A stretch of DNA of 64,000 nucleotides from Patescibacteria group bacterium. Lineage in GTDB: Bacteria; Patescibacteriota; Patescibacteriia; Veblenbacterales; UBA10138. How positions within the stretch are numbered: position 1 is the stretch's first letter; every line of letters begins with the position of its first letter. The stretch lies in contig JBAZOT010000002.1 of the NCBI GenBank assembly GCA_041648575.1, positions 34,038 through 98,037 of the forward strand. Direction: 5' to 3'. The notes under the pieces were generated by a model. It had not been told where the DNA came from. It did no database searches and worked only from the letters and a program-made list of their open reading frames with translations. A program made the position numbers and the translations under genes. This document shows, piece by piece, positions 1 through 64,000 of this stretch.

Positions 1-28
1 AACCCGTGGTTTAACTATAGCTGTTGAA

Positions 29-469
29 ATGAGACGCTACCAGACAATTTATTTAAGCGGCGGTGGCCACGAGCAAGTCTTAGACATCAAAAGAAGAATG
101 GAATTTAAAAATCTACGCAATAAAATTTACCAACTGAAAAGAACACGCTACTTAGTAACTAAAAAAATAGGTAACAGATTAATGGTTAGCCTAACGGCTA
201 AGGGAAAAAAAGAATTGCTTAAATATAAAATTTCCAGCGCTTTACCATATAAAGATAATTTATCAACTATGGTTATATTTGATATACCAGAACAAGCGCG
301 GCAAGGTAGAGATTATTTTAGAAATTTCTTGAGAGAAAATAATTTTAAGCAGATCCAAAAAAGCGTTTGGTTTAGTAAACAAAATGTTACTCAACCGCTG
401 AATGATTTTCTAAAATACTACCGTTTAACAGATTGGGTAAAAGTATTTGAAGCACGAACTATTAAATAG
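29..469 (+). CDS. Winged-helix N-terminal domain fused to a Cas2-like domain (VIFDIPE...R..R..FRNFL...QKSVW pattern); solo, no CRISPR array in window
   Basis: C-terminal half matches the Cas2 core pattern (h-h-x-D-I ... R ... L ... G ... Q-x-SV-F/W). The N-terminal ~80 aa are basic and helix-turn-helix-like. The window starts at 1, so upstream context is not visible. Confidence 0.45.
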   Translation: MRRYQTIYLSGGGHEQVLDIKRRMEFKNLRNKIYQLKRTRYLVTKKIGNRLMVSLTAKGKKELLKYKISSALPYKDNLSTMVIFDIPEQARQGRDYFRNFLRENNFKQIQKSVWFSKQNVTQPLNDFLKYYRLTDWVKVFEARTIK

Positions 470-600
470 AATTATTTGCATTTTTCTAACGATCGTGTGT
501 TTTTTACAAATGTGGTTTTTGTGTTAAATATTATAAATGAGGAAAATAAAAGAGCCGATGTTAAGCTGAATATAGTTTAATCCCCATTTTTTATAAAAAT

Positions 601-1086
601 ATGCGCATTACCTACGATGCAAATCGTGATCTAAAAAATTGGTTTCGGATTAAAGAGAATTATCCTGAAACATTTACTATTATCAAATATTATCCTTTTG
701 ATAAAAATATACCCCTAAACCACGAGAAATTTAATGCTATTGTTAAAACAATTAGCGTAACTGATATTAAAAGCTTTGATGAATTAGCTAATGGTATTAC
801 TCTGGAATGGAAAAAAATAGAGAAAAAAGTTACATCTCAAATTTTTGATTACTTAGGTGGTTTAAAATCTATTAATTTTAAGGTAAATCTAACAACTGCT
901 TACCTTATGCCTTATGACGAGCGTGACAACTGGTTTATGATACCAACACATAAATCAATAACAGAACAATTACGCTGTATTGCTCACGAGCTATTTCATT
1001 TATATCATTATCAAAAAAATCCTTCCGCTTCACAAAAGGAGCGAGAATTGGAAGTACAAAAATTCCTACAATTTTTGGCAATATAG
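601..1086 (+). CDS. Hypothetical protein with HExxH-like motif (IAHELFHLYH), possible metallopeptidase-like fold
   Basis: 161-aa ORF with an HELFH motif near the C-terminus. No other recognisable family signature. Confidence 0.35.
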   Translation: MRITYDANRDLKNWFRIKENYPETFTIIKYYPFDKNIPLNHEKFNAIVKTISVTDIKSFDELANGITLEWKKIEKKVTSQIFDYLGGLKSINFKVNLTTAYLMPYDERDNWFMIPTHKSITEQLRCIAHELFHLYHYQKNPSASQKERELEVQKFLQFLAI

Positions 1087-1146
1087 ACCAAAAACTCTTG
1101 ACCAACTAATAGTATAGTATTATTGTTGAAAATTGGCAAATTAAAA

Positions 1147-1180
1147 ACCCCGAAGTCTTATTGACCTCGGGGTTGTTCTC
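1147..1180 (+). terminator. Imperfect hairpin (ccccgaagtc/gacctcgggg) followed by a T-containing tract, downstream of ORF 601..1086
   Basis: Roughly 10-bp stem with one mismatch and a 5-nt loop. The following T-tract is weak. Confidence 0.3.
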
Positions 1181-1239
1181 ACTCTTTACGCTTACTCTTA
1201 TTTTAAGAGTAACATTTTTTTGATCGCGACTTTGTCGCT

Positions 1240-1440
1240 AGTGCGCAATTGGTAAAAGTACATACCGCTTGGTGCATTACCTGCATTCCATTCCACCAAT
1301 GTGGCTACTTCCTGCCCCAGCAGATTATACACCTTCAGAGTAGTCCAGAGACTGCCGCGCTCACTGCGTTCGCTCGCAGTGACATTGTTGTCATTGTGAG
1401 GCGTAGCGATGAAGTCACCCCTTCGGGAGATCCCGCGTAG
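1240..1440 (-). pseudogene. Orphan T9SS-type C-terminal sorting domain fragment, homologous to the 3' end of gene 2566..4257
   Basis: Minus-strand translation gives ...NDNNVTASERSERGSLWTTLKVYNLLGQEVATLVEWNAGNAPSGMYFYQLRTSDKVAIKKMLLLK*. About 85-90% nucleotide identity to 2613..2810 with internal indels. No plausible start codon or N-terminal body. The plus-strand ORF 1249..1440 is its antisense artefact. Confidence 0.55.
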
Positions 1441-1545
1441 CGGGACAATCTCTTAAGAAAAGTCTAAATATCCAACTTCATAAAATATATCCATTTTGAC
1501 TAACTTTATAAAGTTTGATAATATGATGATATATAGTAAAAATCT

Positions 1546-2472
1546 ATGACTACTCGTCAAAAACTTGAAATTATACAAAAAATGTTGGCACTTACTCAAA
1601 CCAAGTTAGCCGAACGATTTGGCGTGTCTTTTGTCACCTTTAATAGTTGGTGGACAGAAAAGTCTTCGCCTAGGGCAAAAAAACAAGCAGCCATCGACCA
1701 GTTGTTTTTAGAAGTAACGGGGCAAAAAATAGTTCCTGCTAGTACGCTTGCCGCCAAAAAGCAAGCCTTGCGGCAAAAGTCGTCTAAACATAAAAGTATT
1801 ATTGCCACAATTCTGGCCAACCCCGATATCCGTGATCAATTTATTTTAAAACTTACTTATCATAGTAATAGTATTGAGGGTAGCACTCTAACCGAATTGG
1901 ATACGGCCGCTATTTTGTTTGATAATGCCGCCTTGCCGGATAAAAGTTTAACTGAGCATTTGGAAGCAAAAAATCATCAAACCGCTTTGAATTACTTGTT
2001 TGCTCATATTAGTCAAGCTCAAAAAATTGATGAGAGTTTAATATTAAAGCTTCATAGTATTTTAATGAATGGTATTAGATCAGACGCCGGCTCATATCGT
2101 AACCATGCCGTTAGGATTACTGGTGTTAATTTGCCCACCGCTAATTATTTAAGCGTTCCCAAATTAATAGCGGAGGTTATAAGGCGTGCCGTTTCGTCCA
2201 CTAAAGATATTATTGCCTTATCAGCAGGCGTTCATAGTCATTTTGAACAGATTCATCCTTTTTCCGACGGCAACGGTCGCATGGGGAGATTGCTTTTAAA
2301 TGCTATGTTGCTTGGTTCCAATTTTGCTCCTGCTATTATCAACCAAAACCAAAGACAGCTTTATTATACCTATCTTTATAAAGCGCAAACTCAAAATGAT
2401 TTTAGTCAATTGGAAGATTTTTTTTGTGATGCTGTTATTGATGGTTTTAAGGTTTTGGAACGTCTTGATTAA
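1546..2472 (+). CDS. Fic family protein: N-terminal HTH plus Fic/DOC domain with canonical HPFSDGNGRMGR motif and an intramolecular inhibitory (S/T)xxxE(G/N) motif (SNSIEG)
   Basis: The Fic signature HxFx(D/E)GNGRxxR is present exactly. The SxxxEG inhibitory helix motif lies upstream of the Fic core. The N-terminal 45 aa resemble an XRE-type HTH. Confidence 0.8.
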   Translation: MTTRQKLEIIQKMLALTQTKLAERFGVSFVTFNSWWTEKSSPRAKKQAAIDQLFLEVTGQKIVPASTLAAKKQALRQKSSKHKSIIATILANPDIRDQFILKLTYHSNSIEGSTLTELDTAAILFDNAALPDKSLTEHLEAKNHQTALNYLFAHISQAQKIDESLILKLHSILMNGIRSDAGSYRNHAVRITGVNLPTANYLSVPKLIAEVIRRAVSSTKDIIALSAGVHSHFEQIHPFSDGNGRMGRLLLNAMLLGSNFAPAIINQNQRQLYYTYLYKAQTQNDFSQLEDFFCDAVIDGFKVLERLD

Positions 2473-2565
2473 AGTATTGTCACCCTGAACTTGATTCAGG
2501 ATCTATTTATAATAAATAAAAGAGCCGATACTGTTCAGGTATCGGCTTTAAATTACATTTCGGTT

Positions 2566-4257
2566 TTATTTTATTAAAACCATTTTTTTTGTTTCGCAGT
2601 AGCTACCAGCAGTCAAGCGGTAAAAATACATACCACTTGGATTATTGCCAGCGTTCCATTCCACTGAGTGCTTACCCTGTTCTTTTGTTTCATTCACTAG
2701 CGTCGCCACTTCCTGCCCCAGCAGATTGTATACTTTGAGTGTTACGAGACTGCCGCGCTCACTGCGTTCGCTCGCAGTGACATTGTTGTCATTGCGAGGC
2801 ATAGCCGAAGCAATCTCATACTTAATCGTTGTCACCGGATTAAACGGATTCGGATAGTTTTGTTCCAACTGAAACGCAATTGGGATCCCGAGCACTGTCG
2901 AGGGGTCTTGCTCACCATCTGGTGGCGGCGGCGGTAATTCGTCTATATCCACGATATTAATTCGTGAGTATGAGGCTTTCGTCAGCAATGGTATGTTTAG
3001 ATACAGTGTGCCTGCCTCGTTCACTTTGATCCAATATCCATTGCCAGGCCTCAGAGTGTCTTCTGGTAAATAACTTCCATTATAGCCAAAGAATTGGCTT
3101 GTTATCATACCAGGATCTACTAATATATCCGCGCAAGCAATTGGTTCAGTCAGCGAACCAATCATATTCCAGCCTTCAGTTACTGAAATGGTGTTATTAG
3201 TAACAGGTTCACCGTTGATAATAACACTTTGGTCTTCACTGAACTTTAACCAGTAGCCAATTCCACATTTAAGCGTGTCAACATCAACATAATTACCATT
3301 GTAAGCATAGGCAGAAGATATAGCAGTGGGAAAGAGAGAATTTAAGGACATATTATCTGCCTGTCTGGCTATCGATATCATATTCCACCCTTTTTTTACG
3401 GGGTAGTATTCTGCGTTTGGCGAATATTCACCAAAATTTATTCCAGCCCAATGCAGTGTATCACCAATCGTAATAGTTGTTTCGGGAGTAGTGGCTATCC
3501 AACCACCGGCTTTAGTTTCTGGTTTTACAGTATATATTCCTCGTGGAACAGCTAGAAGGGCATAGTTACCTAAGGCATTGGTAGTAGTTGAATCTTGATG
3601 CGTACCGTTAGCATCTAAATATATCTTCCAGTTACTCATACCGTTTTCGCCACTATCAATTATGCTGTTTTGATTTGCGTCATTGAATAATACGCCAGAA
3701 ATAGTGCCTTTTTCACCACCATCATAAAATAAGATTTGTGATACTCCTTGTCCACTAGTAAAATGATCAAAATCACCAATGACAGCACCAAGAACTGACC
3801 ATGGCACATAACATATAATTAACGAAATAGAATCGAAATATGCAAGTGTACCATTCCATGGCCCCAGAAAATCTGTTGTTTGCCAACTAGTATCTCCTGC
3901 TATTCCATCAGCACTCAGAGGATAGACTGTAGTGTCCCCATGGTGTAGAGAAAACGAGAATATATAGATAACACCAGGATGACTCTGATAACCTCGTTGG
4001 TCAATATGAATAAATCCATTAAATGGTGTTAAATCTACTCTTCTTCCATATATCACACTATCTGACAATTGATCACCATTTGCTTCAATCCGTATTGCCC
4101 AGCCAGATCCTCTGCTTCCACCTTGGTGAGTATATATAGAGTCATACATAGTTGAAAGAACACGATTCCATCCATCATTATTTTGCGCATAAACAGCAAT
4201 GGTAAACACCATCGCTATTAATATCGCGATTGCAATATATAAATTTTTAAGTTTCAT
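2566..4257 (-). CDS. Secreted protein with signal peptide and T9SS-type (Por_Secre_tail-like) C-terminal sorting domain carrying an in-frame repeat-derived insertion
   Basis: N-terminal hydrophobic signal (MKLKNLYIAIAILIAMVFTIAVYA). The C-terminus reads NYPNPFNPVTTIKYEI...LVTLKVYNLLGQEVATLVNE...GMYFYRLTAG...KKMVLIK, which is typical of a T9SS C-terminal domain. A 21-aa insert (ASAMPRNDNNVTASERSERGS) is encoded by a palindromic repeat. Confidence 0.7.
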   Translation of the reverse strand: MKLKNLYIAIAILIAMVFTIAVYAQNNDGWNRVLSTMYDSIYTHQGGSRGSGWAIRIEANGDQLSDSVIYGRRVDLTPFNGFIHIDQRGYQSHPGVIYIFSFSLHHGDTTVYPLSADGIAGDTSWQTTDFLGPWNGTLAYFDSISLIICYVPWSVLGAVIGDFDHFTSGQGVSQILFYDGGEKGTISGVLFNDANQNSIIDSGENGMSNWKIYLDANGTHQDSTTTNALGNYALLAVPRGIYTVKPETKAGGWIATTPETTITIGDTLHWAGINFGEYSPNAEYYPVKKGWNMISIARQADNMSLNSLFPTAISSAYAYNGNYVDVDTLKCGIGYWLKFSEDQSVIINGEPVTNNTISVTEGWNMIGSLTEPIACADILVDPGMITSQFFGYNGSYLPEDTLRPGNGYWIKVNEAGTLYLNIPLLTKASYSRINIVDIDELPPPPPDGEQDPSTVLGIPIAFQLEQNYPNPFNPVTTIKYEIASAMPRNDNNVTASERSERGSLVTLKVYNLLGQEVATLVNETKEQGKHSVEWNAGNNPSGMYFYRLTAGSYCETKKMVLIK

Positions 4258-4589
4258 TTTTTAATTCTCCTTTCTAAAGAGAAATTTGTTTTTATTTTTT
4301 GTTTTTAAACTTGTTGGTTTAACAAAACTGATAAACTACTAAAACTAGTGTCTAGGAACTAATTATCAGCTTTGTTAATCCGGCAAATTTGTAAGGGGGT
4401 GCAGGTTTTTTAGAATTTGAAATCCATACTTCTACTATACACCATTAAACACTCCATTATGGACCAAAATGGTATTTTTGTCAATGGCAAAAACCTTAAT
4501 TAACAAAAAATGGCTAATTTTAGCCATTAACCTCTTAAAAAATACTACATGACTATCACTATAACAACTATAACATTTCTACTTTATAA

Positions 4590-7500
4590 TTATAATTTAC
4601 TGCACAAAATATAATATTTACCGACAGTATCGCGTCTCAACCCAACCATATACTCACCACTCCTACAGGCCTTGTTATCAACCCCTGTAAGATTAAGTCC
4701 AATATCTCCAACATCAATTCCACTACCCCCACCTTCTGGAATAACGTTAAACTTAATTGAGGTTTCCGACTCGCCCCAAATATTCTCCCCTGCTTTAATA
4801 TCTTTATTTATTATCAAATTACCACCGGTTGTTTGTTTATCCAAAAATAGTAAAATGTTATTAGTATCACCCACTGCCATAGTGAGTATGTCGGATCCGT
4901 CCGTAATACTGTAAATACCATTAAACGTAGAGTCAATAGATTGTTTATTAAAGTTCTCCCATTGGTTGTTAATTAGTGAACTACCGTTAAACTTCTGCTG
5001 CATAATTTTTCCGTCAACCCCAGCAACACGCACGTAATTATCAGAATTTATGGTCACTGTTCTTCCATTAACCCAATAATAAGGCAGTATTGCGGGTGTT
5101 ACTGACACGGGTGTTATACCAGCACTTGTAATGGTGAGTTGTGTTACTTTAGAGCTCCCGACCGCCACAGCAATAGCTGTCCAAACACCGCTAATCGGAT
5201 CATTCTTCCAGCTGATAACCTTTACGCCGTAGTAAGCGGCGGCATTAACATTACTGTCAACATTACCCGCCAAGGTGTTTATCTGCAACCAGTTAGCTCC
5301 TCCATCTAAGCTAGCCACTATCACCCCTCCAGCATTAGTCACCTTCCTATCTCCGACAGCCACCACCACCGCATTACCACTAATATCAACTGCCCCATCT
5401 ATGGCACGATAGTAGTAAGAAGTTGGCAACGACGGTGCTCCACTATTTGTCCAACTTGCCGTAGTACTACAAGCACTGACAGTCTTAATGTATTTGCCCA
5501 CTGCCCAAACTTTTGTGCTACTCTGGGCCCAAACGCCGTAATTATAACTATCAAGTGTTGCGCTTGTAGCTATCCAGGTACTACCCCCATCAATTGAGCA
5601 AGCGCCAGTAGTGCCGTTACCCACTGCCCACAGTGTGCTATTCGCACCTGTTACTGCATTGTAATAAATATTAGGTGCTCCTCCAGTAGCTCCCACAACG
5701 ATTGGATCACTAAACGTAACTCTAGCCGCAGCGCCAGTACCACTTACATTACCAACTGCAATAATTCCGCTAGTACCGACGACGGCAAATTTTCTTAAAG
5801 AAGCACTACCCCAGACACCGTTGATATTACTGGTACCAACTATAATACTGGCAATATCCAGCTCGCCCTGGGTCCAGGCTGAGTTCGGAAAATTTATGGT
5901 ACCGATATTGCCATCTGGCCCAACCGTCAGCACCTGCTGCAAGCCTGCTGTAGAAAATCCCGCAGCGCCAGCCCATTTTATATCACTCGTGCTCCCAGAA
6001 TATGGTACATATACTCCTCTATAAATTATAGTTTTGTTATCACTATTAATATCCCCCACCATAATTTTATTTGCTATCATCGTAGTAGCCGCGAAGTGCT
6101 TCCCATCAGATGTTAATGACAAATCAGATAACGCTCCATACACTAACGATTTAGTTTCTGTCCAACTATCACCTCCATCTGTTGATAGTACTATATGAGG
6201 TGGGGTCATTCCACCACGTGCTGCAATTATTACTTTGCCATCAAGAGTACCCACCATGTTCTGTAGTATATAAAAGGCCGTTTTACCTTGCGTTGACGGA
6301 ATCACATACCAGTCATATGTTCCACCAAGATTCCTAACTCCTTTAATAATTCCATCATTGTGCGTGGCAAGTATAATTACAGACCCATCGTTGTTTACCC
6401 ACCCAGTCTGTACCCGTTGATACACATCATTTGCCACTAGCCATTCTTTGCTCGGTCCATTAACAATAGTTGACAGTCCTGATTCAAACTTAATCAATGG
6501 CAGGAATGATTCGCCTGTCGGAATCCCCTGTACAACTATTAGGGCAAAGTTGTTGTTACCAATAATATCAACTTTTATGCAGTTTTTGCATATAGTACTC
6601 ACATCTCTCTTTGTCCAGGTTTGAAAATTAGGGCTATCGGTTGAAGTATAAAAAAAATTATTACCAGCATTTATCACAGCGAAACTACTGTTAGGCGCTA
6701 TCCAAACTTGCTTTAATGCCAATTGATTAGCAATCAAATTTTCATCTACATATTTTTTAATAGTTTGAAATTTCCAAGTACCATTAGCAGAGTTAAAAAC
6801 AGCCACTTGCGCATCCCGCTTCACAGCATAAGCACCACCTGGGGAAATAGCCAGCGCCAACGGCCTGGAATCTGGTGCTGGTGTAACCACGGAAGCAATA
6901 TCAACAAAATCAACCCCGGTTGGGAGATTAAGAGGTGCGGAGTTCGCCTGTATCATACCAGGCGCTTTAATATCATTATATACTTCCAAATTACGCTTAA
7001 CCGTAACGTCACCGCCCCCGCCTTGGCTAAGGTTAATATTTTCTATTGGATCATTTGGGTTATTTGGATCGACATACCGCCAAAGTGAGGGATTAGAGTT
7101 GGAACTCAATAATTCCGAACATGATCCATCCGACTTAAGTACACAGATCTGATCAGTAATCATTAGCTTACTTATAAGCAGGCCAGCCCAACCGGATATC
7201 TTATCGCTATAAAGACCAAAATTATCAACATTAGTCCGAAAAACAGCCAGGTTATTATCTACGCCGTCTCCTAGATCATCTTTAGCTACATTCACCACCA
7301 ATGCGTCACGCTGATAGAACGAACTAGTAATACTAGGATCAGGATTAAGCGGGTCGGCCGTTAGACTACTAGGATCTAAACGCAACTGACCAACCACATC
7401 TAGTGTAGTACCAGGCATATCGGTACCTATACCAACATACTGTGTTGCAAAATTTTTAGGGTAAATGGCTTTACCATCAGTTGAAGCTAACCATAAGCTC

Positions 7501-7814
7501 TCGCTACCGCCGCCCAAATCAGCCCACCCCCCCGTACTATTATTATTGACTGCTTGCCACATCCTAAACTTGCCTAAACACTTATTATAATAAATTGCGC
7601 CGTTGGTGGAGCCAACAACAGAAGAAGGGTCTGCCTCCAAACAACCAACTTGGGCTTGGGCAAATGATATGCTAAACGGATCGCCAAAACTAAAATTACC
7701 AAAATGCCCACCGGATAAAAAGGTCCCACCGGTTTGCCATAAAGACAAGCCGAATCCTAGCGCTGCGACCAGCGGCAAAACGATGAGTAGATTAGTGATG
7801 AAACGTTTGGTCAT
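4590..7814 (-). CDS. Large (1074 aa) membrane-anchored/secreted surface protein with BNR/Asp-box (SxDxGxTW) repeats
   Basis: N-terminal TM/signal segment. Asp-box motifs STDGGDSW, SIDGGSTW and SLDGGANW. Glycine/Thr/Asn-rich beta-rich composition. Confidence 0.55.
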   Translation of the reverse strand: MTKRFITNLLIVLPLVAALGFGLSLWQTGGTFLSGGHFGNFSFGDPFSISFAQAQVGCLEADPSSVVGSTNGAIYYNKCLGKFRMWQAVNNNSTGGWADLGGGSESLWLASTDGKAIYPKNFATQYVGIGTDMPGTTLDVVGQLRLDPSSLTADPLNPDPSITSSFYQRDALVVNVAKDDLGDGVDNNLAVFRTNVDNFGLYSDKISGWAGLLISKLMITDQICVLKSDGSCSELLSSNSNPSLWRYVDPNNPNDPIENINLSQGGGGDVTVKRNLEVYNDIKAPGMIQANSAPLNLPTGVDFVDIASVVTPAPDSRPLALAISPGGAYAVKRDAQVAVFNSANGTWKFQTIKKYVDENLIANQLALKQVWIAPNSSFAVINAGNNFFYTSTDSPNFQTWTKRDVSTICKNCIKVDIIGNNNFALIVVQGIPTGESFLPLIKFESGLSTIVNGPSKEWLVANDVYQRVQTGWVNNDGSVIILATHNDGIIKGVRNLGGTYDWYVIPSTQGKTAFYILQNMVGTLDGKVIIAARGGMTPPHIVLSTDGGDSWTETKSLVYGALSDLSLTSDGKHFAATTMIANKIMVGDINSDNKTIIYRGVYVPYSGSTSDIKWAGAAGFSTAGLQQVLTVGPDGNIGTINFPNSAWTQGELDIASIIVGTSNINGVWGSASLRKFAVVGTSGIIAVGNVSGTGAAARVTFSDPIVVGATGGAPNIYYNAVTGANSTLWAVGNGTTGACSIDGGSTWIATSATLDSYNYGVWAQSSTKVWAVGKYIKTVSACSTTASWTNSGAPSLPTSYYYRAIDGAVDISGNAVVVAVGDRKVTNAGGVIVASLDGGANWLQINTLAGNVDSNVNAAAYYGVKVISWKNDPISGVWTAIAVAVGSSKVTQLTITSAGITPVSVTPAILPYYWVNGRTVTINSDNYVRVAGVDGKIMQQKFNGSSLINNQWENFNKQSIDSTFNGIYSITDGSDILTMAVGDTNNILLFLDKQTTGGNLIINKDIKAGENIWGESETSIKFNVIPEGGGSGIDVGDIGLNLTGVDNKACRSGEYMVGLRRDTVGKYYILCSKL

Positions 7815-7892
7815 AATTTACAGAATCAAGAATTATGAATTATGAATACTGAATGGTGAATAATGAATTAAGAATAGAAAATTTGGAATCAA

Positions 7893-7907
7893 GGATTTAG
7901 GATTTAG
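7893..7907. repeat. ATTTAGGATTTA-type motif (left, inverted relative to right-side copies) flanking the HepT/MNT cassette
   Basis: ggatttaggatttag here. Reverse-complement copies taaatcctaaat occur at about 8694, 8763 and 8798. A 15-bp exact direct repeat gttaattgttataat occurs at 8008 and 8823. Confidence 0.4.
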
Positions 7908-8054
7908 CCTGCCTGTCACAGGCAGAGACTTAGAATTTAGGAAGAATGTTATGGTGTTGTAGTTGTTATTGATAATCTAGAATTATGAATAGTGAATGAA
8001 GGCAAAAGTTAATTGTTATAATGTTAGAGTAAGAGATAATGACTAATTTCTGAT

Positions 8055-8396
8055 TTATGAATCTAATGTAAGTAACTGCTTAATCTGTGCTTTGAACTCA
8101 GGTAGACTGATGGTGACTGTATCCCACACGATAGCCAAGTCTATACCAAAGTAGTGGTGGATGAGAATATTTCGTGTGGCCATAGCCTTGTCCCAAGCAA
8201 TGTGGGGGTGTTGAGCTTTGAATCCTTCGGGAAGATTTTTGACGGCCTCCCCCATAATCTCTAACCTTCTCATAATGGCGTCCTGCTTCTCGGGAGACTT
8301 GAGCCAAGCTTCTTCGGAAAGGCCGCGCGCATACTCCTCAATAGCAGCAATACTTTCCATAATATGTTTCAAAAATATCTGATGGTCGTTTTTCAT
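8055..8396 (-). CDS. hepT: HepT-like toxin (DUF86, nucleotidyltransferase-substrate-binding/HEPN RNase) with Rx4HxY motif (RNILIHHY)
   Basis: 113 aa with an RNxxxHxY HEPN motif. Overlaps the upstream MNT gene by 4 nt (ATGA). Local GC is higher than the surroundings. Confidence 0.8.
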   Translation of the reverse strand: MKNDHQIFLKHIMESIAAIEEYARGLSEEAWLKSPEKQDAIMRRLEIMGEAVKNLPEGFKAQHPHIAWDKAMATRNILIHHYFGIDLAIVWDTVTISLPEFKAQIKQLLTLDS

Positions 8397-8686
8397 AAAA
8401 TGCGCACTTGCTCTGTTAAGATGCGATCTTTGAGAAGTGGGTGTAGCGAGCGGTAGGTGACGACATCGATGTTTTTACCGAGCGCTTGCTCCAACTTTAG
8501 TTGCAAGTCGGCCAGATCAAACAGGCTGGTGCCCCGCGGCACCTCAATCAGGAAATCAATATCACTGCCCTCGCCCCCCTCGCCTCGCACATAAGAACCA
8601 AACAGCGAGGAGCGGATAACGCCCGCCTGCCGCAAGATGGGCAGGGCAGTATGTTTAATGGCTTCGATGGTGTAGGAACGAGGCAT
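8393..8686 (-). CDS. mnt: MNT-type nucleotidyltransferase antitoxin (GSxxRG...SDIDxL motif)
   Basis: GSYVRGEGGEGSDIDFLI minimal nucleotidyltransferase motif. 97 aa, immediately upstream of hepT with a 4-nt overlap. Confidence 0.8.
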   Translation of the reverse strand: MPRSYTIEAIKHTALPILRQAGVIRSSLFGSYVRGEGGEGSDIDFLIEVPRGTSLFDLADLQLKLEQALGKNIDVVTYRSLHPLLKDRILTEQVRIL

Positions 8687-9082
8687 AAATATTTAAATCC
8701 TAAATTCTAATGAAAGCTTGGCTTTCACCCCGATCAATATCGGGGTAGTCCGCCATGGCGGACTAAATCCTAAATAATAAATGAAATAATTAATAATTAA
8801 ATCCTAAAATTATAAAATAAATGTTAATTGTTATAATACAGAATTAAGAATAATGAATAAAGAATTATAAATAGTGAATAATGAACATGGGATTTTTTAT
8901 TTATCATCCCGAACCCCTTCCTTTTGTCATTCCGAATTTATTTCGGAATCTATTTTGAGATGCTGAACTAAATTCAACATGACAGTATTCTTTGTTCTTA
9001 CTTAATTAAAGGGCAGGCAGGAATCCTAAACAATAGTTGAAATAATTAATAAGTTAAATTTATGAATTATTGCGCTATAAAA

Positions 9083-12000
9083 TTACTCAATAGCAAAATT
9101 GGCTGTAAAAGTTAAGTTGTTACTAGGCATAGTAAAATTACATGTTGAAACAGTATTATCTCCTCCATCACAAGTAATGCCACTCCAATTTGAAAATGCA
9201 TAAAAATCTGCTGGTACAGCAGTTAAAGAAATAGATGCTCCACTAGCGGCTGATTTTGATATAGTACTACATCTAGTGCCACAAGTGATGCTGGCACTTG
9301 GCAAGCTAATAGAACCACTTACAGAACCTGCTGAAGAAGCTGGCGTTTTACTACCAGTAAGAGTATAGGTAACAACAAAATTAGCTGTGACTGATTTAGG
9401 AGCAGTTCCCATAGTTATAGATACGGGGCTAGTGGTACCACTGGCATCACCACTCCAATTCGAAAATCCATAACCACTATTGGCTGTGGCAGTTAATTGA
9501 ATAACTTCTCCATTAACATATGTATATGAATTAGCAACACAACCTGCGGAGTTGGCCAGACTGACAGCTATGGTACCACCACTTGATGGAAGAACTGACC
9601 TAGTAAGGGCGTAACAGACATTAAACGTTGTTGTCACTGATTTAGCGCTACTCATAGTAACAGTAGTAGGATTGGTTAAATTATTATTAGTACCAGTCCA
9701 ACTGGCGAAAGCATAACCACTAGCTGGTGCAGCTGTTAGTGTCACAGAAGCATTAAGAGTGTATTGCCCTGCTGAACAGCCCGTAGAATTGGCTGGATTG
9801 GCTACAATGGTACCACCGCCAGTAGGACTGACAGAAGTGGTAAGGGTGTAACAAGTAACGGCTGCTGCGCCGGTTACCTGATTTCCTGTGGTTGGGGTTG
9901 ATTTGTAGTTAGTTCCCTGAGCATATCCTGATGTATCTACCGTGCCTTTATATTCGTATACCGCTACATAGTAGGTGGTGCTGGCGGTAAGCCCGGTAAC
10001 TGCTACGCTGGTACCGGTGCCTTTATACATCACGTAATTACCGGTGGTACCAAGCTGCGTGCCACTACCAAATATCGTATTAGCAGTATAAGTAGTATAC
10101 GTGCCGTCTACTGGGTCGGAGTTAACCACCGCGCCTGATTTCATTAATACTATTACTCCGTCGCCGTTGCCGTTGCCGCGAGTCCAATTTACGGTCATAG
10201 TCGTTGAGGTGACAGAAGCAAAACCTACCCCAGTTGCTTGAGTTGATGGCTCGGTATAGAAGCTGCCATCTGAAGAGTAACCTGTACCAGCTGAATTAAT
10301 GGCATATCCTCTATAGTACAAAAGCGTGCCAGCGGTTAATCCTATCCTGGCATCAGTGAAAACGCCAATAGTCCCTGCTCCTTTAGTAGAACAGGTACCA
10401 GTCGTCAGTGTCGGAGCTGGTGCAGTACTCCAGCAGGTTCCATATTGGGTGATAATCGCGCCGCCGGTGGAAGTAATATTGGCGCCTAAGGTAGCTGTGG
10501 TAGAAGTAATAGAAGCGGAGGTAGGTGAACCAATCACAGGAGCGGTAACGGCGGCGGGAGTAGTAGTGAAAGGTTTTACTATGCCGTAATGATAATATGG
10601 CGATAAATTTGGTAAGAACAAATAAGCGCAATAATAGTAAGTTTTATCCGGTTGAAGCGCCAGAGTATCATTACCATCTCCTATTATAGCGTTTTTCTCA
10701 TTAGGTGACTGGCCAAATAACTGATCTCCAATCAAGTTAGCCTTATCAATAACAAGGCTAGGATATGATGAGTGACTTAACGAAGAACAAGAATTATTTA
10801 TACTAGAATACTTAAATTGAGCCGTTGGTGTACCTGAAGCCGCTGGGGTAGTACCATTTAAATTAATTGTACCGCTTAAAGTCACTTGAGTTGATCCTAT
10901 GGTAACAGGATCACCAGTTGTAACAATCGGCGCACCAGGCAACCGGAAAGTAGCAGTAACTGAAGTAGAGCCAGCAACAGTTGTGGTACAAGGGTTAGTA
11001 ATTCCAGTGCAAGCACCTACCCAACCTCCAAAAACAGCTGGGGTAGTCGCGGTGGCGGTTAAGGTTATACTATTACCAAGAGGATAAACATAAGAACAAG
11101 TGCCGGAACTACAATTAACTGTCTGTGGACTATCATTGCTAGTAACTCTACCTGTTCCAGATATAGTTACTGCGAGCGCGCCAGCTTCTGCTTGCCAGCC
11201 GTAGAAAACCATTACACCCTGATTAGTAAAAGCAAAACGATCGGCCGTACCTTGCCACAAGCGCAGTTGGTCTTTATTAGCTACCACCGCATCAGTAGTG
11301 CTGGTGTAAATTCCCCAGTGACTGCTGTCGGAAGTTCCCAAATCAATTTCCGGATTGCCAGTTGATTTAGAAAGATAAATCCTAGGACCCTTGCCAGTCT
11401 CGCCTACTAAACCCAATCTCGTGCCGTCAAAAAAACCAGCAGTACTTGGCGTGGCTGTACCAATGCCCACAATACCAACAAGATTAGCGGAAGTACCTTT
11501 AAAAATATTACTAGTCGTGCCTTCTTGCGTCCACAAGTCACCGGCTCCTATTCCACCCGCGGCCCAGGTTTCAATACAATCAGGGTCGCTACCAGCATCA
11601 GGCCCATCGGGTAAACAATATTTTTTAGCAAAAACGCGTGCATCAAAATAACCAGCCCAAGAAGTAGCATCGGTGGCTAAACCATAAATTGCATAAGCAC
11701 TGGTTTTGTTAGTAGCAGTGCCATAAACAGCATAACTACTGTTAACCCCAGCCACGCCGTAAATTGCATAACTACCAGACCCACTAACCACGCCATACAC
11801 TGCTTTTTCACCAGAGTGGGTTTGAATGGCACTAACTGTCGCATCGCTAATGGGGATTATAGGTGGAACGGCGTTGGAAAAACTACCAGCTGGAGCTAAA
11901 ATATAACTGCCAAAACTCCCAGTTCCCCCAAAACTGCCGCTGCCGGAAATATTTATTTTGCCGTCTTGTAAAACGCCGCTTCCTGTGGGTAATAGCCAAA

Positions 12001-12124
12001 CTGGTCCAGGTAAATTCGGTGTCGGTGGATTTTGGCTTGGATCTTGCCAAGCACCAAATACCCAAGAACCTACCCATAAAAAAGGTAGAGCAATCAAAAA
12101 CGCAATAAATAATCGTTTATTCAT
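9083..12124 (-). CDS. Large (1013 aa) surface protein with N-terminal signal/TM and at least three divergent InlB B-repeat-like domains
   Basis: Repeated ~80-aa units such as CYTLT.SVSP.GGGTI...LTA.PASGYAF..W.G...TNPTTVTM...SVT..F match the InlB B-repeat pattern. Thr/Ser/Gly-rich. Confidence 0.55.
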   Translation of the reverse strand: MNKRLFIAFLIALPFLWVGSWVFGAWQDPSQNPPTPNLPGPVWLLPTGSGVLQDGKINISGSGSFGGTGSFGSYILAPAGSFSNAVPPIIPISDATVSAIQTHSGEKAVYGVVSGSGSYAIYGVAGVNSSYAVYGTATNKTSAYAIYGLATDATSWAGYFDARVFAKKYCLPDGPDAGSDPDCIETWAAGGIGAGDLWTQEGTTSNIFKGTSANLVGIVGIGTATPSTAGFFDGTRLGLVGETGKGPRIYLSKSTGNPEIDLGTSDSSHWGIYTSTTDAVVANKDQLRLWQGTADRFAFTNQGVMVFYGWQAEAGALAVTISGTGRVTSNDSPQTVNCSSGTCSYVYPLGNSITLTATATTPAVFGGWVGACTGITNPCTTTVAGSTSVTATFRLPGAPIVTTGDPVTIGSTQVTLSGTINLNGTTPAASGTPTAQFKYSSINNSCSSLSHSSYPSLVIDKANLIGDQLFGQSPNEKNAIIGDGNDTLALQPDKTYYYCAYLFLPNLSPYYHYGIVKPFTTTPAAVTAPVIGSPTSASITSTTATLGANITSTGGAIITQYGTCWSTAPAPTLTTGTCSTKGAGTIGVFTDARIGLTAGTLLYYRGYAINSAGTGYSSDGSFYTEPSTQATGVGFASVTSTTMTVNWTRGNGNGDGVIVLMKSGAVVNSDPVDGTYTTYTANTIFGSGTQLGTTGNYVMYKGTGTSVAVTGLTASTTYYVAVYEYKGTVDTSGYAQGTNYKSTPTTGNQVTGAAAVTCYTLTTSVSPTGGGTIVANPANSTGCSAGQYTLNASVTLTAAPASGYAFASWTGTNNNLTNPTTVTMSSAKSVTTTFNVCYALTRSVLPSSGGTIAVSLANSAGCVANSYTYVNGEVIQLTATANSGYGFSNWSGDASGTTSPVSITMGTAPKSVTANFVVTYTLTGSKTPASSAGSVSGSISLPSASITCGTRCSTISKSAASGASISLTAVPADFYAFSNWSGITCDGGDNTVSTCNFTMPSNNLTFTANFAIE

Positions 12125-12331
12125 TGTGTATTACAGTTAATTATCATCTAAGATATTAATTCTGCGAATTTTAAGCTAATACTAGACATTATTTAATGCC
12201 TATTTATATTGATTACTTATCTATTATAGCATAAAAATATGCATTAGGCAAGTCTAATTATTAATGTTTTTAGTTTAATAATCTTTTTTTTATGTTATGA
12301 TGTTAATGTATTTACTAACTATAAAAAAATT

Positions 12332-12925
12332 ATGTCTGAATATATCGTTACTAACAAAACCATCGCGCTGATTATTGTGGCAAGTGTTATCATAGCAGCG
12401 ATAGTTGGTTTTATTTGTTATAACCTTGGCTTGTCATATGGTATACAACAAAGGCCAACTGCTAAATCGCAACAACCGCTTGCTGAAATAAACGACTTAC
12501 CCAACCAGCCAGCATCACCAGAAAGCCAGCCAACGGCCGAGCCCAGCGCCGAAGTCGAGGCGGTAGAGATTCCAATTTCCGGAGAACCAGTGGTAAGCGA
12601 AGGTCAAACAATTATCAATGGTAAAGTTAACACCGTAACTGCCAATGGACTAACGGTTGATGTTGATAATGTAACGCTTAATTCCGCAACTGGTAAATAT
12701 ACACAAGCAACTATCACCTATACTGTAACAGTCACTGCTAAAACCAAAATAGTAGAACAGAATTCTACTGTTACTGTTTTACCAGGGCAAGATCCGCAAG
12801 TAACTACCACCTATAAAAATATGAAACTTGGTGATTTACAAGTAGGTGAAAAAATTACTGTTTTTACTGATCAAGAAATTAATACCAAAAGTTTAACAGC
12901 TACTGAAATCCGATTGCTGCCTTAA
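12332..12925 (+). CDS. Hypothetical membrane-anchored protein with Pro/Glu-rich linker and Thr/Val-rich C-terminal domain
   Basis: Single N-terminal TM helix. No recognisable catalytic motif. Confidence 0.35.
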   Translation: MSEYIVTNKTIALIIVASVIIAAIVGFICYNLGLSYGIQQRPTAKSQQPLAEINDLPNQPASPESQPTAEPSAEVEAVEIPISGEPVVSEGQTIINGKVNTVTANGLTVDVDNVTLNSATGKYTQATITYTVTVTAKTKIVEQNSTVTVLPGQDPQVTTTYKNMKLGDLQVGEKITVFTDQEINTKSLTATEIRLLP

Positions 12926-12932
12926 AATATTT

Positions 12933-13022
12933 ATAACACCGTAACACTGTAACAATTTAACACTTTAGCAGTTTGGCACTGTAACAATATAACAGTGTGA
13001 CAATGTAACACTATAACATTAT
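12933..13022. promoter_or_regulatory. Dense array of (T)GTAACA / ATAACA heptamer repeats, with an exact 12-mer cactgtaacaat twice, in the intergenic region upstream of lemA-htpX
   Basis: At least 7 GTAACA/ATAACA/TTAACA occurrences within 90 nt, plus inverted tgtgaca. Located 45-130 nt upstream of the lemA start. Confidence 0.3.
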
Positions 13023-13065
13023 TTATAATTTTATTTTTTAACTTTTAATCTTTAATTTTTATTCT

Positions 13066-13623
13066 ATGACTACACTTTCCTGGATTATACTAATTGTGGT
13101 GGCAATAATTGTTGTTTGGATTATTGCTGCCTACAATCGCTTTATCAGCCTACGCAACCGCTCGCAAGAAGCTTGGAGCGATATTGATGTACAACTAAAA
13201 CGTCGTTACGACTTGATTCCAAATTTAATGGAAACAGTTAAGGGGTATGCTAAGCACGAGGAGGGTGTGTTTACTAAAGTTACTGATGCAAGAACCAAAG
13301 CCATGAGCGCCCAAGGAGCAGCTGCTAAAGGTGAGGCGGAAAACATGTTAACAGAAACTTTAAAGAGTTTATTCGCGGTAGCGGAAAATTATCCCGATCT
13401 TAAGGCCAGCGCCAATTTTGCCAAACTGCAAGACGAACTGTCGGATACGGAAAATAAAATTCAAGCAGCGCGCCGCTTTTACAACGGCCTAGTACGCGAC
13501 TTTAATACCGCGGTGCAAGTCTTTCCTTCTAATATTATTGCCAACTTGTTTCGCTTTACGGCGCGAGAATTCTTTGAGCTGGAAAACGAAGCTGAAAAGC
13601 AAAATGTGAAAGTTGCGTTTTAG
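13066..13623 (+). CDS. lemA: LemA family protein
   Basis: N-terminal TM. LemA-like sequence (…[24 protein letters not shown]…) and the typical pairing with htpX downstream. Confidence 0.75.
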
Positions 13624-13693
13624 AATAAGTAGTTATGAGTAAGGAATCATGAATATTCTTTATTCGTGATTCTTAATTCTTGATTCAGTATTT

Positions 13694-14593
13694 ATGTATA
13701 ACCAAATAGCCAGCAACAAAAGGAAAACTATTCTGCTAATTATTGTGTTTGTGGCAGTAATTTTTGGCTTGGCTTGGGGCTTGGCTGGTTTTTATGGTGA
13801 GGAATATTATATATATTTTCCGCTGGCTATTATAATTTCGGTCGTTATGACTTTGGTTTCATATTTTTCCAGTGACAAGGTTGCTTTAAAAATGTCTGCA
13901 GCTCGGGGTCCGGTTTCTAAAGAAGAAAACGCTTATGTTTATAGAATGGTAGAGAATCTTTGTATTACTGCTGGGCTCCCCTTGCCCAAAATTTATTTAA
14001 TTGACTCCCCGGCTATTAATGCTTTTGCTTGCGGGCGTAATCCCCAGCATTCATCTATTGCTTTAACGCACGGCGCTATAGAAAAGTTAACCAATGAAGA
14101 GCTAGAAGGGGTAATTGCTCATGAATTATCGCATGTAAAAAACTATGACATTTTAGTGATGACCATAATAATTATTTTAGTGGGAATAATAACCATTGTA
14201 ACTGATATTTTTTTTAGATCGCAGTTGTATGGCCGTGGCTTACATCGCAGTAGTAGTAATAATCGCGGCGGTAATCCTTTAATGCTAATCGGCTTTGTTT
14301 TAATGATTCTTTCTCCAATTATTGCCCAACTTATAAAACTCGCTATCTCGCGCAAACGTGAATTTTTAGCTGATGCTTCGGGCTCGCTATTAACGCGCTA
14401 CCCCGAAGGGCTAGCTAGGGCGTTGGAAAAAATCCGCGACGATAGTAACCAGTTAGAAAAAGTTTCAGAAGCCACTGCTCATTTATTTATTTCCAGCCCA
14501 CTAAAAGGCAAAACATTGGCCCGACTTTTTTCCACCCATCCCCCACTCGAAGAAAGAATTCAAGCATTACGTCAAATGGGTAATATAAAATAA
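13694..14593 (+). CDS. htpX: Zinc metalloprotease HtpX (M48 family)
   Basis: HELSH zinc-binding motif (AHELSHVKN), multiple TM segments, ~300 aa. Follows lemA. Confidence 0.85.
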   Translation: MYNQIASNKRKTILLIIVFVAVIFGLAWGLAGFYGEEYYIYFPLAIIISVVMTLVSYFSSDKVALKMSAARGPVSKEENAYVYRMVENLCITAGLPLPKIYLIDSPAINAFACGRNPQHSSIALTHGAIEKLTNEELEGVIAHELSHVKNYDILVMTIIIILVGIITIVTDIFFRSQLYGRGLHRSSSNNRGGNPLMLIGFVLMILSPIIAQLIKLAISRKREFLADASGSLLTRYPEGLARALEKIRDDSNQLEKVSEATAHLFISSPLKGKTLARLFSTHPPLEERIQALRQMGNIK

Positions 14594-14594
14594 T

Positions 14595-15029
14595 ATGCTG
14601 CACGCCAAACTTCCGGTAGCGGTTCATGTTTTTGTTATTAAAAATAATAAGATTCTTTTCATGAAGAGAATAAACACTGCCTGGCAAGATCATAAATGGT
14701 CTGTGCCGGCAGGCAGGGTAAATGCTGGTGAAGCGATAAGTCGTGCGGCTATCAGAGAAGTTAAAGAAGAAGTGGGAATAAAAATTAAAAAACAAAATCT
14801 ATCCAAACCGCTAATTATGCATTTCAACGATAAGAAAAAAGAACGGATCTATATTTTTTTTACCTGCCGATCATACCAAGGAATTCCCCATAATCTAGAA
14901 CCAAAAACTTGTAGTTATATTAAATGGTTTAAACTAAACCAATTACCTCATAAATTATTACCGCGACACATTACTGTTGCCTGGAATGCTATATTAAAAG
15001 GCAACGCGTATTTAGAATTGGGATTTTAA
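14595..15029 (+). CDS. NUDIX hydrolase
   Basis: Nudix box G(x5)E(x7)REVxEExGI is present (GRVNAGEAISRAAIREVKEEVGI). Confidence 0.75.
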   Translation: MLHAKLPVAVHVFVIKNNKILFMKRINTAWQDHKWSVPAGRVNAGEAISRAAIREVKEEVGIKIKKQNLSKPLIMHFNDKKKERIYIFFTCRSYQGIPHNLEPKTCSYIKWFKLNQLPHKLLPRHITVAWNAILKGNAYLELGF

Positions 15030-15062
15030 CCGCACTGTAAAAAATTAACAAAATACTTTATA

Positions 15063-15111
15063 TTAGAGCACTGGAACACTTTAGCACCGAAACACTTGAA
15101 TAAGGTGCTTA
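15063..15111. promoter_or_regulatory. CIRCE-like imperfect inverted repeat (TTAGCACC-N15-GGTGCTTA) plus an upstream TTAGAGCAC half-site in the clpC-like leader
   Basis: Resembles the HrcA operator TTAGCACTC-N9-GAGTGCTAA, but with a longer spacer and one mismatch. Confidence 0.2.
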
Positions 15112-15190
15112 TTTGTTGTACTGTTTTAATGTAATAATACCATAGTAAAAAAGGTTATCGCGAGCAAAACGCGGCGTTCTATTATAAAAA

Positions 15191-15235
15191 AGATTGCTTC
15201 GTTATTCCGCCATCGGTGGAACACCTCGCAATGAC
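15191..15235. repeat. Copy of the small palindromic repeat family (agattgcttcg ... ctcgcaatgac) in the 5' leader of the clpC-like gene
   Basis: Shares both end motifs with the 25929..26013 element in reverse orientation, with a different internal segment. Confidence 0.45.
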
Positions 15236-15243
15236 AAATTCAT

Positions 15244-17751
15244 ATGTCAAATATCCTATCTAAATTTTCCACCCATTATCAAAAAATATTAAACTGGGCT
15301 ATAACTTATGCCCAAAGCACTGGTCGGCAAAAACTGGAAGTGTCTGATTTAATATTGGCACTGGCTTCGGCACGTGGAAGTTTGGCCGCGGAAATTTTGG
15401 AACGCCACGGTTTAACCCCCACTACCTTGCGTGAAAAACTGGGTAGTAACCCGGTAAGTTTGTTGCCAGCGGGAACTACTAAACATTTTGAGCTGCAAGA
15501 AATTTTAACTACACATTTATCTGAGGTTACCAAAAAAGTAATTGAAAAATCAGTGGTAGCAGCCTGGCGCTATCAGCATCATTATGTGGGCACGGAACAT
15601 TTATTAGAAGCATTAGTGACGGAAAATGGTGAGGAAACCACAAAGCTTTGGCAAAAATTAAATATCAATGTAATTAATTTGAAACAAAGCATTAGTTCAG
15701 TTTTAAAAAGCACTTCCAAATTTCCCGATATTACTGAAATGTTTTCTCCATTTGATCTTAAAACCGAAGCTAGAGACGCTGACAATTTACAAGCCTTAGA
15801 ATTTTTTGGCACTAATTTAACCAGTGACGAAGTACAAAATAAAATTGATCCGGTAATCGGCCGCGCCAAGGAAATTACCCGACTAATAAATATCTTAGCC
15901 CGCCGCACCAAAAACAATCCCCTACTTTTGGGTGATCCTGGCGTAGGAAAAACTGCTATTGTGGAAGGATTGGCTAAACGAATTTTAGCCGGTCAAGTAC
16001 CAGATTGGCTAATGGATAAAAAAATTTATGCGCTGGATCTAGGCTTGGTAATTGCCGGCACTATGTACCGAGGCGAATTTGAAAGCCGAATGAAACAAAT
16101 AATTGATGAGATGAAAACCAACCCTGATCTAATTTTATTTATTGACGAAATCCACACTATTGTGGGCACGGGTTCAGCACCAGGTTCACTGGATTTAGCT
16201 AATTTATTAAAACCAGCTTTGGCTAAGGGTTATATTCGCTGTATTGGCGCCACCACTCAAGAGGAATATAAAAAAAATATAGAATCCGACCCCGCTTTAG
16301 AACGCCGCTTTCAAACATTAACGGTTAAAGAAGTTTCTTTAGAAGAGGCTAAGCAAGTATTAATGGGTATTAAGGCAAATTATGAAAAATTTCACAATGT
16401 AACTATTGTTGAAGAAATAATTGACCAAACACTTTACTTAGCCGAACGATATTTACCAGATAAATTTTTGCCAGACAAAGCTATTGATATTTTAGACGAA
16501 GCATCATCTAATTTGCGAACTCAAATAACGCCTTCGCCTGAATTTAAACAACAAAAAGAATTAAACACCAAGCTAAAACAATTAACCGAAGCCAAAGAAC
16601 TGGCAATTGATGAAGAAAATTTTATTTTAGCTACCCAATATAAAGAGGAGGAGACGAAAGTGGAAACTGAATTAACTAAACTGACAGAACAGATACAACG
16701 ACAAAAAATTCCTGCCAATAAACTAACTAGACAAGACATTGCCACTGTAGTTTCACAAATGACTGGCGTAGAAATTACTGAACTATTAGATAATGAAAAA
16801 AGTAAATTAACCCAACTAGAGCAAATCATTGGTAAATATTTAAAAGGACAAAACGAAGCAGTAACTACAGTTAGCCGATTTATTCGCCGCGGCCGGCTAG
16901 GAATTGCCAGTAGTACCAAACCTGTTGGCTCGTTTATGTTTTTAGGGCCATCGGGCGTTGGCAAAACCGAACTGGCAAAAATTCTAGCGCGCGAAGTGTT
17001 TGGTGATGAAAACTCATTAATTAGACTAGATATGTCGGAATTTGCCGAAGCTTTTAATATTTCTAAATTAATTGGCGCACCGGCTGGATATATTGGCTAC
17101 AAGGATTCTAACAAACTTACTGATCAAGTTAAGCGACACCCCGCATCGGTAGTATTGTTTGATGAAATAGAAAAAGCTCATGCTGATGTGTTTAATTTGT
17201 TATTGCAGATTTTAGACGAAGGCCACTTAACTGATGCCGCAGGTAAACAAATTAATTTTAAAAATTGCCTAATTATTTTAACTTCTAACTTAGGCCTAAA
17301 AGAATTGAACCAGCAGGCCACAATTGGCTTTGAAGCGGATTCTGAAGGCGCTAAGAAAAAATTTATCGACCGATTTGCAGCAACCAAAGCTACTATTTTG
17401 GCAGAAGTAAAAAAATTTTTTCGGCCAGAATTTTTAAATCGCTTAGATGCTGTGCTGGTATTTAATCCGCTAGCAGAAAAAGATTTAGAAGAAATTGTAA
17501 AATTACAACTTCAAGAATTAGACGAACGCATTAAACAGCAAAAATTACCAGTAAAAATAAAATTAGGGCGTGGGGCGGCTAGAGTGATTGCTAAAAAAAC
17601 CTGGACACCGGATCAAGGCGCACGTGGTATTCGGCGCTTTATTCAAGAACAAATAGAAAATTTTATCTCGGATAAATTGCTATCTGGCAATAAAGAAAAA
17701 TCTATCACCGTGGCGATTAATGCTAAGGGTAAAGAGGTTGTGGTGGAATAA
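15244..17751 (+). CDS. clpC: Clp/Hsp100 AAA+ chaperone ATPase, ClpC-like (Clp_N repeats, two AAA+ modules)
   Basis: Walker A motifs GDPGVGKTAIVEG and GPSGVGKTELAK. N-terminal Clp_N-like repeats. At 835 aa it lacks the long ClpB middle domain. Confidence 0.8.
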   Translation: MSNILSKFSTHYQKILNWAITYAQSTGRQKLEVSDLILALASARGSLAAEILERHGLTPTTLREKLGSNPVSLLPAGTTKHFELQEILTTHLSEVTKKVIEKSVVAAWRYQHHYVGTEHLLEALVTENGEETTKLWQKLNINVINLKQSISSVLKSTSKFPDITEMFSPFDLKTEARDADNLQALEFFGTNLTSDEVQNKIDPVIGRAKEITRLINILARRTKNNPLLLGDPGVGKTAIVEGLAKRILAGQVPDWLMDKKIYALDLGLVIAGTMYRGEFESRMKQIIDEMKTNPDLILFIDEIHTIVGTGSAPGSLDLANLLKPALAKGYIRCIGATTQEEYKKNIESDPALERRFQTLTVKEVSLEEAKQVLMGIKANYEKFHNVTIVEEIIDQTLYLAERYLPDKFLPDKAIDILDEASSNLRTQITPSPEFKQQKELNTKLKQLTEAKELAIDEENFILATQYKEEETKVETELTKLTEQIQRQKIPANKLTRQDIATVVSQMTGVEITELLDNEKSKLTQLEQIIGKYLKGQNEAVTTVSRFIRRGRLGIASSTKPVGSFMFLGPSGVGKTELAKILAREVFGDENSLIRLDMSEFAEAFNISKLIGAPAGYIGYKDSNKLTDQVKRHPASVVLFDEIEKAHADVFNLLLQILDEGHLTDAAGKQINFKNCLIILTSNLGLKELNQQATIGFEADSEGAKKKFIDRFAATKATILAEVKKFFRPEFLNRLDAVLVFNPLAEKDLEEIVKLQLQELDERIKQQKLPVKIKLGRGAARVIAKKTWTPDQGARGIRRFIQEQIENFISDKLLSGNKEKSITVAINAKGKEVVVE

Positions 17752-17806
17752 TTTAATTACGCCATTTATTTAGAATAAATATTTAAGGTTTTTCTAAAAA
17801 GCAACT

Positions 17807-18672
17807 ATGATTGATTTGCACCTCCATTCTAGTTATTCTGATGGTATTTTGAATATAAAAGAATTATCCAAAAAAATTGTTAACGCTGGTATTTGTTACT
17901 GTTCCATTACGGATCATGATAATATTGATGGCGTTGATGAAATGGCTGATATTTTGCAGAAAAGCAAAGTTTATTTTATTAATGGGGTAGAGCTTTCCAC
18001 GCTGTACAAAAATCAAGAAGTTCATCTATTGATATATAATTTTAATTTACCGGCGGCAAAAAAATTATTCAAGAAAGAAACAGATTGGTTGAGAGCGAAA
18101 AAATTAAAGAATTAAAAGTGGCAATTGAATTATTTAAAAAACAGGGATTTGTGATAGACAATTCATTAATTCCAGAATCTAAAAAACCCATTGGCTTTAC
18201 CGTAGCTAAGAATATCTACCATAACAAAGAAACTCAAAAACTTTTGATTAAAAAACACGGCCACCTTCTCAATAAGCAGGAATTTTTTGATTATTATCAA
18301 GCTAAAGGCAGGCCATGTTACACCCCAAGAAGTGGAGTTAATGTAGCTTGGATACTTAAAAAATTTAACAATATAAGTAAGGACATTATTTTAGCACACC
18401 CTTTTACACCTGTTAGTTTCGTAATAAAACCATTAGAAGATAAGGATATTTATGATTTAATAAAAAAAGGAATTACAGGAATAGAAATTTATTACAAAAA
18501 TACTCCCCCTAAAAAAATTAGACTGCTGGAAAAAATTGTGAAGAAAAACAAACTTTTTTATACTGGCGGATCAGATTCACATGGTAAAAGTAATGATACT
18601 TCATTAGGTTATTATAATAATAATTCTAAAATACCTAGTTTTAGGTTAAGTAATTTAAGCTATAAAATATAA
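17807..18672 (+). CDS. PHP-domain metal-dependent phosphoesterase, split into two overlapping ORFs (17807..18115 and 18085..18672) by an apparent frameshift in an A-run
   Basis: N-terminal ORF has the PHP motif (DLHLHSSYSDG…ITDHDN). The C-terminal ORF has the rest (ILAHPF…GGSDSHG). The frames switch near gcgaaaaaattaaag. This is either a genuine pseudogene or a homopolymer sequencing error. Confidence 0.55.
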
Positions 18673-18730
18673 ATCAAAGGGATAGTGGTGGAGTAACATA
18701 TTTTTCACTACTTTTATTATTTTTTTATTA

Positions 18731-19100
18731 GAGGCAGGGGACTCGGAGTTGCGAAGGCCGTCCCCTACCCCTAACAACTCCACCCCTGCCACGCTATTTT
18801 ATAACGCCTATTCAGCCAAACAAACTTGCTATGCCAAGCGGCCGACACACGCAAGTTCTTGTTGCTTCACTACGGCGTTATTAATAAAAAACTGCCAGCA
18901 TTGCGAAAGGTCAGCTCACGGTGCGGTACCTGAGCGAACGTTAAACTGGCGCGTGTTTTGTCCTTGTAGCATAGCGCCAGTAGTGAGCGAAGGTGGCACT
19001 GTCTGACCTGAAGCACTAGCTGGCGATTCTTTCTGCCATTTCTTTTAAAGAAATGGCAAAGAGTGTTTCTTAAAAAAGGTAACAAAGTACTTTTAATAAA
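18731..19100 (+). ncRNA. Candidate structured non-coding element, copy A; homologous ends and hairpin covariation with copy B at 42203..42470
   Basis: The 5' ~75 nt and 3' ~40 nt are conserved with copy B. A 5' hairpin and an 11-bp 3' hairpin are kept by compensatory substitutions. The 85- and 109-aa ORFs inside have no protein-like features. Strand is not determined. Confidence 0.35.
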
Positions 19101-19134
19101 TGCCAAAAAATAATAAAAATGATAATATAAAAAA

Positions 19135-19878
19135 GTGTTAACTAATACCAAAACATACCAAACAATTAAAACTGGCTGGCAATTTATTTTAGATGCCATT
19201 TTCCCTACTTTTTGCTTAGCCTGCGACCAAGAAGGTCGCGGCTGGTGCTGTGATAAATGCTGGCTAAATATTTCTTTTAACCGAAGTTTATTTTGCCCAG
19301 CTTGCGACCAACAACAAATTTTAGGTAAATTTTGCGATAATTGTAAAAAAGATCAATCACTGACTGGGCTTTGGACAGCGCAAAATTATAGCCAGCCAAC
19401 TATCCGCGCCCTGATTCATGGTTTAAAATACAAAGGCATTACTGAAATTGCACCCCGTTTAGCAGATTTATTAACTATCACTTTAAAAATATTTTCCTTG
19501 CCACCAGCTTGGCACCCAACACCACGCCAACAATGGATTTTGTGTCCCGTTCCTTTAACAGGCAGACGCGAGCGTGAACGAGGTTTTAATCAAGCAGAAC
19601 TGTTGACTCAATTAGTAGTTGAACAAAATAATCTGCTTGGTAAAAATTTATTAATCAGAACCAAATTCAAAAAACCGCAAGTTGATTTACCAACGAGCGA
19701 GCGACACCAAAATGTAGAAAATGCTTTTACTATCTCCAAAGATGCCTCAATTAAAGACCAAACCATTATTTTAGTAGATGATGTTTATACTTCGGGCTCA
19801 ACTATGGAGGCCTGTGCTAAAGTATTAAAATTGTCTGGCGCACGGGAAATTTGGGGATTAGTAGTAGCTAAAGGATAA
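19135..19878 (+). CDS. comFC: ComF family protein (ComFC-like phosphoribosyltransferase with N-terminal double Cys zinc finger)
   Basis: CxxC…CxxC pairs at the N-terminus. PRTase motif IILVDDVYTSGSTM at the C-terminus. Confidence 0.75.
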   Translation: MLTNTKTYQTIKTGWQFILDAIFPTFCLACDQEGRGWCCDKCWLNISFNRSLFCPACDQQQILGKFCDNCKKDQSLTGLWTAQNYSQPTIRALIHGLKYKGITEIAPRLADLLTITLKIFSLPPAWHPTPRQQWILCPVPLTGRRERERGFNQAELLTQLVVEQNNLLGKNLLIRTKFKKPQVDLPTSERHQNVENAFTISKDASIKDQTIILVDDVYTSGSTMEACAKVLKLSGAREIWGLVVAKG

Positions 19879-19978
19879 AATAGTGTTATCAGAGTTGTAA
19901 TGTTATAATATTGTAGTAACTCGCTGTTCTTGACAAAAAAATTATTTAAGATAGAATTATTGGGATCTTTATATTAAT

Positions 19979-20184
19979 GGAGGCGTGCCCGAGTCCCCGA
20001 ACTAGAACATAGTTCAGTACGGGGCATGGGTTGAAGGGGACGGTCTTATCACCCTACGGGTGATCTCCCGAAGGGAGAAAAACATTTACAAAATTCACGG
20101 TGGGGTCGCATAGTGGTTTAGTGCACCGGTCTTGTCACCCTACAGGTGATCTCCCGAAGGGAGAAAAACATTCACAAAATTCAC
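19979..20184 (+). repeat. Array of tRNA 5'-half fragments, each fused to a conserved ~55-nt two-hairpin element; 86-bp tandem period (units at 20042 and 20128)
   Basis: Fragment X1 (19979..~20045) resembles the tRNA-Ser(TGA) 5' half through the anticodon loop, with a 30-nt hairpin inserted in the D-loop. Fragment X2 (20099..~20130) is a type-I tRNA 5' half. Each is followed by (a/g)tcaccctac(g/a)ggtgatctcccgaagggagaaaaacatt(t/c)acaaaattcacgg. No matching 3' halves are present. Confidence 0.5.
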
Positions 20185-20275
20185 GGTGGGGTGGCCGAGC
20201 GGTTGAAGGCGACAGTCTTGAAAACTGTTATACCTCAAAAAGGTATCGCGAGTTCGAATCTCGCCCCCACCGCCA
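20185..20275 (+). tRNA. tRNA-Ser (anticodon TGA), class II with long variable arm, CCA encoded
   Basis: Acceptor stem ggtgggg/ccccacc. Anticodon stem acagt/actgt with loop cttgaaa. T-arm gagttcgaatctc. 3' terminal gcca. Confidence 0.88.
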
Positions 20276-20288
20276 AAAATAAAGATAT

Positions 20289-20378
20289 GGAGAGGTGGCT
20301 GAGCGGTCTAAAGCAACAGGTTGCTAACCTGTGACCCTTTACCGGGTCCCGTGGGTTCGAATCCCACCCTCTCCGCCA
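20289..20378 (+). tRNA. tRNA-Ser (anticodon GCT), class II, CCA encoded
   Basis: Acceptor stem ggagagg/cctctcc. Anticodon stem acagg/cctgt with loop ttgctaa. T-arm gggttcgaatccc. 3' gcca. Confidence 0.88.
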
Positions 20379-20459
20379 TAACAACTTTTTATCGGACAAA
20401 GACCCAGCTACTTCGGCTGGGTCTTACCGTAGATCATATTTACGCCTACTATATAACAT

Positions 20460-21545
20460 ATGGAAAACTTAAGCGAGTCGGTCCAAGAATTTAAAGAGAA
20501 GTACGAGAAAATTGCTCAGAACACCAAGCGCCATCACTGGGTTCCGCAATTTTACTTAAAATTTTTTGCAGCAAACGAAGGCGGCGATCAAATATACATG
20601 TATCAATCAGGAAATAATCCGCTATTGGTTGGTATTGCGAATATTGCCACAAGTAAAGATTTATACACTTTTGAGGAAAAAGATACTGGGCAGAAAACTA
20701 GGGTGATGGAGGGGGTGTTTGCTGAGCACGAGGGGGCTGTAGCCACAGTGCTTGCTGAGGTAATTAGGAGTGGAAATCTACCCACAACAGAAAGAGAACG
20801 TTCTGATATTGCCGCCTTCGTTTCCTTACTGCGGGTGCGGGGGCCATCATTTAATGAATGGCTTCAAAATATGGAGATTGAACATATTAAATTGTTCCAA
20901 CAAATCCAAACTGAACATGCGGATTCCCTTAGAGAGGAATTTAAAAAAGTAGGGGTAACTTTTTCATCTGATGAGGAGTTTGAAGAGATGAGAAAATTTA
21001 TGCATGATCCAAAAAATTATTCCATCAAGATGAGTGGGGGTGAAGGGCATTATTTTAAGCAAGCTATGGACTTGAGTAAGGATTTTTACCAAATTCTAAT
21101 GAGCAAAAAATCATGGCACTTACTTATTGCGCCACATAACCGTCATTTCATTACTTCAGACAATCCTGTCGTAATCCAGGAGCCAGTAGATTGCCCACCA
21201 CACGTAGCTGGAGGTGTTCTAAATGGTACTGTATTATTAACGATTGCACCGAAATTTTGCTTAGCATTTCGGAGAATGCCCCTTAACAGCCAAAATATCC
21301 TACTAACAAGGGAAAACGTAAATCACATTAACCGATCAATAGCTAGCGTCGCTCGTAGACAGATCTATAGTCACCTCAATTCGAAAGATTGGGCTATTCT
21401 ATGTAATGAGTATTTGACTGGCAATGAGAGCAAGGTGACCATAAAGAGGCTGGCACCATTTGCGCCATACTATATGGCACAAAGTGTCCCCCAACTCAAA
21501 GAAGCGGATGGTTTAAAAAATAATTCAGTATTACCACTTAAATAA
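20460..21545 (+). CDS. DUF4238-family protein (HHWVPQFYLKFF N-terminal signature); candidate antiphage effector of the Rst_DUF4238 type
   Basis: The N-terminal motif H-x-V/I-P-Q-F-Y-L-+-x-F is characteristic of DUF4238. 361 aa. Sits immediately 3' of the tRNA-Ser genes and the fragment array. Confidence 0.55.
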   Translation: MENLSESVQEFKEKYEKIAQNTKRHHWVPQFYLKFFAANEGGDQIYMYQSGNNPLLVGIANIATSKDLYTFEEKDTGQKTRVMEGVFAEHEGAVATVLAEVIRSGNLPTTERERSDIAAFVSLLRVRGPSFNEWLQNMEIEHIKLFQQIQTEHADSLREEFKKVGVTFSSDEEFEEMRKFMHDPKNYSIKMSGGEGHYFKQAMDLSKDFYQILMSKKSWHLLIAPHNRHFITSDNPVVIQEPVDCPPHVAGGVLNGTVLLTIAPKFCLAFRRMPLNSQNILLTRENVNHINRSIASVARRQIYSHLNSKDWAILCNEYLTGNESKVTIKRLAPFAPYYMAQSVPQLKEADGLKNNSVLPLK

Positions 21546-21580
21546 ACTGTGTTTAGGGGTATCTAATTCACTTTAAATTT

Positions 21581-22348
21581 ATGCCCACAAAAGAACAATT
21601 AGACTTTTTCCAATCATTATCTGAGCAAAAGAAAATTAGGAGAATTAAAAAAGCCCTTGAGAGTTTGATAAGTGTAAGTAAACGACAACTTTTCCTTTTA
21701 GACAAATATGAAAAATCGGCTCGACAAAAAGAAATGGGATTTGCTTATTTTTTTCGTACACTGAAGTATACGTGGGAGAATGTAGATTTTGCATTAGATT
21801 TAAGTAGAAACAGAAATAGGCGCTTTAATATATATCCAACCCGCCTGATTTGTGAAAACGTGTTTAGGCTAGAGTACTATATAAAACAAAAAAAGAAGGA
21901 ACAAAATGAAATCTGCCTTTGGGAAATGCTTCGGTTAATGAAGAGGTACTATGATGAATATGGCGACCTCTATTATAGGAATTCATATGAAGGAATGGTT
22001 AGAGATTTAGGGGAAAAAGGTACTACCTATCCAAATATTGATGATAAGACTGCATACCATGACCCGTTTCCTTCTATAGAGCAGTTGGTTACTAAGAGTA
22101 ATTTACCATCAACAAAAGGTTTTTATATTCATTATAGGTATTTATGTGAGGGGCACCATGGAAAATTATTAGCTATTTATATAGCTGACAACGAAATTGC
22201 CCAATGCAGGAGAAATCTACTTTTGATAGCTTTATTTTGTAAGTGGCTTTTACTTATCACTGATTCTCATATAGAGCATGCCACAAAAGAAATGGTGGCG
22301 GTTACAATAAAAAAGGCTGATGATATTATATTTTCCATTACAAATTAA
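21581..22348 (+). CDS. Hypothetical protein (255 aa), 35 nt downstream of the DUF4238 gene and probably co-transcribed
   Basis: No recognisable motif. Basic, Tyr/Arg-rich. Same strand as the DUF4238 gene with a short gap. Confidence 0.35.
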   Translation: MPTKEQLDFFQSLSEQKKIRRIKKALESLISVSKRQLFLLDKYEKSARQKEMGFAYFFRTLKYTWENVDFALDLSRNRNRRFNIYPTRLICENVFRLEYYIKQKKKEQNEICLWEMLRLMKRYYDEYGDLYYRNSYEGMVRDLGEKGTTYPNIDDKTAYHDPFPSIEQLVTKSNLPSTKGFYIHYRYLCEGHHGKLLAIYIADNEIAQCRRNLLLIALFCKWLLLITDSHIEHATKEMVAVTIKKADDIIFSITN

Positions 22349-22515
22349 GCTGACCCACGTGCTTAAAATTGCCCTCTATCCGAACGCTCAAAAATCCCTT
22401 ATAATACCTCTGAAACGGTGGTACTAGACCTACACACACCGCTAGAATAAATTATCAGATTGGCCTGTAGACAAAGGTTTTTTTGTTTAAGGAAGAAATT
22501 ATAAATCTAGATTAG

Positions 22516-22545
22516 TTGCCAAAACAAACAAATGCTTTCTATAAT
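22516..22545 (+). promoter_or_regulatory. Sigma70-like promoter (TTGCCA-18nt-TATAAT) ending 6 nt before the greA ATG, which would give a leaderless or near-leaderless transcript
   Basis: -35 TTGCCA at 22516 and -10 TATAAT at 22540, against the annotated ATG at 22552. Confidence 0.3.
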
Positions 22546-22551
22546 GATTAA

Positions 22552-23052
22552 ATGCAAACTCCTATCAGAAAAAGTGGCAAATACACTAATCTAAAATCAG
22601 ATCCTTACTTAACGCCTGATAAATTTAACGAACTTAAAAGCATATTAACTAAGCTTAAAAAAATTACCCGCCCAGCCGCCATGGCCGAAGTTAAAAGACT
22701 AGGCGAAATGGGTGATTTTTCGGAAAACGCCGCCTACTCTATAGCCAAAGGACGTTTAAGATATACAAATGAAAAAATTACTGCTTTACAAAATCATTTG
22801 GAAAACGCAGTTATAATAAAATCAATCAAAAATAAGGATACGGTTCAACTTGGACACAATGTTACTATTGAAAATAATGGCGATCAAAAAACCTATCTGA
22901 TACTAGGATCAATGGAAACTAATCCTCTAGAAAATATTATCTCGCTTCACTCCCCGCTAGGTCTGGCGCTGATAGGACACAAAGTTGGTGATAAAATAAA
23001 AATATCCCTAAAAAATAAAACGGTGGAATATAAAATAATCAATATAAAATGA
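22552..23052 (+). CDS. greA: Transcription elongation factor GreA
   Basis: GreA N-terminal coiled coil with conserved acidic tip (GDFSENAAY). C-terminal FKBP-like domain. Confidence 0.85.
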   Translation: MQTPIRKSGKYTNLKSDPYLTPDKFNELKSILTKLKKITRPAAMAEVKRLGEMGDFSENAAYSIAKGRLRYTNEKITALQNHLENAVIIKSIKNKDTVQLGHNVTIENNGDQKTYLILGSMETNPLENIISLHSPLGLALIGHKVGDKIKISLKNKTVEYKIINIK

Positions 23053-23238
23053 AACTCCACGCCCTTACGGACGTGGTTTCTTTATATTTCAAGCTTCGCT
23101 TGTCCAATAGTTTCTACTATTGGAAGTGCCACTTTATCCACGCCTTAACAGGCGTGGTTTTAGTTAAGGTATTGAAGGTATATAAAAACACTCCCGAATA
23201 ATTTCTCGAGAGTGTTACAGTTTGTGATGTTATTTTAA

Positions 23239-24429
23239 TTAAATCCGACGAGGTGCGTCAGCTGTCCAAGTGATAAAAATAGCAATAAAGGTATAGCCAC
23301 CGCCAAAAGGTAAAAGGAGAATTTTATCTCCAATTTTTAATGTGCCATCTTCCCAAGCTTTAGCTACACCTAGTGGCACAGCAGCGGAAGTGGTATTGCC
23401 AAATTGTTGAATAGTATTGTACATCAAACCTTTGTAACCGCGTTCCCTGAGATTGCTTTCAATATTATCATTAATCCGCAAATTAGCTTGGTGTGGAAAA
23501 ATAATATCAATATTATCCAAACTTATACCAGCCCGGTTAATTGCTTTACCCACCACTATATTATCAGCCGCCTCCTTCGGATTAGATAACAAATTAATGA
23601 CCTCTTTTAGCACCTTTTTGCCATCCTGCCAGAGCATATCCGGACGAAACTTAAATAAATCAGTTTCAGCCTCAACTAAATCTTCCAGGGTAAGTTGATT
23701 AGCTGAACCGCCGGCCCGAGCCATAATATTAAGAGCGCCAGCTGGTTCTGTGCCAGCAAAAAAGGATATCGCACCATACGGAAAAGAGGAATGAGCTGCT
23801 GACACAGACTCCAAAACAAAAGCAACCGCAGCATCACCTAATAATATGGAAAAATTGCGATTGGACATATCAACAGTACTACTCATCTTATCCGCACCAA
23901 CCACCACACCAAATTTATATAGACCACTTTTAATAAGCGAATAGCCCAGTAATAAACCAGCACCAAAACTGGTACAAGCAGAAGATACGTCAACTACTAA
24001 ACAATTTTTTAAGCCCAATTCATCACGCACTAAATTTCCACTGACATTGATTTTACCGACTACTAAAGCAGCGGTCGGGGGCGAATACCGATAATCGGGA
24101 CTAACGGTAGCTACAATAATGAATTCACACTCATCAATTTTACGGCCGCAACTACTGATACCTTTTTGTACTGCCTGTGCAGCCAAATCACTGGTTGACC
24201 CACTAGTAAAATAACGAGATTTGATACCAGTTCTGGACTCTATCCAGTCAGGGGTGGTTAAAAGTTCCTTAACTTCTTTTTCGGTAAGGTCGGTAGAACC
24301 AGAAATTCTAAACTTTTTTTGACGAACAGCTACCTCTATTATATCGGCCATAGTTTGGTTATCTATTTTCTTTTCGCCTAAACAATAACCAACACCGGTT
24401 ATACCAACATCAACCTCCATAATTTTCAT
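23239..24429 (-). CDS. Beta-ketoacyl-ACP synthase III (FabH)-like thiolase-fold condensing enzyme with ~60-aa N-terminal extension
   Basis: Cys-His-Asn triad contexts SSACTSFGAG, FPHQANLRI and GNTTSAAVPLG match KAS III. Confidence 0.65.
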   Translation of the reverse strand: MKIMEVDVGITGVGYCLGEKKIDNQTMADIIEVAVRQKKFRISGSTDLTEKEVKELLTTPDWIESRTGIKSRYFTSGSTSDLAAQAVQKGISSCGRKIDECEFIIVATVSPDYRYSPPTAALVVGKINVSGNLVRDELGLKNCLVVDVSSACTSFGAGLLLGYSLIKSGLYKFGVVVGADKMSSTVDMSNRNFSILLGDAAVAFVLESVSAAHSSFPYGAISFFAGTEPAGALNIMARAGGSANQLTLEDLVEAETDLFKFRPDMLWQDGKKVLKEVINLLSNPKEAADNIVVGKAINRAGISLDNIDIIFPHQANLRINDNIESNLRERGYKGLMYNTIQQFGNTTSAAVPLGVAKAWEDGTLKIGDKILLLPFGGGYTFIAIFITWTADAPRRI

Positions 24430-25002
24430 GATATTCTCCTTTATTTTATTAAGTTGCGATTTATCTATTATTTTATTTTGTAAGTTACTTATAGTTCAAA
24501 TATATTAATTTGTCAATCATATTCACCAAATATGATATTTTTATAATTTTACTATTTTTTACGAGACTGAAATAGGAACACTAAGATTAAAAAAAGAACT
24601 TTAGCAACCAATCAAAAAAATATTTTATGTTTTGAACATTCCATTCACCCTATGACACCAGCTATTATCTGGAAACAGGATTTATAACCAGCCCACCCGC
24701 TTGACCAAAAAATTATTATTTACAATCCTAAACGCGCAACCCAAGGTATAACCACTGCTATAATAAAATTTTTAGAGTAAACAAATTTAATTATAGCTTC
24801 ATCGTAATTCTAGTTCCAATATTTCTACTATATTTTTATTACTTCCCCCTAATGTTGCCGGACTTTAACTAACTCTATCTAAAAGGCAATAAAAAAATAT
24901 TTACTTATGTCCATAATACATACATTTGACTATCTTAACTCAAGTGTTAAAATCTAAGTCATAAGGTCGAAAAATAACTAATAATAATTAAGAAATAAAT
25001 CT

Positions 25003-25845
25003 ATGCTAAAAAAACATTTTATTTTTTCACTAATCTTAGCACTCATAATAACTTTGGTGCCGTTATTTTCTGCAACTCCTAGCCAAGCTGCACCTAATGT
25101 TGATTTGCCAGAACAAGCTGGAATTTATGATATACCAGGAAATCCTCATTTAAAATTAAGGGTATTTGTTCATGCGGCAAATAATCAAAACTATGGTAAA
25201 CCCACTAGTTCCAAGGGAAAACCAACGCCTCCACCGCCCTCTGAAACATGTCGCCCCACCAGTACGGCTGATCCTGATTCTTTGGCAGTTGTCGCGGGCG
25301 CCGGTTGGACATTGCCTTCTACTTGGACTTACAACTTAAATCTCGCTAGCATCCCAGCTACAATTGGTTCAACTAACTTAACTACTATTACTGATAATGC
25401 TTTTGATGTTTGGTTGAGTATACCTACAGTTAACCAAAGTGTAAATATTGTACGTGGTAATGATACTACTGTTGTCAAAGCACAATTTGATAGCAGCAAT
25501 ATTATTGCCTGGGGTAGAACTTCTGGCTCGGCTCTGGCTGTTTCATATATTTGGTACAATACGTTAACTCATGTTGCTACCGAAATTGATACTATTATGA
25601 ACAAAAGCTTTACTTGGTATTGGTCAAACCCTGCCAACTGGCCAGCTGGGCAAACTTGCGCCTACAGCGGCGTTTATGATGCTCAAAATATTCTCACACA
25701 TGAACTCGGACATACTATAGGGCTTGATGATGAATATACTAGTGCCTATATTAATAACACCATGTATGGCTATGGATCAACTGGTGAGACCAAGAAGAAT
25801 ACACTAACTACGGGAGATAAAACTGGCGTAGGAAATTTGTATTAA
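25003..25845 (+). CDS. Secreted zinc metalloprotease, metzincin-like (HELGHTIGLDDEY plus Met-turn NTMYGY)
   Basis: Signal peptide. HExxHxxGxxD zinc motif and a downstream Met-turn. Confidence 0.6.
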   Translation: MLKKHFIFSLILALIITLVPLFSATPSQAAPNVDLPEQAGIYDIPGNPHLKLRVFVHAANNQNYGKPTSSKGKPTPPPPSETCRPTSTADPDSLAVVAGAGWTLPSTWTYNLNLASIPATIGSTNLTTITDNAFDVWLSIPTVNQSVNIVRGNDTTVVKAQFDSSNIIAWGRTSGSALAVSYIWYNTLTHVATEIDTIMNKSFTWYWSNPANWPAGQTCAYSGVYDAQNILTHELGHTIGLDDEYTSAYINNTMYGYGSTGETKKNTLTTGDKTGVGNLY

Positions 25846-25862
25846 TAAATAGACTATCCGCT

Positions 25863-25892
25863 AAAACAGGGCTACAAACCCTGTTTTGTTTT
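25863..25892 (+). terminator. Rho-independent terminator (aaaacagggctacaaaccctgtttt + T-tract); near-identical copy at 32056..32086
   Basis: Perfect 9-bp stem, 6-nt loop and a T-run, immediately after the protease stop. Confidence 0.55.
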
Positions 25893-25928
25893 AAGGCTTT
25901 GTTAATAATGGGACTTACACGGTTAGGT

Positions 25929-26013
25929 GTCATTGCGAGCGCAAGCGAAGCAATCTCTGGTTGATGCTAGTGTTTTATTAAGATTACTTCGTCGCTTGAC
26001 TCCTCGCAATGAC
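25929..26013. repeat. Small palindromic repeat element bounded by inverted 11-mers gtcattgcgag / ctcgcaatgac, with internal cgaagcaatct motif
   Basis: Terminal inverted repeat. Related copies or fragments at 1384..1440, 2745..2817 (in-frame inside the T9SS C-terminal domain) and 15191..15235. Confidence 0.5.
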
Positions 26014-26217
26014 GCAGAGTAGGCCAAACGCGAAAGTCCTAAAATAAATTATTTTTAAAGAAATATATGTGAATTAAAACCTCCACCCCATCCCCTAGTG
26101 TTGCTGGGAGCGCTTGCCTGTTACCCAAAAATAGTAAACTAAACATAATTGATATAAAATAGTATAAGATGATAAGCTACATTAATTCGCTGCTGACTTA
26201 ATTTGAAAACTATCTAA

Positions 26218-26778
26218 ATGCTTAACGATTCTGATATTCAACTTATAACCAATTATTTAAAAAAAGATGATAAATCTTTAGAGATTTTGGTCAACCGCTA
26301 TTTAAAACCAATTTATGGCTTTGTTTATAGATTTACCAATAATCTTCAAGACACCGATGATATAACTCAAGAAGTTTTTGTAAAGATCTGGAAGAATTTA
26401 AAAAAATTTGACCAAACCAAAAATTTCAAAACCTGGCTTTTTACTATAGCCAAAAACACTGCCATTGACTGGCTGCGCCGTCACCAAGACATTTTATTCT
26501 CGGAATTAATAAAAACAGAAGACGGAGAAAGTTTAGAAGATAATATTATTGATGACGCTCCCCTGCCTTCAGAAATTTTTGAACACCAACATCTGGCCCA
26601 AGAGCTTAATTCAGCGGTGCATAAACTACCTGCTATTTATCAAACTGTCTTATCTTTATACTATCAGGAGGGGTTTACTTTTCAAGAAATTTCTGAAATC
26701 TTAGAAAAATCTGTAAATACTGTCAAAAGCCGGCACTGGCGGGCAATTAAAGCCTTGCGAAAAGAGATGCTTATCTAA
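26218..26778 (+). CDS. RNA polymerase sigma factor, ECF (sigma-70 family) type
   Basis: Region 2 (…DDITQEVFVKIWKNLKKFD…) and region 4 HTH (…FQEISEILEKSVNTVKSRHWRAIKALR…). Confidence 0.85.
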   Translation: MLNDSDIQLITNYLKKDDKSLEILVNRYLKPIYGFVYRFTNNLQDTDDITQEVFVKIWKNLKKFDQTKNFKTWLFTIAKNTAIDWLRRHQDILFSELIKTEDGESLEDNIIDDAPLPSEIFEHQHLAQELNSAVHKLPAIYQTVLSLYYQEGFTFQEISEILEKSVNTVKSRHWRAIKALRKEMLI

Positions 26779-26846
26779 AACGCACCCAAATCAGCAATCT
26801 ATACGTATTAATAAATAGAAGGACTTTTCTATTTATTTTTATACAT

Positions 26847-27269
26847 ATGCATCAAGATTACCATAAATTACTTAATTTGCTTGATTCCCCCCAACCCCCA
26901 GAAAATTTATTTAATCTAATACTAAAAAGGGTAGAATTAGAAAAACAACGAACTAAAGCTAAAATTAGATTAGTAATTTTTTCAGTTACTACTGTTATAT
27001 CGCTAGTAGCTTTAATCATAACTTATCAAATTACTAGTTCACATCTATACCAATCTGGTTTTGCTGAAACTTTTTCCTTAATCTTCTCTGATTGGCAGTA
27101 CCTTAGCGGTTATTGGCAGAACTTTACAATGTTTTTATTAGAATCATTACCCGTTACCAGTTTGATTATGTTATTGGTTTCCATGCTATTATTCATCAAT
27201 TCAATTAAAGTTTTAATCAAAAATATAAAATTATCGTTAATACCTTTTAATCATAATTTAGGAGTATAA
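26847..27269 (+). CDS. Putative membrane anti-sigma factor, cognate to the upstream ECF sigma
   Basis: Small protein immediately downstream of the ECF sigma. Cytoplasmic N-terminus followed by TM helices. Assignment is by position and topology only. Confidence 0.35.
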   Translation: MHQDYHKLLNLLDSPQPPENLFNLILKRVELEKQRTKAKIRLVIFSVTTVISLVALIITYQITSSHLYQSGFAETFSLIFSDWQYLSGYWQNFTMFLLESLPVTSLIMLLVSMLLFINSIKVLIKNIKLSLIPFNHNLGV

Positions 27270-27273
27270 ATTT

Positions 27274-27756
27274 ATGGAAATTACCAAATTTTTACAATCA
27301 AAAATATTTCTTACCACTACTTGGATAATTGGCATCATTATTATCTTACTTTGTGTTTTTCAGGTTGGGGTTATGGTAGGCGCTAGAAAAGCCGGCTTTA
27401 CTTATCGCTGGGGAGAAAATTATCACCGTAATTTTGCCGGTCCCCGTAGCGGCTTTCCTTTGCCTGGTTTAGATGACCGAGATTTTATTGAAGCTAATGG
27501 TATAATTGGACAAATCATTAAGCTAGATTCTAACTCTTTGATTATCAAGGGGCGAGATAATGTGGAAAGGGTTGTATTAGTTAATGATCAAACCAATATT
27601 CTACGCTTTAAAGATGAAATTAACTACTCTGACTTAAAAATTGATGATTTTGTCGTGATCATTGGCGAACCTAATGATACTGGCCAAATTGAAGCTAAGT
27701 TTATTAGAATAATGCCACAGCCACCTTTAAGCAATCTACGTTCAAAAATGATGTAA
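27274..27756 (+). CDS. Small membrane-anchored extracytoplasmic protein; paralogous to 31563..32024
   Basis: N-terminal TM. C-terminal domain shares the pattern I.G.I…D..SL.IK.RD…V…DLKI(D/G)D…G…G.I.A…I with the 153-aa protein on the other side of the transporter. Confidence 0.35.
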   Translation: MEITKFLQSKIFLTTTWIIGIIIILLCVFQVGVMVGARKAGFTYRWGENYHRNFAGPRSGFPLPGLDDRDFIEANGIIGQIIKLDSNSLIIKGRDNVERVVLVNDQTNILRFKDEINYSDLKIDDFVVIIGEPNDTGQIEAKFIRIMPQPPLSNLRSKMM

Positions 27757-27778
27757 TAATAAATAACCTATTTCTTTT

Positions 27779-29596
27779 ATGTTTAAGAAAATTTGGAACT
27801 TTATCATAACTAAAAAATTTACCACTGGTATAATTGTTTTATTATTAATAGGCGGTGGCTATTGGGGAATTAAACATTTTACTAACACTGTTGAGCAAAC
27901 AAGCTATATTCTGGGCCAAGTGGTCAAAGGCACTATTATTACTTCGGTTTCTGGCACTGGTCAGGTTGCTGCTTCTAGCCAGGTAGATATAAAACCAAAA
28001 ATTTCAGGAGAGATTGACGCTATTTATATTAAAAAAAATCAAGAAATTAAAACGGGTCAACTACTAGCTAAAATAAATACTAGCGACGCGCAACGGGCAG
28101 TACGTGATGCAGAGATAAATCTAGAAACTGCACAAGTTCAACTAGAAGAATTACTAAAACCGGCTGACGAATTAACAATCCTGCAAGCAGAAAACGCGGT
28201 AGTTAAAGCAAAAGATTCAAAACAAAAAGCCGAAGATAATATTATTCAGGGCTATGAAGATGCTTTTAATGCTGTTACTGACACGTTTTTTGACTTACCA
28301 ACAATCATGACTGGAGTGAACGATGTTTTATATAGTTACAACATTGCTAAAAGTGAAGTCACTATTGATAACAATATATGGAATGTATCAGCTCTAAAAA
28401 ATAATATTAAATATGACGACTTACCAGAACTAGAAAAATTTATAAACTCTGCAGAAAGTAATTACAAAATAGCTAGAGAAAAATACGATGTGAATTTTCA
28501 AAATTATCGAGACAGTAGTCGTTATTCTGAATACAGCGTTACTGAAACGTTATTAGAAGAAACCCTAGAAACTCTTAGAGCAATGGCAGAGGTTATAAAA
28601 AGTGAGGTTAACTTTTTTGATTATTGGGTTGACAGTCGAACCAAATACGATTATCCAATTTTTAGTAAAGTTACTCAATATCAGTCAGATTTAAAATCAT
28701 ATACTTCAAAAACCAACGGCTATCTGACAAGTCTGTTAAGTATTGAACAATCATTTCAAGATAACAGACAAGCTGTAGTGGATGCTGAATATTCAATAAA
28801 AGAAAAAGAGTTATTACTTACTGATTTAAAAGAAGGTGCAACTGATCTTGATATTAGAACTCAAAAAATAGCGATTGAACAAAAACAAGCAAGCTTAGAT
28901 GCTGCTAAAAGCACTACAGCTGATTGCTATATTTATGCTCCTTTTGATGGCGTCATTGCTGTAAAAAATGATGACATTAAAAAAGGAGATTCAGTCTCTC
29001 CCAGCACAGTTTTAGGATCTTTGATTACTAAACAGCATCTGGCGGAAATTACCTTAAACGAATTAGATGTGGCAAAGGTCAAGGTCGAACAAAAAGCCAA
29101 TTTAACTTTTGATGCTATAGAAAATTTGACAGTAACCGGAGAAGTGGCTGATATTGATTCAATTGGCACCGTTAGCCAGGGGGTGGTTACTTATAATGTT
29201 AAAATTGTTTTTGCCACCCAAGAAGACCAAGTTAAATCAGGCATGACTGTATCCGCTTCTATTATTACTGATGTTAAACAGGATGTGCTGTTGGTTCCCA
29301 ATTCTGCTGTTAAATCTGCCAATGGTAATTACTACGTGGAAATGCCGGATGAAGATGTAAGTAATAGCCAATCTGCCAGTACCACCGGCGGTATTTATTT
29401 ACAGAATCCACCTAAAAGACAAACAATTGAAATTGATTTGGCTAATGATACTAGTACCGAGGTAACTAATGGTCTACAACAAGCTGACCAGGTTATAATA
29501 CGAATTGTTAGTTCAACTACCTCCACGACTACCACATCATCGAATCAAGGAAATATATTTACAACCGGAGCCAGTGGACTACGCCCCAGAGACTAA
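27779..29596 (+). CDS. HlyD/MacA-family periplasmic adaptor (membrane fusion protein) with long coiled-coil
   Basis: N-terminal TM. Biotinyl/lipoyl-like hairpin (…ISGEIDAIYIKKNQEIKTGQLLAKIN…). Extended alpha-helical middle and C-terminal beta domain. Confidence 0.7.
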   Translation: MFKKIWNFIITKKFTTGIIVLLLIGGGYWGIKHFTNTVEQTSYILGQVVKGTIITSVSGTGQVAASSQVDIKPKISGEIDAIYIKKNQEIKTGQLLAKINTSDAQRAVRDAEINLETAQVQLEELLKPADELTILQAENAVVKAKDSKQKAEDNIIQGYEDAFNAVTDTFFDLPTIMTGVNDVLYSYNIAKSEVTIDNNIWNVSALKNNIKYDDLPELEKFINSAESNYKIAREKYDVNFQNYRDSSRYSEYSVTETLLEETLETLRAMAEVIKSEVNFFDYWVDSRTKYDYPIFSKVTQYQSDLKSYTSKTNGYLTSLLSIEQSFQDNRQAVVDAEYSIKEKELLLTDLKEGATDLDIRTQKIAIEQKQASLDAAKSTTADCYIYAPFDGVIAVKNDDIKKGDSVSPSTVLGSLITKQHLAEITLNELDVAKVKVEQKANLTFDAIENLTVTGEVADIDSIGTVSQGVVTYNVKIVFATQEDQVKSGMTVSASIITDVKQDVLLVPNSAVKSANGNYYVEMPDEDVSNSQSASTTGGIYLQNPPKRQTIEIDLANDTSTEVTNGLQQADQVIIRIVSSTTSTTTTSSNQGNIFTTGASGLRPRD

Positions 29597-29605
29597 AGTG
29601 GCTTT

Positions 29606-30298
29606 ATGATTGAATGCAAAAATATCAGCAAGGCATACAATACTGGGATCGTGGAAACTATTGTTTTAAAAAATATCTCCTTAACTATTGATGATGGCGA
29701 ATTCGTAGCAATCATTGGCCCCTCTGGTTCAGGTAAATCAACTTTAATGCATATTATCGGCGCTCTGGATACACCAACCAAAGGCGAGTATTTGTTCGAT
29801 GGTAAAAATGTTTCTGAATTAACTGAAGACGAGTTAGCTGAAATTAGAAATAATAAAATTGGTTTTGTTTTTCAATCATTTAATTTACTTCCCCGCACTA
29901 CTGTTCTTCGCAATGTCACTATTCCCCTAATCTATAGCAACATCGCTAAAGAAGAAAGGGAAACAAGGGTAAAAAAAGCTCTGCTTAGTGTAGGTTTGGA
30001 AGAATCACATTTTCATCATTTATCAAATCAACTATCAGGCGGACAAATGCAAAGAGTGGCTATTGCCAGAGCTTTAGTTAATAATCCTTCGTTAATTTTA
30101 GCTGATGAACCAACGGGTAACTTAGATACCAAAACCGGAGAATTGGTCTTGGCAACCTTTAAAAAATTAAACGAGAAGCAACACCATACTATTATTCTTA
30201 TTACGCATGAACATGATGTAGCTATGCATGCCAAACGCGTTATTCATATACGTGATGGCGAAATTGTAGAGGATATTAAAAACCACAGCATTATCTAA
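29606..30298 (+). CDS. ABC transporter ATP-binding protein (MacB/LolD-type)
   Basis: Walker A GPSGSGKST, signature LSGGQMQRVAIARAL, Walker B ILADEPTGNLD. Confidence 0.9.
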   Translation: MIECKNISKAYNTGIVETIVLKNISLTIDDGEFVAIIGPSGSGKSTLMHIIGALDTPTKGEYLFDGKNVSELTEDELAEIRNNKIGFVFQSFNLLPRTTVLRNVTIPLIYSNIAKEERETRVKKALLSVGLEESHFHHLSNQLSGGQMQRVAIARALVNNPSLILADEPTGNLDTKTGELVLATFKKLNEKQHHTIILITHEHDVAMHAKRVIHIRDGEIVEDIKNHSII

Positions 30299-30307
30299 TA
30301 ATGATTT

Positions 30308-31531
30308 ATGAAAACTGCAGATTTATTTGAAGAAACATTTATTGCCCTACTAACTAATAAAGCACGATCAGGATTAACTATTTTAGGTATAGTTATCGGC
30401 ATTAGTTCGGTAATTGCCATGGTAGCGGTGGGTCAGGGTGCTACTGGTTCTATAGAATCAAATATACAGTCGCTGGGTTCTAACTTAATAACTATTAGAC
30501 CAGGTTTTCAACGAGGAGCAGGATATCAGGTAAGTTCTGGTCGGGGCTCAGCCCAATCATTAACTTTGGAAGATGCTAACGCTATTCAACAAGAAATATT
30601 TTTAGTCAAAGCAGTGGCCCCTGAAGTTTCCGGACGATATCAAATTACTGCCAAAGGAACTAACACCAATACTACAGTTACTGGCACCACGGAAAGTTAT
30701 CTGGATATTAGAAATATACAAATTGACCAAGGTGATTTTATCACTGAACAAAATATTAAAAGTGTAAACAAAGTAGCGGTTTTAGGATCAACAACTAGAG
30801 ATGATTTGTTTGGAGAAAATACTGAAGTGGTTGGCCAAACTATCAGAATTAAAGGAATTGAATTTAAAGTAGTAGGAGTAACTGCAACTAAAGGCGGTAC
30901 GGGTTTTGGTAGCCAAGATGACATGGTTTATATTCCTCTTTCCTCTGCTCAACGCTTTTTATCTGGCAGTCAATATTTAAATACCCTTAATGTACAGGCG
31001 GTGGATCAAAATTCCATGACTTTAGCTCAGGAACAAATTACCTCTTTATTACTAGCCCGTCATAATATTACCGACCCACAAAACGCCGATTTTAGTATTA
31101 TGAACCAAGCTGACTTGGCTTCTAGCGCCTCTTCTATTACCCAAACCCTAACTATGTTGCTGGCTGCTATTGCTGGTATCTCTTTAATAGTTGGCGGCAT
31201 CGGCATCATGAATATGATGTTAACTACGGTAACGGAAAGAACCAAAGAAATTGGCTTACGCAAAGCAATCGGCGCCAAAAAAGCAGACATCAACAAACAA
31301 TTTTTAACCGAAGCCATCACCTTAACTTTTACTGGCGGCGTAGTTGGTATAATTTTGGGCTGGTTAATTTCTTTGGTCATACAAAATCTGGCAGGTATAG
31401 CCACCACGGTATCACTACAATCAATTTTATTGGCTTTTGGTGTGGCAACTGTCATTGGTGTAGTGTTTGGTTATTACCCCGCCCGTCGCGCCGCCAACCT
31501 TAACCCGATTGAAGCTTTACGTTACGAATAA
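30308..31531 (+). CDS. ABC transporter permease, FtsX/MacB-type with large extracytoplasmic domain
   Basis: TM1, a ~220-aa periplasmic domain, then three C-terminal TM helices. Typical MacB/FtsX-like architecture. Confidence 0.8.
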   Translation: MKTADLFEETFIALLTNKARSGLTILGIVIGISSVIAMVAVGQGATGSIESNIQSLGSNLITIRPGFQRGAGYQVSSGRGSAQSLTLEDANAIQQEIFLVKAVAPEVSGRYQITAKGTNTNTTVTGTTESYLDIRNIQIDQGDFITEQNIKSVNKVAVLGSTTRDDLFGENTEVVGQTIRIKGIEFKVVGVTATKGGTGFGSQDDMVYIPLSSAQRFLSGSQYLNTLNVQAVDQNSMTLAQEQITSLLLARHNITDPQNADFSIMNQADLASSASSITQTLTMLLAAIAGISLIVGGIGIMNMMLTTVTERTKEIGLRKAIGAKKADINKQFLTEAITLTFTGGVVGIILGWLISLVIQNLAGIATTVSLQSILLAFGVATVIGVVFGYYPARRAANLNPIEALRYE

Positions 31532-31562
31532 TTCACAATTAATAATTAACTAAGATAAACTT

Positions 31563-32024
31563 ATGAAAAAATTATTGCCGATAATAATCTCAGTAATCAT
31601 AGCAGCTGGAGGAGGTTCTTTTTATGGTGGTATGCAATATGCCAACAGTAAAAATAATTCTAATCCAAATTTTAACAATCTTTCAGCTGAACAAAGACAG
31701 CAACGAATGCAACAATTCGGTACCGATAGGCAAACAAATGGACAGGGTGGAGCTGGTTTTATCGCTGGTGAAATTTTAAGCAAGGATGATAAAAGTCTAA
31801 CCATTAAATTAAGAGATGGAGGCTCAAAAATCGTTTTCTTTTCTGCCAGTACAGAAATTACAAAATCAGCTACAGGTACTATGGATGATTTAAAAATAGG
31901 AGATAATATAACAACCAATGGACAAACTAATTCCGATGGTAGTATAACCGCTCAATCTATTAGTTTAAAAAATCTTGATTTACAGTTTCCATCACCAAAT
32001 ACTAACACTCCCCCTAACCAATAA
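31563..32024 (+). CDS. Small membrane-anchored extracytoplasmic protein; paralog of 27274..27756
   Basis: Same domain pattern as the 160-aa protein, plus an N-terminal TM. Confidence 0.35.
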   Translation: MKKLLPIIISVIIAAGGGSFYGGMQYANSKNNSNPNFNNLSAEQRQQRMQQFGTDRQTNGQGGAGFIAGEILSKDDKSLTIKLRDGGSKIVFFSASTEITKSATGTMDDLKIGDNITTNGQTNSDGSITAQSISLKNLDLQFPSPNTNTPPNQ

Positions 32025-32055
32025 TTTTGGTTAGCAACAATTAATATTATGTAGC

Positions 32056-32086
32056 AAAACAGGGCTAATAACCCTGTTTTGTTTTA
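32056..32086 (+). terminator. Rho-independent terminator (aaaacagggctaataaccctgtttt + T-tract), near-identical to 25863..25892
   Basis: Same stem sequence as the terminator after the metalloprotease gene. Confidence 0.55.
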
Positions 32087-32142
32087 ATGTTACTAAATAT
32101 GACCAGTTGCCCAACCAATGCATTGCCTGATAATATAAAGTT

Positions 32143-33819
32143 ATGAAACTTGGTTATTCATCAGCCATTACTTTGGCACTCACCACTGCAGTAATTTCTG
32201 GCACTGCAAATTTTTTAAATAAACTAGCAGTTACGGCAGTTACCAATCCAACGATTTTTACTTTTATTAAAAATGGCTTGGTGGCTATTCTGCTAATAGG
32301 AATAATCCTAGCGTTTAAAAAATGGCCCGAATTAAAACAATTAACCAGGAGAGATTGGTTAAAATTGATATTGATCGGTGTTGTGGGCGGTAGTTTGCCA
32401 TTTATTTTATTTTTTAAAGGTTTAAGTTTAACCTCTGCTTTGAATGCTGCGTTAATTCACAAAACATTATTTGTTTGGGTGGCATTTTTAGCCATACCAC
32501 TACTTAAAGAAAAAATAAGCTGGATTCAAGGTGCGGCGCTAGTGTTGCTGATCGCTGGAAATTTTGTTTTGGGCGGCTGGCAAAACTTTACTTTTGGTCA
32601 CGGCGAAATAATGATTTTTATTGCTACTTTGTTATGGGCAATGGAAACTATTATTGCCAAAAAAACACTTCAACATGTATCCAGCTTAGTTACTGCTAGC
32701 TCTCGTATGGTATTTGGCTCAATAATTTTGCTGGTTGTGGTAAGTTGGCAATACCAGCTGCCGGCGTTAACAAATTTAACCCCTGCTCAATGGGGGTGGC
32801 TGATATTACCAAGCTTACTGCTTTTAGGTTATGTGCTTTCTTGGTACAGCGCGCTAAAACAGGCGTCGGCTATTTTAGTAACCAGTTTATTAGTGCCAGC
32901 CACAATTGTTACTAATCTGCTATCAGCAGTTTTTATAACACATTCATTAGCAGCAAAAGAAATTTTAAGTGCCACACTATTAGTTGCTGGAATTACCCTA
33001 TTTATTATCGCTATTAAAAAAATAAAACCAGATAACTATCAGCCAGCTATTAGCAACTCTACTATAGCCACGCCTAAAATCGGCTTGATGGACGGTATAC
33101 TGCGTTGCAGCCGCTATGCTTTTGGGCCCAATCGCCTTCATTATTGCGGTCCAGATGCAAATTCAGAAATTGCCTCTTACATCAAAGAAGGAATCAGCGA
33201 TCCGGGGCTTGAACATTTGCTTAAACAATTCAAAACTATGTATCCATATTTAAACCACATTGCCGAAGCTAATAAAATTGCCAACCCGTTTGACGAGCGC
33301 GTAGTAGAGGCATATTGGATTGGCAATGAACTATTAGAAACTATTGAAAAAAAGAAGTTTTATCGCCACTTAATCGAGGATCAACAAATCAAAAAACGTG
33401 TTGGCGCCAAAGAATTTGAACTGGTTAGTAATAAATTAAAACAAGGGGCAGTGCCGCATCACTCTTTCCATGTTTTGGATATTTGGCTGCGAACTGGAAA
33501 TTTGGAACGTGAACACACTTTAGAAAGTATGGACGAATGCCGAGTTAGTTGGGGAAGAGTAACAGCTATTGATGGGCCAAATATTAATGTGCTAACCAGA
33601 CCGCTACTTTATGCACAAAAAAAATTGTTTCTGGGCGACCCAACAAACAAAAAAATAACACGCCGACTAGAATCAACTTATGATATTGAGCAATTAGCAG
33701 TGGGCGATATTGTGTCTATTCACTGGAGCGTTCCTTGTGAAGTCATCACCCAGCAACAAGCGGGTCAGCTTGAAAAATACACCCTACAGCATATTACCTT
33801 TGCTAATCAAACTATTTAA
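32143..33819 (+). CDS. Fusion protein: N-terminal EamA/DMT-type 10-TM transporter domain plus C-terminal ~270-aa Cys-containing soluble domain of unknown function
   Basis: Two EamA-like 5-TM halves (residues 1-290) followed by a hydrophilic domain (CSRYAFGPNRLHYCGPD…). Start is 5 nt upstream of the hydrogenase maturation protease gene. Confidence 0.55.
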   Translation: MKLGYSSAITLALTTAVISGTANFLNKLAVTAVTNPTIFTFIKNGLVAILLIGIILAFKKWPELKQLTRRDWLKLILIGVVGGSLPFILFFKGLSLTSALNAALIHKTLFVWVAFLAIPLLKEKISWIQGAALVLLIAGNFVLGGWQNFTFGHGEIMIFIATLLWAMETIIAKKTLQHVSSLVTASSRMVFGSIILLVVVSWQYQLPALTNLTPAQWGWLILPSLLLLGYVLSWYSALKQASAILVTSLLVPATIVTNLLSAVFITHSLAAKEILSATLLVAGITLFIIAIKKIKPDNYQPAISNSTIATPKIGLMDGILRCSRYAFGPNRLHYCGPDANSEIASYIKEGISDPGLEHLLKQFKTMYPYLNHIAEANKIANPFDERVVEAYWIGNELLETIEKKKFYRHLIEDQQIKKRVGAKEFELVSNKLKQGAVPHHSFHVLDIWLRTGNLEREHTLESMDECRVSWGRVTAIDGPNINVLTRPLLYAQKKLFLGDPTNKKITRRLESTYDIEQLAVGDIVSIHWSVPCEVITQQQAGQLEKYTLQHITFANQTI

Positions 33820-33824
33820 ATACT

Positions 33825-34202
33825 ATGGAAGTTTGGGTATTTGGCAATCCAGATTTGGCCCAAGATGCTTTACCAATTAAATTATTGCCTGAATTAAAAA
33901 AACAATTTCCTAAAATAACTTTCGTGGTAAAAGATCCTAATGAGGAGTGGCTGTTACCAAAAAAACTTTATATTATAGATACAGTTCAGGACCTGAATCA
34001 GGTCAAAGTATTTACTTCTTTAGATTATTTTACCAAACAGCCAGCTATTACTATGCATGATTTTGATTTGGGAACGCAATTACAATTTTTAAAAAAACTA
34101 GAACAGTTGCCGCCCTTGGTAATTTTTGGTATTCCCATGAATATCTCGACAGCTGATGTGCTGCGTGAGCTGCTACCTAAGTTGCGTCAATATTTAGTTT
34201 AA
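33825..34202 (+). CDS. Putative hydrogenase maturation endopeptidase (HycI/HoxW-like)
   Basis: 125 aa. N-terminal (V)FGNPDLAQD… and mid-protein MHDFDLG resemble the conserved acidic and His metal-binding positions of hydrogenase maturation proteases. It converges on and overlaps the [NiFe] large-subunit gene. Confidence 0.45.
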   Translation: MEVWVFGNPDLAQDALPIKLLPELKKQFPKITFVVKDPNEEWLLPKKLYIIDTVQDLNQVKVFTSLDYFTKQPAITMHDFDLGTQLQFLKKLEQLPPLVIFGIPMNISTADVLRELLPKLRQYLV

Positions 34203-35490
34203 GAAAATGTGATGCACAGCTCATGCACGGATCATAAGCTCTAATTAATTTTTCTAATTCTTGCTGCAATTCGTCAGCTGATGGATTGGTAGGTAACAAT
34301 TCTTCCACTAATCTGGCCATGTCTTGCTCAATATTAATTTGGTTCTGGCCAGTAGGCACCACGATTTCACCTTCGGTTACTACACCTTGTTTATCTATTA
34401 TCACTTTGTGATACAAAGTACCGCGTGGCGCTTCAATCACACCAATCCCCACCCCTTCAATCTGCGTTGGAGGTACTGGTTGTTCTTGATTAAACGAGTA
34501 ATTTTCAAGAATTTCTACAGAGTGGTCAAGGCAATGCAAAATTTCAATAGCTTGAGCTAAATTATTATCAAAAATATTAGTAGAAGGAAAACGTTTTAAC
34601 ACCTCTGTTAAACTTGCTTTAGTCTTAGTGTGTAAACTGTCTTTAGCTAAATTTATACGCGCCAAGGCACCTACCATATAAGTTTCTCCAGAAAAAGTAT
34701 AACCCGAAGCTTGAGAATAAGGTATTACTTTATGCTGCAGATGATTATGAAAATCCGCTTCCTCGATACTGTCGCCTTTGTCGCTGATTATTTTTCCTTC
34801 CAAATAACTAAAAGGGTTGGCGACCAAAGCCATAAAATGCGTTTGACGGTCAAAAGAAAATTTACAGTTAGCAAATCGCTCAACTGTGCGCAAAACCGCT
34901 GATCGTGCAGCTGTTAATTTTTTTATAGCTTGCTTTATTTCTTCGGCTGTAGGAATTTTTAGCCAACCGCCAATAGCGGGATTAACGGCGTGGACACTGC
35001 GTCCGGCAATAATTATAGAAAGATAATTGCCAGCGGCTTTGATTTCAAAAGCATCATGCAATATTTGATGTTGTTCTGGATCGTTTTCATCTAATGACAG
35101 AAAAGAATCTTTACCATACATATCAGGCATGACAAATAAATACAAATGCAAAGCATGATCGCGAATATTCAAGCCGTACATGGTTAATTTTTTCATTAAT
35201 TGGGTTTGCTGCGACGGCTTAATTCCCAATGCATGCTCGCAAGCTTCAATACTGCATAACAAATGAGCATTAGAACAAGTACCACAAATGCGCGCCAATA
35301 AAGCCGGCAAAGTTTTATACGGTTTGCCGCGCATGGCCTGAGTATAAAAACGCTTGTATTCAGTAATACCAAAACGGCAATGTTCTATTTTTCCCTTGGT
35401 TATTTTAATATCCAAAACAGCCGAGCCTTCTACTTTGGTTAATTCTTTGTTTAAAGTAAGATCAACCTGGTGCATATCACTCGGTAACAA
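34177..35490 (-). CDS. [NiFe]-hydrogenase large subunit (cytosolic group 3-like)
   Basis: N-terminal Ni-binding motif RICGTCS and C-terminal DPCMSCASH (DPCxxCxxH). 437 aa. Confidence 0.85.
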   Translation of the reverse strand: MLPSDMHQVDLTLNKELTKVEGSAVLDIKITKGKIEHCRFGITEYKRFYTQAMRGKPYKTLPALLARICGTCSNAHLLCSIEACEHALGIKPSQQTQLMKKLTMYGLNIRDHALHLYLFVMPDMYGKDSFLSLDENDPEQHQILHDAFEIKAAGNYLSIIIAGRSVHAVNPAIGGWLKIPTAEEIKQAIKKLTAARSAVLRTVERFANCKFSFDRQTHFMALVANPFSYLEGKIISDKGDSIEEADFHNHLQHKVIPYSQASGYTFSGETYMVGALARINLAKDSLHTKTKASLTEVLKRFPSTNIFDNNLAQAIEILHCLDHSVEILENYSFNQEQPVPPTQIEGVGIGVIEAPRGTLYHKVIIDKQGVVTEGEIVVPTGQNQINIEQDMARLVEELLPTNPSADELQQELEKLIRAYDPCMSCASHFLKLNIDAT

Positions 35491-35992
35491 TATTAAATTC
35501 TTTAAGCATTTGATTTAAAACTTGTAAAAATTTTTTCTCGTCCATAGGACAACCGGGCACTTGGGCATCAACTGTTATAACATCAGATAATTTTTGAACA
35601 TGATCCATATAGGAAAAACGAGATAAAATATGCTCAATTTCTTCTAAACGTTCTGGGTCAAATTTATTGCGCTGAGCCGAGGGCAGACCCATTACCGCGC
35701 AGGCACCGATGGCTACAATTTTTTTTGATTTTCTTCTAATCTCTTTGATTTTTTCCACGTGTTCAGGCGAAGCCAACGCACCTTCTACAAAAGCTACATC
35801 TAATTCATCAAGTACATTTTTAGACTGCAGCACGCGAGCATAGCGAATATCCAACAATTTTTTCCATTCTTGCCAATGATCGTTTAACAACTCAGTAAAC
35901 AAAACAGTGCTATCTTCGCAACAGCTAAAAGTAAACCAGCCAATGCGTAGCTTCTTAGTTGTTATTTTGCCCGTTGATATTTTATCTGACAT
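35477..35992 (-). CDS. [NiFe]-hydrogenase small subunit (NuoB-like, proximal-cluster only)
   Basis: CC…GxCxxxG…GCPP pattern (FSCCED…IGACAVMG…VPGCPMD). Overlaps the large-subunit gene by 14 nt. Confidence 0.75.
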   Translation of the reverse strand: MSDKISTGKITTKKLRIGWFTFSCCEDSTVLFTELLNDHWQEWKKLLDIRYARVLQSKNVLDELDVAFVEGALASPEHVEKIKEIRRKSKKIVAIGACAVMGLPSAQRNKFDPERLEEIEHILSRFSYMDHVQKLSDVITVDAQVPGCPMDEKKFLQVLNQMLKEFNIVTE

Positions 35993-36120
35993 AAAAACTA
36001 TAAACTAATTATATCAAATAGCTGGGCAGTTAAAAAGGTTGACAAAAAGATTGAACAATTATAAGCTAGCAACAAAGTGAAAAACAAATAACAATCCATT
36101 CAATCAAAATAGGAGTCATT

Positions 36121-36357
36121 ATGAAAAATATTGATCTGAAAATTGAAATTACCATTACGGATGATTCTGGTTTGTCTGAAAACGCAAGCAAGGTGAATAG
36201 GCATATTAGGGAATTAATCAAAAAAGAAATTATATTTCCAGGACCACAATTACCACCTACCTACACCGTGACTATTAAAAATGGTGATGACAGAGACATC
36301 CTACTTCTTATAGAAGCGGGATATCAGGTTAATAAAGTACATAACGTCGTTGTTTAA
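36121..36357 (+). CDS. Hypothetical small protein (78 aa) with strong RBS
   Basis: AGGAG 7 nt upstream of the ATG. No recognisable motif. Confidence 0.3.
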   Translation: MKNIDLKIEITITDDSGLSENASKVNRHIRELIKKEIIFPGPQLPPTYTVTIKNGDDRDILLLIEAGYQVNKVHNVVV

Positions 36358-36407
36358 AAATACAATGCGTTATTAACACCGCTACGCGAAATAATGTAGC
36401 GGTGTCT

Positions 36408-36863
36408 TTATTTTCCAAAAATATTCTGCGCCCAATTATTCCAAGTTTCCCCCTGGTCATCTTGCTGTTTTTGCCAAAGCTGCCAAAACTCGCTGGGTTT
36501 AATTATTTTTATTTGCTGAAAATTTTCCAAATCTAACAAATGCTTATCTTCAGTAATTAAATAATCAGCTCTACCACCTACTGCCGCTGCTAATAATTTA
36601 AGATCTTGCTCATCTTCTAAATGTATATTAACCACAGCCGGCCGAATTTCTTGACAGTTATCTAAAAATAAACCAAGATCACGCTTTAAAGATTCATCTT
36701 TAACCAACCTATTAACTATTAACAAATTTTCCCGCTTTACTTGATCTGATATTACTGCTTTAATTTTCTGTTGTAGAACCAGATCCAAAATGCGACGCCC
36801 AAAACTACCCGCGCCCCGCTCGGCAGTTATTAAAACATTAGTATCTAAAACTACTTTAATCAT
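36408..36863 (-). CDS. PIN-domain protein (VapC-like ribonuclease fold), no adjacent antitoxin ORF
   Basis: N-terminus IKVVLDTNVLI and acidic residues spaced as in PIN domains (…EDEQD…TED…). Confidence 0.65.
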   Translation of the reverse strand: MIKVVLDTNVLITAERGAGSFGRRILDLVLQQKIKAVISDQVKRENLLIVNRLVKDESLKRDLGLFLDNCQEIRPAVVNIHLEDEQDLKLLAAAVGGRADYLITEDKHLLDLENFQQIKIIKPSEFWQLWQKQQDDQGETWNNWAQNIFGK

Positions 36864-36974
36864 ACCTTAAATCTTAACATAGCTAGACTGAATTTAAAAA
36901 ATATTGTAAAGTGTAATGAGTTTACAGAATCTTGAATCAAGAATCATAAATAATGATATATTAATATTTACTTA

Positions 36975-38078
36975 TTGATTCTTAGTTCATTATTTATTAT
37001 TCATAATTTTAACAACATGTCCTTTCAAGTGGGAATTGTTGGTTTACCCAATGTGGGAAAATCAACCTTATTCAAAGCCTTAACTAGAAAATCAGTACTG
37101 ATTGAAAATTATCCTTTTGCCACTATTGACCCTAATGTGGGGGTAGTGGAAGTTCCAGATGAACGTTTGGCAAAATTAACCAATATTTCTAAATCGGAAA
37201 AAACTGTTCCAACCACTATTGAATTTGTAGATATTGCCGGCTTGGTTAAAAATGCTCACCAGGGCGAGGGTTTGGGTAATCAATTTTTAGCCAACATCCG
37301 CGAGGTGGATGCTATTGTTCAAGTAGTTAGAAATTTTAAAGACCCTAATATTATCCATGTCTCGGGAACGGTTAATCCCCAATCTGATGCTGAAGTAGTA
37401 AATGTGGAATTGGCCATGGCAGATTTATCTACTGTGGAAAAACGGCTGCAGGCCTTAAAACCCAAACTTAAAACTGGACAGGATAAAGAAATAATAAAAC
37501 AAATTGAAATCTTGAAAAAACTGCAACCACAATTGAATAGCGGCTTACCAGCGCGTCTGATTAAATTTGCTGATGACGAACAGCAATTTTTAAAAGAACT
37601 GCAACTATTAACTGCCAAACCATTGCTATATGTAATTAATACTGACGAAGCTACCCCAAACATTGACACCAATTTAAAACCAAATATTACTATTTCTGCC
37701 AAACTAGAAGCAGAACTGGCTGATCTGACTATTGCTGAAGCTAAAGTTTACCAGCAAGAATTGGGTCTAACTGAAAGTGGATTAGAAAAACTAATCCGCG
37801 CTAGCTATGAGCTGCTTCATTTAATCACTTTTTTTACTTCAGGACCAAAAGAATCCAAAGCTTGGACTGTTCGGGAAAACACAAAAGCACCCCAAGCCGC
37901 TGGAGTGATTCATACTGATTTTGAAAAAGGTTTTATTCGCGCCGAAGTTATTGCGTATACGGATTTTGTTGCTTTAGCAGGTGAAGCTGGCGCACGTGAA
38001 TCAGGAAAAATGCGTTTGGAAGGTAAGGAGTATGTAATTCAAGATGGTGATGTTTGTCACTTTAGGTTTAGTGTGTAA
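36975..38078 (+). CDS. ychF: Ribosome-binding ATPase YchF
   Basis: G1 motif GIVGLPNVGKST. C-terminal TGS domain. ~365 aa. Confidence 0.9.
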   Translation: MILSSLFIIHNFNNMSFQVGIVGLPNVGKSTLFKALTRKSVLIENYPFATIDPNVGVVEVPDERLAKLTNISKSEKTVPTTIEFVDIAGLVKNAHQGEGLGNQFLANIREVDAIVQVVRNFKDPNIIHVSGTVNPQSDAEVVNVELAMADLSTVEKRLQALKPKLKTGQDKEIIKQIEILKKLQPQLNSGLPARLIKFADDEQQFLKELQLLTAKPLLYVINTDEATPNIDTNLKPNITISAKLEAELADLTIAEAKVYQQELGLTESGLEKLIRASYELLHLITFFTSGPKESKAWTVRENTKAPQAAGVIHTDFEKGFIRAEVIAYTDFVALAGEAGARESGKMRLEGKEYVIQDGDVCHFRFSV

Positions 38079-38829
38079 AAATAAACTTATGCCTTATCAA
38101 TTGGAAGATTTAAAACAATACTCTAGCTTAATACACGCCTTTTCCACTAAAGAAGATGGCAATATGTCATTTAAATGGGGGGAAGAAAAAGAAGTAGTGG
38201 CTAATCGTAAAAAATTTCTACATGAATTAAAACTTGAACCAACCAAGGGTATAACAACTGAATTAGTGCATGGCGACACAATTTTACGCGTAGGGAAAAA
38301 GCAAACTGGGCAAGGAATATTAAAACCACCAACCTTAAAATCCGACGGTTTAATTACTAATGAGCCAGGTATTTTCCTTTTTCATGTAGTGGCGGATTGT
38401 TTATCACTGCTATTTTATGATCCAGAAAATGAGGCAATTGGATTAGCGCATGCTGGCTGGCAAGGAACCGACCAACAAATTGCCAAAAAAATGGTGGAAA
38501 AATTTATAACAGAATTTAAAACTAAACCAGAAAATTTAGTAATAGGATTAGGGCCTTCGATTCATCGCTGCTGTTATGTTACCACCGAGCCAATAAAAGG
38601 GTCTTGGCAGACTTGGCAACCTTTTTTAACTAAAGGTAAAGATAACGATATTCATAGCAATGTTGTTGGTTTTAATATTTATCAACTTTCAGAGGCTGGA
38701 GTAGAGCATGAAAACATTTTTATCAGCGAATTCTGCACTGCGCATTCAGGAAAATTTTTCTCGCATTACCAAGATGTTCAGGACAAAAAACCCGAAGCGC
38801 GTTTTGCCGCGCTAATCGGGTTAAAGTAG
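38044..38829 (+). CDS. pgeF: Peptidoglycan editing factor PgeF / YfiH-family laccase-domain protein
   Basis: Conserved …DGLITNEPG…ADCLSLLFYDP… and His/Cys positions typical of YfiH (DUF152). Confidence 0.75.
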   Translation: MVMFVTLGLVCKNKLMPYQLEDLKQYSSLIHAFSTKEDGNMSFKWGEEKEVVANRKKFLHELKLEPTKGITTELVHGDTILRVGKKQTGQGILKPPTLKSDGLITNEPGIFLFHVVADCLSLLFYDPENEAIGLAHAGWQGTDQQIAKKMVEKFITEFKTKPENLVIGLGPSIHRCCYVTTEPIKGSWQTWQPFLTKGKDNDIHSNVVGFNIYQLSEAGVEHENIFISEFCTAHSGKFFSHYQDVQDKKPEARFAALIGLK

Positions 38830-38844
38830 TAATAATTTTAACTT

Positions 38845-40896
38845 TTACTTACTCAAATCAAGCTCATTGATTTTCAACCAGGTATTTTCATTAAGCACTA
38901 CTAGTTTTTCATTACCCACAATATACAAATAATCATTTAAATACAGCGCGCGGCGAGCGGTAATTTCACTAACAGCTGTGGTTAAAGCTAATTTGTCATC
39001 CTGGTAAGAAAAAACATAACCGCCCTTGCCACCCGGCATAAAAAATACATTATGCTTAGCATCCTGCAAAAAAGCATGATGAGTTTGTGATACTTCAGAC
39101 CAATAATCATCCAAAGAGTATTTATCTTTTTCTACTGGATTAGTAGGATCGCTAACATCAAACAGCGACAACTTAACCTTACCTGATTCTTGCCCCACTC
39201 CTAAAATTCTATTTGTGCCTAAAGGATGGAGATACGAAGAAAATCCAGGAATTTTTAATTCGCCTTTGAGCTCTGGCTTTTGAGGATTGGATAAATCCAG
39301 CACATAAAAAGGATCAGTTTGTCTAAAAGTTACCAGATAGCCTTGATCGCCTACAAACCGCACAGAATAAATTCGCTCGCCTTGTCCCATTTCTTTTACT
39401 GAACCTGTAACCTTTAAGGCGTTATCTAAAATATAAACATCGCTAGCGCTGTCACTGCCTAAACCCCCAAAACCACTAAACATACCAGAACCAACAGTAA
39501 TGGCAATACGTAAATGATTATTATATTCATCCAAAGAAAATTGATTTAAAGGCTGGCCCGGCACGCTACCAGTGGCTTGAACTGATAAATCGGTAGATTT
39601 TATTTTAACAATTCCCGTAACTTCCAGCTCGCGCTTATGCTCTACGGCATATTTTTCCATACGATTTTCCATTTCATTTTCAATTTTTAATTCCTCATCC
39701 GAGCTTAAACCACTCATCCACTGTTCTCCTAGTGCAGTAAATTCCATCATCTTAGCTTGTAGACTAATATCATAACTGCGCAACTTTTCCACTTTTTCAA
39801 TAAACCAATCAGGGAAAATATCACTATTAGCTTTCATCATGTTATAAAAGAAGCCAATCAAGTCACCCGGATAGGAATAAGTTACATAAATATTATCACC
39901 CGACATATAAACTATAGAAGTGCTAGAAGAACCAATAAAAGAATTGGTTTTTTTAATTTCTCCGGTTGCTGGATCAATAACTGAAACGGTATAAGTTATA
40001 TCTGTGGGTACATAGGTTTTGGGATGATAAATGCCAGTGCAAGGAACAGAAATTGAATTATTGTTTAAAGAAAAAGGTTCCAATGGACAAGGACGATCAT
40101 AAGAAACTCTGGTGCTAGTTATTAAATACACTTGACTATCATAAAGCCGGGCGCTGACTAGTTGGCTGCGGTCGCTATATTTTAATTCCCATTGTTGTTT
40201 GGGGTTTTGTGGATCACCAACTTCATAACCAACCAACTTATCATAAGTAAAAACCAATAAATTATTCTTAAGTAATAATAAATCTCCGGTAGTATCTATA
40301 TTGCTTATAACTGCTAATTCTGCAGGCGGCCAAGCTTTAATAGTTTTAATTCCGCCTTGGGGTTGAGGGATTGGTAAAATACTATCCTCCATCATGGGCA
40401 TTATCCCTCGCGTACCATAATAATATTGCGGTTGAGAAACATAAATTTGTTTACCGTCGGTTTTTACAACATCTGGCTCATCTATACCTAATACCTGTAC
40501 ATTGGTTTCAGAAACTCGCTCCGGACCAAAATCCATAGGCATGCCCAAATTTGCATCACCAGTAAGTTCTTTTAATCCACCCATTTCGCCACTTATTTCA
40601 GGTGCTACCAAAGCACCAGTTGATTGCCTCATTCCCAAACTACCAAAACTATCACCATAAACATTTTCTGCTTTAGTTAGATAATCTTTAAACTCCTGCT
40701 CGGAAGTAAATTTAGCCACTGAAAAATCCCCCGCTACTATTACTCCACCACCATTTTGGTTATCAGGAGATTGTGGTCCATTGATTATCGGTGCGATTAT
40801 TTCCTGGTGAGTATACAAAAAAACGCCAGCTACTACCAATACAATCACTGGAATAAATACCATTAATAATTTTTTAATAGTCAGCTGTTCTAACAT
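38845..40896 (-). CDS. Secreted/membrane-anchored beta-propeller domain protein (683 aa)
   Basis: N-terminal TM. Composition and repeat spacing fit a beta-propeller surface protein. No catalytic motif. Confidence 0.4.
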   Translation of the reverse strand: MLEQLTIKKLLMVFIPVIVLVVAGVFLYTHQEIIAPIINGPQSPDNQNGGGVIVAGDFSVAKFTSEQEFKDYLTKAENVYGDSFGSLGMRQSTGALVAPEISGEMGGLKELTGDANLGMPMDFGPERVSETNVQVLGIDEPDVVKTDGKQIYVSQPQYYYGTRGIMPMMEDSILPIPQPQGGIKTIKAWPPAELAVISNIDTTGDLLLLKNNLLVFTYDKLVGYEVGDPQNPKQQWELKYSDRSQLVSARLYDSQVYLITSTRVSYDRPCPLEPFSLNNNSISVPCTGIYHPKTYVPTDITYTVSVIDPATGEIKKTNSFIGSSSTSIVYMSGDNIYVTYSYPGDLIGFFYNMMKANSDIFPDWFIEKVEKLRSYDISLQAKMMEFTALGEQWMSGLSSDEELKIENEMENRMEKYAVEHKRELEVTGIVKIKSTDLSVQATGSVPGQPLNQFSLDEYNNHLRIAITVGSGMFSGFGGLGSDSASDVYILDNALKVTGSVKEMGQGERIYSVRFVGDQGYLVTFRQTDPFYVLDLSNPQKPELKGELKIPGFSSYLHPLGTNRILGVGQESGKVKLSLFDVSDPTNPVEKDKYSLDDYWSEVSQTHHAFLQDAKHNVFFMPGGKGGYVFSYQDDKLALTTAVSEITARRALYLNDYLYIVGNEKLVVLNENTWLKINELDLSK

Positions 40897-40965
40897 AATA
40901 TTAGTGCTTAATGCTTAATGATTAATGATTAATGATTATAGTATATCAAATTTAAATTTTATTGA

Positions 40966-42150
40966 CTATTTGCCAAGCACAATAATTTCTCTGGCTATTT
41001 TTTGACCAGGTCGATGATAAAACAAGGTACCACGGGGAGACAGCCACTCTTTGGGCAAAAAATCAGGAATAATATCTACAACTTTCAACCCCGCCTGCTT
41101 TAGCACATCCATTAATGGCAACAAAATAAAATCATTGCTTTTAACTATGGCTGGCCAAACCATGACTAAACGGCCATCACTGGTTAAAAAATTTGACAAC
41201 AATTTTAGCCAGCGACTATAACTTAACATTAAATCATTAACTATCAATTGCAGCTCCCGTTCTTTTTCCCTACCAGTCATTGGTTTACCTAAAAAAGGTT
41301 CGCAAACAATAGTTGAAAATTTTTGTTTTACCATATTTACCAAGGATTCAAGTGGTGAATGAAGAATATTAAACTCCGGAGTGATGTTTGGGTTTTTTTT
41401 CTGCAGCCATTGTAAATTGGTTTTAGTTCGCTCCACTGCCTCCGCGCTTGAATCACTGCCCACTAATTTTTTTATACCGAGGAGCGCCGCTTCTTGTAAA
41501 ATTGTTCCTGACCCGCAAAACGGATCTAATAAATTATCGCTGTTGGCTGATAAATTTATCATCATCCGCGCTAATTTTGGCGGCAGCATACCAACATAGG
41601 AATCGCGCGACGGCCTATCAAAATCGCGCTGTGAAAATTCAGCAAATGGCTGAACAGTAATAGTTCGACCCACTATCATTTTACTTTGATTAGGCATAAA
41701 AACAAATTCATACCCCATAGGCGGTAATAAATGATTTTTTTGTACTGTTACGGAAGATAAAATTTTGTCGCGCGATATTACATACCGCACCTTACCCTGC
41801 CCTTTAACCATTTTTTTTACTTCTAAGCCTAATGCGTTAATCCATTTTGGCAATGCTCCATACCAACTAAAGCCAAAATATAATTGTGGAGCTGGTTTAA
41901 TAACTTGTTTGATTTTTAAAACGAGCTCCTCCTTGGCTATTTCCCAACTGCCAATTATTTCGCCAATTTTTATTACTCCACCCAGCCGTTCTTGCCACCA
42001 AGCTACGTCCAAATTATCTGCCTCAACTATTAAAAATTCACGTGTTAATAATACTTCGGTCAATTTAATATTAAAATTCTTTGCCACTTGCCAGATTTCT
42101 GCTACCGATAACTCCGGCTCTCGGCCTAAAATAAAAAAATATTGGAGCAT
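40966..42150 (-). CDS. Putative RNA (guanine-N2) methyltransferase of the Trm11/RlmL (UPF0020) type
   Basis: SAM-binding motif DPFCGSGTILQEAAL and a downstream …CEPFLG… in place of (D/N)PPY. The N-terminal domain is THUMP-like. Confidence 0.5.
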   Translation of the reverse strand: MLQYFFILGREPELSVAEIWQVAKNFNIKLTEVLLTREFLIVEADNLDVAWWQERLGGVIKIGEIIGSWEIAKEELVLKIKQVIKPAPQLYFGFSWYGALPKWINALGLEVKKMVKGQGKVRYVISRDKILSSVTVQKNHLLPPMGYEFVFMPNQSKMIVGRTITVQPFAEFSQRDFDRPSRDSYVGMLPPKLARMMINLSANSDNLLDPFCGSGTILQEAALLGIKKLVGSDSSAEAVERTKTNLQWLQKKNPNITPEFNILHSPLESLVNMVKQKFSTIVCEPFLGKPMTGREKERELQLIVNDLMLSYSRWLKLLSNFLTSDGRLVMVWPAIVKSNDFILLPLMDVLKQAGLKVVDIIPDFLPKEWLSPRGTLFYHRPGQKIAREIIVLGK

Positions 42151-42202
42151 ACGTTAAGTATAACATATTCTTTTATTATTTTTTTATAACAATCTTTTAT
42201 TA

Positions 42203-42470
42203 GGGGTAGAGGGCTCAGAGTTGCGAAGCCCGCCCTCTACCCCTAACAACCCCACACCTGGCACGCTATTTACAAAAATGCCACCATCGCAAGGATCAGT
42301 AAGCGGCACGGAAGGGTGGCGAATGACTGGGCTCGCCCGTGTTTTGGTCCTCTGCGCATGGGGCGAGCCAATGAGCCACCCGAGTACCACCTAATCCGAA
42401 GCGTCTGTGTGGCGACTTTTTGGTTACCTTTTCTTAGAAAAGGTAACAAAGTATTTCTAAAATAAATATA
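42203..42470 (+). ncRNA. Candidate structured non-coding element, copy B (homolog of 18731..19100), in the region upstream of rpsF
   Basis: 5' hairpin ggggtagagggc…gccctctacccc and 3' hairpin gttaccttttc-tta-gaaaaggtaac. The ends are conserved with copy A and the middle is divergent. The 68-aa ORF inside has no protein-like features. Confidence 0.35.
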
Positions 42471-42657
42471 ACTACTTGCTTTATTTTTACCTATTTGCTA
42501 AGATACTAATACTTAAAAGCGCCCAATTTAGAGGCGCGCCATACCCCGACTTATCGGGGTTCCTATCAGTCCTACTTGGGCATAGATAGGAGCTAAACTA
42601 AATATCGGACGCTATTTTGTTTATGACTAACTTAACTTTTTAATCACCAAATTTCAT

Positions 42658-43125
42658 ATGAATCATTACGAATTACTATATATCATACCGCTGAAAATGG
42701 AGAGTGACTCTATTGATCCTACTGCAGAAAAAGTTAATTCTTTGTTAAAACAACTAGGTGCTACTATAACTTTGCAGGATAATTTAGGCAAACGAAAGTT
42801 GGCTTATCCAATCAAACATGTTCGTTATGGTTATTATGTTTTAACTGAATTTGATCTTGATAGTGAACCACTAAAAAAACTAGAACGAGAATTAACATTA
42901 TCTACCGATGTTTTACGTTATCAAATTCTTAGAAAGAAAATAAAGTCTCAAGAAAGGTTAGCGGAAGAAAAAGCACTACAAGACAAATTAAAATCCCAGC
43001 ATTTACGCGAGGAAACAAAAATGGCAGAAACAGAAGCTAAAGTGGTAAGTAAAGAAACAACCACTAAAATTGATGATTTGGATAAAAAACTAGAAGAAAT
43101 TTTAGAGAATGAAATAGTAAAATAA
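42658..43125 (+). CDS. rpsF: 30S ribosomal protein S6 (with acidic/Lys-rich C-terminal extension)
   Basis: S6 core (MNHYELLYII…GKRKLAYPIKH…GYYVL…). Operon rpsF-ssb-rpsR. Confidence 0.88.
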   Translation: MNHYELLYIIPLKMESDSIDPTAEKVNSLLKQLGATITLQDNLGKRKLAYPIKHVRYGYYVLTEFDLDSEPLKKLERELTLSTDVLRYQILRKKIKSQERLAEEKALQDKLKSQHLREETKMAETEAKVVSKETTTKIDDLDKKLEEILENEIVK

Positions 43126-43172
43126 TTTTCATTAATCTGTCGGATATCCGACAGTCAAAGGAGAATAAATTT

Positions 43173-43592
43173 ATGAATCTAAATAAAGCTATGATTATCG
43201 GCAACATTACTCGCGACCCTGAAAGCCGCACTACACCCAATGGAACAACAGTAACCAGCTTTAGTGTGGCAACTAACTTGCGCTGGACTGATAAATCCGG
43301 TCAAAAACAAGACAAAGCGGAATTTCATAATATTGTTGCTTGGAGAAAATTAGGAGAAATCTGCGCTCAATATTTAAAAAAGGGTAGTAAAATTTATATT
43401 GAAGGTCGTATTCAAACCAGATCGTGGCAAGATCAGCAAGGACAAAAACATTGGCGCACTGAAATTGTTGCTGAAAACATGATTATGTTGGATAAAATCG
43501 GCAATAGCCAACCAGAAACAACACCAACACAACCTGCTGAAGATATTGCCCCAGCTGATGATACTATTAATGTAGAGGAAATCCCTTTTTAA
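43173..43592 (+). CDS. ssb: Single-stranded DNA-binding protein
   Basis: OB-fold SSB sequence and an acidic C-terminal tip ending in …EEIPF. Confidence 0.9.
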   Translation: MNLNKAMIIGNITRDPESRTTPNGTTVTSFSVATNLRWTDKSGQKQDKAEFHNIVAWRKLGEICAQYLKKGSKIYIEGRIQTRSWQDQQGQKHWRTEIVAENMIMLDKIGNSQPETTPTQPAEDIAPADDTINVEEIPF

Positions 43593-43611
43593 AAAATAAT
43601 AAATTACTAAT

Positions 43612-43845
43612 ATGCACAAAAGGCAAGTAACTACTTTCACCAAACCAAAAGATTGCTACTTTTGCATTAGCGGATTTAATGATATTGATTATAAAGATAC
43701 TAGAATTTTGCAAAAATTTCTTTCTGGTTATGCCAAAATTTTACCATCTAAACGCAGTGGCTTATGTTTAAAGCACCAACGAAAATTTTCCCTAGCAGTT
43801 AGGCGTGCTAGAATTATGGCTTTAATTCCCTTTGTGAATAAATAA
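43612..43845 (+). CDS. rpsR: 30S ribosomal protein S18
   Basis: Conserved CYFC…IDYKD…LQKFLS…RRARIMALIPF. Confidence 0.9.
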   Translation: MHKRQVTTFTKPKDCYFCISGFNDIDYKDTRILQKFLSGYAKILPSKRSGLCLKHQRKFSLAVRRARIMALIPFVNK

Positions 43846-43884
43846 TTTAGTTCCTCGTTCCTAGCCACTAGTTCCTAGAAAGAT

Positions 43885-44448
43885 ATGTCTATACTACCTT
43901 CATTAAATTCCATAAAAATCGGTTTAAATATTTTAGTTAACAATGAGCCTTATCAAGTACTAGAGGCTTCGTTTATGCGCACGGCTCAAAGAAAACCAGT
44001 AATGCGAACTAAATTAAGAAACCTGCTTAATGGCAAAGTGTTAGAACAATCATTTAAACCGGGTGATAAAGTGGAACAAGCCGATATGTCTAAAATCAAG
44101 GCCAATTTTCTTTATGCGGATAATCAATGCCATTTTATGAATCAGGAGACCTTTGAACAATTTGATTTTCCTATAGAAAAAATTAACGAGGGTGTTAAGT
44201 TTTTAAAAGAAGGTTTAGAAGTAAGTATTCTTAATTTTAACAGCGAGCCAGTAGGCGTGGAATTACCGAAGAAAGTAATCTTAAAAGTAACTGAAAGCCC
44301 GCCTGGGGTAAAAGGCGATACTGCTGGCAATGTAACCAAACAAATTACTTTGGAAACTGGGCTACAAGTAAACGCTCCCCTTTTTATTAAAGAAGGCGAG
44401 GAAGTAATTATCAACACCGATACCGGCCAATACGTAGAACGGGCTTAA
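43885..44448 (+). CDS. efp: Elongation factor P
   Basis: 187 aa. EF-P N-terminal KOW-like region (…RKPVMRTKLRNLLNGKV…) and OB domains. Confidence 0.88.
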   Translation: MSILPSLNSIKIGLNILVNNEPYQVLEASFMRTAQRKPVMRTKLRNLLNGKVLEQSFKPGDKVEQADMSKIKANFLYADNQCHFMNQETFEQFDFPIEKINEGVKFLKEGLEVSILNFNSEPVGVELPKKVILKVTESPPGVKGDTAGNVTKQITLETGLQVNAPLFIKEGEEVIINTDTGQYVERA

Positions 44449-44449
44449 G
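44407..44449 (+). repeat. Direct repeat 1 (efp 3' terminus, encodes IINTDTGQYVERA*); pairs with 46560..46602
   Basis: 35/43 identity with a displaced copy 2.1 kb downstream that encodes IVNTETGQYVERA* and is followed by a rho-independent terminator. Confidence 0.55.
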
Positions 44450-44613
44450 ATAATTTGATTTTAACAAATCACCTCTGATGTTTTTCAACTCGGCGGCGAT
44501 TTTTGGCTGCTCCTTAGCCCCTTGCCAAAAACCTTGACAAGATTAGAGCCAAAGCTTAAGATAATCACAAACTAAACTAATTCAAAATTGTTCAATAAAA
44601 ATAGGAGTTTATC

Positions 44614-45291
44614 ATGTCATTTGTAACTTATTTACTTGTGCTTGGGGCAGTGTCGGCCATTGTCTGGCCTATCTCTTGGTTTATTTTCAGGTGGAAAAAG
44701 ATCTGCGCGCCGGGATTTCGTGGTTTTTTCATGTGGCCTGCAACTTGGTTTGTACTTTATTTGACTAACTGGGCTTGGTTAATTGATGTGCCTGGGGCTA
44801 ATACAATGCTAGTTGAAAACGGAAAAATTGTCCGAGTCTTTCCGGAATCAATTATTATGTGGCAAGGCGCTATTAATATAGATAGCTTGGTTTCCTACGC
44901 TGCTTTTACAAAAGCTATTGAGCTGACCCTACCATTTGATCAATCTCTGGTGTTAAAGGGCCAAGCTATGGACGCAGAGTTGGATACGCTCGCGAAAAAA
45001 GTAACCTGGCGATTATTTTTGACAATCGGCGGCTCGCCTGAAGAAATGCTTAAATTCAGGAAAATTATCGGAATTCCAGGAGATAGTCTGGCAATAGTAG
45101 CGTATATTATGGGCCCTCTAAAGAATGGGATTAACTACGATCGCGAGAAATTGTTAACTGCGTACGATTTATTTTACGAAGAAAATAATGAACTACCTTG
45201 TTATGAACTAGTAAAATCTTATCTGTTACCAACCCTCTCTAACGCTGACATGAAACTTAAAACTGCAACGTTAAAATTTAGTTCATCATAA
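44614..45291 (+). CDS. Hypothetical membrane protein (2 N-terminal TM helices + soluble domain), cargo of the efp islet
   Basis: Strong RBS (aggagtttatcATG). Trp-rich TM segments. No known motif. Confidence 0.4.
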   Translation: MSFVTYLLVLGAVSAIVWPISWFIFRWKKICAPGFRGFFMWPATWFVLYLTNWAWLIDVPGANTMLVENGKIVRVFPESIIMWQGAINIDSLVSYAAFTKAIELTLPFDQSLVLKGQAMDAELDTLAKKVTWRLFLTIGGSPEEMLKFRKIIGIPGDSLAIVAYIMGPLKNGINYDREKLLTAYDLFYEENNELPCYELVKSYLLPTLSNADMKLKTATLKFSSS

Positions 45292-45416
45292 GATAACCAG
45301 CTAATGATAAAACCGACTGTTTAAAAACAGCAGTCGGCTCTTTTATTTTATAAAATTACTTTTCTTCGGCTCTGGCCTGCTTCATTTTTCCCCAAACCGT
45401 TTGTCTTGTTTATCCT

Positions 45417-46505
45417 CTATTTAACCGCGTAATTTTGGGCGGCAAAATTATACTGCGTGATGAATATTTTCTTAAACGGCACAATTGAATTTAATTCATA
45501 AAATACCAGCATCGCTTCACGATAATCATTTTCATCAACACTGCGATACGACAGAGGCGCCGAGCCATGCGCCAATAACAAAGCGTTGGCCATCAGTCGG
45601 CTGGTTCTTTTATTGCCATCCTCAAACGGCTGAATATAACCAATACCCAAAAGAGCAATCAACGCTTTAGCATAGGGCGTTGACATTTGTGATACAGCCG
45701 CGCCAAGATCATTAATTGCTTCAGTAATTTGATAAATATTATCTAACGGTCGGTAAACTGATCCAACTACGCCGACTGGTTTTTCACGCAAACCCAAATC
45801 CACGCTTAAATCTTTAACCAAAATAGCATGCAGTTCTTCTAAATTTGGCTGCGTAATTGTTTTAAATTGCGAAGTATATTCGCGAACAAAATTAAAAGCA
45901 TCTTTATGGTTCAAAATCATTTGTGTCTCTTGTTGTGTCTTACCGAGCGCTGCTTTGTTCTCTAGAATTAACTTTTCCGTATCCAAAAGAGTATAGGTAT
46001 TGCCCTCAATTTTTGATGACTTCCAAGACAGCTCAATAATAAGCCGCTCTAATTCTTTTCTTTGAATAGTCGTTGGTAAATCTCTTGTTCTTTTTTTATA
46101 TTCAGAGGTTGCGCTATCCAAAATTTTCAACTCATCGGTTGTAAAAATATCTGATTTTAAACCAGGCAGTAAATCAAAATTATACCGGTTTAGACCGTAA
46201 CGTTTATCTGGTTCAAGGGAACAATATTTATGGGCATCAACTTCGGCAAATATTCTGCCCAGCGAGCTTATATCATAGCTGGTGGATCGCCCAGAACCTG
46301 CCGCAACCAAAACACCAACACTCGCCATTTCGGACAAAGCTCTTTTTATTGTAACCAAAGAAATATCCTCCCCTTGTTTAACTATCTCGGCATACACGGC
46401 CGATGACTGCATTTTTCCTTTCTCAAGGATAATGGCAGTTATTTTTTGTTGTTTTGTAATTAATTTAATCATTTTCGTATCATTTATATACTTTAATCGT
46501 ATCAT
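45417..46505 (-). CDS. Fic-fold protein with N-terminal winged-helix domain and degenerate active-site motif (QPFEDGNKRTSR; catalytic His replaced by Gln)
   Basis: The Fic core pattern xPFxDGNxR is present with Gln at the His position and Lys in place of the second Gly. Inhibitory-type motif SSKIEGN upstream. N-terminal wHTH (…SLVTIKRALSEM…). Confidence 0.65.
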   Translation of the reverse strand: MIRLKYINDTKMIKLITKQQKITAIILEKGKMQSSAVYAEIVKQGEDISLVTIKRALSEMASVGVLVAAGSGRSTSYDISSLGRIFAEVDAHKYCSLEPDKRYGLNRYNFDLLPGLKSDIFTTDELKILDSATSEYKKRTRDLPTTIQRKELERLIIELSWKSSKIEGNTYTLLDTEKLILENKAALGKTQQETQMILNHKDAFNFVREYTSQFKTITQPNLEELHAILVKDLSVDLGLREKPVGVVGSVYRPLDNIYQITEAINDLGAAVSQMSTPYAKALIALLGIGYIQPFEDGNKRTSRLMANALLLAHGSAPLSYRSVDENDYREAMLVFYELNSIVPFKKIFITQYNFAAQNYAVK

Positions 46506-46559
46506 ATTGATACGATTAAAACAAAGCCTTAAAACTTAACCAAAAACGGAGAAGATATA

Positions 46560-46602
46560 ATCGTTAACACCGAAACCGGGCAGTACGTAGAACGAGCTTA
46601 AA
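46560..46602 (+). repeat. Direct repeat 2: displaced original efp 3' terminus (…IVNTETGQYVERA*), followed by terminator at 46616..46642
   Basis: In-frame remnant with TAA at 46598..46600. Hairpin agccg…cggct + TTTTTT immediately downstream. Confidence 0.55.
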
Positions 46603-46670
46603 ATTAACTAAGATAAAAGCCGCCAGATAGCGGCTTTTTTAATTCTTATGCGAAGCCAATAACAATGCGA

Positions 46671-47435
46671 TTAATTACAAACCACATTTTCTTGCGTTAC
46701 TCCAGGTACAGGGGCCTCGGGCACTAATCCTCCTCCCATAAATATAATGCCGGTCATGCCAAAGCTCTTGAAAAATTTTACACCCGGATGTGCTTGCTCG
46801 CTTTGACTATATGCCCAATCAATCAACCTTTTACTAAAGGCGCAAGTAACTGGCACCCCGTATCCAAGGGGCCCCTTAGGTCCAGACACTAAACATAAAT
46901 CACCTTGTTTACCAATAATTTTAAATTCTATAGCTGGAATTGAAGTAGGTTGAAGTGGTGGAGAGTTACCCTCAACAGGAAAGGGGGGTGCAAATTGAGC
47001 CTTTAGCAAAGCTGGATTACATGCCTGTAAATTATCAGTAAAGCACTCCCACGCTTTTATAGTTTCAACAGCAGCGTCAACTTTATTATTATCCAAAAAT
47101 CCAATAAAACCAGCAGTACCACAATTAATGGTATTTATCTGTGTGATAGCCGGCTGGTTTTGGATATTATTTAACTGGTTTACTGATCCTTGTGTTGTCG
47201 GTGCCGGCCGTAACCAATACCAATATACTGCCCCAGCCATCACCAACACGATAACAACAACTGTGGTAATTATTAATCCCTTATACTTACTGACAGAAGT
47301 GGGGCTATCTGTTTGCATCGCCGCTTTAACATCTGTAGCATCCCAACCTACATTAATCAATGCTGTATTTATTTGATCATCAGAAAGACCATTCTGACGA
47401 GCAGAGGTTATATAATCAATAAGTTTTTGATCCAT
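46671..47435 (-). CDS. Hypothetical membrane-anchored protein with Cys-containing C-terminal domain
   Basis: N-terminal soluble segment, a single TM (LIITTVVVIVLVMAGAVYWYW) and a ~170-aa extracytoplasmic domain. Confidence 0.35.
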   Translation of the reverse strand: MDQKLIDYITSARQNGLSDDQINTALINVGWDATDVKAAMQTDSPTSVSKYKGLIITTVVVIVLVMAGAVYWYWLRPAPTTQGSVNQLNNIQNQPAITQINTINCGTAGFIGFLDNNKVDAAVETIKAWECFTDNLQACNPALLKAQFAPPFPVEGNSPPLQPTSIPAIEFKIIGKQGDLCLVSGPKGPLGYGVPVTCAFSKRLIDWAYSQSEQAHPGVKFFKSFGMTGIIFMGGGLVPEAPVPGVTQENVVCN

Positions 47436-47474
47436 AAATGCCCAATTTAATGATTAACTCTCTTTTATAATAAT

Positions 47475-48503
47475 TTACTTCTCCGCCGCTCTTTGTTCTT
47501 TTACTTTCTGCCAAATTTGCTCTCCAATCTCTTTTCCAATTTTAGGATTCTCGCGTAAAAATTGTTTGGCTTGTTCACGCCCCACTCCTAATTTAGTTTC
47601 ACCAAACGATAAAGTGTTGCCGCTCTTGATTAAAATATCATATTGCATGCCCGCATCAATTAAATCACCAGCTAGGGAAATTCCTTCGTTGTACATAATA
47701 TCAAATTCCGCCACTTGAAACGGCGGCGCTACTTTATTTTTTACCACCTTAGCCCGCACACGGCTGCCTAATATTTTATCGCCTTGTTTAATCTGGCCAA
47801 TTCGCCTCACTTCTATCCGCACCGAAGAATAAAATTTTAAGGCCATACCACCGGTAGTTGTTTCAGGGTTACCAAAAAATACGCCGATTTTCATGCGCGT
47901 CTGATTTAAAAAGATTACTACAGTTTTAGATTTAGAAATAATGGCTGTTAATTTTCTTAAAGCCTGGCTCATTAACCGCGCCTGCAATCCCATATGACTA
48001 TCTCCCATATCACCTTCTATTTCCGCTTTGGGGGTAAGGGCCGCTACTGAATCAATAACAACAACATCAATGCCATTGGAACGCACCAGAGTTTCCACAA
48101 TTTCCAAAGCCTGTTCACCTGTGTCGGGTTGAGAAATTAACAAGTCATCAATTTTCACGCCAATTTTTTTAGCATAAACCGGGTCTAGAGCATGTTCGGC
48201 ATCTACAAACGCTGCCAAACCGCCTATTTTTTGCAACTCGGCAATAACATGAAGAGTTAAAGTAGTTTTGCCAGAAGCTTCAGCGCCAAAAATTTCTACC
48301 ACTCTGCCCCGTGGCACGCCCCCAACTCCCAAAGCGATATCTAAACTTAAACAACCCGTAGAAATCGCATCCACTGCCATAGCATGCGCTTCACCCAACT
48401 TCATAATTGCTCCCTCGCCAAAACGTTCTTTAATTTGCTCAACGGCTAAATCCGCAGCTTTAGCGCGTTCAGTTTTTTCTTCATTTTTATTAGCTGTCGT
48501 CAT
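47475..48503 (-). CDS. recA: Recombinase RecA
   Basis: Walker [15 protein letters not shown]1/L2 loop regions. …[14 protein letters not shown]…. Confidence 0.95.
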
Positions 48504-48538
48504 ATATAAAAATTTAATAATAACTATACTTTATCATA

Positions 48539-49213
48539 TCAAGGATTATCCTCTGAGGGAAGGGTTTGTGCCAACACCTGCCTAGTAATCACTACTGGTT
48601 TGCTATAAGTTGAGGCGGCTGACACAGTAATAGTATTTAAACCAGGTTGCAACAAAACTTCCTGAGAAAACTCTCCTTGGTCGCTTACCGGAACCTGTTC
48701 TCCATTTAAAGTAATTTGTGTTCCTGGGGAAGTTTTACCTTTGACTTGAATTTGCAATTCATTAACCACTATATCGGAAGGTGGGTTGATTAATTCCACT
48801 TGCGGTGATAAAAAAAGATTGCGCGCCTCCCATCCTAAGTAAACAACCAAAGTCAAAAACAATATACTTAATACCAACCAACTTAATCGGAACCATGATC
48901 GCATCTTTGTTTTTTTTGGCGGTATCGCCGTTTTGCCTTTAATCATATAGGATTGTACCTCATCATATTCTTTAAGCAATATCTCAACAGGTAAATTCAA
49001 ATAATTAGCGTATTCACGTAAAAAATGACGACCATAACTACCAGCTGGTAAAATTTTTATATTTTCATCTTCTAGCGCTCGTAAATAGCTCTCTAAAATC
49101 TTAGTTTGAAAACTTACTTGTTTAAAAGTAAAACCCTGCTGCTCTCGTGCCTGACGTAATGTATTACCAAATGATATTTGGACTACTATTTTTTTAGTAT
49201 TAAAACGGGGCAT
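48539..49213 (-). CDS. RodZ-like protein (XRE-type HTH + TM + C-terminal DUF4115-like domain)
   Basis: N-terminal HTH (NTLRQAREQQGFTFKQVS), a single TM and a C-terminal beta-rich domain. This is the RodZ architecture. Confidence 0.55.
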   Translation of the reverse strand: MPRFNTKKIVVQISFGNTLRQAREQQGFTFKQVSFQTKILESYLRALEDENIKILPAGSYGRHFLREYANYLNLPVEILLKEYDEVQSYMIKGKTAIPPKKTKMRSWFRLSWLVLSILFLTLVVYLGWEARNLFLSPQVELINPPSDIVVNELQIQVKGKTSPGTQITLNGEQVPVSDQGEFSQEVLLQPGLNTITVSAASTYSKPVVITRQVLAQTLPSEDNP

Positions 49214-49284
49214 AATTTTAATATAAACTTACTTTTAGGTTGGTTGGCCTAAAAAGTATTGGAAAATTTAAACTTTAAAAAAAT

Positions 49285-51543
49285 TTATTTATTTATTTCT
49301 TCGTCTTCATTTTCACCTAAAGCAACTTGATCATCTTGCTCTATCTCCCCGTTGCTAAAATCATCAGCCACGGGCTTGCTAGATAAATTATCAGTTACTT
49401 GTGATTCAAAAGTTTCCCGATCGATTAATACCTCACGCGGTTTGGCCCCTTCTCCTGGGCCAATTATTCCTTGCTCTTCTAATAAATCCAACAACCTAGC
49501 AGCACGCGCATAACCAACCCTCAATCGCCGCTGTAATAAAGAAGCTGATGCCTTACCAGCCCGTACAATTACTGCCTTCGCTTCATCAAACAACTCATCA
49601 CTGTCTGATGACCAACCACTAACAATATTAGTAGATTTTGCCGTTATTTGTGAATCAAACTTTGGTTTTTCTTGGCCACCAATATAACTCATGACACGTT
49701 CAATTTCTTCATCGCTAACTAAAGCGCATTGCAACCTTTTTGGTTTAGTAAGTTGGGGGGATAAATATAAACAATCACCGCGACCTAATAATTTTTCAGC
49801 ACCGCTGGCATCTAAAATTGTTCTAGAATCAACACTCGATGCCACGGCAAAAGCAATACGATTAGTAATGTTAGCTTTTATTAAACCAGTAATTACATCA
49901 ACCGACGGTCGTTGGGTCGCTACAATTAAATGAATACCCACTGCTCGCGCCATTTGTGCCAGACGAATAATTGCTGTTTCAACCTCGTGCGCTGCCACCG
50001 CCATTAAATCCGCCAACTCATCAATCACTACAATAATATAAGGCATCTGACCGCCATTCTGATTAAAGGCCTGAATATTCCGCTTGCCTTCAGCGGCTAG
50101 GGTTTGATAACGTCTATCCATTTCTGCTACCACCCACTTGAGTGCGGCAATAGTTTTATCAATCTCGATAATTACTGGAGTTAATAAATGCGGAATTTGA
50201 TTATAAGCCGCTAGCTCCACGCGCTTAGGATCAATAATAATAAATTTCAAATCATCAGGTGAATTAGTATACAACAAAGAAATCAACATACTATTAATAC
50301 AAACAGATTTGCCCGAACCAGTAGCACCAGCAATTAACAAATGTGGCATGTTTTCTAAATCAGCTATCCAAGCTCTACCAGCAACATCTTTACCTAAAGC
50401 AACAGATAAATTAGATTTTCTTTTTTTAAATTGTTCACTAATTAAAATTTCTTTTAATCCCACTGTTGCTACTGCCTGATTAGGGACTTCAACGCCCACT
50501 AGTGCTTTCCCAGGTATTGGCGCCTCAATACGGATAGGATGAGCTGCCAGCGCTAACGCTAGATCATTAGCCAGGGCCGTAATATGAACCAACTTTACTC
50601 CTTCTGCTGGTTTTAACGTATATTGAGTAACGGTAGGTCCAACTGAAATTTCACCCATTTCAACTTCTATACCAAAATTAGCTAAGGTTTTTTGAATTTT
50701 TTCTTTTTGTAATTCAATATCACCGCTAGTTGGTTTACTAGAAATAGTTTTTAACAATTCTAAAGGTATATCAATTTTCCGATGACTTGGCTTTATTTCT
50801 ATTAATGGTTCCTGGACCGGAACAGTTGTTTTATCTGCACGCGGTTTAAAAGTTGGAATTAATTTGGTCAATTGCTTAACTGACATTCTTGGCTCTGAAT
50901 CTACCTCTTGCTCTGGCACTTCCTCATCAAAAGTTTGGTTGGAAGAATCTACAATTTCCTCGTTAGATTTTTGAAATGGTCGCTTAATAATTTTTCCTAC
51001 AAAAAAAACAGGGCTTAAAAGTCGTTTGATGGTAGTTTCAAACAATACTAAAATTCCGCCAATAATTAACGCCACTAACAATATGATACTAGCCCATAAC
51101 CCCAAAATATTATAAAGCGGCAACAAGGCCAAAAAACCTAGCATTCCTCCGCCAGTACCCTGCCAAATATTTTTCCAACCAATGTTTAAATCTTCACCAA
51201 TTTGCAGTAAACCTGTTATTCCTAAAACAATCATAATTAAACCTATCCAGTGATGCATTCTAATTTTAAATTCCGATTGCATCATAGCAAAAGCAAAGGC
51301 AATTAAGATAAAAGGTAGTAACCAACCGGCTGAACCACCAAATACTAATAAACCATGTTCTAACCAACGACCAGCTGGACCGGCAAAATTGGCCAAAGAT
51401 AATAATAAAATAAAACTAAAGACAAATAAAAATGACACCACTAAATCATGCTTGGTATCTTTATTTAAACCACGATGTTTATGCCGATCATCGCTAACTT
51501 TAATTCTAATTTTTCTGTCCTTTTTACTAAATAAACTTGCCAT
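49285..51543 (-). CDS. ftsK: DNA translocase FtsK/SpoIIIE
   Basis: N-terminal 4-TM domain, linker, motor domain with Walker A GATGSGKS, and a C-terminal gamma winged helix. Confidence 0.9.
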   Translation of the reverse strand: MASLFSKKDRKIRIKVSDDRHKHRGLNKDTKHDLVVSFLFVFSFILLLSLANFAGPAGRWLEHGLLVFGGSAGWLLPFILIAFAFAMMQSEFKIRMHHWIGLIMIVLGITGLLQIGEDLNIGWKNIWQGTGGGMLGFLALLPLYNILGLWASIILLVALIIGGILVLFETTIKRLLSPVFFVGKIIKRPFQKSNEEIVDSSNQTFDEEVPEQEVDSEPRMSVKQLTKLIPTFKPRADKTTVPVQEPLIEIKPSHRKIDIPLELLKTISSKPTSGDIELQKEKIQKTLANFGIEVEMGEISVGPTVTQYTLKPAEGVKLVHITALANDLALALAAHPIRIEAPIPGKALVGVEVPNQAVATVGLKEILISEQFKKRKSNLSVALGKDVAGRAWIADLENMPHLLIAGATGSGKSVCINSMLISLLYTNSPDDLKFIIIDPKRVELAAYNQIPHLLTPVIIEIDKTIAALKWVVAEMDRRYQTLAAEGKRNIQAFNQNGGQMPYIIVVIDELADLMAVAAHEVETAIIRLAQMARAVGIHLIVATQRPSVDVITGLIKANITNRIAFAVASSVDSRTILDASGAEKLLGRGDCLYLSPQLTKPKRLQCALVSDEEIERVMSYIGGQEKPKFDSQITAKSTNIVSGWSSDSDELFDEAKAVIVRAGKASASLLQRRLRVGYARAARLLDLLEEQGIIGPGEGAKPREVLIDRETFESQVTDNLSSKPVADDFSNGEIEQDDQVALGENEDEEINK

Positions 51544-51580
51544 AAAGCATGGTAATTATAGCAAAAAAATCAGTTGATTA

Positions 51581-52918
51581 CTAATTACCCGAACGATGCA
51601 AATGCTTTACCACTGGCACTACACTAATTGTTTCTTGATGATAACGGCTGTAAAAATAAAAGCCCCCTAAAGCTAGCAGCAAAGCCAGCGAAGCAAATAA
51701 AATATAAGAAAAACTAATTCCATACCAAGCTGCTATCCAACCGACTATTAAGGGCGCCGCAACCGTGGCTAATTTTTCTGCAAATTTAGTAATCGCCGCA
51801 GTTTCACCTTCCAAATGATTTGGCGACAAAGAAAATATTACTGGCCGAACTGTTAAATTAAGTATAGCCAAGGCCGAAGAAATAAAAAAACTTACTACAA
51901 AAAAAATAACTTGCGAATGAATATAGAAAAAAGTAAACATTAAAATACTAATCAAACTGAAAAATAAGAGAATAATGTATTTTTTTGCCCAATGTGCCAG
52001 CAAGGTAGCGTAATAGACTGACAAAAAAATTGGAATTTGAAAAAAAATCGACACCAAACCTATTTGGATTAAACTTAGTTTCTGCTCAATGCCAAACAGC
52101 GGCAAAAAAATCATAAATCCAAACTGAATAAATAGTAGTGAGAACACGGCTAAAATTTGTACATAAAAAAAGATACTGTAATTAGGCAGGGCTTTGATAG
52201 CGCGGCTTAAAAACTTACTGCTGAACAAATCTTTAAAAATTGTCCCTAGTGGCGCGGGTTTGGTAGAAGTTGGCGGCAAACGTCTTTCAATGAGTAAAGT
52301 TAATAATATAAATAAAGCGACCACTAAAAAGCCGTAATACAACGGCCACCAAGCTACCACTGCTAATACTGCCAATGTTCCTACCAGGTATCCCAAAGCG
52401 TCCAGCGAAATATAAAATGAATAATTAAAAGATTTATCACCCTCATAGTGATTATCAACATACGCCTGACTGGTTTCATACATAATTATGGAACTAATAC
52501 CATTAACCAGCACAGCCATTACTAGTAAGGGTATAGAATTTAAATAACCAGCAGCAAAATATAAACTCGCTACTGCCAAATACATTACCAGTGAAGCGCG
52601 AATAATGGTTTTGTGATCAAACCGGTCAATTACTTGTCCCAAGGGCAAAGTAAGCAGTAAACCAGATAAACTAAACAAGGAAATCACCACGCCAGTGATA
52701 AACAAATTATTAGTTATTTTTTCAATATAAATTGCCCACCATGGGTCAATAAAACCAAAACCAAATTCAAAAAAGAACATTACCACTGCCATTATTTTAA
52801 TCGGCCGCGGCACCTTGTTAATTAAGTTTCTAAAACTATAAGGTTTAGTTATCAGTTGATTCATATTAAAATTATAACATAATATTACTATTAGCCCATT
52901 ATTATTGCCGTAACACAA
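51581..52918 (-). CDS. MFS-family transporter
   Basis: 12 predicted TM helices, 445 aa, with characteristic loop motifs. Confidence 0.65.
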   Translation of the reverse strand: MCYGNNNGLIVILCYNFNMNQLITKPYSFRNLINKVPRPIKIMAVVMFFFEFGFGFIDPWWAIYIEKITNNLFITGVVISLFSLSGLLLTLPLGQVIDRFDHKTIIRASLVMYLAVASLYFAAGYLNSIPLLVMAVLVNGISSIIMYETSQAYVDNHYEGDKSFNYSFYISLDALGYLVGTLAVLAVVAWWPLYYGFLVVALFILLTLLIERRLPPTSTKPAPLGTIFKDLFSSKFLSRAIKALPNYSIFFYVQILAVFSLLFIQFGFMIFLPLFGIEQKLSLIQIGLVSIFFQIPIFLSVYYATLLAHWAKKYIILLFFSLISILMFTFFYIHSQVIFFVVSFFISSALAILNLTVRPVIFSLSPNHLEGETAAITKFAEKLATVAAPLIVGWIAAWYGISFSYILFASLALLLALGGFYFYSRYHQETISVVPVVKHLHRSGN

Positions 52919-53006
52919 AACTTGACTAAATTATTTACATGATGTAAAGTCTTATCAAATAAATACTAATAAACCAAATATTAACAACTAAATATAGAGG
53001 TCAAAA

Positions 53007-53720
53007 ATGAACAAACAACTTTTTTTGATTAGTAGCTCTAAGTGTGAAGGCGGAAGTTACCTTGCACATTGCGCTGAAGCTATAAAAGCATTCTTAGGGA
53101 CAATGCAACCCAACGAACAGATAGCTTTTATCCCCTATGCCCTAAAAGACCACGACGGTTATACTAAGGTAGCTCAAGCAGCTTTTAAAGCTATGGGATA
53201 CAATTTAACATCAGTACACCGCTTCAAAAATCCAGACAATTTGATAAGAAACCATTTAATAAAAGCTGTTTTTGTTGGCGGTGGAAATACTTTTCGACTC
53301 TTAAGTACACTCCAGGAAAAAGGTCTTGTGGGTCTCATAAGGGGCTGTGTAGAAGAGAAAGGAATCAAGTATATTGGATCTAGTGCTGGCTCAAATATGG
53401 CCTGCCCCACCATCAAAACGACTAACGATATGCCCATAGTGCAACCTCGAGCTTTCAACGCCTTAAGATTGATTAATTTCCAAATCAATCCGCACTTCGT
53501 GCCAGGGAGTTTAGTTCCAGGACATATGGGCGAAACTAGGGAAGAACGAATTAAGCAGTTTCACGAAGAAAACGACACACCGGTCATTGGCTTAACAGAA
53601 ACCAATTGGCTCACCGTTGATGGAGAGAAAACTGTGCTACACGGAAAAAAAGAGGCGTTCGTCTTCGAACGAGGCAAAGAGCTAAGGATGTGGCCGCCGG
53701 AAACTGTGTTGATGCTATAA
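53007..53720 (+). CDS. pepE: Peptidase E-like (S51 family alpha-aspartyl dipeptidase)
   Basis: …VFVGGGNTF… and nucleophile context …IGSSAGSNM…. ~235 aa. Confidence 0.65.
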   Translation: MNKQLFLISSSKCEGGSYLAHCAEAIKAFLGTMQPNEQIAFIPYALKDHDGYTKVAQAAFKAMGYNLTSVHRFKNPDNLIRNHLIKAVFVGGGNTFRLLSTLQEKGLVGLIRGCVEEKGIKYIGSSAGSNMACPTIKTTNDMPIVQPRAFNALRLINFQINPHFVPGSLVPGHMGETREERIKQFHEENDTPVIGLTETNWLTVDGEKTVLHGKKEAFVFERGKELRMWPPETVLML

Positions 53721-53947
53721 ACAAAAATATGCAACATATCTAATGGGATTTTAGTAAAACAAAATCCCATTTTTATTTACTAAAAAATCAGCCTTCGCTA
53801 ACCGGTGAGGATTATTAAAATTATAATATTACCTGCATTTCATTATTCATTAAATCTTAACAAAAAAACTATTGACTTTATTTTTCAAATGTAGTAAGTT
53901 TATTTAAAATAAATCATCAAAAAAATCAACAACAAAAGGAACTAACA

Positions 53948-54442
53948 ATGACACATTCAAAAATAGTATACATATCTGGGACTTTAACCGATCTGACAGA
54001 AGAAGAACGAATTAAATTACGGCAGTTCTATGAAGACCTAGGTAGTATCTGTTCAAAGTTCGGTTTTACACCTTATATTCCACACTTCCACAGCGATCCA
54101 CTCCATACTCTCACTCAACGCAATTTCGATCGTATTGAACGCCTGGCTGTTACACAATCATACTTGGTTATAGCATACGTTGGGATCGATTCAACAAAAG
54201 TAGGTATCATTATTGAGATGGCCTACCATGCCAATAAACCAACTGTCCTGATATATAAAAGAAAACAACGAGATGGCTTAATTTCCCAGTCAGTTTGTGG
54301 AAACCCCGGTGTTGTTCATCAAATAGAATTTGACGAAGAAGTTGGTGGTTTTGAAAACGCAAAAAAACAGTTGAGTAAATTTTTACATGAATTTCGTAGC
54401 TCAAACGTTGCAGATGGTCTACCAAATATAATTTCACTATAA
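53948..54442 (+). CDS. Hypothetical protein with nucleoside 2-deoxyribosyltransferase-like / flavodoxin-like fold signature (low confidence)
   Basis: Pattern KIVYISG…(acidic)…YIPH…IIIEMAYH…KPTVLIY resembles the NDT/DNPH1-like superfamily. Strong RBS. Confidence 0.3.
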   Translation: MTHSKIVYISGTLTDLTEEERIKLRQFYEDLGSICSKFGFTPYIPHFHSDPLHTLTQRNFDRIERLAVTQSYLVIAYVGIDSTKVGIIIEMAYHANKPTVLIYKRKQRDGLISQSVCGNPGVVHQIEFDEEVGGFENAKKQLSKFLHEFRSSNVADGLPNIISL

Positions 54443-54614
54443 AACAAACGATTCTAAAATAAAAATTAAACACAATAATACCCGCCGACCACCGATATGC
54501 AATAATGCTGAGGTGGTTTTTTATTTTATAATTACTTAAAGTAGTCATTTTTTTAGTAAAAAAACCAGCCCTCACTAACCAGCGGGGTATGAATAAATTT
54601 TTAGTTAACAAATT

Positions 54615-57600
54615 TTATTCCTCAACAATCGGAGCGGGGGTAGCAGTTATATCTACTGGGTCAGCAACCTGGACCGCCAACTCGGCCATCATGGCTCGCG
54701 CTTGTTCGGCCAGCGCTTGCTGTTCTACTTCTCTCTTGGCACGTTCTGCTTCGCGCTGCTTATTAATTATGACCATATCTTTAACAATACGTTCATGATA
54801 ATCACCATAACCAGTGCCAGCTGGAATCAATCGCCCAATAATCACATTTTCTTTTAAGCCACGTAGATAATCAACCTTGCCGGTTACAGCAGCATCAATC
54901 AGCACCCGCGCTGTTTCTTGAAAAGAAGCAGCAGATAAAAAGCTATCGGCCGATAATGAAGCTTTGGTTACTCCCAATAAAATCTGGTCGCCTTGAGCAA
55001 TGGTACCATTCTTTCTTACTTTTTCATTAGCTTCTTCAAACTGCGCTGTGGTAACAATTTCTCCGGGCAATAATTCAGTATCACCGGCATCATTAATATA
55101 CATCCGTGAAAACATTTGGCGAATAATAATCTCTATGTGTTTGTCATTTAATTTCTGCCCCTGAACAGAATAAATGTTTTGAATTTCTTTAAGAATATAT
55201 TTTTGCACCGCCTCAATATTTCTTAAACTATAAAGACTCGCTAAATCAATTGGCCCTTCGCTTAACTGCTGGCCGCGCGTTACCTGATCGCCGTCTTTTA
55301 TCCAACAGGCAAAACCCATAGGCACTAAAACTTCTTTATCCAGCTCACCTGGTCCTGAAACAATAATTTGCTTATCAGTAACTTCTACCACTCCTGCCAA
55401 ACCGGCCTTTATCTCGCCACCATCAACTGTTTTAATTAGCGGAGTATTAGCTGTTACCTTGCTTCCTGTTTTAACCAATACCTTAGCCTCGGGATAACGC
55501 TGCAAATTAATAACCTCTTGCTTATCGCCTTGATAATGTAAAATAATAACTTTTTGCCGACCACGAGTTAACACTTCTGCTTTACCATCAAATTCAGCTA
55601 ACACGGCAGGTTTTTTAATAGGTCTGGCTTCAAAAATTTCTTCTACCCGCGGTAAACCTTGGGTAATATCTTCTACCGATGCCACGCCTCCGGTATGGAA
55701 AGTACGCATGGTTAATTGGGTTCCTGGCTCGCCAATAGACTGAGCAGCAATAATACCAACTGCTGTACCAATGGACACTACTGAATTGAAACCCAAATCC
55801 CAACCATAACATTTTTGGCATAAACCTCGACCAACTTTACAAGTTAAACTAGAACGAATATGAATAGTAGATACTTCAGAACTATCTATTAACTTAGCTT
55901 GATCATTAGTTATCAATTCTCCTTTTTTAACAATAGTTTCTCCATTTTTCGGATCAACCACCGCTTCAATCACAAATCTACCTTTAACTCTTTCCCCTAG
56001 TCTATCACCTGCTTCACTGCTTTCATTTCTTTGCCAAACCAAACCCTGTTTGTCACCGCAATCTTCCTCGCGTATTACCATGTCTTGTGCAACATCTATT
56101 AAACGGCGAGTTAAATAACCAGCATTAGAAGTACGTAAAGCTGTATCGCTTAAACCTTTTCTGGTGCCGTGAGTGGAAATAAAATATTCCAAAACCTCAA
56201 AACCTTCTTTAAAATTTCCTTTAACCGGCAGTTCAATGGTTTCGCCGGCCGGATTAGTAACCAACCCTTTCATACCCATCATTTGGGTTAGCTGTGCCCA
56301 AGAACCTCTTGCTCCAGATTCAATCATGGCATACACTGGACTTTTTGGATCCAAAGCTTTCCGGCATAACTTGGTAACCTGCTCTTTAACGTGCGCCCAT
56401 ATTTCCACAATCTTGATATGTCGTTCTTCAGCAGTCAGTAAACCTTGTTGATATTGTTCTTCAATTACTGTAATTTGTGTATCTGCTTCTTGATAAAGTT
56501 GACCTCTTTCATTAAGTTCGGGTAAATCCGCCATACCCCATGACAAACCAGATTCAGTTAAATATTTAAATGCTAATTCTTTAATATTATCGGCCAACAC
56601 AGCGGTTGTATCTGTACTATTTTTTTCCAAACATAACGCCATTAAAGCCCTTAGACTTTTGGCGGTCATGGTTTCATTGATATACTGCAAATTTTCCGGC
56701 AAAATATTATTAAATAAAATTCTACCGACACAAGTTTCAATATGCTTATTGCTAATTCTTACGTTTATTTGTTCTGATACAGTAATATAACCTCCTTGAA
56801 AAGCCATAATTGCTTCATCGGTATCAACAAACATTTTTACCTGACCCCGCGCTGGGGTTTGGCTAGTCATGTAATAGCAACCCAACACCATGTCTTGGGT
56901 GGGTGATACTATTGGCTGGCCAGTTGCCGGTTTAAGTAAATTTTTAGCCGACAGCATTATTTCTCGGGCTTCCCATTTAGCCTCTTCGGTAATCGGCACA
57001 TGAACAGCCATTTGGTCACCATCAAAATCAGCATTAAAAGCTGGACAGATTAATGGATGAATTTGAATAGCTTTTCCTTCAATCAAAACTGGCTGAAAGG
57101 CTTGAATACCCAAACGATGTAGCGTTGGAGCGCGATTTAATAACACATGGGCGCCTTTAACAACTTCTTCCAATATATCCCACACTTCAGTAGTTTTTGA
57201 CTCTATCATACGGTTGGCGCTTCGCACATTATGCACGTACTCCCGTTCAATCAATTTAGAAATAACAAACGGCTTGAATAATTCCAACGCCATCATTTTA
57301 GGCAAACCGCACTGATTAAGTTCCAACTTTGGCCCGACCACAATCACGCTACGGCCAGAATAATCAGTTCTTTTACCCAACAAATTCTGCCTAAAACGGC
57401 CTTGTTTGCCTTTTAAAATATCAGCAATTGATTTAAGCATGCGCCGCTGCCCAGTAGAGGCAGTTACGGTTTTACCGTGTCTAGCGCCATTATCAATTAA
57501 AGCATCCACCGCTTCTTGCAACATGCGTTTTTCATTGCGGCAAATTACCTCTGGCGCATTTAGTTCCACTAAACGTTTTAATCGATTATTTCGATTAATA

Positions 57601-58604
57601 ATACGACGATACAAATCATTAAGATCTGAAGTAGCAAACCGTCCGCCATCTAATTGCACCATTGGTCGAAGATCTGGCGGAATAACTGGTAAGCTGGTTA
57701 TGATCATCCAAGCAGGACGCAAGCGTACCGACTTTAAATGATTAAATAGTTTGAGCCGCCGTACCAATTTTTTATTTTTGGCTACTTCCGGATCACTTAA
57801 TTCTTTTCTTAAATGATTTATTTCTTTATCTAAATCAACAGCCAATAACAATTGATGAATTGCTTCGGCGCCAATACCGGCTTCAAATACTTGCCCATAC
57901 TTTAATGATAAATCCTGATACTGGCTTTCAGAAATAATTTTAAATGGCTTTAATTCTTTTAATTCCCGCTTGGCAATTTCTAGTGCCTCTTCTAATTTTT
58001 CCAAACGCTCTTCCCTTAAGGTATTGCTACTTTTTACTGCTGCTGTTTCTTTGGCAGTAGGTTTAGTAGACTGACTGGTAACTTTTTGATGCTCTGCTTC
58101 AATTGCTTTTTTCTTAGATTTGTATTCTTCAGTTACTTGATCAAATAATGCTTTCTTTTTTTCTTCATCCACTGTAATAATAATAAAAGCGGCAAAATAT
58201 ATAACTTTTTCTAAATCCTGAACTGATAATCCTAATACCAAACCTATTTTTGATGGCACGCCGCGTAAAAACCAAATATGAGAAACCGGTGCAGCCAACT
58301 TAATATGTCCAAAACGTTCGCGCCTCACTGCCGCACGAGTAACCTCAACACCACATTTGTCACAAATAATGCCGCGATGGCGAATGCGTTTGTATTTGCC
58401 GCAATAACATTCCCAATCTTTAGTTGGTCCAAATATCCGTTCATCAAATAAACCTTCTTTTTCTGGTTTTTGGGTGCGGTAATTGATAGTCTCTGGTTTA
58501 GTTACTTCACCATAAGACCAAGCCTCAATTTCTTGAGGCGAAGCCAGCCTTAATCTAATGGCATCAAAATCATTAGCTTGATATTGGTCTTTATCAGGAA
58601 ACAT
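54615..58604 (-). CDS. rpoC: DNA-directed RNA polymerase subunit beta'
   Basis: Zn-binding CxxC…CxxC near the N-terminus. NADFDGD catalytic motif. 1329 aa, directly downstream of rpoB. Confidence 0.97.
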   Translation of the reverse strand: MFPDKDQYQANDFDAIRLRLASPQEIEAWSYGEVTKPETINYRTQKPEKEGLFDERIFGPTKDWECYCGKYKRIRHRGIICDKCGVEVTRAAVRRERFGHIKLAAPVSHIWFLRGVPSKIGLVLGLSVQDLEKVIYFAAFIIITVDEEKKKALFDQVTEEYKSKKKAIEAEHQKVTSQSTKPTAKETAAVKSSNTLREERLEKLEEALEIAKRELKELKPFKIISESQYQDLSLKYGQVFEAGIGAEAIHQLLLAVDLDKEINHLRKELSDPEVAKNKKLVRRLKLFNHLKSVRLRPAWMIITSLPVIPPDLRPMVQLDGGRFATSDLNDLYRRIINRNNRLKRLVELNAPEVICRNEKRMLQEAVDALIDNGARHGKTVTASTGQRRMLKSIADILKGKQGRFRQNLLGKRTDYSGRSVIVVGPKLELNQCGLPKMMALELFKPFVISKLIEREYVHNVRSANRMIESKTTEVWDILEEVVKGAHVLLNRAPTLHRLGIQAFQPVLIEGKAIQIHPLICPAFNADFDGDQMAVHVPITEEAKWEAREIMLSAKNLLKPATGQPIVSPTQDMVLGCYYMTSQTPARGQVKMFVDTDEAIMAFQGGYITVSEQINVRISNKHIETCVGRILFNNILPENLQYINETMTAKSLRALMALCLEKNSTDTTAVLADNIKELAFKYLTESGLSWGMADLPELNERGQLYQEADTQITVIEEQYQQGLLTAEERHIKIVEIWAHVKEQVTKLCRKALDPKSPVYAMIESGARGSWAQLTQMMGMKGLVTNPAGETIELPVKGNFKEGFEVLEYFISTHGTRKGLSDTALRTSNAGYLTRRLIDVAQDMVIREEDCGDKQGLVWQRNESSEAGDRLGERVKGRFVIEAVVDPKNGETIVKKGELITNDQAKLIDSSEVSTIHIRSSLTCKVGRGLCQKCYGWDLGFNSVVSIGTAVGIIAAQSIGEPGTQLTMRTFHTGGVASVEDITQGLPRVEEIFEARPIKKPAVLAEFDGKAEVLTRGRQKVIILHYQGDKQEVINLQRYPEAKVLVKTGSKVTANTPLIKTVDGGEIKAGLAGVVEVTDKQIIVSGPGELDKEVLVPMGFACWIKDGDQVTRGQQLSEGPIDLASLYSLRNIEAVQKYILKEIQNIYSVQGQKLNDKHIEIIIRQMFSRMYINDAGDTELLPGEIVTTAQFEEANEKVRKNGTIAQGDQILLGVTKASLSADSFLSAASFQETARVLIDAAVTGKVDYLRGLKENVIIGRLIPAGTGYGDYHERIVKDMVIINKQREAERAKREVEQQALAEQARAMMAELAVQVADPVDITATPAPIVEE

Positions 58605-58609
58605 AAAAA

Positions 58610-61600
58610 TTAAATATTTTCTTTAGGCCGATTTTCATCGCTACCTGGTTTAGCCTTGCTCATTGGCTTACCACCTTTTAATAACTCTACTTCTAAACCC
58701 AATCCTTTAAGTTCTCTTACCAGCACGTTAAATGATTCAGGTATATTTAATTTGCGAATTGGCTCGCCTTTTATAATTGATTCGTATGCTTTAGAGCGTC
58801 CTGGCACATCGTCAGACTTGATAGTTAAAATTTCCTGCAAGGTGTGAGCTGCACCATATGCCTCCAGTGCCCATACTTCCATTTCACCAAACCGCTGTCC
58901 GCCAAATTGTGCTTTTCCTCCCAAAGGCTGCTGGGTAACTAACGAATACGGCCCAATGGAACGTTGATGAATTTTATCTTCCACCATGTGATTAAGTTTT
59001 AACATATACGACCAACCAACTGTAACTTTATTAGCAAACGGCTCGCCGGTTCGACCATGATAAAGAGCCACTTTTCCATCGGCCGATAAATTAGCGCGCT
59101 CTAATTCTTGCTTAATAACTTCTTCTGGCACCCCATCCAAAGCCGGCGTGGCCACATAATAACCCAAAGCTTTGGCAGCTAAACCTAAATGCGTTTCTAA
59201 AATTTGTCCAATATTCATACGCGACGCTACACCCAAAGGGTTTAAGATAATATCCACAGGTGTACCATCGGCAAAAAATGGCATATCTTCTACTGGCACA
59301 ATTTTGGAAACCACACCTTTATTGCCATGACGGCCAGCCATTTTATCACCCACTTGAATTTTACGTAATTGCGCTACCGCCACCTGAATAGTTTTAATTA
59401 CCCCACTAGGTAAACGATCGCCATTAGCGCGCGAGAAAATTTTAATATCCACCACTTTGCCATGTTCACCATGCTCTAAATACAAAGATGAGTCACGAAC
59501 ATCTTTAGCTTTCTCGCCAAAAATGGCGCGCAATAATTTTTCTTCGGCTGACAATTCGGTTTCGCCCTTGGGGGTTATTTTTCCCACCAAAATATCGCCC
59601 GAAGAAACTTCAGCACCCACCATAATAATACCTTCGCCATCTAAATATTTCAGTTTTTCCTCACCCACATTAGGAATATCGCGAGTAACAATTTCCGGTC
59701 CTAATTTAGTATCGCGTACATCAATGGAATAATTTTCAATATGAATAGAGGTATAAGCATCTTCCCTGACTAATTTTTCCGAAATCAAAATAGCGTCTTC
59801 ATAGTTACCACCTTCCCAAGGCATATAAGCTACCAAAACATTATGCCCTAACGACAGCTCGCCTTGATCAGTAGCAGCGCCATCGGCGATGGGATCACCA
59901 GCCTTAACTGTTTGGCCTTTATCAACTATCGGCCGCTGATTCATACAAGTAGAAGCATTGGAACGAACGAATTTTCCCAAATTATAAACACGATCGCCTT
60001 CAGCGCCTTGAATGATAATGCGATCAGATTGTACATCAGTAACTGTGCCGTCAATATCAGATAGTACTACTTGCCCCGAATCACAAGCTGCCTTAAATTC
60101 CACGCCTGTACCAATAATCGGCGCTTGAGGACTAATACAAGGAACGGCCTGGCGTTGCATGTTGGTACCCATTAAAGCACGCACTGCATCATCGTGTTCC
60201 AAAAACGGAATTAAAGAAGTAGTAATAGAAACAATTTGTTTTGGCGACACATCCATATAATCAATTTTCCAAACAAAATCATAAGTCGGCTCGCCCCATT
60301 CCCGCACTTCAGCTCGATCATTTATAAAATATCCCTGCTCACTAATAACTGTGGTGGCAGCGGTAGTAACATGACGCTCTTCTTCAAAAGCGTCCAACCA
60401 CACTACCTCATCAGTTACCCGAGGTTTAACTGGCACTTGAGTAAGAGCTAGGGCTTTAATAATTTTAGCTAATTCAGCTGATATTTTGGTATTAGCTTGA
60501 GCCACTACTTCACCTGCTTCATTAGTTATATCTTCACGTAAAATTTCACCCTCCAAACTTTTAGGATCATTAGGTAAATCATGAATAACTTTGCGGAAGG
60601 GAGTTTCAATAAAACCATAACTATTAACCCGACCGTATGAAGCCAAATGTCCTACCAAACCAATATTAGGTCCTTCGGGCGTAGCAATTGGACAAATGCG
60701 GCCATAGTGCGTACGGTGCACATCTCTAACATCAAAACCTGCTCGCTCTCGCGATAATCCGCCCGGACCCATGGCTGACAAACGACGTTTATGTTCTAAC
60801 TCGGATAACGGATTAGTTTGGTCCATAAATTGCGACAGTTGTGATGACATAAAAAATTCCTTAATCGAGCCAATAATCGGACGAGCATTAATCAACTGGT
60901 TCGGTGTAAGGGTGGTAATATCCAAAGTAGACATACGGTCTTTGATAATTCTTTCCAAGCGCGCTAAACCAACACGGAATTTGTTTTGCACTAACTCACC
61001 TACGGCCCTAACTCGACGATTACCCAAGTGATCAATATCGTCTGCTTCAATTTGTGAATTATTTAAAGTAACTATTTCCTTAATAATCATTACCAAATCC
61101 TCGGGTCTTAAAATTCTGGTTTCTTTGGTTATGGCAATGTTAAAATTAAATCTTTTGTTTAATTTGTATCTACCTACTCTGCCAAAATCATATCGTGCAA
61201 AATTAAAAAACATGTTGTGAATTAATTGCCGAGCATTATCAACGGTTGCCAAGTCACCCGGTCGAATGCGTTTATATACCTCTTTTAAACCCTCACCTTC
61301 ATTATGAGAAATATCTTTAGCCAAAGTTGACTCAATATATTTATTTTCCGGGTGAGTATCAATGTCTTTAAATAATTCTTTAATGGTTTCATCGCCGTCA
61401 AAACCAAAAGAGCGCAATAGCGCCGTCACTGCCACTTTGCGTTTACGATCAATTTTAACCCAGATAACATTATTAGTATCAGTTTCAAATTCCAACCAGG
61501 CGCCACGGTTGGGAATTATTTTAGCACCATAATAACGCCGTCCCCGGGCTTGCTCTGAAGTAAAAAATACTCCAGCAGAACGAATTAACTGGGACACTAC

Positions 61601-61996
61601 CACGCGCTCAATACCATTTATCACAAAAGTGCCACGCGCCGTCATAATAGGAAAATCACCTAAGTACACTTCTTGTTCTTTAATTTCTCCAGTTCGTTTA
61701 TTTACTAAACGCGTTTTTACTCTCAAAGCTGCTTCGTAAGTAATATTCTTAGCATGAGCCGAAACTTCATCAAACTTAGGTTCGTCTAAATAATAATCCA
61801 AAAAATACAATTCTAAATCGCGCCCAATAAAATCCCGAATGGGTGAAATCTCTTCAAATAATTCTTTTAATCCCTCAGCAAAAAACCATTGATAAGAATC
61901 TTTTTGAATGGATATTAAATCCGGTAATGCCAAAGCATCCCTTACTTTAGTAAAGTATTTTCTTTCTCGTAAAGTGGTTGATGATTTATTAGACAC
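58610..61996 (-). CDS. rpoB: DNA-directed RNA polymerase subunit beta
   Basis: Conserved beta-subunit blocks (…GPNIGL…, …MNQRPIV…, …[18 protein letters not shown]…). 1128 aa. Confidence 0.97.
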
Positions 61997-62316
61997 AAAA
62001 AATGCTCCTTCCTGAATGTTTTTAAATAGGAAAGAGTTTATTTATTTCTACTTAGAGCGGAGGGTAGCTTCCCGCAAATAAATATAACTCAAAATAGAGT
62101 TTAAAATATTAATCTCAAGTTAATTCGCCTGTGCTTTAAGGTAAATGTTATTTATAAAAATAGTATCTGGAGTGTAACAACAATTTTTAACGTTGTCAAG
62201 TTTTAAGCTCAATTATATATATTTTAGAAATTTTTAGCTAATACTAGCTAAAAATATTAAATTTTTTTTAATATACAAAAAGTTATCCACAATTACTATA
62301 ATATCTACTCATATTA

Positions 62317-63642
62317 TTAAAGATTATTAGTAATTTTTTTTAATTCCTGTTTTACTATTTGACGATCATCCCAAGGAATTTTACCTTGTTTAGTGACTAA
62401 CCACTGTTCTGAACCTTTACCAGTAATAATCACAGTGTCGCCAGCAACTGCTAATTTTAATGCTTTGGCTATTGCTTGCCGACGATCCATAACTTGCCAA
62501 AGATTTTTTCCTAGTTGCTTGCCTATATTTTTTGCGCCCAAAACTACAGCTTCAATAATTACTTGTGGATCTTCATCATAAGGATCTTCATTAGTCACTA
62601 TTACTTGATCAGCAAATTGGCCAGCTAATTTACCTAAAACCGGCCGCTTGGCTTTGTCCCGCCCACCGCCACAAGAACCTAACACTGCAATAAGTTTGCC
62701 TATTTTTTTTTGTGTTAAAGTTTTATAAACTTCTTCAAGCGATTCCGGGGTGTGGGCATAATCAACCACTACTTGAAAACTTTGCCCGGCATTAATAAAT
62801 TCCATTCGCCCTGGCGCACCAGCAAAATCTTTCATACTCTCGCTAATCTGCTTTAAGGAAAAATCTTGACTTAATAAATAAGCTATGGAAGCTAATGCAT
62901 TATAAACATTAAATTTCCCACCCACAGGTAAAGTAAATAAAATACTGTCAACTGTAAAACTTATTTTCCGTTCCTCAACCTTAACTTGCTCGGCTATAAT
63001 TTGACTAGCGCCACTAAATTGATTGGATTGTAAACCGTAAATGTATTTTTCATCAGCTGGATAATTTAAAAATATTTGAGCAGCTGAATCATCACCGTTA
63101 ACCACGCTGACTTTGATAATTTTATGTCCAGCAATAATCTTAACATGCTGATTTAACACTTGCCATAACTTTTCTTTAGACTGCTGATATTTGGTAAAAC
63201 TGCCATGAGTTTCAATATGTTCAGGGGTAAGATTAGTAAACACCGCCGCATCATATCTAATACCCCAATGCCGCCATTGGGCGATGCCTTCGGAGGATGT
63301 TTCTACCACCGCATATTTATGCCCCGCCTGAACCATTTGCCGCAGATATTTTTGTAGCGTCAAACGCCCGGGCATGGTCATTTTTAAATCATTCAGCCAC
63401 TCTTGCTTGCCAATTTTTATCATGGCAGTTGAAATTAAGCCGCAACTTAATCCCAACTTATTTAAGCTGTGACAAATCATCGCCGCCACAGTTGATTTAC
63501 CTTTAGTGCCAGTAACACCTGCCACAATTAACTTACCTGTCGGAAAATTATACACTAAATTGCCTAAAATCGCCCAAACCAAATGATAACAACTTAAAAG
63601 CCATCTAGGTATAAACCTTCTGATTAAGGTTTTGTTTAACAT
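62317..63642 (-). CDS. Mur ligase family protein (MurE-like UDP-MurNAc-tripeptide synthetase lacking the N-terminal domain)
   Basis: ATP-binding GVTGTKGKST. …TNLTPEHIETHG… and …DYAHTPESL… are Mur ligase middle-domain motifs. Confidence 0.65.
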   Translation of the reverse strand: MLNKTLIRRFIPRWLLSCYHLVWAILGNLVYNFPTGKLIVAGVTGTKGKSTVAAMICHSLNKLGLSCGLISTAMIKIGKQEWLNDLKMTMPGRLTLQKYLRQMVQAGHKYAVVETSSEGIAQWRHWGIRYDAAVFTNLTPEHIETHGSFTKYQQSKEKLWQVLNQHVKIIAGHKIIKVSVVNGDDSAAQIFLNYPADEKYIYGLQSNQFSGASQIIAEQVKVEERKISFTVDSILFTLPVGGKFNVYNALASIAYLLSQDFSLKQISESMKDFAGAPGRMEFINAGQSFQVVVDYAHTPESLEEVYKTLTQKKIGKLIAVLGSCGGGRDKAKRPVLGKLAGQFADQVIVTNEDPYDEDPQVIIEAVVLGAKNIGKQLGKNLWQVMDRRQAIAKALKLAVAGDTVIITGKGSEQWLVTKQGKIPWDDRQIVKQELKKITNNL

Positions 63643-63662
63643 AACATTAATCCAACCAAGAT

Positions 63663-64000
63663 TTATTTAAACATCTTGGTAAAATTTCGCCGCTTTCTTT
63701 TTTTCCAATCACCTTGATGATAAGCATAACTCGCCAATAGTGGTAATACTGATCCTGCTTCGGCAAAAACCATTTGCTCATAAGTAGTATCCACCTTACC
63801 CCAAGAGGAAGCTTCTTTTAAAGTAGAGCTAGAGCATGCACCATCCCTAACATCAGCCACCGTAATCTGAATCGCATATTTATGCATTGGAACTTCTTTT
63901 CCTAACACTTCTGCGCAGACTACAGTATCCTGAACAAAATTCTTAGGTACCCCGCCGCCAATCATTAATAAGCCCGAAGTTTTAGCTTTCATTTTAATCC
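63663..64000 (-). CDS. Deoxyhypusine synthase-like protein, C-terminal part (gene continues beyond the window end)
   Basis: IGGGVPKNF motif and downstream region typical of the DHS C-terminus. The ORF runs off the window edge. Confidence 0.45.
   Translation of the reverse strand, partial: IKMKAKTSGLLMIGGGVPKNFVQDTVVCAEVLGKEVPMHKYAIQITVADVRDGACSSSTLKEASSWGKVDTTYEQMVFAEAGSVLPLLASYAYHQGDWKKRKRRNFTKMFK

Follow-up and report, generated by a model that had tools for sequence, protein, structure and literature searches.

The type IX secretion system (T9SS) operates in diderm cells with an outer membrane, and the genomes that possess it encode SprA/Sov, PorV, PorU and GldK/L/M/N along with many cargo proteins that end in a C-terminal sorting domain (CTD). 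Patescibacteria, to our knowledge, have no outer membrane. The 64,000-nucleotide stretch of a Patescibacteria contig analysed here (the window) contains a gene for a secreted protein with such a domain, and within the domain a palindromic repeat is translated in frame. Where does this CTD come from, what could it do in this lineage, and what is the repeat that it carries? T9SS CTDs and in-frame palindromic repeats are both known, and neither has been reported in the Patescibacteria lineage. Full-text literature searches for T9SS or Por_Secre_tail together with Patescibacteria or CPR, and for the repeat DNA or its peptides, returned nothing relevant.

The encoded protein is 100% identical to an NCBI entry named 'T9SS type A sorting domain-containing protein [Patescibacteria group bacterium]', and the GC content of its gene (0.40) is close to the window mean (about 0.38). 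The gene is laid out as follows.

2566–4257, minus strand: intact open reading frame of 563 aa (stop codon 2566–2568) for a secreted protein of several domains, the last a T9SS-type CTD
4183–4257, minus strand: Sec-type signal peptide, aa 1–25, MKLKNLYIAIAILIAMVFTIAVYA followed by Q, recognised by inspection of the sequence; putative cleavage site between VYA and Q
3718–4170, minus strand: N-terminal beta jelly-roll, aa ~30–180, CBM-resembling (AF2 model and Foldseek)
3484–3699, minus strand: SdrD_B/CarboxypepD_reg-like Ig domain, aa 187–258 (Pfam PF17210, 37.8 bits, cut-off 29.7)
2968–3402, minus strand: double beta module (GWNM...GYW.K twice), aa 286–430, common to Ignavibacteria/Bacteroidota T9SS cargo
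2863–2967, minus strand: Pro-rich linker, aa 431–465
2569–2862, minus strand: type A T9SS C-terminal sorting domain, aa 466–563 (HMMs; AF2 strands)
4456–4484, minus strand: promoter-like site, a consensus match at 11/12 positions
4266–4270, upstream of the open reading frame: putative ribosome-binding site GGAGA
2523–2547, minus strand: intrinsic terminator 3' of the gene; 33 nt of it recur unchanged in the terminator 3' of the orthologue P0005 in locus L002

This layout shows a multi-domain protein of an ultra-small Patescibacteria (CPR) bacterium, predicted to be exported by Sec and to be either secreted or displayed on the surface. In the AF2 model, the signal region forms a helix (aa 2–20) followed by a low-confidence segment (aa 20–26), and the double beta module is modelled with pLDDT >90. 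The PDB matches of the jelly-roll found by Foldseek are CBM4, CBM11, CBM16 and CBM27 (TMt 0.45–0.52).

The original prediction, made by a model from the letters alone, had described the C-terminus as a T9SS CTD and proposed an HMM search, which bears the description out. Two curated models identify a type A CTD above their cut-offs, namely Pfam PF18962 Por_Secre_tail (E=3.2e-10, 40.6 bits, cut-off 27) and TIGR04183 (E=6e-11, 42.2 bits, cut-off 23), and a custom CTD HMM gave E=3e-39. The PF18962 alignment pairs aa 468–560 with profile positions 2–74, the query being about 20 residues longer than the profile. The domain lies at the extreme C-terminus (aa 466–563 of 563), and it has in common with the CTDs of Bacteroidota and Ignavibacteriota the NYPNPFNP motif, the G-M-Y-F-Y-R-L pattern, the terminal KKMVLIK, a modelled beta-sandwich and an N-terminal Sec signal, here predicted by inspection. 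The 280 aa in front of the domain have 40–50% identity with Ignavibacteria cargo. Among homologues, Y468, P469, N470, P471, F472, N473, P474, G514, G528 and Y544 are invariant. The AF2 model places strands at 475–482, 503–510, 516–525, 528–535, 542–550 and 553–561 (strand pLDDT 86–94). Membership rests on the HMMs because Foldseek with the whole multi-domain model returned no CTD structures among its top matches; the solved CTD 8glj_D is a weak sequence match (E=0.21). Unlike Bacteroidota/Ignavibacteriota cargo, the query is encoded in a Patescibacteria genome, with no T9SS gene on its 88-kb contig, and it exceeds the canonical length by 17 residues in the loop between strands 1 and 2.

The RpoB of the window is 100% identical to an NCBI 'Patescibacteria group bacterium' protein, and its named relatives (74–93% identity) are all Patescibacteria. 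These identities, with that of the query protein, assign the window to Patescibacteria, where a reduced-genome, possibly monoderm lineage had been suspected. The gene is on the same contig as RpoB both in the window and in the ENA contig k141_1076818 (88 kb), and the longest contig on record for both proteins is a 103,748-bp NCBI/JGI contig. Moreover, the gene, a PaaX_M (PaaX-like) gene and a PilM...T2SSE type IV pilus cluster are syntenic in the window (L001), L002 and L003, the assemblies including a 469-kb contig. Three origins of the domain had been offered, namely horizontal transfer, a diderm host and a chimeric contig, and this synteny in three assemblies effectively excludes the last. 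Horizontal transfer is favoured by the protein itself: aa 186–563 have 40–57% identity with proteins that bear the name Ignavibacteriae or Bacteroidota (T9SS cargo), a range also found for the double beta module against matches P0002–P0074, while aa 1–185, which include the jelly-roll specific to the Patescibacteria family, are only 13–21% identical to Ignavibacteria-type matches. The C-terminal two-thirds thus looks horizontally acquired from Ignavibacteriota/Bacteroidota-type cargo, and we infer the direction of the transfer from how common the module is among named Ignavibacteria/Bacteroidota proteins, and not from phylogeny. Within the Patescibacteria family, the CTD is the best-conserved region (51–94% identity; strand 1 69–94%, the rest 51–67%) and the N-terminus reaches 25–40%, which argues against a function-less relic.

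No T9SS component had been visible in the window, and this now extends to the 88-kb contig, a part of the genome, among whose precomputed Pfam matches there is no T9SS or outer-membrane biogenesis gene. When the custom CTD HMM was run on six-frame translations of Patescibacteria loci (about 150 kb in all), it found the domain in this gene family and its relic only.

The second question concerns the loop between CTD strands 1 and 2, which normally has about 7 residues. In the query, an inverted pair of REP-type palindromic repeat units takes the place of this loop in frame, and units of the same family stand elsewhere in the window.

2746–2817, strand not assigned: repeat dimer of 72 nt, equal to 24 codons (E481–L504), in the CTD strand 1–strand 2 loop
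2788–2817, plus strand: repeat unit A, (T)GTCATTGCGAGGCATAGCCGAAGCAATCTC
2782–2787: spacer AACAAT between units A and B
2746–2781, minus strand: repeat unit B, (T)GTCACTGCGAGCGAACGCAGTGAGCGCGGCAGTCTC, containing the 24-nt palindrome CTCACTGCGTTCGCTCGCAGTGAC
15190–15235, minus strand: single intergenic unit upstream of a ClpB-like gene
25929–26013: intergenic tail-to-tail dimer, with units at 25929–25957 (plus) and 25981–26013 (minus)

The 24-nt palindrome at 2758–2781 has a second exact copy at 1360–1383, with none expected (100 shuffles), and GTCATTGCGAGG at 2788–2799 has relatives at 1390, 15224, 25929 and 26002 (5 sites against 0.15 expected). The original prediction of 21 palindrome-encoded residues inside the CTD holds as to the repeat-encoded stretch; its length is corrected to 24 codons, and the insertion is refined to an inverted dimer that takes the place of the native loop. 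No target-site duplication is seen at the insert, the loop being replaced and not interrupted. Intergenic copies, also predicted, are confirmed at 15190–15235 and 25929–26013, while the copy at 1360 sits in a truncated second CTD. That the repeat lies in frame within a folded sorting domain is borne out as well: a dispersed palindromic family encodes the loop, which has no counterpart in Ignavibacteria-type homologues, and AF2 keeps the beta-sandwich with the insert as a low-confidence loop (pLDDT 63–64) between two CTD strands. The canonical CTD spacing of 23 residues is found in 92 of 109 homologues, and the 40 residues of the query are the longest of the set. Some Patescibacteria orthologues also lack the insert, and at its site orthologues have nothing or other repeat modules. 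Different repeat modules occupy the CTD loop in 8/12 family members against 9/97 non-Patescibacteria homologues (Fisher P=2e-5). The dimer folds as a single hairpin (RNA MFE -36.5 kcal/mol, z=-2.98), and none of the other 9 GC-rich perfect hairpins of the window (10 in all) falls within a gene. The peptides encoded by such inserts vary with reading frame and orientation and have neither a common motif nor amino-acid conservation.

The consensus of the family is YGTC-AYTGCGAG...GCARTCTC, that is, a YGTC tag, an AYTGC...GCART outer stem and a variable core (the YGTCAYTGCGAG family); the tag is TGTC in four units of the window and CGTC in one. Copies are present in at least 120 genome stretches of many phyla without a CTD nearby, and the family is scattered through the intergenic DNA of many phyla as it is in the window genome. 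In a cross-phylum sample of 158 units, T or C precedes GTCA in 139 (49% expected) and an inverted partner accompanies 66, tail-to-tail dimers predominating. The tag-to-tag heterodimer of the CTD insert occurs in at least 120 metagenome stretches, and a CTD is near in just one of 120 such loci, where the dimer lies outside the gene; the idea that the dimer targets CTDs as such was rejected. Modules compared by shared k-mers (k=14; k=12 was too noisy in AT-rich DNA) that are intergenic in the window recur inside genes in L002. All intragenic copies in about 150 kb of Patescibacteria DNA fall in the CTD gene family, a confinement that loop tolerance alone does not explain. An all-against-all BLAST of 618 neighbouring ORFs found no conserved protein family adjoining the 158 units, and a four-helix-bundle/23S IVS protein, a GIY-YIG protein and a transposase were discarded as constant neighbours. 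No transposase (RAYT or IS200/IS605) was seen, the Pfam matches of the 88-kb contig include no PF01797-type gene, and Rfam searches with the repeats, at gathering and permissive thresholds alike, brought up nothing beyond tRNAs and sub-threshold noise. We infer the mobility of the repeat from its presence/absence pattern only.

Several of these traits recall the CGTC-tagged REPs, which include Rickettsia RPE-4/-6 and Neisseria dRS3. As portrayed in the survey by Di Nocera et al. (2013; PMC3733652), these have a stem of 8–9 bp starting A-T, T-A, a loop of 4–5 nt and a short tail, occur in several phyla, frequently form inverted dimers, enter ORFs in frame with dimers encoding 20–30 aa, and have no dedicated transposase nearby; Patescibacteria are not among the taxa listed there. 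The present family likewise has a short palindrome with an unpaired CGTC/TGTC tag and a stem beginning AT, inverted dimers including an in-frame one of 24 codons, a range of several phyla and no dedicated transposase nearby. The stem of 8–9 bp and the loop of 4–5 nt are not found: the outer stem has 5 bp (ATTGC/GCAAT or ACTGC/GCAGT) and leads into a variable core of 4–20 nt, and unit B has a stem of 7–8 bp and a loop of 6 nt. The tail is CTC and not CCA, and tail-to-tail dimers predominate in the cross-phylum sample. The repeat resembles the CGTC-tagged REP/RPE class, compared with its four families by description. REPINs, another relevant type, consist of two inverted REP units that form one long hairpin, are presumed to be the replicating unit and are mobilised by RAYTs in Pseudomonas and E. 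coli. The CTD insert also joins two inverted units into one long hairpin; unlike REPINs, it has no GTAG tag, and no RAYT/Y1 transposase gene accompanies it on the 88-kb contig.

The second copy of the dimer belongs to the remains of a related gene.

1197–1452, minus strand: truncated relic of a paralogous CTD, orthologue of P0007 in L002 (custom CTD HMM E=1.4e-14)
1348–1383: relic unit B'
1390–1452: relic composite unit A' with a nested extra hairpin
1146–1174, minus strand: terminator hairpin 3' of the relic, common to the region after P0007 in L002

The relic has neither a start codon nor an N-terminal part, and carries the same dimer as the ORF at 2566–4257. Gene and relic are identical at 58/60 positions of the insert against 101/145 of the flanking CTD (P=1.4e-7). 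The dimer may have spread to both CTD paralogues of the genome by gene conversion or by inserting more than once. The most repeat-decorated paralogue is the one lost in the window genome, and repeat-rich gene copies may be heading to loss, as the relic at 1197–1452 would illustrate.

The account that we consider probable combines a horizontally derived CTD protein, an in-frame selfish or neutral REP dimer and a CTD without a role in T9SS export. The part from the SdrD_B domain onward would have been captured from Ignavibacteriota/Bacteroidota-type T9SS cargo, fused to a lineage-specific N-terminal domain and then inherited vertically in a Patescibacteria clade, beside the PaaX-like gene and the type IV pilus cluster. 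The CTD could hardly serve as a T9SS export signal in a cell that probably has no outer membrane; most likely it has been kept as a conserved beta-sandwich at the C-terminus, where it would have a structural or adhesive function. Its conservation beyond that of the N-terminus, the retention of the gene beside the pilus cluster in three genomes and the 40–50% identity of the C-terminal two-thirds to Ignavibacteria cargo would also suit a working address tag, either for a CTD-dependent pathway of sorting or anchoring not recognised so far or for docking on T9SS surface components of a host (e.g., PorV); in the docking variant, the epibiont may be attached to an Ignavibacteria/Bacteroidota host by the neighbouring type IV pili. 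Such a tag is unlikely, given that the 88-kb contig holds no candidate machinery, that in the loci examined the CTD occurs in one gene family, unlike real T9SS cargo sets, and that repeat colonisation and the loss of one paralogue suggest weak constraint. It is equally doubtful when joined to the proposal that a pan-bacterial REP family, where it enters genes, prefers this gene family and would remodel the exposed loop by its turnover. Still less should be expected of a truly diderm organism or contig with a T9SS (a chimeric or mis-binned contig, or T9SS genes elsewhere), in which the gene would be ordinary cargo. The good score and conservation of the CTD speak for it, as does the fact that the inspected 88 kb are part of the genome, but its improbability follows from the linkage to RpoB on one contig (window and k141_1076818), the 103.7-kb NCBI/JGI contig that is the longest on record for both proteins, the Patescibacteria-type neighbours syntenic in three assemblies, the loci examined, where neither a further CTD protein nor a T9SS or outer-membrane gene turned up, and the general knowledge that Patescibacteria are without an outer membrane.

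As for the insert, we favour selfish or neutral DNA; the dimer would survive because it keeps the frame, contains no stop codon and forms a loop on the surface, where the CTD sandwich can accommodate it. An adaptive insert, whose mRNA hairpin tunes translation or mRNA stability or whose turnover makes an exposed loop variable in a protein that contacts the host, could draw on the strong hairpin, the enrichment of modules in the family's loops (8/12 against 9/97, Fisher P=2e-5) and the restriction of intragenic copies to the CTD gene family. We hold it to be improbable, since the peptides differ by frame and orientation and have no shared motif, the same units are also intergenic, without a coding role, and the most decorated paralogue was lost in the window genome. 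Replacement of the loop without a target-site duplication might instead point to native coding sequence, with the intergenic look-alikes as chance or copied-out fragments. This reading is scarcely credible, being already contradicted by the 92/109 homologues without the extra loop, the lack of amino-acid conservation in the insert, the unit ends in at least 120 genome stretches of many phyla with no CTD nearby, and the dimer in at least 120 metagenome stretches, a CTD being near in 1 only.

A T9SS CTD maintained by purifying selection beside a pilus locus, in a lineage thought to be without an outer membrane and T9SS, bears on the role of the domain outside the canonical system, and the Ignavibacteria-like module is a testable clue to epibiont hosts. 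The insert extends REP/RPE-type 'selfish DNA in proteins' to Patescibacteria, and one REP family with fixed ends spans a very wide range of phyla. Peptides encoded by the repeat (EIAS..PRND, VIASEAKQS, LAMT) inflate and distort metagenome protein families and are to be read as REP translations. A further trace of sequence exchange may lie just upstream of the insert, where the DNA of the tract for aa 444–473 (90 nt) agrees at 92% with that of the L002 orthologue and the remainder of the gene is saturated.

The ORF at 2566..4257 on the minus strand is uninterrupted and encodes a 563-aa protein, whose C-terminus reads as originally quoted. The prediction that it ends in a type IX secretion system (T9SS) C-terminal sorting domain (CTD) was borne out by profile searches: PF18962 (Por_Secre_tail, Pfam) matches aa 468-560 (E=3.2e-10, 40.6 bits, curated cut-off 27) and TIGR04183 (NCBIfam) reaches E=6e-11 (42.2 bits, cut-off 23). 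Since 93 protein residues cover 73 profile positions in the Pfam alignment, about 20 residues of the CTD are surplus. Around the gene lie a ribosome-binding site (GGAGA), a promoter-like consensus match and an intrinsic terminator. An AlphaFold2 model (46 aligned sequences as input, mean pLDDT 84.4) gave the following architecture:

aa 2-20, signal peptide helix (AlphaFold2), probably cleaved between VYA and Q
aa ~30-180, N-terminal beta domain (AlphaFold2), Foldseek relatives being the carbohydrate-binding modules CBM4, CBM11, CBM16 and CBM27
aa 187-258, SdrD_B Ig domain (Pfam and AlphaFold2)
aa 286-430, double beta module (AlphaFold2)
between the double beta module and the C-terminal sandwich, Pro-rich linker, low confidence (AlphaFold2)
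aa 475-482, 503-510, 516-525, 528-535, 542-550 and 553-561, strands of the C-terminal sandwich (AlphaFold2)

The protein matches at 100% an NCBI entry named T9SS type A sorting domain-containing protein (Patescibacteria group bacterium). The RpoB of the window has an identical counterpart in a Patescibacteria MAG, and its named relatives (74-93% identity) are all Patescibacteria, including Kerfeldbacteria, Veblenbacteria, Komeilibacteria and Parcubacteria. The longest contig on record for both proteins measures 103,748 bp, and the ENA contig k141_1076818 (88 kb) contains the window sequence. Orthologues of the CTD gene (38-43% identity) are present in two further assemblies, GCA_043806155.1 (locus L002) and a 469-kb contig of GCA_964348825.1 (locus L003), and both adjoin the same PaaX_M-domain gene and PilM...MshEN/T2SSE type IV pilus cluster. 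Because this synteny is kept and GC along the gene shows nothing unusual, the chimeric join that had been considered is very unlikely, and the CTD gene is a stable, vertically inherited member of a Patescibacteria clade.

Twelve homologues align end to end (36-47% identity), and those with a name or readable context are Patescibacteria. More than 2,500 others align to the C-terminal half to two-thirds alone (40-50% identity); the named ones are T9SS proteins of Ignavibacteriae, Bacteroidota and Calditrichaceae with diverse N-terminal domains. Identity at the N-terminus is 25-40% inside the Patescibacteria family versus 13-21% to other homologues, and from the SdrD_B domain onward the two groups are alike. 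This distribution, rather than a tree, suggests that an Ignavibacteriota/Bacteroidota-type donor supplied a C-terminal cargo cassette, which became joined to an N-terminal domain specific to the lineage, in line with the horizontal transfer raised earlier; the direction would be into Patescibacteria.

Most homologues (92 of 109) have 23 residues between the NYPNPF motif and strand 2; the query has 40, more than any other. By codon-level comparison, 24 codons (E481-L504, 2746-2817) stand in place of the usual ~7 loop codons; the repeat origin first proposed for 21 residues stands with a corrected extent. The insert consists of:

2788-2817, plus strand, repeat unit A (GTCATTGCGAGGCATAGCCGAAGCAATCTC)
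between units A and B, spacer of 6 nt
2746-2781, minus strand, repeat unit B (GTCACTGCGAGCGAACGCAGTGAGCGCGGCAGTCTC)

The units share the ends GTCAYTGCGAG...GCARTCTC in opposed orientation, and therefore the whole insert folds as a single hairpin (RNA MFE -36.5 kcal/mol, z=-2.98; 0/200 shuffles fold as well). Ten perfect GC-rich hairpins with a stem of at least 8 bp exist in the window, nine intergenic and this one alone intragenic. Exact copies of a 24-nt palindrome lie at 2758-2781 and 1360-1383 (none expected by chance), and GTCATTGCGAGG plus near copies occupies 5 sites against 0.15 expected; as these copies exceed chance and both profiles exceed their cut-offs, the observation is real.

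Among the orthologues found by protein search, the insert site is empty in P0004, P0008, P0009 and P0012, and holds other repeat modules in the following:

P0007 (locus L002), loop peptide VIASEAKQSH
P0010, loop peptide EIASSSSLTGLLAMT
P0011, loop peptide EIASTTPGGLAMT
P0005 (locus L002), a repeat with a 7-nt period, found between genes in the window

The last, AT-rich (GAATNAT)n, encodes NHESRIMNYE in P0005 and occurs in the window at 7817-7905, 8835-8909, 13652-13692 and 36893-37008, flanking an NTP_transf_2/HepT toxin-antitoxin pair and elsewhere.

Loops are enlarged in 8/12 family members versus 9/97 other homologues (Fisher P=2e-5). Across ~150 kb of Patescibacteria DNA, bona fide units in long ORFs are confined to the CTD gene family (two in the window gene, five in P0007, two in P0011, one degenerate in P0006); four more are intergenic, and the other ~140 genes, very large surface proteins included, hold none. 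Repeat-peptide motifs total 21 in the 12 family proteins (6,726 aa) versus 14 in the Ignavibacteria-type homologues (77,923 aa). The most conserved DNA tract is bordered by two hot spots, the Pro-rich linker on one side and the loop joining strands 1 and 2 on the other, and a second protein search found repeat-derived peptides in the same loop in other organisms (e.g., VIASETKQSQ in P0138 and ...GGRNDN in P0131). Tolerance of surface loops explains part of this bias, and repeat-assisted recombination among CTD cassettes may account for the remainder. T9SS type A CTDs and REP/RPE-like in-frame insertions are each already known, the protein being so annotated in NCBI; what the searchable literature seems not to discuss is their combination, in which a pan-phylum REP family has its preferred intragenic site in a CTD family that Patescibacteria conserve.

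The minus strand of 1197-1452 translates to the 3' end of a second CTD, closing with NDNNVTASERSERGSLWTTLKVYNLLGQEVATLVEWNAGNAPSGMYFYQLRTSDKVAIKKMLLLK and a stop and lacking a start codon (custom CTD HMM, E=1.4e-14). Its C-terminus and terminator correspond to those of the L002 paralogue P0007, so most of the second paralogue has been lost from the window genome; the breakpoint is precisely a repeat unit end. The palindrome copy at 1360, thought intergenic, thus lies inside this relic, whereas true intergenic members are:

15190-15235, true intergenic member
25929-26013, true intergenic member, tail-to-tail dimer

The insert core is identical between gene and relic at 58/60 nt and the flanking CTD DNA at 101/145 (binomial P=1.4e-7), an excess that points to gene conversion, or recent parallel insertion, in the window lineage. 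Third codon positions of the window gene and its L002 orthologue are saturated (~33% identical), except in a 90-nt tract beside the insertion hot spot (aa 444-473, linker and NYPNPF; 2837-2926 vs L002 6745-6830) that is 92% identical, a related sign of recombination that is probably a short recombination or conversion tract; the terminators are identical. The region 588-1115 (ORF 601-1086, 161 aa, without Pfam match) shares 89% DNA identity over 530 nt with L002 2612-3139 at a different genomic position, while neighbouring orthologous genes are saturated; this ORF would be either recently exchanged or unusually constrained.

An exact-pattern scan for GTCATTGCGAG-N4-20-GAAGCAATCTC, one genome per species, returned at least 120 stretches. 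Hosts among the matches listed include Chloroflexota, Proteobacteria, Desulfobacterota, Patescibacteria, Ignavibacteriaceae, Sporomusa, Omnitrophota, Atribacterota and Elusimicrobiota, as well as Bacteroidota isolates (Chryseobacterium, Flavobacterium, Mucilaginibacter). Core sequences vary within these fixed ends and often form a hairpin themselves. Again among the matches listed, T or C precedes GTCA in 139/158 units, an inverted partner is nearby for 66/158, ~10% of units or dimers lie within long open frames, and no protein family is consistently adjacent in the cross-phylum sample. For the tag-to-tag heterodimer of the insert (...CTCGCAATGAC-N2-12-GTCACTGCGAG...), at least 120 metagenome stretches were found, hardly any with a CTD close by. 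No Rfam family matches the repeat, and full-text literature search found no mention of its sequence or peptides.

By description, the closest known class appears to be the CGTC-tagged REPs. According to Di Nocera et al. (2013; PMC3733652), TGTC is a frequent form of the tag, the stem starts AT, dimers are formed, Rickettsia RPE-4/-6 and Neisseria dRS3 belong to this class, a dedicated transposase is not known, and in-frame copies occur in ORFs, with dimers encoding 20-30 aa. The present units have the same tag, AT start, dimer habit and in-frame behaviour and seem to work alike, but they misfit the 8-9 bp stem and 4-5 loop described there and are therefore not placed in any of its four families. 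The repeat is probably mobile.

The protein would be exported by Sec and then displayed or released. Its CTD, the most conserved region (strand 1 69-94%, remainder 51-67% identity), would have arrived with the cargo cassette, have no T9SS export role in a cell probably without an outer membrane, and be kept as a conserved C-terminal sandwich of structural or adhesive role. Such conservation could also mean that a route depending on the CTD is at work, or that the CTD docks to a host, which we consider unlikely. More doubtful still is that the organism is diderm or hides a T9SS, or that the contig is chimeric: as had been noted for the window, no T9SS component is visible, and precomputed Pfam matches for every gene on the 88-kb contig include neither PorU, PorV, SprA or GldK-N nor outer-membrane biogenesis genes. 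A custom CTD HMM over ~150 kb of Patescibacteria loci matched this one gene family only, and the organism presumably lacks a T9SS.

The REP dimer, in turn, would be selfish or neutral DNA, having taken the place of a permissive loop in frame. The modelled sandwich strands are kept (pLDDT 86-94) around residues 483-502, the loop joining strands 1 and 2 (pLDDT 63-64), in agreement with the predicted in-frame repeat within a folded domain. The recurrence of enlarged loops in the family might suggest an adaptive insert, yet we give this little weight; that the long loop is native, with no insertion, is scarcely credible beside the usual spacing in 92 of 109 homologues and the unit ends shared with many phyla. 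As selfish or neutral DNA, the dimer would have passed from one paralogous CTD to the other through conversion, the decay of one paralogue going with its heavy repeat load. The original prediction holds overall, refined to 24 codons, a relic at 1360 and a very unlikely chimera.

Further repeats were observed. At L002 10700-10818, a ~120-nt repeat cluster adds ~40 residues to the SdrD_B Ig domain of P0007, the paralogue missing from the window genome, whose linker and CTD loop carry more units. Upstream of tRNA-Ser(TGA), an 86-nt tandem duplication (20041-20212), copy 1 of which ends in an apparent truncated tRNA 5' part, holds the hairpin TCACCCTACGGGTGATCTCCCGAAGGGA, which recurs inside the CTD relic (1419-1448). 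An 88-nt intergenic repeat with a GC-rich core (AGGGGACTCGGAGTTGCGAAGGCCGTCCCCTACCCC) at 18712-18799 and 42184-42271 (82% identical) is another dispersed element family. The hairpin GTCACCCTGAACTTGATTCAGGATC at 2473-2500, right after a Fic gene stop codon, has the GTCAYY head and may be a further subtype of the repeat family. An 8-nt-period array (CACTGTAACA-like) separates a 197-aa ORF from the LemA gene (12937-13024). Two Fic-domain genes (1546-2472 and 45417-46505) are present, one exactly at the deletion site of the second CTD paralogue. The window also encodes NiFe-hydrogenase large and small subunits (34177-35992), and at L003 378-737 a four-helix-bundle gene (23S_rRNA_IVP/bAvd) interrupts the syntenic type IV pilus cluster between its two ATPase genes.

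Follow-up and report, generated by a model that had tools for sequence, protein, structure and literature searches.

Copies A and B, two intergenic regions of the stretch of DNA that was analysed (64,000 nt, hereafter the window), are paralogues of one structured element. The element consists of three serial hairpin modules, M1, M2 (optional) and M3, followed by a U-rich tract and an AU-rich hairpin, T. The two copies represent a real, apparently undescribed family of modular structured RNA that, judging from the genomes and metagenomes scanned, apparently occurs only in a few related Patescibacteria. They are tentatively regarded, at a little under an even chance, as genes of one lineage-restricted family of stand-alone structured RNAs in which M1 is the recognition module. 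Overall, the element is classed as an RNP-type or regulatory small RNA and not as a riboswitch, a ribozyme of a known class, a transposon or a coding gene.

Both loci flagged in a preliminary description of this DNA were confirmed in place, copy A at 18728-19060 and copy B at 42200-42447. They have in common a 33-nt core, GAGTTGCGAAGNCCGNCCNCTACCCCTAACAAC, which occurs exactly twice in the window (18746-18778 and 42218-42250, both on the + strand; expected count 0.00 in 100 shuffles), and comparison of either copy with the rest of the window gave no match elsewhere. The 5' stems quoted earlier (ggggtagagggc/gccctctacccc in copy B and aggggac/gtcccct in copy A) are present, as are the quoted 11-bp 3' stems (gttaccttttc/gaaaaggtaac in copy B and tgccatttctt/aagaaatggca in copy A). 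The latter are homologous: in the seven copies compared, UUUUC-UWA-GAAAA at the centre does not change, and all changes in the outer 6-7 bp are compensated. The two copies had been described as sharing their ends around a divergent middle; this does not hold, as A and B can be aligned end to end over their entire length, with homology reaching also ~35 nt upstream into the AT-rich flank. Copy A is indeed longer, although the extra sequence, put at ~100 nt before, is one discrete inserted hairpin of ~80 nt (M2) that is absent from copy B. The end-segment aaaaggtaacaaagta is found in both copies, but as the 3' arm of the terminal hairpin in B and downstream of A's own terminal hairpin in A. The reported compensatory changes were verified, 17 of the 54 predicted pairs differing on both sides between A and B with pairing kept. 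Both regions are islands of 45-50% GC within DNA of ~30% GC, and both fold far better than shuffled sequences (z = -5.9 and -5.7).

Copy A is located downstream of ClpC, between a PHP-domain gene and ComF, and copy B between a Trm11-like methyltransferase gene and the rpsF-ssb-rpsR-efp cluster, which are divergently transcribed. The PHP-domain gene that precedes copy A (window 17807-18672) is broken into two ORFs, of 102 aa and 195 aa, that overlap. The second ORF shares 82% identity with residues 94-288 of the PHP protein of the relative L022, which is intact (288 aa). This is a frameshift, which makes the gene a pseudogene or else points to an assembly error. The rpsF (S6) leader (window 42512-42657) has its own promoter-like TTGC..-TAAGAT and three hairpins kept in four relatives, with 5 pairs altered on both sides. 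No Rfam S6:S18 leader reaches threshold in this interval, which probably represents an S6:S18 autoregulatory leader that lacks a model and is distinct from copy B.

Homologues were sought by pattern scans for the M1 core. A first genome scan with A/B-specific bases gave no match; a relaxed pattern succeeded, yielding copies L008, L009/L012, L010, L013 and L014 from JGI metagenomes and L017, L018 and L019 (the last two from Patescibacteria UBA10001) from GTDB genomes. Six further independent copies from related genomes and metagenomes were available for comparison. The copy in L028/L029 was found by ClpC synteny, independently of the search pattern; in its M1, a U-A pair at the helix base is replaced by C-G and the loop has one extra nucleotide. 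The same route through ClpC homologues led to a decayed copy in L021. Pattern matches in Cyclobacterium, L011 and L020 (a viral contig) lie in coding sequence and were discarded as chance matches. A search of 244 kb of related loci with nhmmer and covariance models returned no copies beyond the decayed one in L021, scans of viral contigs with the M1 and M2 patterns returned chance matches only, and blastn against phage and plasmid sequences returned no match. Genomes that carry the element contain one or two copies, with two in UBA10001 and one in the L017 genome when whole GTDB genomes were scanned. The ClpC proteins of L017 and L028 are 67% and 70% identical to that of the window, respectively. 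The L017 contig (CAZMMW010000001.1) is labelled 'uncultured Gammaproteobacteria bacterium', yet it has a Patescibacteria-like ClpC and a copy of the RNA, and the bin label is probably wrong.

The modules occur in several combinations. The M1-M2-M3-T order of copy A was also found in L010/L014/L019, L017 and L028, and copy B is M1-M3-T. L009/L018 and L013 comprise M1-M2 and then an ORF, and L008 comprises M1 and a miniature M3. The L021 copy has half of M2, an M3 with an apical insertion of ~110 nt, and T, but no M1. The coordinates of the features of copies A and B are listed in Table 1.

Table 1. Features of copies A and B in the window.
Feature	Position	Strand	Details
Copy A, promoter-like site GTAACA-16-TATTAT	18693..18720	+	Consensus scan, 9/12 matches; ends 7 nt before M1; weak in AT-rich DNA
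Copy A, M1	18728..18794	+	CM R1 88.8 bits
Copy A, M1 P1	18728-18742 paired with 18760-18774	+	Internal loop UCGGA/CC
Copy A, M1 P1b	18748-18750 paired with 18755-18757	+	GCGA tetraloop 18751-18754
Copy A, M1 C-rich tail CAACUCCACCCCUGCCACGC	18775-18794	+	
Copy A, M2 (not in B)	18802..18880	+	Stem UAACGCC/GGCGUUA; conserved CCAAACRAA; apical loop UAUGC...AACACG
Copy A, M3	18893..19025	+	Base stem UGCCAGC/GCUGGCG; GRA/GAA internal loop; apical loop UUUUGUCCUUGUA; CM R2 135.7 bits
Copy A, U-rich tract AUUCUUUCU and hairpin T (UGCCAUUUCUU / AAGAAAUGGCA)	19026..19060	+	
Copy A, 3' flank common to B (AAAAGGTAACAAAGTAYTT..ATAAAT)	19061..19101	+	B 281-318 aligns with 19066-19101 at 87%
Copy B, M1	42200..42266	+	P1 42200-42214 paired with 42232-42246; CM R1 104.5 bits
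Copy B, M1 loop UCAGAGUUGCGAAGCCC	42215-42231	+	
Copy B, M1 tail CAACCCCACACCUGGCACGC	42247-42266	+	
Copy B, M3, directly after M1 (no M2)	42279..42414	+	Base stem UGCCACC/GUGUGGCG; CM R2 131 bits
Copy B, U-rich tract ACUUUUU, T and shared flank to ATAAAT	42415..42467	+	
Copy B, hairpin T (GGUUACCUUUUC UUA GAAAAGGUAAC)	42422-42447	+	

M1 (~67 nt) is built on a very stable, GC-rich helix of 15-16 bp, P1, with an asymmetric UCRRA/CC internal loop; its upper part is formed by a 3-bp helix, P1b (G-C, U.G, U-A), and a GCGA tetraloop, and the helix is followed by the single-stranded C-rich tail CAACCCCNCNCCNRSCACGC. Pairing is kept in 97.9% of cells and 4 of the 18 pairs are changed on both sides, compared with 1.3 in shuffles, in a covariation set of about eight independent sequences, several of which were found with a pattern fixing 20 M1 positions. 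M2 is a hairpin of ~80 nt with the outer stem AAACGCC/GGCGUUU and 20 pairs (92.5% of cells paired), 8 of them changed on both sides compared with 3.3 in shuffles (0/500). M3 is an irregular hairpin of ~135 nt with six helices, a GRA/GAA internal loop, purine-rich internal loops and a conserved apical loop, its overall geometry being that of an interrupted closing stem of ~27 bp, an internal loop of 10 x 6 nt and an apical stem-loop; 91.2% of the cells of its 38 pairs are paired and 15 pairs are changed on both sides, compared with 5.7±1.7 in shuffles (0/500). When the pairing partners were slid, 26-60% of cells were paired (26-40% for M3), compared with 91-98% for the real modules. Compensatory changes above controls, the generic criterion for a conserved structured RNA, were thus found in all three modules, each exceeding the shuffles (0-1/500), and the earlier proposal of a structured RNA under selection for pairing is supported by homologues that add such changes well beyond both kinds of control. 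The outer stem of hairpin T is likewise fully compensated among copies. T differs from a canonical terminator in that the U-tract precedes the hairpin. The 3' flank of copy A looks like the leftover 3' half of a B-type T hairpin.

Several further pairings and motifs were considered. A pseudoknot between GUUG of the M1 loop and CAAC of the tail has no support, the bases being invariant in 7/8 copies; in L028, GUUG is interrupted by an extra A that follows GUU, which fits GUU as part of P1b. An alternative helix between the tail and the 5' strand of P1 was rejected, as it amounts to 8 bp in copy A and only 3-5 bp elsewhere, without compensation. An rrn boxA-like reading of CCCCUAACAA is noted only in passing, its bases being paired inside P1. 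A CIRCE operator was rejected, having only TTAG/CTAA in common with the element, and base-pairing potential between the 16S 3' end and the M3 loop or T is not kept among copies.

The transcribed strand is probably the + strand of the window, with good but incomplete confidence. When the model pairs are read on this strand, G.U cells outnumber A.C cells by 39 to 15, including four invariant wobbles, although the two are balanced (13 vs 15) when only variable pairs are counted. The tetraloop is of the GNRA type on the + strand, and unpaired positions are purine-rich on it (A 202 vs U 146 overall; 208 purines vs 125 pyrimidines in M3). A promoter-like site precedes copy A (Table 1) and a -10-like A/T hexamer is located 4-9 nt before the hairpin in most copies, but an equally good promoter-like site faces copy A from the downstream side. 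As signs of a gene of its own, these sites and the U-tract after the M3 base stem are weak in AT-rich DNA. Folding energies are equal on both strands and did not separate them.

Constraint is distributed unevenly over the modules. M1 is 74-95% identical among all copies, whereas the ClpC proteins of the hosts are only 67-70% identical; M3 is 55-64% identical, except for L028 against L019 (88%). Between A and B the values are 85% for M1 and 58% for M3. L028 is a mosaic, with an M1 91% identical to that of B, an M2 95% identical to that of L013 (68% to that of L019) and an M3 88% identical to that of L019, and the modules are therefore considered to fold and evolve independently and to have been exchanged between paralogues. 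On these comparisons, M1 appears to be under selection for its primary sequence, and M2 and M3 appear to be selected mainly for shape; the sequence of M1 and its tail seems to be held about as strictly as that of a tRNA. Because of this constraint, M1 and the tail are proposed as a recognition module, which would be bound by a conserved putative partner, with a protein as the likeliest candidate and an RNA as another possibility. The element would be a stand-alone transcript from the + strand and not a regulator of the flanking genes, M2 and M3 would act as scaffold or cargo, as the pattern of constraint and the context suggest, and independently folding modules would be swapped or lost between paralogues. 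A bolder reading, to which only a modest chance is given, sees M1 as a novel type of portable functional RNA module that cells combine with differing structured cargoes (M2, M3) or with mRNAs, for example as the handle of a Patescibacteria-specific ribonucleoprotein or as a new catalytic or processing element; if true, it would constitute a new class of modular RNA and not one more regulatory sRNA.

The genomic context bears on whether the element acts on its neighbours. At the ClpC-ComF site it is on the + strand in the window and on the - strand in L028 and L021, and in L017 it is on the - strand just downstream of ClpC. Other sites are after dnaK (L008, L013), after rplT (L009) and between methyltransferase and RNase HII genes (L019). 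Four of the nine loci (L017, L019, L021, L028) face the 3' end of the next gene, and the next genes at the remaining loci, that of L008 excepted, are ComF, rpsF, an RNase T-like exonuclease gene and a DUF3467 gene. The full-length element is therefore not a leader, and the paralogous cis-leader suggested in the preliminary description fails for full-length copies. The L028 element has the opposite orientation to copy A and leaves only 16 and 15 nt of the ClpC-ComF spacer free at its two ends; its promoter would therefore overlap the coding sequence of a neighbour. Four relatives are without any copy between ClpC and ComF (L022, L024, L025, L027), and five loci from four relatives are without B between the methyltransferase gene and rpsF (L002/L003, L005, L007, L026), the 'empty' site of L007 retaining a T-like remnant.

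The main rival to a stand-alone RNA, considered unlikely, holds that M1, alone or together with M2, works in cis at the 5' end of whatever follows, M3 being just one possible cargo, and that it provides properties such as 5' exonuclease protection, an RNase III-type processing site, or protein-dependent attenuation or antitermination. It is kept alive by the M1-M2 copies of L009/L018 and L013: an ORF on the same strand (RNase T-like exonuclease or DUF3467) comes directly after each of them, within 55-75 nt, which fits a cis role of M1. The constant presence of M1 as the first and the sole constant module, its position ~15 nt after the dnaK stop in L008 and L013, and the 30 nt that separate the end of copy A from ComF point the same way. 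M1 also resembles the 5'-terminal stabiliser hairpins of Gram-positive bacteria and RNase III processing hairpins of the phage T7 type in its shape (long helix, asymmetric internal loop, short helix), in being very stable and in its position at the start of the unit or just after an upstream gene. However, such hairpins are defined by shape and need no near-invariant sequence, loop and tail, the downstream genes have no common function, and the four copies facing a convergent gene are followed only by its 3' end. The rpsF gene after copy B, moreover, has its own promoter and leader, conserved in relatives without B. There is also no covarying terminator/antiterminator alternative, the tail-loop and tail-P1 pairings being without compensation; a riboswitch or cis-regulatory leader was rejected on this ground and for want of a common functional theme downstream. 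The second rival, a selfish element, had also been raised in the preliminary description and is judged improbable. The copies would then be a non-autonomous mobile non-coding element or its decaying remains, with hairpins recognised as ssDNA or RNA by a transposase or recombinase encoded elsewhere. The presence/absence polymorphism at both sites, the opposite orientations at the same locus, the truncated and decayed copies (with a stray CTACCCCTAACAA beside that of L021) and the mosaic modules speak for it, as does the G.U/A.C balance at variable pairs, which is expected if only Watson-Crick complementarity matters. The hairpin-rich, non-coding character, the polymorphism and the occurrence in both orientations are shared with MITEs and IS200-IS605-derived palindromes. 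Every defining mark of such elements is nevertheless missing: terminal inverted repeats and target-site duplications are lacking in the flanks, which were read directly; there are only one or two copies per genome and no multiple near-identical ones; and no transposase, integrase or reverse transcriptase gene is present in the window or adjoining any copy. Furthermore, no copy was found in the phage, plasmid or viral contigs searched, the paralogues are old and divergent, as the low M3 identity of A and B indicates, with a fold under purifying selection, and the remnant in L007 suggests loss and not insertion.

Two other readings carry far less weight than the stand-alone family. That the element is a highly divergent housekeeping RNA missed by the Rfam models in this clade, with M3 as a 6S RNA being the best candidate, is very improbable. 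M3 is long, irregular and mostly double-stranded, its interrupted closing stem, internal loop and apical stem-loop recall the 6S fold, and there are one or two paralogues per genome; 6S RNA sequences are notorious for their divergence, and in Bacillus there are two 6S RNAs. Against this, no 6S, SRP, RNase P or tmRNA match was obtained even at E<=10 and no tmRNA by ARAGORN, and the largest internal loop of M3 (~10 x 6 nt) is far below the 6S central bubble (about 13-17 x 10-14 nt), with a helical length of ~45 bp compared with ~75. The near-invariant 5' module M1, like M2, has no counterpart in 6S RNA, and absence from close relatives together with truncated copies would be unexpected for an essential RNA. 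A cause of conservation other than RNA structure is barely credible and already largely refuted. A small protein translated from the UUG in the M1 loop could be argued from the ORFs that start at 18749 and 42221 and from tail variation falling partly at every third base, and a palindromic DNA operator from P1, a near-perfect 2 x 15 bp palindrome. However, the 1-nt insertion of L028 falls just after the UUG and breaks its frame, indels between copies are not multiples of three, stops vary and the predicted peptides end after 17 to 85 residues; the 17-nt spacer and the asymmetric tail, moreover, are no less conserved than the arms. G.U pairs in P1 (L008, L019) and the covariation of M2 and M3 as helices also speak against such a cause.

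Among the three natures suggested in the preliminary description, a lineage-specific sRNA family is the best fit, and the Rfam search that it called for assigned neither copy to any known family (Rfam 15, gathering thresholds and E<=10). Over the whole window, Rfam 15 reported only two tRNA-Ser; at E<=10, A, B and four homologous loci gave scattered sub-threshold microRNA and sRNA noise, none of it recurring across copies. ARAGORN called only tRNA-Ser(TGA) and tRNA-Ser(GCT) in the window, at 20185-20378. A literature search, which included sequence strings, returned nothing relevant to the element. No Rfam match was obtained to known self-cleaving ribozymes (twister, hammerhead, HDV-like, pistol, hatchet), and twister, HDV-like and pistol readings of M1 were rejected on the evidence that P1 is one continuous covarying helix. 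M1 has the words AAGCCCG, GUGGAGGG and CCUAAC in common with twister; they lie inside the continuous covarying 15-bp helix and are therefore incompatible with the loops of twister. A DGR template or retron ncRNA was dismissed, there being no window ORF of at least 100 aa with a YxDD motif and no repeat partner. No consistent target emerged when duplex energies were scanned over 50 start regions of the window.

Two described groups of RNAs show a more general likeness. The raiA motif RNA (RF03072), like similar orphan structured RNAs of low-GC Gram-positives, is also a GC-rich, heavily structured, stand-alone RNA of ~200-350 nt in AT-rich genomes. raiA RNAs are located near comFC, and copy A, L028 and L021 adjoin ComF. 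In contrast to the pseudoknotted core of raiA, the element consists of three serial hairpins; it gave no raiA match even at E<=10, belongs to another phylum and lies upstream and not downstream of ComF. The C-rich-motif sRNAs of the RsaE/RoxS type (Firmicutes) similarly have an unpaired C-rich stretch right after a 5' hairpin in a low-GC organism, and that of the element could pair with G-rich ribosome-binding sites. However, there is no sequence or structural homology, the element is three to four times longer and its tail varies at alternate positions.

The element is of moderate to high relevance to RNA biology and to work on the candidate phyla radiation. A large part of bacterial diversity belongs to the Patescibacteria (CPR), whose genomes are tiny and contain few known regulators and whose non-coding RNAs are almost unstudied. 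An RNA of 250-350 nt under strong structural selection is expensive in a genome of roughly 1 Mb and is therefore probably important. The three modules and their alignments provide ready-made covariance models for a survey of the phylum and defined constructs for assays, and M1, if it is a portable recognition or processing module, would be a useful tool for organisms that are still hard to manipulate.

Additional observations were made at the related loci. The closest relative is L021, with 86% identity in ClpC; between ClpC and ComF it has a spacer of 2.2 kb (11700-13920), which contains the decayed RNA copy, a TehB-like methyltransferase gene and a GC-rich ORF fragment of 105 aa. This fragment has no Pfam match, and its C-terminus appears to resemble the end of a DGR variable protein. 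A second, different GC-rich structured region of the same spacer (13590-13860, z = -5.3) has two hairpins capped by AUGCCAAGCAU loops and ends in GTGGCGA and a T-like hairpin; the two T-like hairpins of L021 are inverted copies flanking the whole insert. The stray CTACCCCTAACAA stands alone at 11745-11757, just beyond the T hairpin. It matches exactly the 3' side of M1 of both window copies and may have been left behind by a neighbouring copy or by a rearranged one. In L009 (3337-4065) and L018 (1427-2155), a mechanical ORF of 242 aa runs in frame through M1-M2 into the RNase T-like exonuclease gene; the likely start of the latter is the ATG at L009 3544, and automatic callers could misannotate the fusion.

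Elsewhere in the window, the GC-rich interval 19980-20184, immediately upstream of the two tRNA-Ser genes, contains two direct repeats of ~85 nt (GGTCTTRTCACCCTACRGGTGATCTCCCGAAGGGAGAAAAACATTYACAAAATTCAC), each preceded by a piece resembling the 5' half of a tRNA (GGAGGCGTGCCCGAG..., GGTGGGGTCGCATAGTGGTTTAGTGCACCGG). Neither ARAGORN nor Rfam called a tRNA in these pieces, which may be tRNA fragments from integration events; a DUF4238 gene is located downstream of the two tRNA-Ser genes. Three long intergenic gaps (1087-1545, 8397-9082 and 25846-26217) have a GC content of 0.37-0.40, compared with a background of ~0.30, and could contain further non-coding RNAs or missed small genes.

Follow-up and report, generated by a model that had tools for sequence, protein, structure and literature searches.

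Structure of the array

The window (the whole 64-kb stretch of DNA that was analysed) raises the question of how truncated tRNA sequences came to alternate with short palindromes in front of an intact tRNA-Ser(TGA)/tRNA-Ser(GCT) pair. The first-pass annotation of this DNA had described two tRNA 5' halves that stop in the anticodon loop, and it had explained them by repeated site-specific recombination or by a duplication of leader and 5' exon that left nested att remnants. The two halves, F1 and F2, were confirmed and correspond to nt 1-35 of tRNA-Ser(TGA) (Table 1). However, they do not stop at ...ctt, as had been read: their real ends are at canonical nt 35, being ...cttA at 20048 in F1 and ...cttG at 20134 in F2. 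In F1, G35 is replaced by A.

Table 1. Features identified at the tRNA-Ser array, with positions in the window
Feature	Positions	Strand	Details
Promoter-like site TTGACA-16-TAGAAT	19930-19957	+	21 nt 5' of F1; 11 of 12 matches
F1	19979-20048	+	nt 1-35 of the native "A-type" tRNA-Ser(TGA); acceptor strand ggaggcg
D-loop insert in F1	19994-20026	+	second kind of small hairpin, tCCCCG...TACGGGGca; ~33-34 nt
Hairpin pair, copy 1	20049-20078	no strand	TCACCC-tac-GGGTGA + TCTCCC-gaa-GGGAGA; 30 nt
AAAAC and leader, copy 1	20079-20098	+	AAAAC (= tRNA nt 36-40) followed by a 15-nt AT-rich leader
F2	20099-20134	+	tRNA-Ser(TGA) 5' half to canonical nt 35; other allele
Hairpin pair, copy 2	20135-20164	no strand	TCACCC-tac-AGGTGA + TCTCCC-gaa-GGGAGA; one C.A mismatch
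AAAAC and leader, copy 2	20165-20184	+	
Intact tRNA-Ser(TGA) ("B")	20185-20275	+	ARAGORN; Rfam tRNA, 61.3 bits
Intact tRNA-Ser(GCT)	20289-20378	+	ARAGORN, Rfam
10-bp perfect hairpin 3' of the tRNA pair	20399-20425	+	repeat search; homologous hairpin and flank in L028

The 86-nt period of the first-pass annotation was also returned by TRF (2.2 copies, 82% matches), and a repeat search gave an 86-nt repeat pair with 86% identity together with a three-fold repetition of the ...ggtctt end. The "~55-nt element" described after each half is indeed repeated there, but it is composed of three parts, which are the 30-nt hairpin pair, AAAAC and the 15-nt leader. Hairpins and leader make up two 52-nt copies with 3 differing positions (94% identical), and the 22-mer CTCCCGAAGGGAGAAAAACATT of this element occurs twice in the 64 kb against 0 occurrences expected from shuffles. 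Both hairpins had been called perfect; this holds for copy 1, with 6-bp stems and 3-nt loops, but not for copy 2, whose first stem is mismatched. In the same way, the hairpin insert in the D loop of F1 is present, although its size is ~33-34 nt and not 30 when measured against the insert-free orthologous fragments and genes of L005 and L160.

The full array was also found in an independent assembly, ERZ27249422 (ENA contig), and the Logan assembly of another sample, SRR8449827, extends into F2 and then ends within the repeat. A complete copy in the former, and in the latter a break of the kind that a genuine repeat causes, rule out an assembly artefact, and the feature is real and non-random. 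The RNA fold of the whole array has a z of -5, a value which is uninformative because the palindromes and the tRNAs dominate the fold. The conserved block ends at the hairpin located 3' of the tRNA pair, and the genes beyond it vary among relatives.

ARAGORN and Rfam agreed with the first-pass annotation on the two intact tRNAs, and no other intact tRNA was found by them at the array. At the gathering threshold, the Rfam search of the whole window yielded these two tRNAs and nothing else, and between 19850 and 20480, with E values up to 10, it gave the two tRNAs and chance matches only, with no family for the hairpins or the fragments. T arms with tRNA context are confined, within the window, to the two intact genes, and the 3' half that F1 would need (CGCCTCC next to a T arm) is absent from the entire window. 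The claim that these are not intron-bearing or permuted tRNAs was therefore sustained, as no completing 3' half exists in the window. A related reading takes F1 and F2 for working parts, either alternative 5' exons or halves of a split tRNA, that become joined to a downstream 3' half. In its favour, the acceptor strand of F2 (ggtgggg) is the complement of the 3' end (ccccacc) that the intact tRNA carries. However, only 5 of the 7 acceptor positions of F1 pair and the window offers no partner for it, fragments at other loci often have acceptors that do not match the tRNA behind them, an intact copy is never missing, and neither a group I intron nor any other ribozyme was detected with Rfam at 19850-20480. 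In addition, we know of no bacterial mechanism for joining such 5' fragments to a 3' half, and we consider this reading extremely improbable.

The hairpin pair and its associated GIY-YIG gene

With two 6-bp stems in tandem, each closed by a 3-nt loop, the hairpin pair spans 30 nt, and its family consensus is TCAGCC-nnn-GGCTGA + TCCGCC-nnn-GGCGGA. The 64-kb window contains two copies only. A metagenome search with AAAAC appended to the hairpins, a pattern that enriches Ser anticodon-loop contexts, recovered at least 119 loci, which were screened for tRNAs and GIY-YIG genes only; the tRNA-linked share of copies (41/102) is inflated because the pattern required AAAAC. When the variable stem positions of the pattern were left free, the family was present in 12 of 14 IMG/VR matches. 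AAAAC follows the hairpins at every Ser anticodon-loop site. Other copies lie between or inside protein genes and on IMG/VR viral contigs, and 26 of the 61 non-tRNA copies fall inside long stop-free frames. By translation, one hairpin copy in L055 overlaps the end of rpsL. The first-pass annotation had spoken of a conserved two-hairpin element fused to the tRNA halves; judging from these contexts, the hairpin pair is a dispersed palindromic repeat of Patescibacteria and not a private tRNA leader.

The three free stem positions form Watson-Crick pairs in 98/102, 100/102 and 96/102 distinct copies (96-98%). GC, CG, AT and TA pairs are all used in these copies and the loops vary freely; stem pairing is evidently maintained by compensatory change from copy to copy. 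No orientation bias of the non-tRNA hairpins relative to their flanking ORFs was found, and stem mismatches showed no excess of G.T over A.C. These two results point neither to one strand of the hairpins nor to an RNA rather than a DNA role.

A small GIY-YIG gene travels with the hairpins in 37 related loci. In tblastn searches with this family, 39 matches were located at most 500 nt from a hairpin pair versus 4 elsewhere in the same 715 kb, which corresponds to 0.34 per kb near the hairpins and 0.007 per kb in the remaining ~600 kb (~50-fold). The proteins have 79-86 aa and a single domain (residues 1-67), the ORF was assigned to Pfam PF01541 (E = 8e-15), and the family is found Patescibacteria-wide. 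The closest PDB chains are the UPF0213 proteins 1zg2 (E = 1e-9) and 1ywl; to our knowledge, no cleavage specificity has been established for this nuclease family. No GIY-YIG gene was found in the 64-kb window. The 15-nt leader was considered as a possible remnant of the 3' end of a GIY-YIG ORF, and this candidate was rejected, its scores against 27 ORF ends being reached by 82-116 of 500 shuffles. This similarity, being at chance level, lends no support to a descent of the window array from an ORF-bearing copy.

Empty, occupied and nested sites in relatives

The source organism is a Patescibacteria (CPR) MAG whose ClpC has a 100% match labelled "Patescibacteria group bacterium", and its relatives are Veblenbacteria and Kerfeldbacteria. 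A ComF search of genome contigs led to one close relative, L005 (ComF 73% identical), and closer ones were reached via ClpC homologues. The first-pass annotation had proposed looking for unoccupied sites in related genomes, and such an empty site was found in L160 (ClpC 68% identical). In this locus a similar promoter is followed by an uninterrupted tRNA-Ser(TGA) at 9531-9620 (ggaggcgtgcccgagtggttgaaggggacggtcttgaaaaccgtt...cgcctccgcca), with no hairpins in front of it. Leaving the D-loop insert aside, F1 differs from nt 1-35 of this tRNA by G35A and by a single base where the insert joins.

At the orthologous site, L005 has one unit, with the same fragment as F1 and with stems TCAGCC/GGCTGA and TCCGCC/GGCGGA, from which the window copy is three compensatory base-pair changes away. 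A second hairpin copy of L005 comes after the first 9 nt of tRNA-Ser(GCT) and before an 80-aa GIY-YIG ORF, which ends just 5' of the intact tRNA-Ser(GCT). L157 carries two units that are identical to each other and longer, with the leader duplicated too, and in L161 a nested tRNA is inserted at 35|36. In favour of the first-pass annotation, the copy number varies among relatives, from zero in L160 and one in L005 to two in the window and in L157, and to the nested state of L161.

These comparisons show that the native tRNA-Ser(TGA) downstream of clpC-comF was interrupted in its anticodon loop at 35|36 (canonical numbering). The first 35 nt of the interrupted gene were left behind their own promoter as F1, and they are now followed by the double hairpin of the dispersed family, by AAAAC and a short leader, and then by a tRNA-Ser(TGA) that replaces the native one.

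The D arm of F2 is gca-tagtggtttag-tgc, and F2 is ~32/34 identical to the 5' fragment of L063 and 31/34 to its tRNA; together with the second hairpin pair, it is 92% identical over 61 nt to L057/L094. That F2 comes from a different isoacceptor was ruled out, as the functional tRNA-Ser(TGA) of L161/L162 has a 5' half identical to F2 over 36 nt. The leader after AAAAC is homologous to the leaders of L005 and L031. F2 and the intact tRNA agree at both ends but differ at ~40% of the 21 nt in between, which comprise the D arm and the bases next to it, yet the hairpin and leader copies are 94% identical, and no single simple event accounts for this. The tRNA-Ser alleles of this locus are mosaics; the intact tRNA-Ser(TGA) of the window, compared with L161 and L029, combines an acceptor strand and a T arm that match the L161 allele with a variable arm that resembles the A type.

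A purely local tandem duplication was also considered, in which the hairpins and the leader would be the tRNA's own terminator and leader, multiplied by slippage or unequal crossing-over with no mobile element involved. The exact 86-nt period, the 3 differences in 52 nt and the two identical units of L157, leader included, agree with it, and local duplication may well be the last step that gave the two units of the window. Nevertheless, as a complete explanation it is unlikely: the empty site of L160 lacks hairpins before its tRNA, no hairpin unit precedes F1, the hairpins sit right against nt 35 of a gene that is cut off there, copies of the 30-nt module are scattered over unrelated contexts and linked with GIY-YIG genes, and the D arm of F2 comes from a different allele.

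Regarding the D-loop insert, one with the same termini at the same site is present in the Veblenbacteria strain L028 and absent from L029-L037, and the CCCCGTA/TACGGGG inverted repeat that it contains flanks the nested tRNA of L161. The near-identical Veblenbacteria strains (L028-L037) differ by a 58-nt hairpin-bounded unit and by this D-loop insert, and therefore rearrangement at hairpin structures has been recent. Finally, fragments at the comF locus persist across lineages with only 30-40% ComF identity, and fragment D stems keep their pairing by compensatory changes (ccc/ggg, cct/agg, cca/tgg). Persistence across such a deep divergence needs either recurrent invasion and conversion or selection.

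Recurring tRNA scars and the att hypothesis

The same architecture was found repeatedly in related loci. At 25 or more distinct loci, tRNA nt 1-35 come first and are followed by the hairpin pair, nt 36 to ~40-57, a GIY-YIG ORF, 5-25 nt and a complete tRNA, the latter being of the same isoacceptor as the fragment. Ser(TGA), Ser(CGA) and Glu(TTC) all occur in this full form, and the break is without exception at 35|36. ORF-less versions like that of the window occur in L049, L057, L070, L071, L116, L136, L147 and L155, and L071 has two fragments in a row with the leader duplicated too. A mirror form, consisting of a complete tRNA, ~10-18 nt, nt 2x-35, hairpins and nt 36 to the end, is present in L028, L064, L075 and L125. 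Partial tRNA copies also have hairpins in the D loop or the T loop or behind nt 7-9, and in the cloverleaf each of these sites is unpaired. Among the related loci no hairpin-bearing tRNA of full length was seen, and in every case an intact copy lies next to the partial one.

In the five GIY-bearing loci compared (L038, L053, L060, L063 and L075), the 30 nt upstream of the fragment and of the tRNA are unrelated, so in those five loci the duplication starts at approximately tRNA +1. The fragment is identical to the downstream tRNA in about one third of the loci and clearly xenologous in others. The pooled identities are 0.78 for the acceptor, 0.64 for the D arm and 0.69 for the anticodon stem, under an inclusion rule that biases them; they amount to a weak trend towards fragments that share their acceptor strand with the downstream tRNA and have exchanged the D arm. 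The window array belongs to a widespread and apparently undescribed class of tRNA-gene scars of Patescibacteria. In the literature, no description was found of the hairpin motif or of the GIY-YIG/tRNA/Patescibacteria arrangement.

tRNA genes are classical integration sites, and the tRNA-Ser pair had been seen as an integration hotspot. The relatives bear this out, with GIY-YIG insertions at tRNA-Ser(GCT) in L005, L028 and L157 and a large serine recombinase gene beside tRNA-Ser(GCT) in L161. That recombinase, as well as the variable genes that follow the tRNA pair in the window, would be in line with an integrase that integrated and excised DNA at the anticodon loop and left nested att remnants. 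However, no recombinase was found among the ORFs within ~5 kb (four were run through Pfam, and the others considered had precomputed Pfam labels), which include ClpC, PHP, ComF, DUF4238, a weak DUF5677-like protein, GreA and FabH. Moreover, the duplicated segment is the 5' half and not the 3' one, the units are of 86 nt with no kilobase-scale island, and the "elements" between the repeats have only ~50 nt. The junction is a dispersed palindrome instead of a unique attP, and the gene that recurs at the junctions, in loci screened for tRNAs and GIY-YIG genes only, is the GIY-YIG one. For these reasons the att interpretation of the first-pass annotation was abandoned as highly improbable.

Probable transcription of the array

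A TTGACA...-10 element comparable to that of the window precedes the tRNA or the fragment in L005, L157 and L160; TACACTTAATTGAGCTTTT is common to these three loci, and the window matches it loosely. Inside the repeat units, no site comparable to TTGACA-16-TAGAAT was found. The promoter-like site upstream of F1 is probably the native promoter of tRNA-Ser(TGA), which would today drive the entire array. Because the only good promoter sits upstream of F1, the array is probably transcribed as the 5' leader of the tRNA pair. Most likely, the array today forms a long 5' leader that starts from this promoter and is trimmed off by RNase P, and locally it is a relic that probably has no function beyond that of a discarded leader.

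Transcription of the array would also suit a fragment-and-hairpin leader under selection, acting in pre-tRNA processing, stability or attenuation, giving rise to small RNAs that resemble tRNA halves, or serving as a decoy that keeps the nuclease away from the functional gene. The tRNA-like D stems of the fragments and the stems of the hairpins, both kept by compensatory changes, and the persistence of the fragments at the comF locus across deep divergence are on the side of this proposal. Against it, the number, length and hairpin content of the fragments vary among close relatives and L160 has none of them, F1 bears an extra insert and G35A, and nothing indicates an RNA strand, there being neither a G.T excess nor an orientation bias. 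The pairing of the D stems is, in turn, explicable by recent copying from functional alleles. Altogether, selection on the leader seems quite unlikely.

Proposed origin of the array

The explanation that we favour, and regard as rather probable, is that the array is an ORF-less, iterated relic of a selfish hairpin/GIY-YIG cassette that enters tRNA genes, and that it is neither att debris nor a split tRNA. The hairpin pair and the GIY-YIG gene would together constitute the cassette, whose mobility we infer. It may enter tRNA genes at unpaired positions (8|9, D loop, 35|36 and T loop), probably after the nuclease has cut at DNA hairpins or close to them, with homology-directed repair or recombination as the next step. 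The mode of entry may be homing (cutting and repair from an occupied allele), a Campbell-type recombination via the hairpin core or a single-strand process similar to "peel and paste". The host would stay viable since a complete tRNA or a replacement 5' half is always downstream, and every round would shift the previous 5' half upstream. The two-unit state could be due to a second invasion or to an 86-nt tandem duplication, in either case followed by gene conversion among tRNA-Ser copies. Deletion of the ORF, repeated rounds, local duplication and gene conversion would then have given the array of the window.

Patescibacteria have genomes of ~1 Mb in which tRNA genes are essentially single-copy. 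Repeated non-lethal entry into the anticodon loop of an essential tRNA would be remarkable because the genomes are so small and the tRNAs so nearly unique. If the proposed mechanism holds, a tRNA-targeting member would join the newly recognised small GIY-YIG nucleases paired with hairpin repeats, and both the mosaic tRNA-Ser alleles and the frequent assembly breaks at these loci would be accounted for. It would also mean that annotators should read tRNA 5' halves and hairpin inserts as relics and not as split genes, and single-stranded-DNA tools might profit from a compact nuclease whose target, a hairpin and loop, is defined.

A more ambitious version, which we put forward only tentatively and which is doubtful at present, is that the hairpins, the 80-aa GIY-YIG protein and the tRNA 5' half form an autonomous mobile element of an undescribed kind, which would cut after nt 35 of tRNA-Ser and tRNA-Glu genes, and in other cloverleaf loops, and insert its own copy of nt 1-35. 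Were this so, the nuclease would act on single-stranded or hairpin DNA, and both occupied and precisely excised sites would encode a working tRNA, making the element a "seamless" parasite. It would be analogous to the peel-and-paste of IS200/IS605 or to homing, driven by a domain-only GIY-YIG enzyme, and the tRNA-half arrays would be its fossil record.

Comparison with known systems

REP/RAYT and IS200/IS605 elements, T4 SegB, integrase-made tRNA fragments and Rickettsia palindromic elements each share one aspect with the array, and none of them has the tRNA-5'-half architecture. The Rickettsia palindromic elements, reportedly described by Ogata et al. in 2000, are said to be short palindromic selfish DNA of ~100-150 nt tolerated inside genes. 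They differ from the hairpin pair in sequence, host phylum and size (30 nt here), and we know of no tRNA-half duplication described for them. Where integrative elements leave tRNA fragments behind, these usually come from the 3' part of the gene and mark the distal end of an integrase-bearing island of kilobase size, whereas those reported here are 5' halves, 50-300 nt apart, with no integrase. What both have in common is a partial, non-functional copy beside an intact tRNA as a by-product of insertion (bioRxiv 10.1101/2022.07.05.498093).

Group I introns of Patescibacteria favour the tRNA site 35/36 (PMC13011429), that is, the same unusual insertion point in the same phylum. However, no group I core is present here, and the interrupted copy has no 3' half and cannot be spliced back. 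The free-standing GIY-YIG homing endonuclease SegB, encoded in the tRNA gene cluster of phage T4 (PMC2330249), resembles the system of these loci in that its gene adjoins tRNA genes and varies in presence between relatives, and a spread by cleavage and homologous repair like that of SegB would explain the mosaic tRNA alleles. Occupied and empty alleles of one locus are likewise found here (L160 being empty, and L005, the window, L157 and L161 occupied). In contrast, Seg proteins have DNA-binding domains and the proteins of these loci consist of the catalytic domain alone, and Seg leaves neither partial tRNA duplications nor hairpin modules.

The nearest of the known concepts is the Ssn family, small GIY-YIG nucleases that act on single strands and whose genes have NTS/SRM hairpin repeats at their sides (Chenal et al. 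2025, PMC11893778). The authors of that work, in which tRNA genes and Patescibacteria are unmentioned, remark on an IS-like "repeat-gene-repeat" layout. The likeness lies in a single-domain GIY-YIG gene of 80-100 aa beside hairpin repeats scattered in the genome, which holds for the related loci, the window itself being without a GIY-YIG gene. Nevertheless, the hairpins described here are a tandem of two 6-3-6 hairpins outside the SRM motif: HGTCWYN(0-2)YYVSBRHN(0-5)WNVSBRGN(0-2)RNCYNB gave 0 matches in the window and in 0/163 hairpin copies (12-nt flanks, both strands).

Finally, dispersed palindromes tied to one nuclease or transposase gene are also characteristic of REP/BIME with RAYT and of the IS200/IS605 "peel and paste" elements. 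Both are cited in PMC11893778 as well. With them, the cassette would share the likely recognition of single-stranded-DNA hairpins, and insertion at a fixed short target could leave seamless sites. They differ in that the gene seen to recur here encodes a GIY-YIG nuclease and not a Y1 HUH transposase, and in that the elements reported here lie inside tRNA genes and coding frames and are accompanied by duplicated tRNA halves.

Inserts in and around the tRNA-Ser genes

A second family of small hairpin inserts, with termini CCCCG(TA)...TACGGGG, was identified (see table). In the window, the insert sits in the D loop of F1, the first tRNA-Ser(TGA) 5' half. The Veblenbacteria strain L028 has it at the same site, and it is missing from L029-L037, the near-identical sisters of that strain. 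At the occupied locus L161, the same termini form an inverted repeat on both sides of a complete tRNA nested between canonical anticodon-loop nucleotides 35 and 36.

A degenerate 5' fragment was also located upstream of tRNA-Ser(GCT) in two related loci, L160 and L157, in both cases together with a hairpin-rich insertion of about 100 nt. L160 carries this fragment and insert although its tRNA-Ser(TGA) site is empty. In the window, the conserved hairpin that lies 3' of tRNA-Ser(GCT) is followed directly by a DUF4238 gene and a weak DUF5677-like gene, while a different ORF is found at this point in L028 and a large serine recombinase at the same position in L161. These differences in gene content suggest a variable island 3' of the tRNA pair.

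Coordinates of the features described in the window and in related loci
Feature	Locus	Position
CCCCG(TA)...TACGGGG insert or repeat	window	19994-20026
CCCCG(TA)...TACGGGG insert or repeat	L028	1470-1504
CCCCG(TA)...TACGGGG insert or repeat	L161	8651-8775
DUF4238 and DUF5677-like genes	window	20460-22348
5' fragment upstream of tRNA-Ser(GCT)	L160	9681-9802
5' fragment upstream of tRNA-Ser(GCT)	L157	10865-10935
GIY-YIG ORF	L063	378-632
Hairpin pair over ORF 3' end	L055	4697-4731
PHP-domain gene	window	17807-18672
ORF-poor stretch between PHP-domain gene and comF	window	18722-19062

Overlaps with coding sequences

The frame of the GIY-YIG ORF of L063 extends over the initial 15 nt of the downstream tRNA-Ser(TGA) and ends in ...KWLFNQNGGVA*, its stop being a TAG within the D arm. 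The D-arm allele 'gcaTAG', as in F2 (the second 5' half of the window), is common beside GIY-YIG ORFs. Copies of the 30-nt hairpin pair overlap ORF ends at L055, L046, L084, L105, L023 and L145; the copy of L055 lies over the 3' end of what our own translation reads as rpsL, just before rpsG. Long stop-free frames hold 26 of the 61 non-tRNA copies, which suggests that in-frame insertions of 10 codons are tolerated.

Upstream region

The locus L005 (CAZGYI010000017.1) is labelled 'uncultured Gammaproteobacteria bacterium'. Because its ClpC and ComF share 86 and 73% identity, respectively, with the Patescibacteria proteins of the window and the gene order is identical, this label is probably wrong.

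The PHP-domain gene of the window is broken into two overlapping ORFs (102 and 195 aa), and at the same place L157 has a single ORF of 288 aa; the split likely reflects a frameshift or pseudogene, or a sequencing error. The stretch that follows has a G+C content of 45-50%, against about 30% in its surroundings, and folded far better than shuffled sequences whichever strand was used, with z-scores of -5.8 and -6.2. Neither Rfam (E up to 1) nor blastn against the fetched relatives gave a match to this stretch, which is a candidate for an unannotated structured RNA.

What the first reader, a model, noticed from the sequence alone, without database searches (positions are those of the whole stretch)
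20460..22348. DUF4238-type gene plus unknown 255-aa partner immediately 3' of the tRNA-Ser hotspot: candidate two-gene defence islet
ORF 20460..21545 starts with the hallmark HHWVPQFYLKFF signature of DUF4238. This family was reported as a single-gene antiphage system (Rst_DUF4238) from phage and satellite hotspots. Here it sits right after a tRNA integration scar and is followed, 35 nt later on the same strand, by a 255-aa protein with no recognisable domain. Both lie upstream of housekeeping greA. The tight pairing suggests either an undescribed two-component variant or a cargo pair of a decayed integrative element.
Basis: partly seen in the sequence, partly recalled or inferred. Interest (0 to 1): 0.75.

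Follow-up and report, generated by a model that had tools for sequence, protein, structure and literature searches.

The report
DUF4238 gene with later-inserted HEPN-like neighbour
Next to two serine tRNA genes of a Patescibacteria genome sit a true DUF4238 (phage-defence-type) gene and a rare HEPN-like gene, but the second is a later 819-base insertion into the tail of the first and not its dedicated partner, so this is two independent accessory genes and not a new two-gene defence system.

Summary
ORF A (20460-21545) is a full-length DUF4238 protein (Pfam E 2e-38). ORF B (21581-22348) follows 35 nt later, two tRNA-Ser genes lie upstream and greA lies downstream.

No B-family gene lies within the flanks of any of about 75 other DUF4238 loci. 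None of six other B contexts has a DUF4238 neighbour, and that includes the closest homologues of each gene (76-84% identity).

Alignment with the two closest A loci shows that B arrived as a precise 819-nt insertion (21531-22349) into the 3' end of A. It replaced A's tail with LPLK*. The conserved post-A element "X" now lies after B.

B belongs to a tiny family (76 cluster representatives among 1.84 billion). It is a divergent DUF5677 branch with a confident all-helical model whose best PDB matches are HEPN domains, but the canonical Rx4-6H arginine is not conserved.

What is conserved with A is the tRNA-Ser gene itself. Six of nine distinct close loci have it, with a shared about 30-nt trailer, and some carry repeated pseudo-tRNA 3' ends. 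That suggests a tRNA-Ser-linked recombination hotspot. The window has no integrase and no attR.

This is a modest finding: a new member of a known kind.

The parts
19980..20212 (+). Two truncated tRNA-like 5' halves and a tandem 86-nt repeat (20041-20126 and 20127-20212). Each unit carries a double-hairpin motif (20050-20078 and 20136-20164). This is context for the recombination history of the tRNA-Ser locus.
   Evidence: the repeat finder family D1 at 86% identity. The motif occurs twice against 0 expected. The same motif lies inside a degenerate pseudo-tRNA-Ser in L009 at 4735-4763. ARAGORN and Rfam call no tRNA here.
20185..20275 (+). tRNA-Ser(tga)
   Evidence: ARAGORN; Rfam tRNA 61.3 bits.
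20289..20378 (+). tRNA-Ser(gct), the tRNA to which the DUF4238 module is joined
   Evidence: ARAGORN; Rfam tRNA 61.4 bits. Homologous A genes follow a tRNA-Ser in L008, L009, L010, L012 and L017.
20379..20459 (+). Conserved non-coding trailer between the tRNA and A (TAACAACTTTTTATCGGACAAAGACCC plus the hairpin GACCCAGC/GCTGGGTC). It travels with A, not with tRNA-Ser genes in general.
   Evidence: Alignment A5 has invariant CGCCA..A..T..TATC..ACCC across 7 junctions that involve three anticodons. tRNA-Ser genes not followed by A lack this trailer.
20460..21545 (+). Gene A, a DUF4238 protein of 361 aa. Codons 1-357 (up to 21530) are native. The last 4 codons and the stop (21531-21545, LPLK*) come from the inserted segment.
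21531..22349 (+). 819-nt inserted segment: a 50-nt leader, gene B and 1 nt. L008 has only 3 nt and L009 only 5 nt at this position.
   Evidence: Local alignments: window 21309-21530 = L008 1105-1326 and window 22350-22399 = L008 1330-1380; window 21301-21530 = L009 5704-5933 and window 22352-22362 = L009 5939-5949. Leader similarity to L007 covers about 45 nt.
21581..22348 (+). Gene B, 255 aa. All-helical, HEPN-like fold, divergent DUF5677 branch. R88 and H193 are invariant.
22350..22410 (+). Element X (CTGACCCACGTGCTTAAAATTGCCCTC...CTCAAAAATCCCT). This conserved non-coding element directly follows, or overlaps the end of, A in L008 and L009. It directly follows B here and in L007.
   Evidence: 72% identity to L008, against about 42% identity at synonymous sites. 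No significant hairpin. No similarity to tRNA-Ser.
22516..23052 (+). Promoter-like site for greA (22516-22545, 11 of 12 matches) and greA itself (22552-23052). This is the housekeeping right-hand neighbour and not part of the islet.
   Evidence: The genes upstream of greA differ in relatives with 66-69% identical GreA.

Best explanation
The locus is a small accessory islet in the 3' flank of tRNA-Ser. It was built in two separate steps, not as one two-gene system.

Step 1. A DUF4238 module occupies the tRNA-Ser flank. The module is tRNA-Ser 3' end, a conserved about 30-nt trailer with a hairpin, gene A, and element X. The same arrangement is seen in several other Patescibacteria.

Step 2. A single-gene cassette of about 0.8 kb carrying B later inserted exactly between A's coding end and X. 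It swapped A's non-conserved tail for LPLK* and put B under read-through transcription from A. There is a 35-nt gap with no terminator and no promoter-like site.

Function of A (inferred). A most likely works alone as a DUF4238-type antiphage effector, like the single-gene P2-hotspot protein that blocks T7. Its chemistry is unknown. It has a fold unlike any solved structure, with conserved H26, E84, E91, R127, the T232-S-D-N-P motif, R271 and N291, which suggests an enzyme.

Function of B (inferred). B most likely is an independent HEPN-fold protein, either an RNA-binding or RNase-like toxin/defence module or its regulatory relative. Its candidate centre is R88, E92, E115 and H193.

What is shown: the family assignments, the insertion, the lack of co-occurrence, the tRNA-Ser linkage, and purifying selection.

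What is inferred: antiphage activity, the enzymatic roles, co-transcription, and site-specific recombination at tRNA-Ser.
For: - DUF4238 assignment.
- No co-occurrence: a B-family HMM finds B only in the window and in the loci fetched through B, and in none of about 75 DUF4238 loci. The six other B contexts are AbiEii, rpsG/fusA, dCMP deaminase, a 627-aa unknown, dnaX/tRNA-Gln and DUF6602/MazF. The closest A homologues (78-84%) are followed by YaaC or a 169-aa gene. The closest B homologue (76%) has no A remnant nearby.
- Insertion mapped to the nucleotide.
- tRNA-Ser linkage, trailer and repeated pseudo-3' ends.
- HEPN-like fold for B.
- Family invariants.
- Purifying selection.
- A single DUF4238 gene protects against T7: PMC9122126.
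- The P2-type loci L070-77 with gpA upstream were recovered as distant relatives.
- No terminator between A and B and no + strand promoter-like site before B.
Against: - A is only about 25% identical to the validated P2-type protein. It matches the PADLOC model only partially, so defence activity is extrapolated.
- A DUF5677 ORF tested in E. faecalis gave no protection (PMC12632615).
- No integrase, attR or strong compositional signal exists in the window, so the hotspot mechanism is not demonstrated here.
- Only a handful of B contexts exist, most on short contigs.
- Co-transcription could still have created a functional interplay in this one genome.
Confidence: 0.65

Rival explanations
1. 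A and B form a newly assembled but truly functional two-component system. For example, DUF4238 acts as sensor or effector with a swappable HEPN-type partner, B being one of several alternatives.
For: - The 35-nt gap with no terminator makes co-transcription likely.
- DUF4238 domains do occur in a multi-component TIR system in E. coli (PMC11350192).
- Several distant DUF4238 genes have tight same-strand neighbours. Some of these carry domains I recall as HEPN-clan: Abi_C in L027/28, weak DUF4145 in L032, and a weak Csx1 C-terminal hit in L051.
Against: - No recurrence of the A+B pair in any of about 75 DUF4238 loci or 6 other B loci.
- B was inserted secondarily and truncated A's tail.
- Profile comparison of the B family with YaaC, the Abi_C protein, the DUF4145-like protein and the 564-aa neighbour gives probability below 1%.
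- HEPN domains are common in variable regions anyway.
- The HEPN-clan membership of Abi_C and DUF4145 rests on my memory and was not tested here.
Confidence: 0.1
2. B is a selfish or antagonistic insertion. It could be an addiction-type toxin or antitoxin, or an inhibitor that hitch-hikes on A's promoter or neutralises A, and not a defence gene in its own right.
For: - B is a compact, precisely bounded single-gene insertion without its own promoter-like site.
- Relatives lie beside toxin or NTase genes: AbiEii in L001 and MazF in L014.
- One relative lies inside the conserved rpsG-fusA interval.
- One relative is fused to a Nudix domain.
- One relative is a pseudogene.
Against: - No cognate small partner gene is conserved beside B.
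- B is under purifying selection with an invariant R88/H193 pair, which fits an enzyme as well as a toxin.
- There is no evidence of any effect on A.
Confidence: 0.12
3. The conserved tRNA-Ser-DUF4238 adjacency reflects a functional link to tRNA-Ser, or DUF4238 acting in its own site-specific insertion, and not passive hotspot cargo. On this reading A is not primarily an antiphage effector here.
For: - The only elements conserved together across loci are the tRNA-Ser 3' end, the trailer, A and X. All other neighbours differ.
- A 23%-identical DUF4238 in L039 also directly follows a tRNA-Ser(gct).
- Repeated pseudo-tRNA 3' ends lie next to A with no recognisable integrase nearby in most loci.
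- The DUF4238 fold matches nothing in the PDB.
Against: - Three close loci (L016, L087, L088) and nearly all distant DUF4238 loci, including the P2-hotspot ones, lack any tRNA.
- In L010, L012 and L017 a strong terminator separates the tRNA from A.
- L010 has a large serine recombinase two genes away.
- tRNA genes are classic island integration sites.
Confidence: 0.08
4. A and B are the remaining cargo of one integrative element that entered at tRNA-Ser as a unit.
For: Position directly 3' of tRNA genes, and the tRNA fragment repeats upstream.
Against: - A and B have separate histories and different GC content, 0.404 against 0.332.
- There is no integrase within about 5 kb.
- There is no second copy of the tRNA 3' end anywhere in the 64-kb window.
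- X is not a tRNA-derived repeat.
Confidence: 0.05

Closest known systems
Rst_DUF4238 / PADLOC DUF4238-Pers (single-gene antiphage system from the P2 prophage hotspot; Rousset et al. 2022, PMC9122126)
   Same: Same Pfam domain over its full length. Gene A is a stand-alone gene in its native module. It lies in a variable region, with restriction-modification, recombinase, toxin and Schlafen-type neighbours in related loci.
   Different: Only about 25% identity over residues 23-269 to the P2-type protein. The PADLOC model matches partially (4-221 of 309). The host is a Patescibacteria genome, not a prophage. The gene is joined to a tRNA-Ser gene through a conserved trailer, and it carries a secondary insertion at its 3' end. 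Activity is untested.
HEPN superfamily (HEPN/MNT toxins, Csm6/Csx1, AbiV, KNTase C-terminal domain)
   Different: There is no sequence-level match to any HEPN family or structure. The motif position reads R186-x6-H193 but the arginine is present in only 28 of 66 members. The invariant arginine is R88, on another helix. B is about twice the size of a minimal HEPN domain.
Pfam DUF5677 (PF18928)
   Same: Weak, consistent matches over B residues 87-199. 14 of 66 family members hit it, best E 2.8e-5.
   Different: Every match to the window protein is below Pfam's gathering score (17.8 against 27.1 bits). DUF5677 itself has no known function, and one tested ORF gave no phage protection (PMC12632615).
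tRNA-linked genomic islands and defence hotspots (integration at the 3' end of tRNA genes)
   Same: The module abuts the CCA end of a tRNA gene. The sequence next to the tRNA is conserved. L017 and L009 carry tandem copies of a pseudo-tRNA 3' end plus trailer. Cargo beyond A is variable.
   Different: The window has no integrase and no attR copy of the tRNA end. The right-hand conserved element X is unrelated to the tRNA. In the window the extra tRNA fragments are 5' halves that lie upstream.

Membership tests
DUF4238 (PF14022) | Score above Pfam's gathering threshold across the domain | tested here: met
   132.7 bits against a cut-off of 27; profile positions 1-278 of 281; E 2.3e-38.
DUF4238 (PF14022) | N-terminal H-x-[VI]-P-x-x-Y-L motif and the central F-x-T-S-D-N-P motif | tested here: met
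   HHWVPQFYL at residues 25-33. F230, T232, S233, D234 and P236 are invariant in the 29-sequence alignment.
Rst_DUF4238 antiphage system | A single DUF4238 gene is sufficient for defence (single-gene architecture) | tested here: inconclusive
   Related loci show A without any conserved partner, which fits a single-gene unit. Sufficiency for defence cannot be tested in silico.
Rst_DUF4238 antiphage system | Close similarity to the experimentally validated P2-hotspot protein, or a match to the system's HMM | tested here: inconclusive
   PADLOC DUF4238-Pers E 1.1e-10 but partial (4-221 of 309). 25% identity to the phage pro483 / P2-type proteins. The DefenseFinder model was not available.
Rst_DUF4238 antiphage system | Protection against phage (T7 in the original report) | not testable with these tools
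   Needs cloning and plaque assays. The literature basis is PMC9122126.
HEPN superfamily (for B) | Four-helix up-down HEPN fold | tested here: met
HEPN superfamily (for B) | Conserved catalytic Rx4-6H motif | tested here: not met
   H193 is invariant (66 of 66). The arginine six residues before it (R186) is R in 28, Q in 19 and other residues in 19 of 66. The invariant R88 lies on a different helix.
HEPN superfamily (for B) | Sequence or profile match to a HEPN family | tested here: not met
   No HEPN family in the Pfam, NCBIfam, PADLOC or PHROGs scans. No PDB sequence hit.
DUF5677 (PF18928) (for B) | Score above Pfam's gathering threshold | tested here: not met
   17.8 bits against 27.1 for the window protein. 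14 of 66 relatives give weak hits, best E 2.8e-5. This makes B a distant relative, not a member by Pfam's rule.
   0 of about 75 DUF4238 loci contain a B-family ORF within 4-5 kb. 0 of 6 other B contexts contain DUF4238.
tRNA-targeting integrative element | Integrase gene, plus direct repeats of the tRNA 3' end at both ends | tested here: not met
   The window has no integrase-like gene within about 5 kb. The tRNA-Ser(gct) 3' end occurs once in 64 kb even with 3 mismatches allowed. Related loci L017 and L009 do show repeated 3' ends plus trailers, and L010 has a serine recombinase.
Integron-type gene cassette (considered for B) | attC-like imperfect hairpin at the 3' end of the cassette | tested here: not met
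   Single-strand DNA folds of the region after B in the window and in L007, and after A in L008, are no more stable than shuffles (z -0.94, -0.89, +0.36).

The most novel reading that the evidence does not exclude
The tRNA-Ser 3' end, the conserved trailer, DUF4238 and element X could form a self-contained unit in Patescibacteria whose biology is tied to tRNA-Ser. One version is a new kind of recombinase-poor, tRNA-Ser-targeted cassette system in which X and the trailer are the recombination sites. B-type HEPN genes would then be 0.8-kb single-gene cassettes that insert precisely at X. The other version is a DUF4238 effector that acts on or senses tRNA-Ser. In that case the A/B juxtaposition would be one snapshot of a modular cassette hotspot not yet described in ultra-small bacteria.
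Probability: 0.1. Interest if true: 0.65.

Novelty: new member of a known kind. Interest (0 to 1): 0.33.

Why it matters
The two-gene system would have been a new DUF4238 architecture, but the evidence says it is not one. That removes a false lead.

Three things remain useful:
- A clear example that tight spacing on one strand can come from a recent single-gene insertion, not from a functional operon.
- A Patescibacteria-specific DUF4238 subfamily whose only conserved companions are a tRNA-Ser gene, a short trailer and a downstream element X. This hints at how accessory and defence genes are slotted into these tiny genomes, which have few recognisable mobile-element genes.
- A very rare, well-folded HEPN-like family (a divergent DUF5677 branch) with an invariant Arg/His pair. 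It moves as a cassette of about 0.8 kb and could be tested as a toxin or defence gene.

DUF4238 still has no mechanism and no structural relative in the PDB, so any biochemical handle on the family would be valuable.

Tried and rejected
- **Conserved A+B pairing: rejected.** Based on context look-ups for 4 B and 5 A homologues, 2 genome loci, and 53 metagenome plus 16 viral DUF4238 loci scanned with a B HMM.
- **All DUF4238 partners are distant B relatives: rejected.** hhalign probabilities are below 1%.
- **B is of phage origin: no support.** No viral contig, no phage record and no BFVD fold match.
- **X is an attR copy of the tRNA end: rejected** by a shuffle test.
- **X is an attC-like hairpin: rejected**.
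- **Direct repeats flank A+B in the window:** only short, chance-level matches.
- **Empty-site comparison through GreA relatives: uninformative.** The nearest are only 66-69% identical and synteny is not conserved.
- **Compositional evidence for foreign origin: weak**.
- **PADLOC scan of ten other DUF4238 neighbours: nothing solid**.
- **Technical failures.** The afdb50 fold library was unavailable. Broad B alignments were too divergent for locus scans. A fixed-spacing DNA pattern for the trailer missed indel variants.
- **Fold of the pseudo-tRNA region:** stable (z -5.2) but not interpretable.

Full report
**Observation**

The window is part of a 103.7-kb contig of a Patescibacteria MAG; the source names for the two proteins appear. 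ORF A (20460-21545, 361 aa) and ORF B (21581-22348, 255 aa) are present as described, 35 nt apart on the + strand. They lie behind tRNA-Ser(tga) 20185-20275 and tRNA-Ser(gct) 20289-20378 and ahead of greA at 22552-23052.

A matches Pfam DUF4238 end to end (E 2.3e-38) and PADLOC's DUF4238-Pers partially (E 1.1e-10). B has no family hit above threshold. Its only signal is a weak DUF5677 match at 17.8 bits against a cut-off of 27.1.

Both genes are under purifying selection. For A against L009, dN is 0.075 and dS is 0.57. For B against L007, dN is 0.145 with synonymous sites saturated. Composition is only mildly unusual for A (GC 0.404, GC3 z +1.7) and ordinary for B (GC 0.332).

**Is the pair conserved?**

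No. B's family is tiny: 11 proteins in a 5.8-billion-protein search and 76 cluster representatives among 1.84 billion with a profile. The other B contexts are all different:
- behind an AbiEii nucleotidyltransferase gene (L001);
- inside the rpsG-fusA interval (L002-5);
- behind a dCMP deaminase gene (L006);
- behind a unique 627-aa gene (L007);
- behind dnaX/HTH/tRNA-Gln as a pseudogene (L013, Niyogibacteria);
- among DUF6602 and MazF genes (L014, Saccharibacteria).

None has a DUF4238 neighbour.

In the other direction, the close A subfamily (55-84% identity) is followed by YaaC, a 169-aa gene, a convergent 449-aa gene plus a serine recombinase, a 564-aa gene, or a convergent 195-aa gene. 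An HMM of the B family searched against all ORFs of 84 fetched loci, including 53 metagenomic and 16 viral DUF4238 loci, hit only the window and the loci fetched through B. Profile comparisons show that the other DUF4238 neighbours are not hidden B relatives.

**How the pair arose**

Nucleotide alignment with the two closest A loci gives a clean answer. Window 21309-21530 aligns with L008 1105-1326, and window 22350-22399 aligns with L008 1330-1380. Those two L008 segments are 3 nt apart. The same holds for L009, where the segments are 5 nt apart.

So the 819 nt at 21531-22349 are an insertion relative to L008 and L009. This segment holds the last four codons and stop of A, a leader, B and one further base. 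In L008 and L009 the A reading frame runs on into a conserved non-coding element X (CTGACCCACGTGCYTAAAATT...AAAAATCCCT), giving non-conserved tails. In the window the tail is LPLK* and X lies directly after B.

X is better conserved (72% identity to L008) than synonymous sites in the adjoining genes, so it is probably functional. It is not hairpin-like and not tRNA-derived. The closest B homologue (L007, 76%) shares about 45 nt of leader and an X-like sequence after its stop codon, but it has no trace of A. No terminator and no + strand promoter-like site lie between A and B. B is therefore probably transcribed by read-through from A. That makes it an operon by accident of insertion.

**What A's module is**

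In six of nine distinct loci of the close subfamily, A lies directly 3' of a tRNA-Ser gene on the same strand. These six are the window, L008, L009, L010, L012 and L017. The anticodons are gct, gga and tga. L016 and the two contigs carrying P0032 (L087 and L088) are exceptions. A DUF4238 gene only 23% identical (L039) also follows a tRNA-Ser(gct).

The first about 30 nt after the CCA end are conserved across these junctions (alignment A5). They are absent from tRNA-Ser genes not followed by A. L017 carries a 31-nt perfect direct repeat of the tRNA 3' end plus trailer, along with further fragments. L009 has a degenerate pseudo-tRNA-Ser between the real tRNA and A.

This looks like repeated site-specific recombination at tRNA-Ser. 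However, the window has no integrase and no second copy of the tRNA end. GreA relatives are too distant (66-69%) to provide an empty site, and they show no conserved synteny.

**What the proteins may do**

One relative is fused to a Nudix domain and one sits behind an AbiEii gene. That echoes the HEPN/nucleotidyltransferase theme. A DUF5677 ORF tested in Enterococcus did not protect against phage (PMC12632615).

**Verdict**

The sequence features are real. The DUF4238 call is correct. The "two-gene defence islet" is two independent accessory modules, and the second was inserted into the first. Its novelty is that of a new member of a known kind.

Two open side-questions remain: the tRNA-Ser/trailer/X framing of DUF4238 in Patescibacteria, and the mechanism that moves 0.8-kb B cassettes. 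I put the probability that these reflect a truly new cassette or tRNA-linked system at about 0.1.

Noticed in passing
window 19980-20212; L009 4735-4763: Upstream of tRNA-Ser(tga) lie two truncated tRNA-like 5' halves. Each ends at an anticodon-loop-like CTT and is followed by a 29-nt double-hairpin motif (CACCCTACRGGTGATCTCCCGAAGGGAGA), arranged as a tandem 86-nt repeat. The same motif sits inside the T-loop region of a degenerate pseudo-tRNA-Ser in L009. It is absent from viral contigs. Its origin is unknown: a mini-insertion, a recombination scar, or something else.
   Followed up: partly
L019 3950-6142; L024 3-2561; L039 1834-4293; L066 310-4681: Several distant DUF4238 genes are followed at 42-51 nt by DNA methyltransferase genes (EcoRI_methylase, N6_N4_Mtase). 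One is preceded by an MmeI-type enzyme gene. Some DUF4238 proteins may therefore be the nuclease-like partner of a methylase.
   Followed up: partly
L017 309-700: An array of a tRNA-Ser(tga) 3' end plus trailer. The 31-nt sequence cgccatcacgatttagtatcgtgcaaccca occurs twice, 160 nt apart. Between the copies lie a third trailer-like copy and T-arm-like fragments, all ahead of the DUF4238 gene. This looks like accumulated att remnants.
   Followed up: partly
window 22350-22410; L008 1330-1380; L009 5939-5990; L007 3073-3135: Element X is conserved at the nucleotide level beyond synonymous-site conservation. It has no hairpin, no tRNA similarity and no clear promoter. Its core GACCCACGTG also forms the terminator hairpin after tRNA-Ser(tga) in L012. 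Function unknown.
   Followed up: partly
L002 2191-9500 (also L003-L005): A B homologue sits at the left edge of an insertion of about 6 kb between rpsG and fusA in the normally conserved str operon. It is accompanied by a small kinase-like AAA gene, a 356-aa unknown and an ABC-F gene.
   Followed up: no
L013 4986-5759: The Niyogibacteria B homologue carries an in-frame stop codon (a pseudogene or an assembly error). It shares its downstream gene with L001 but not its upstream context.
   Followed up: no
window 17807-18672: A PHP-domain gene appears split into two overlapping ORFs: 17807-18115 holds the N-terminal half of the PHP domain, and 18085-18672 has no domain hit. This may be a frameshift, a pseudogene or a sequencing error.
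   Followed up: no
L087 5246-8074: A 55%-identical DUF4238 gene lies beside a divergent Peptidase_M78 (ImmA/IrrE-like) + DUF4411 pair and has no tRNA nearby. This shows the subfamily also occupies other variable regions.
   Followed up: no
P0053 (B-family representative): A 424-aa protein fuses an N-terminal Nudix hydrolase domain to a full B-family domain (residues 170-421). Single members of the family also carry SEC-C, NOV_C or SUKH_6 hits.
   Followed up: no
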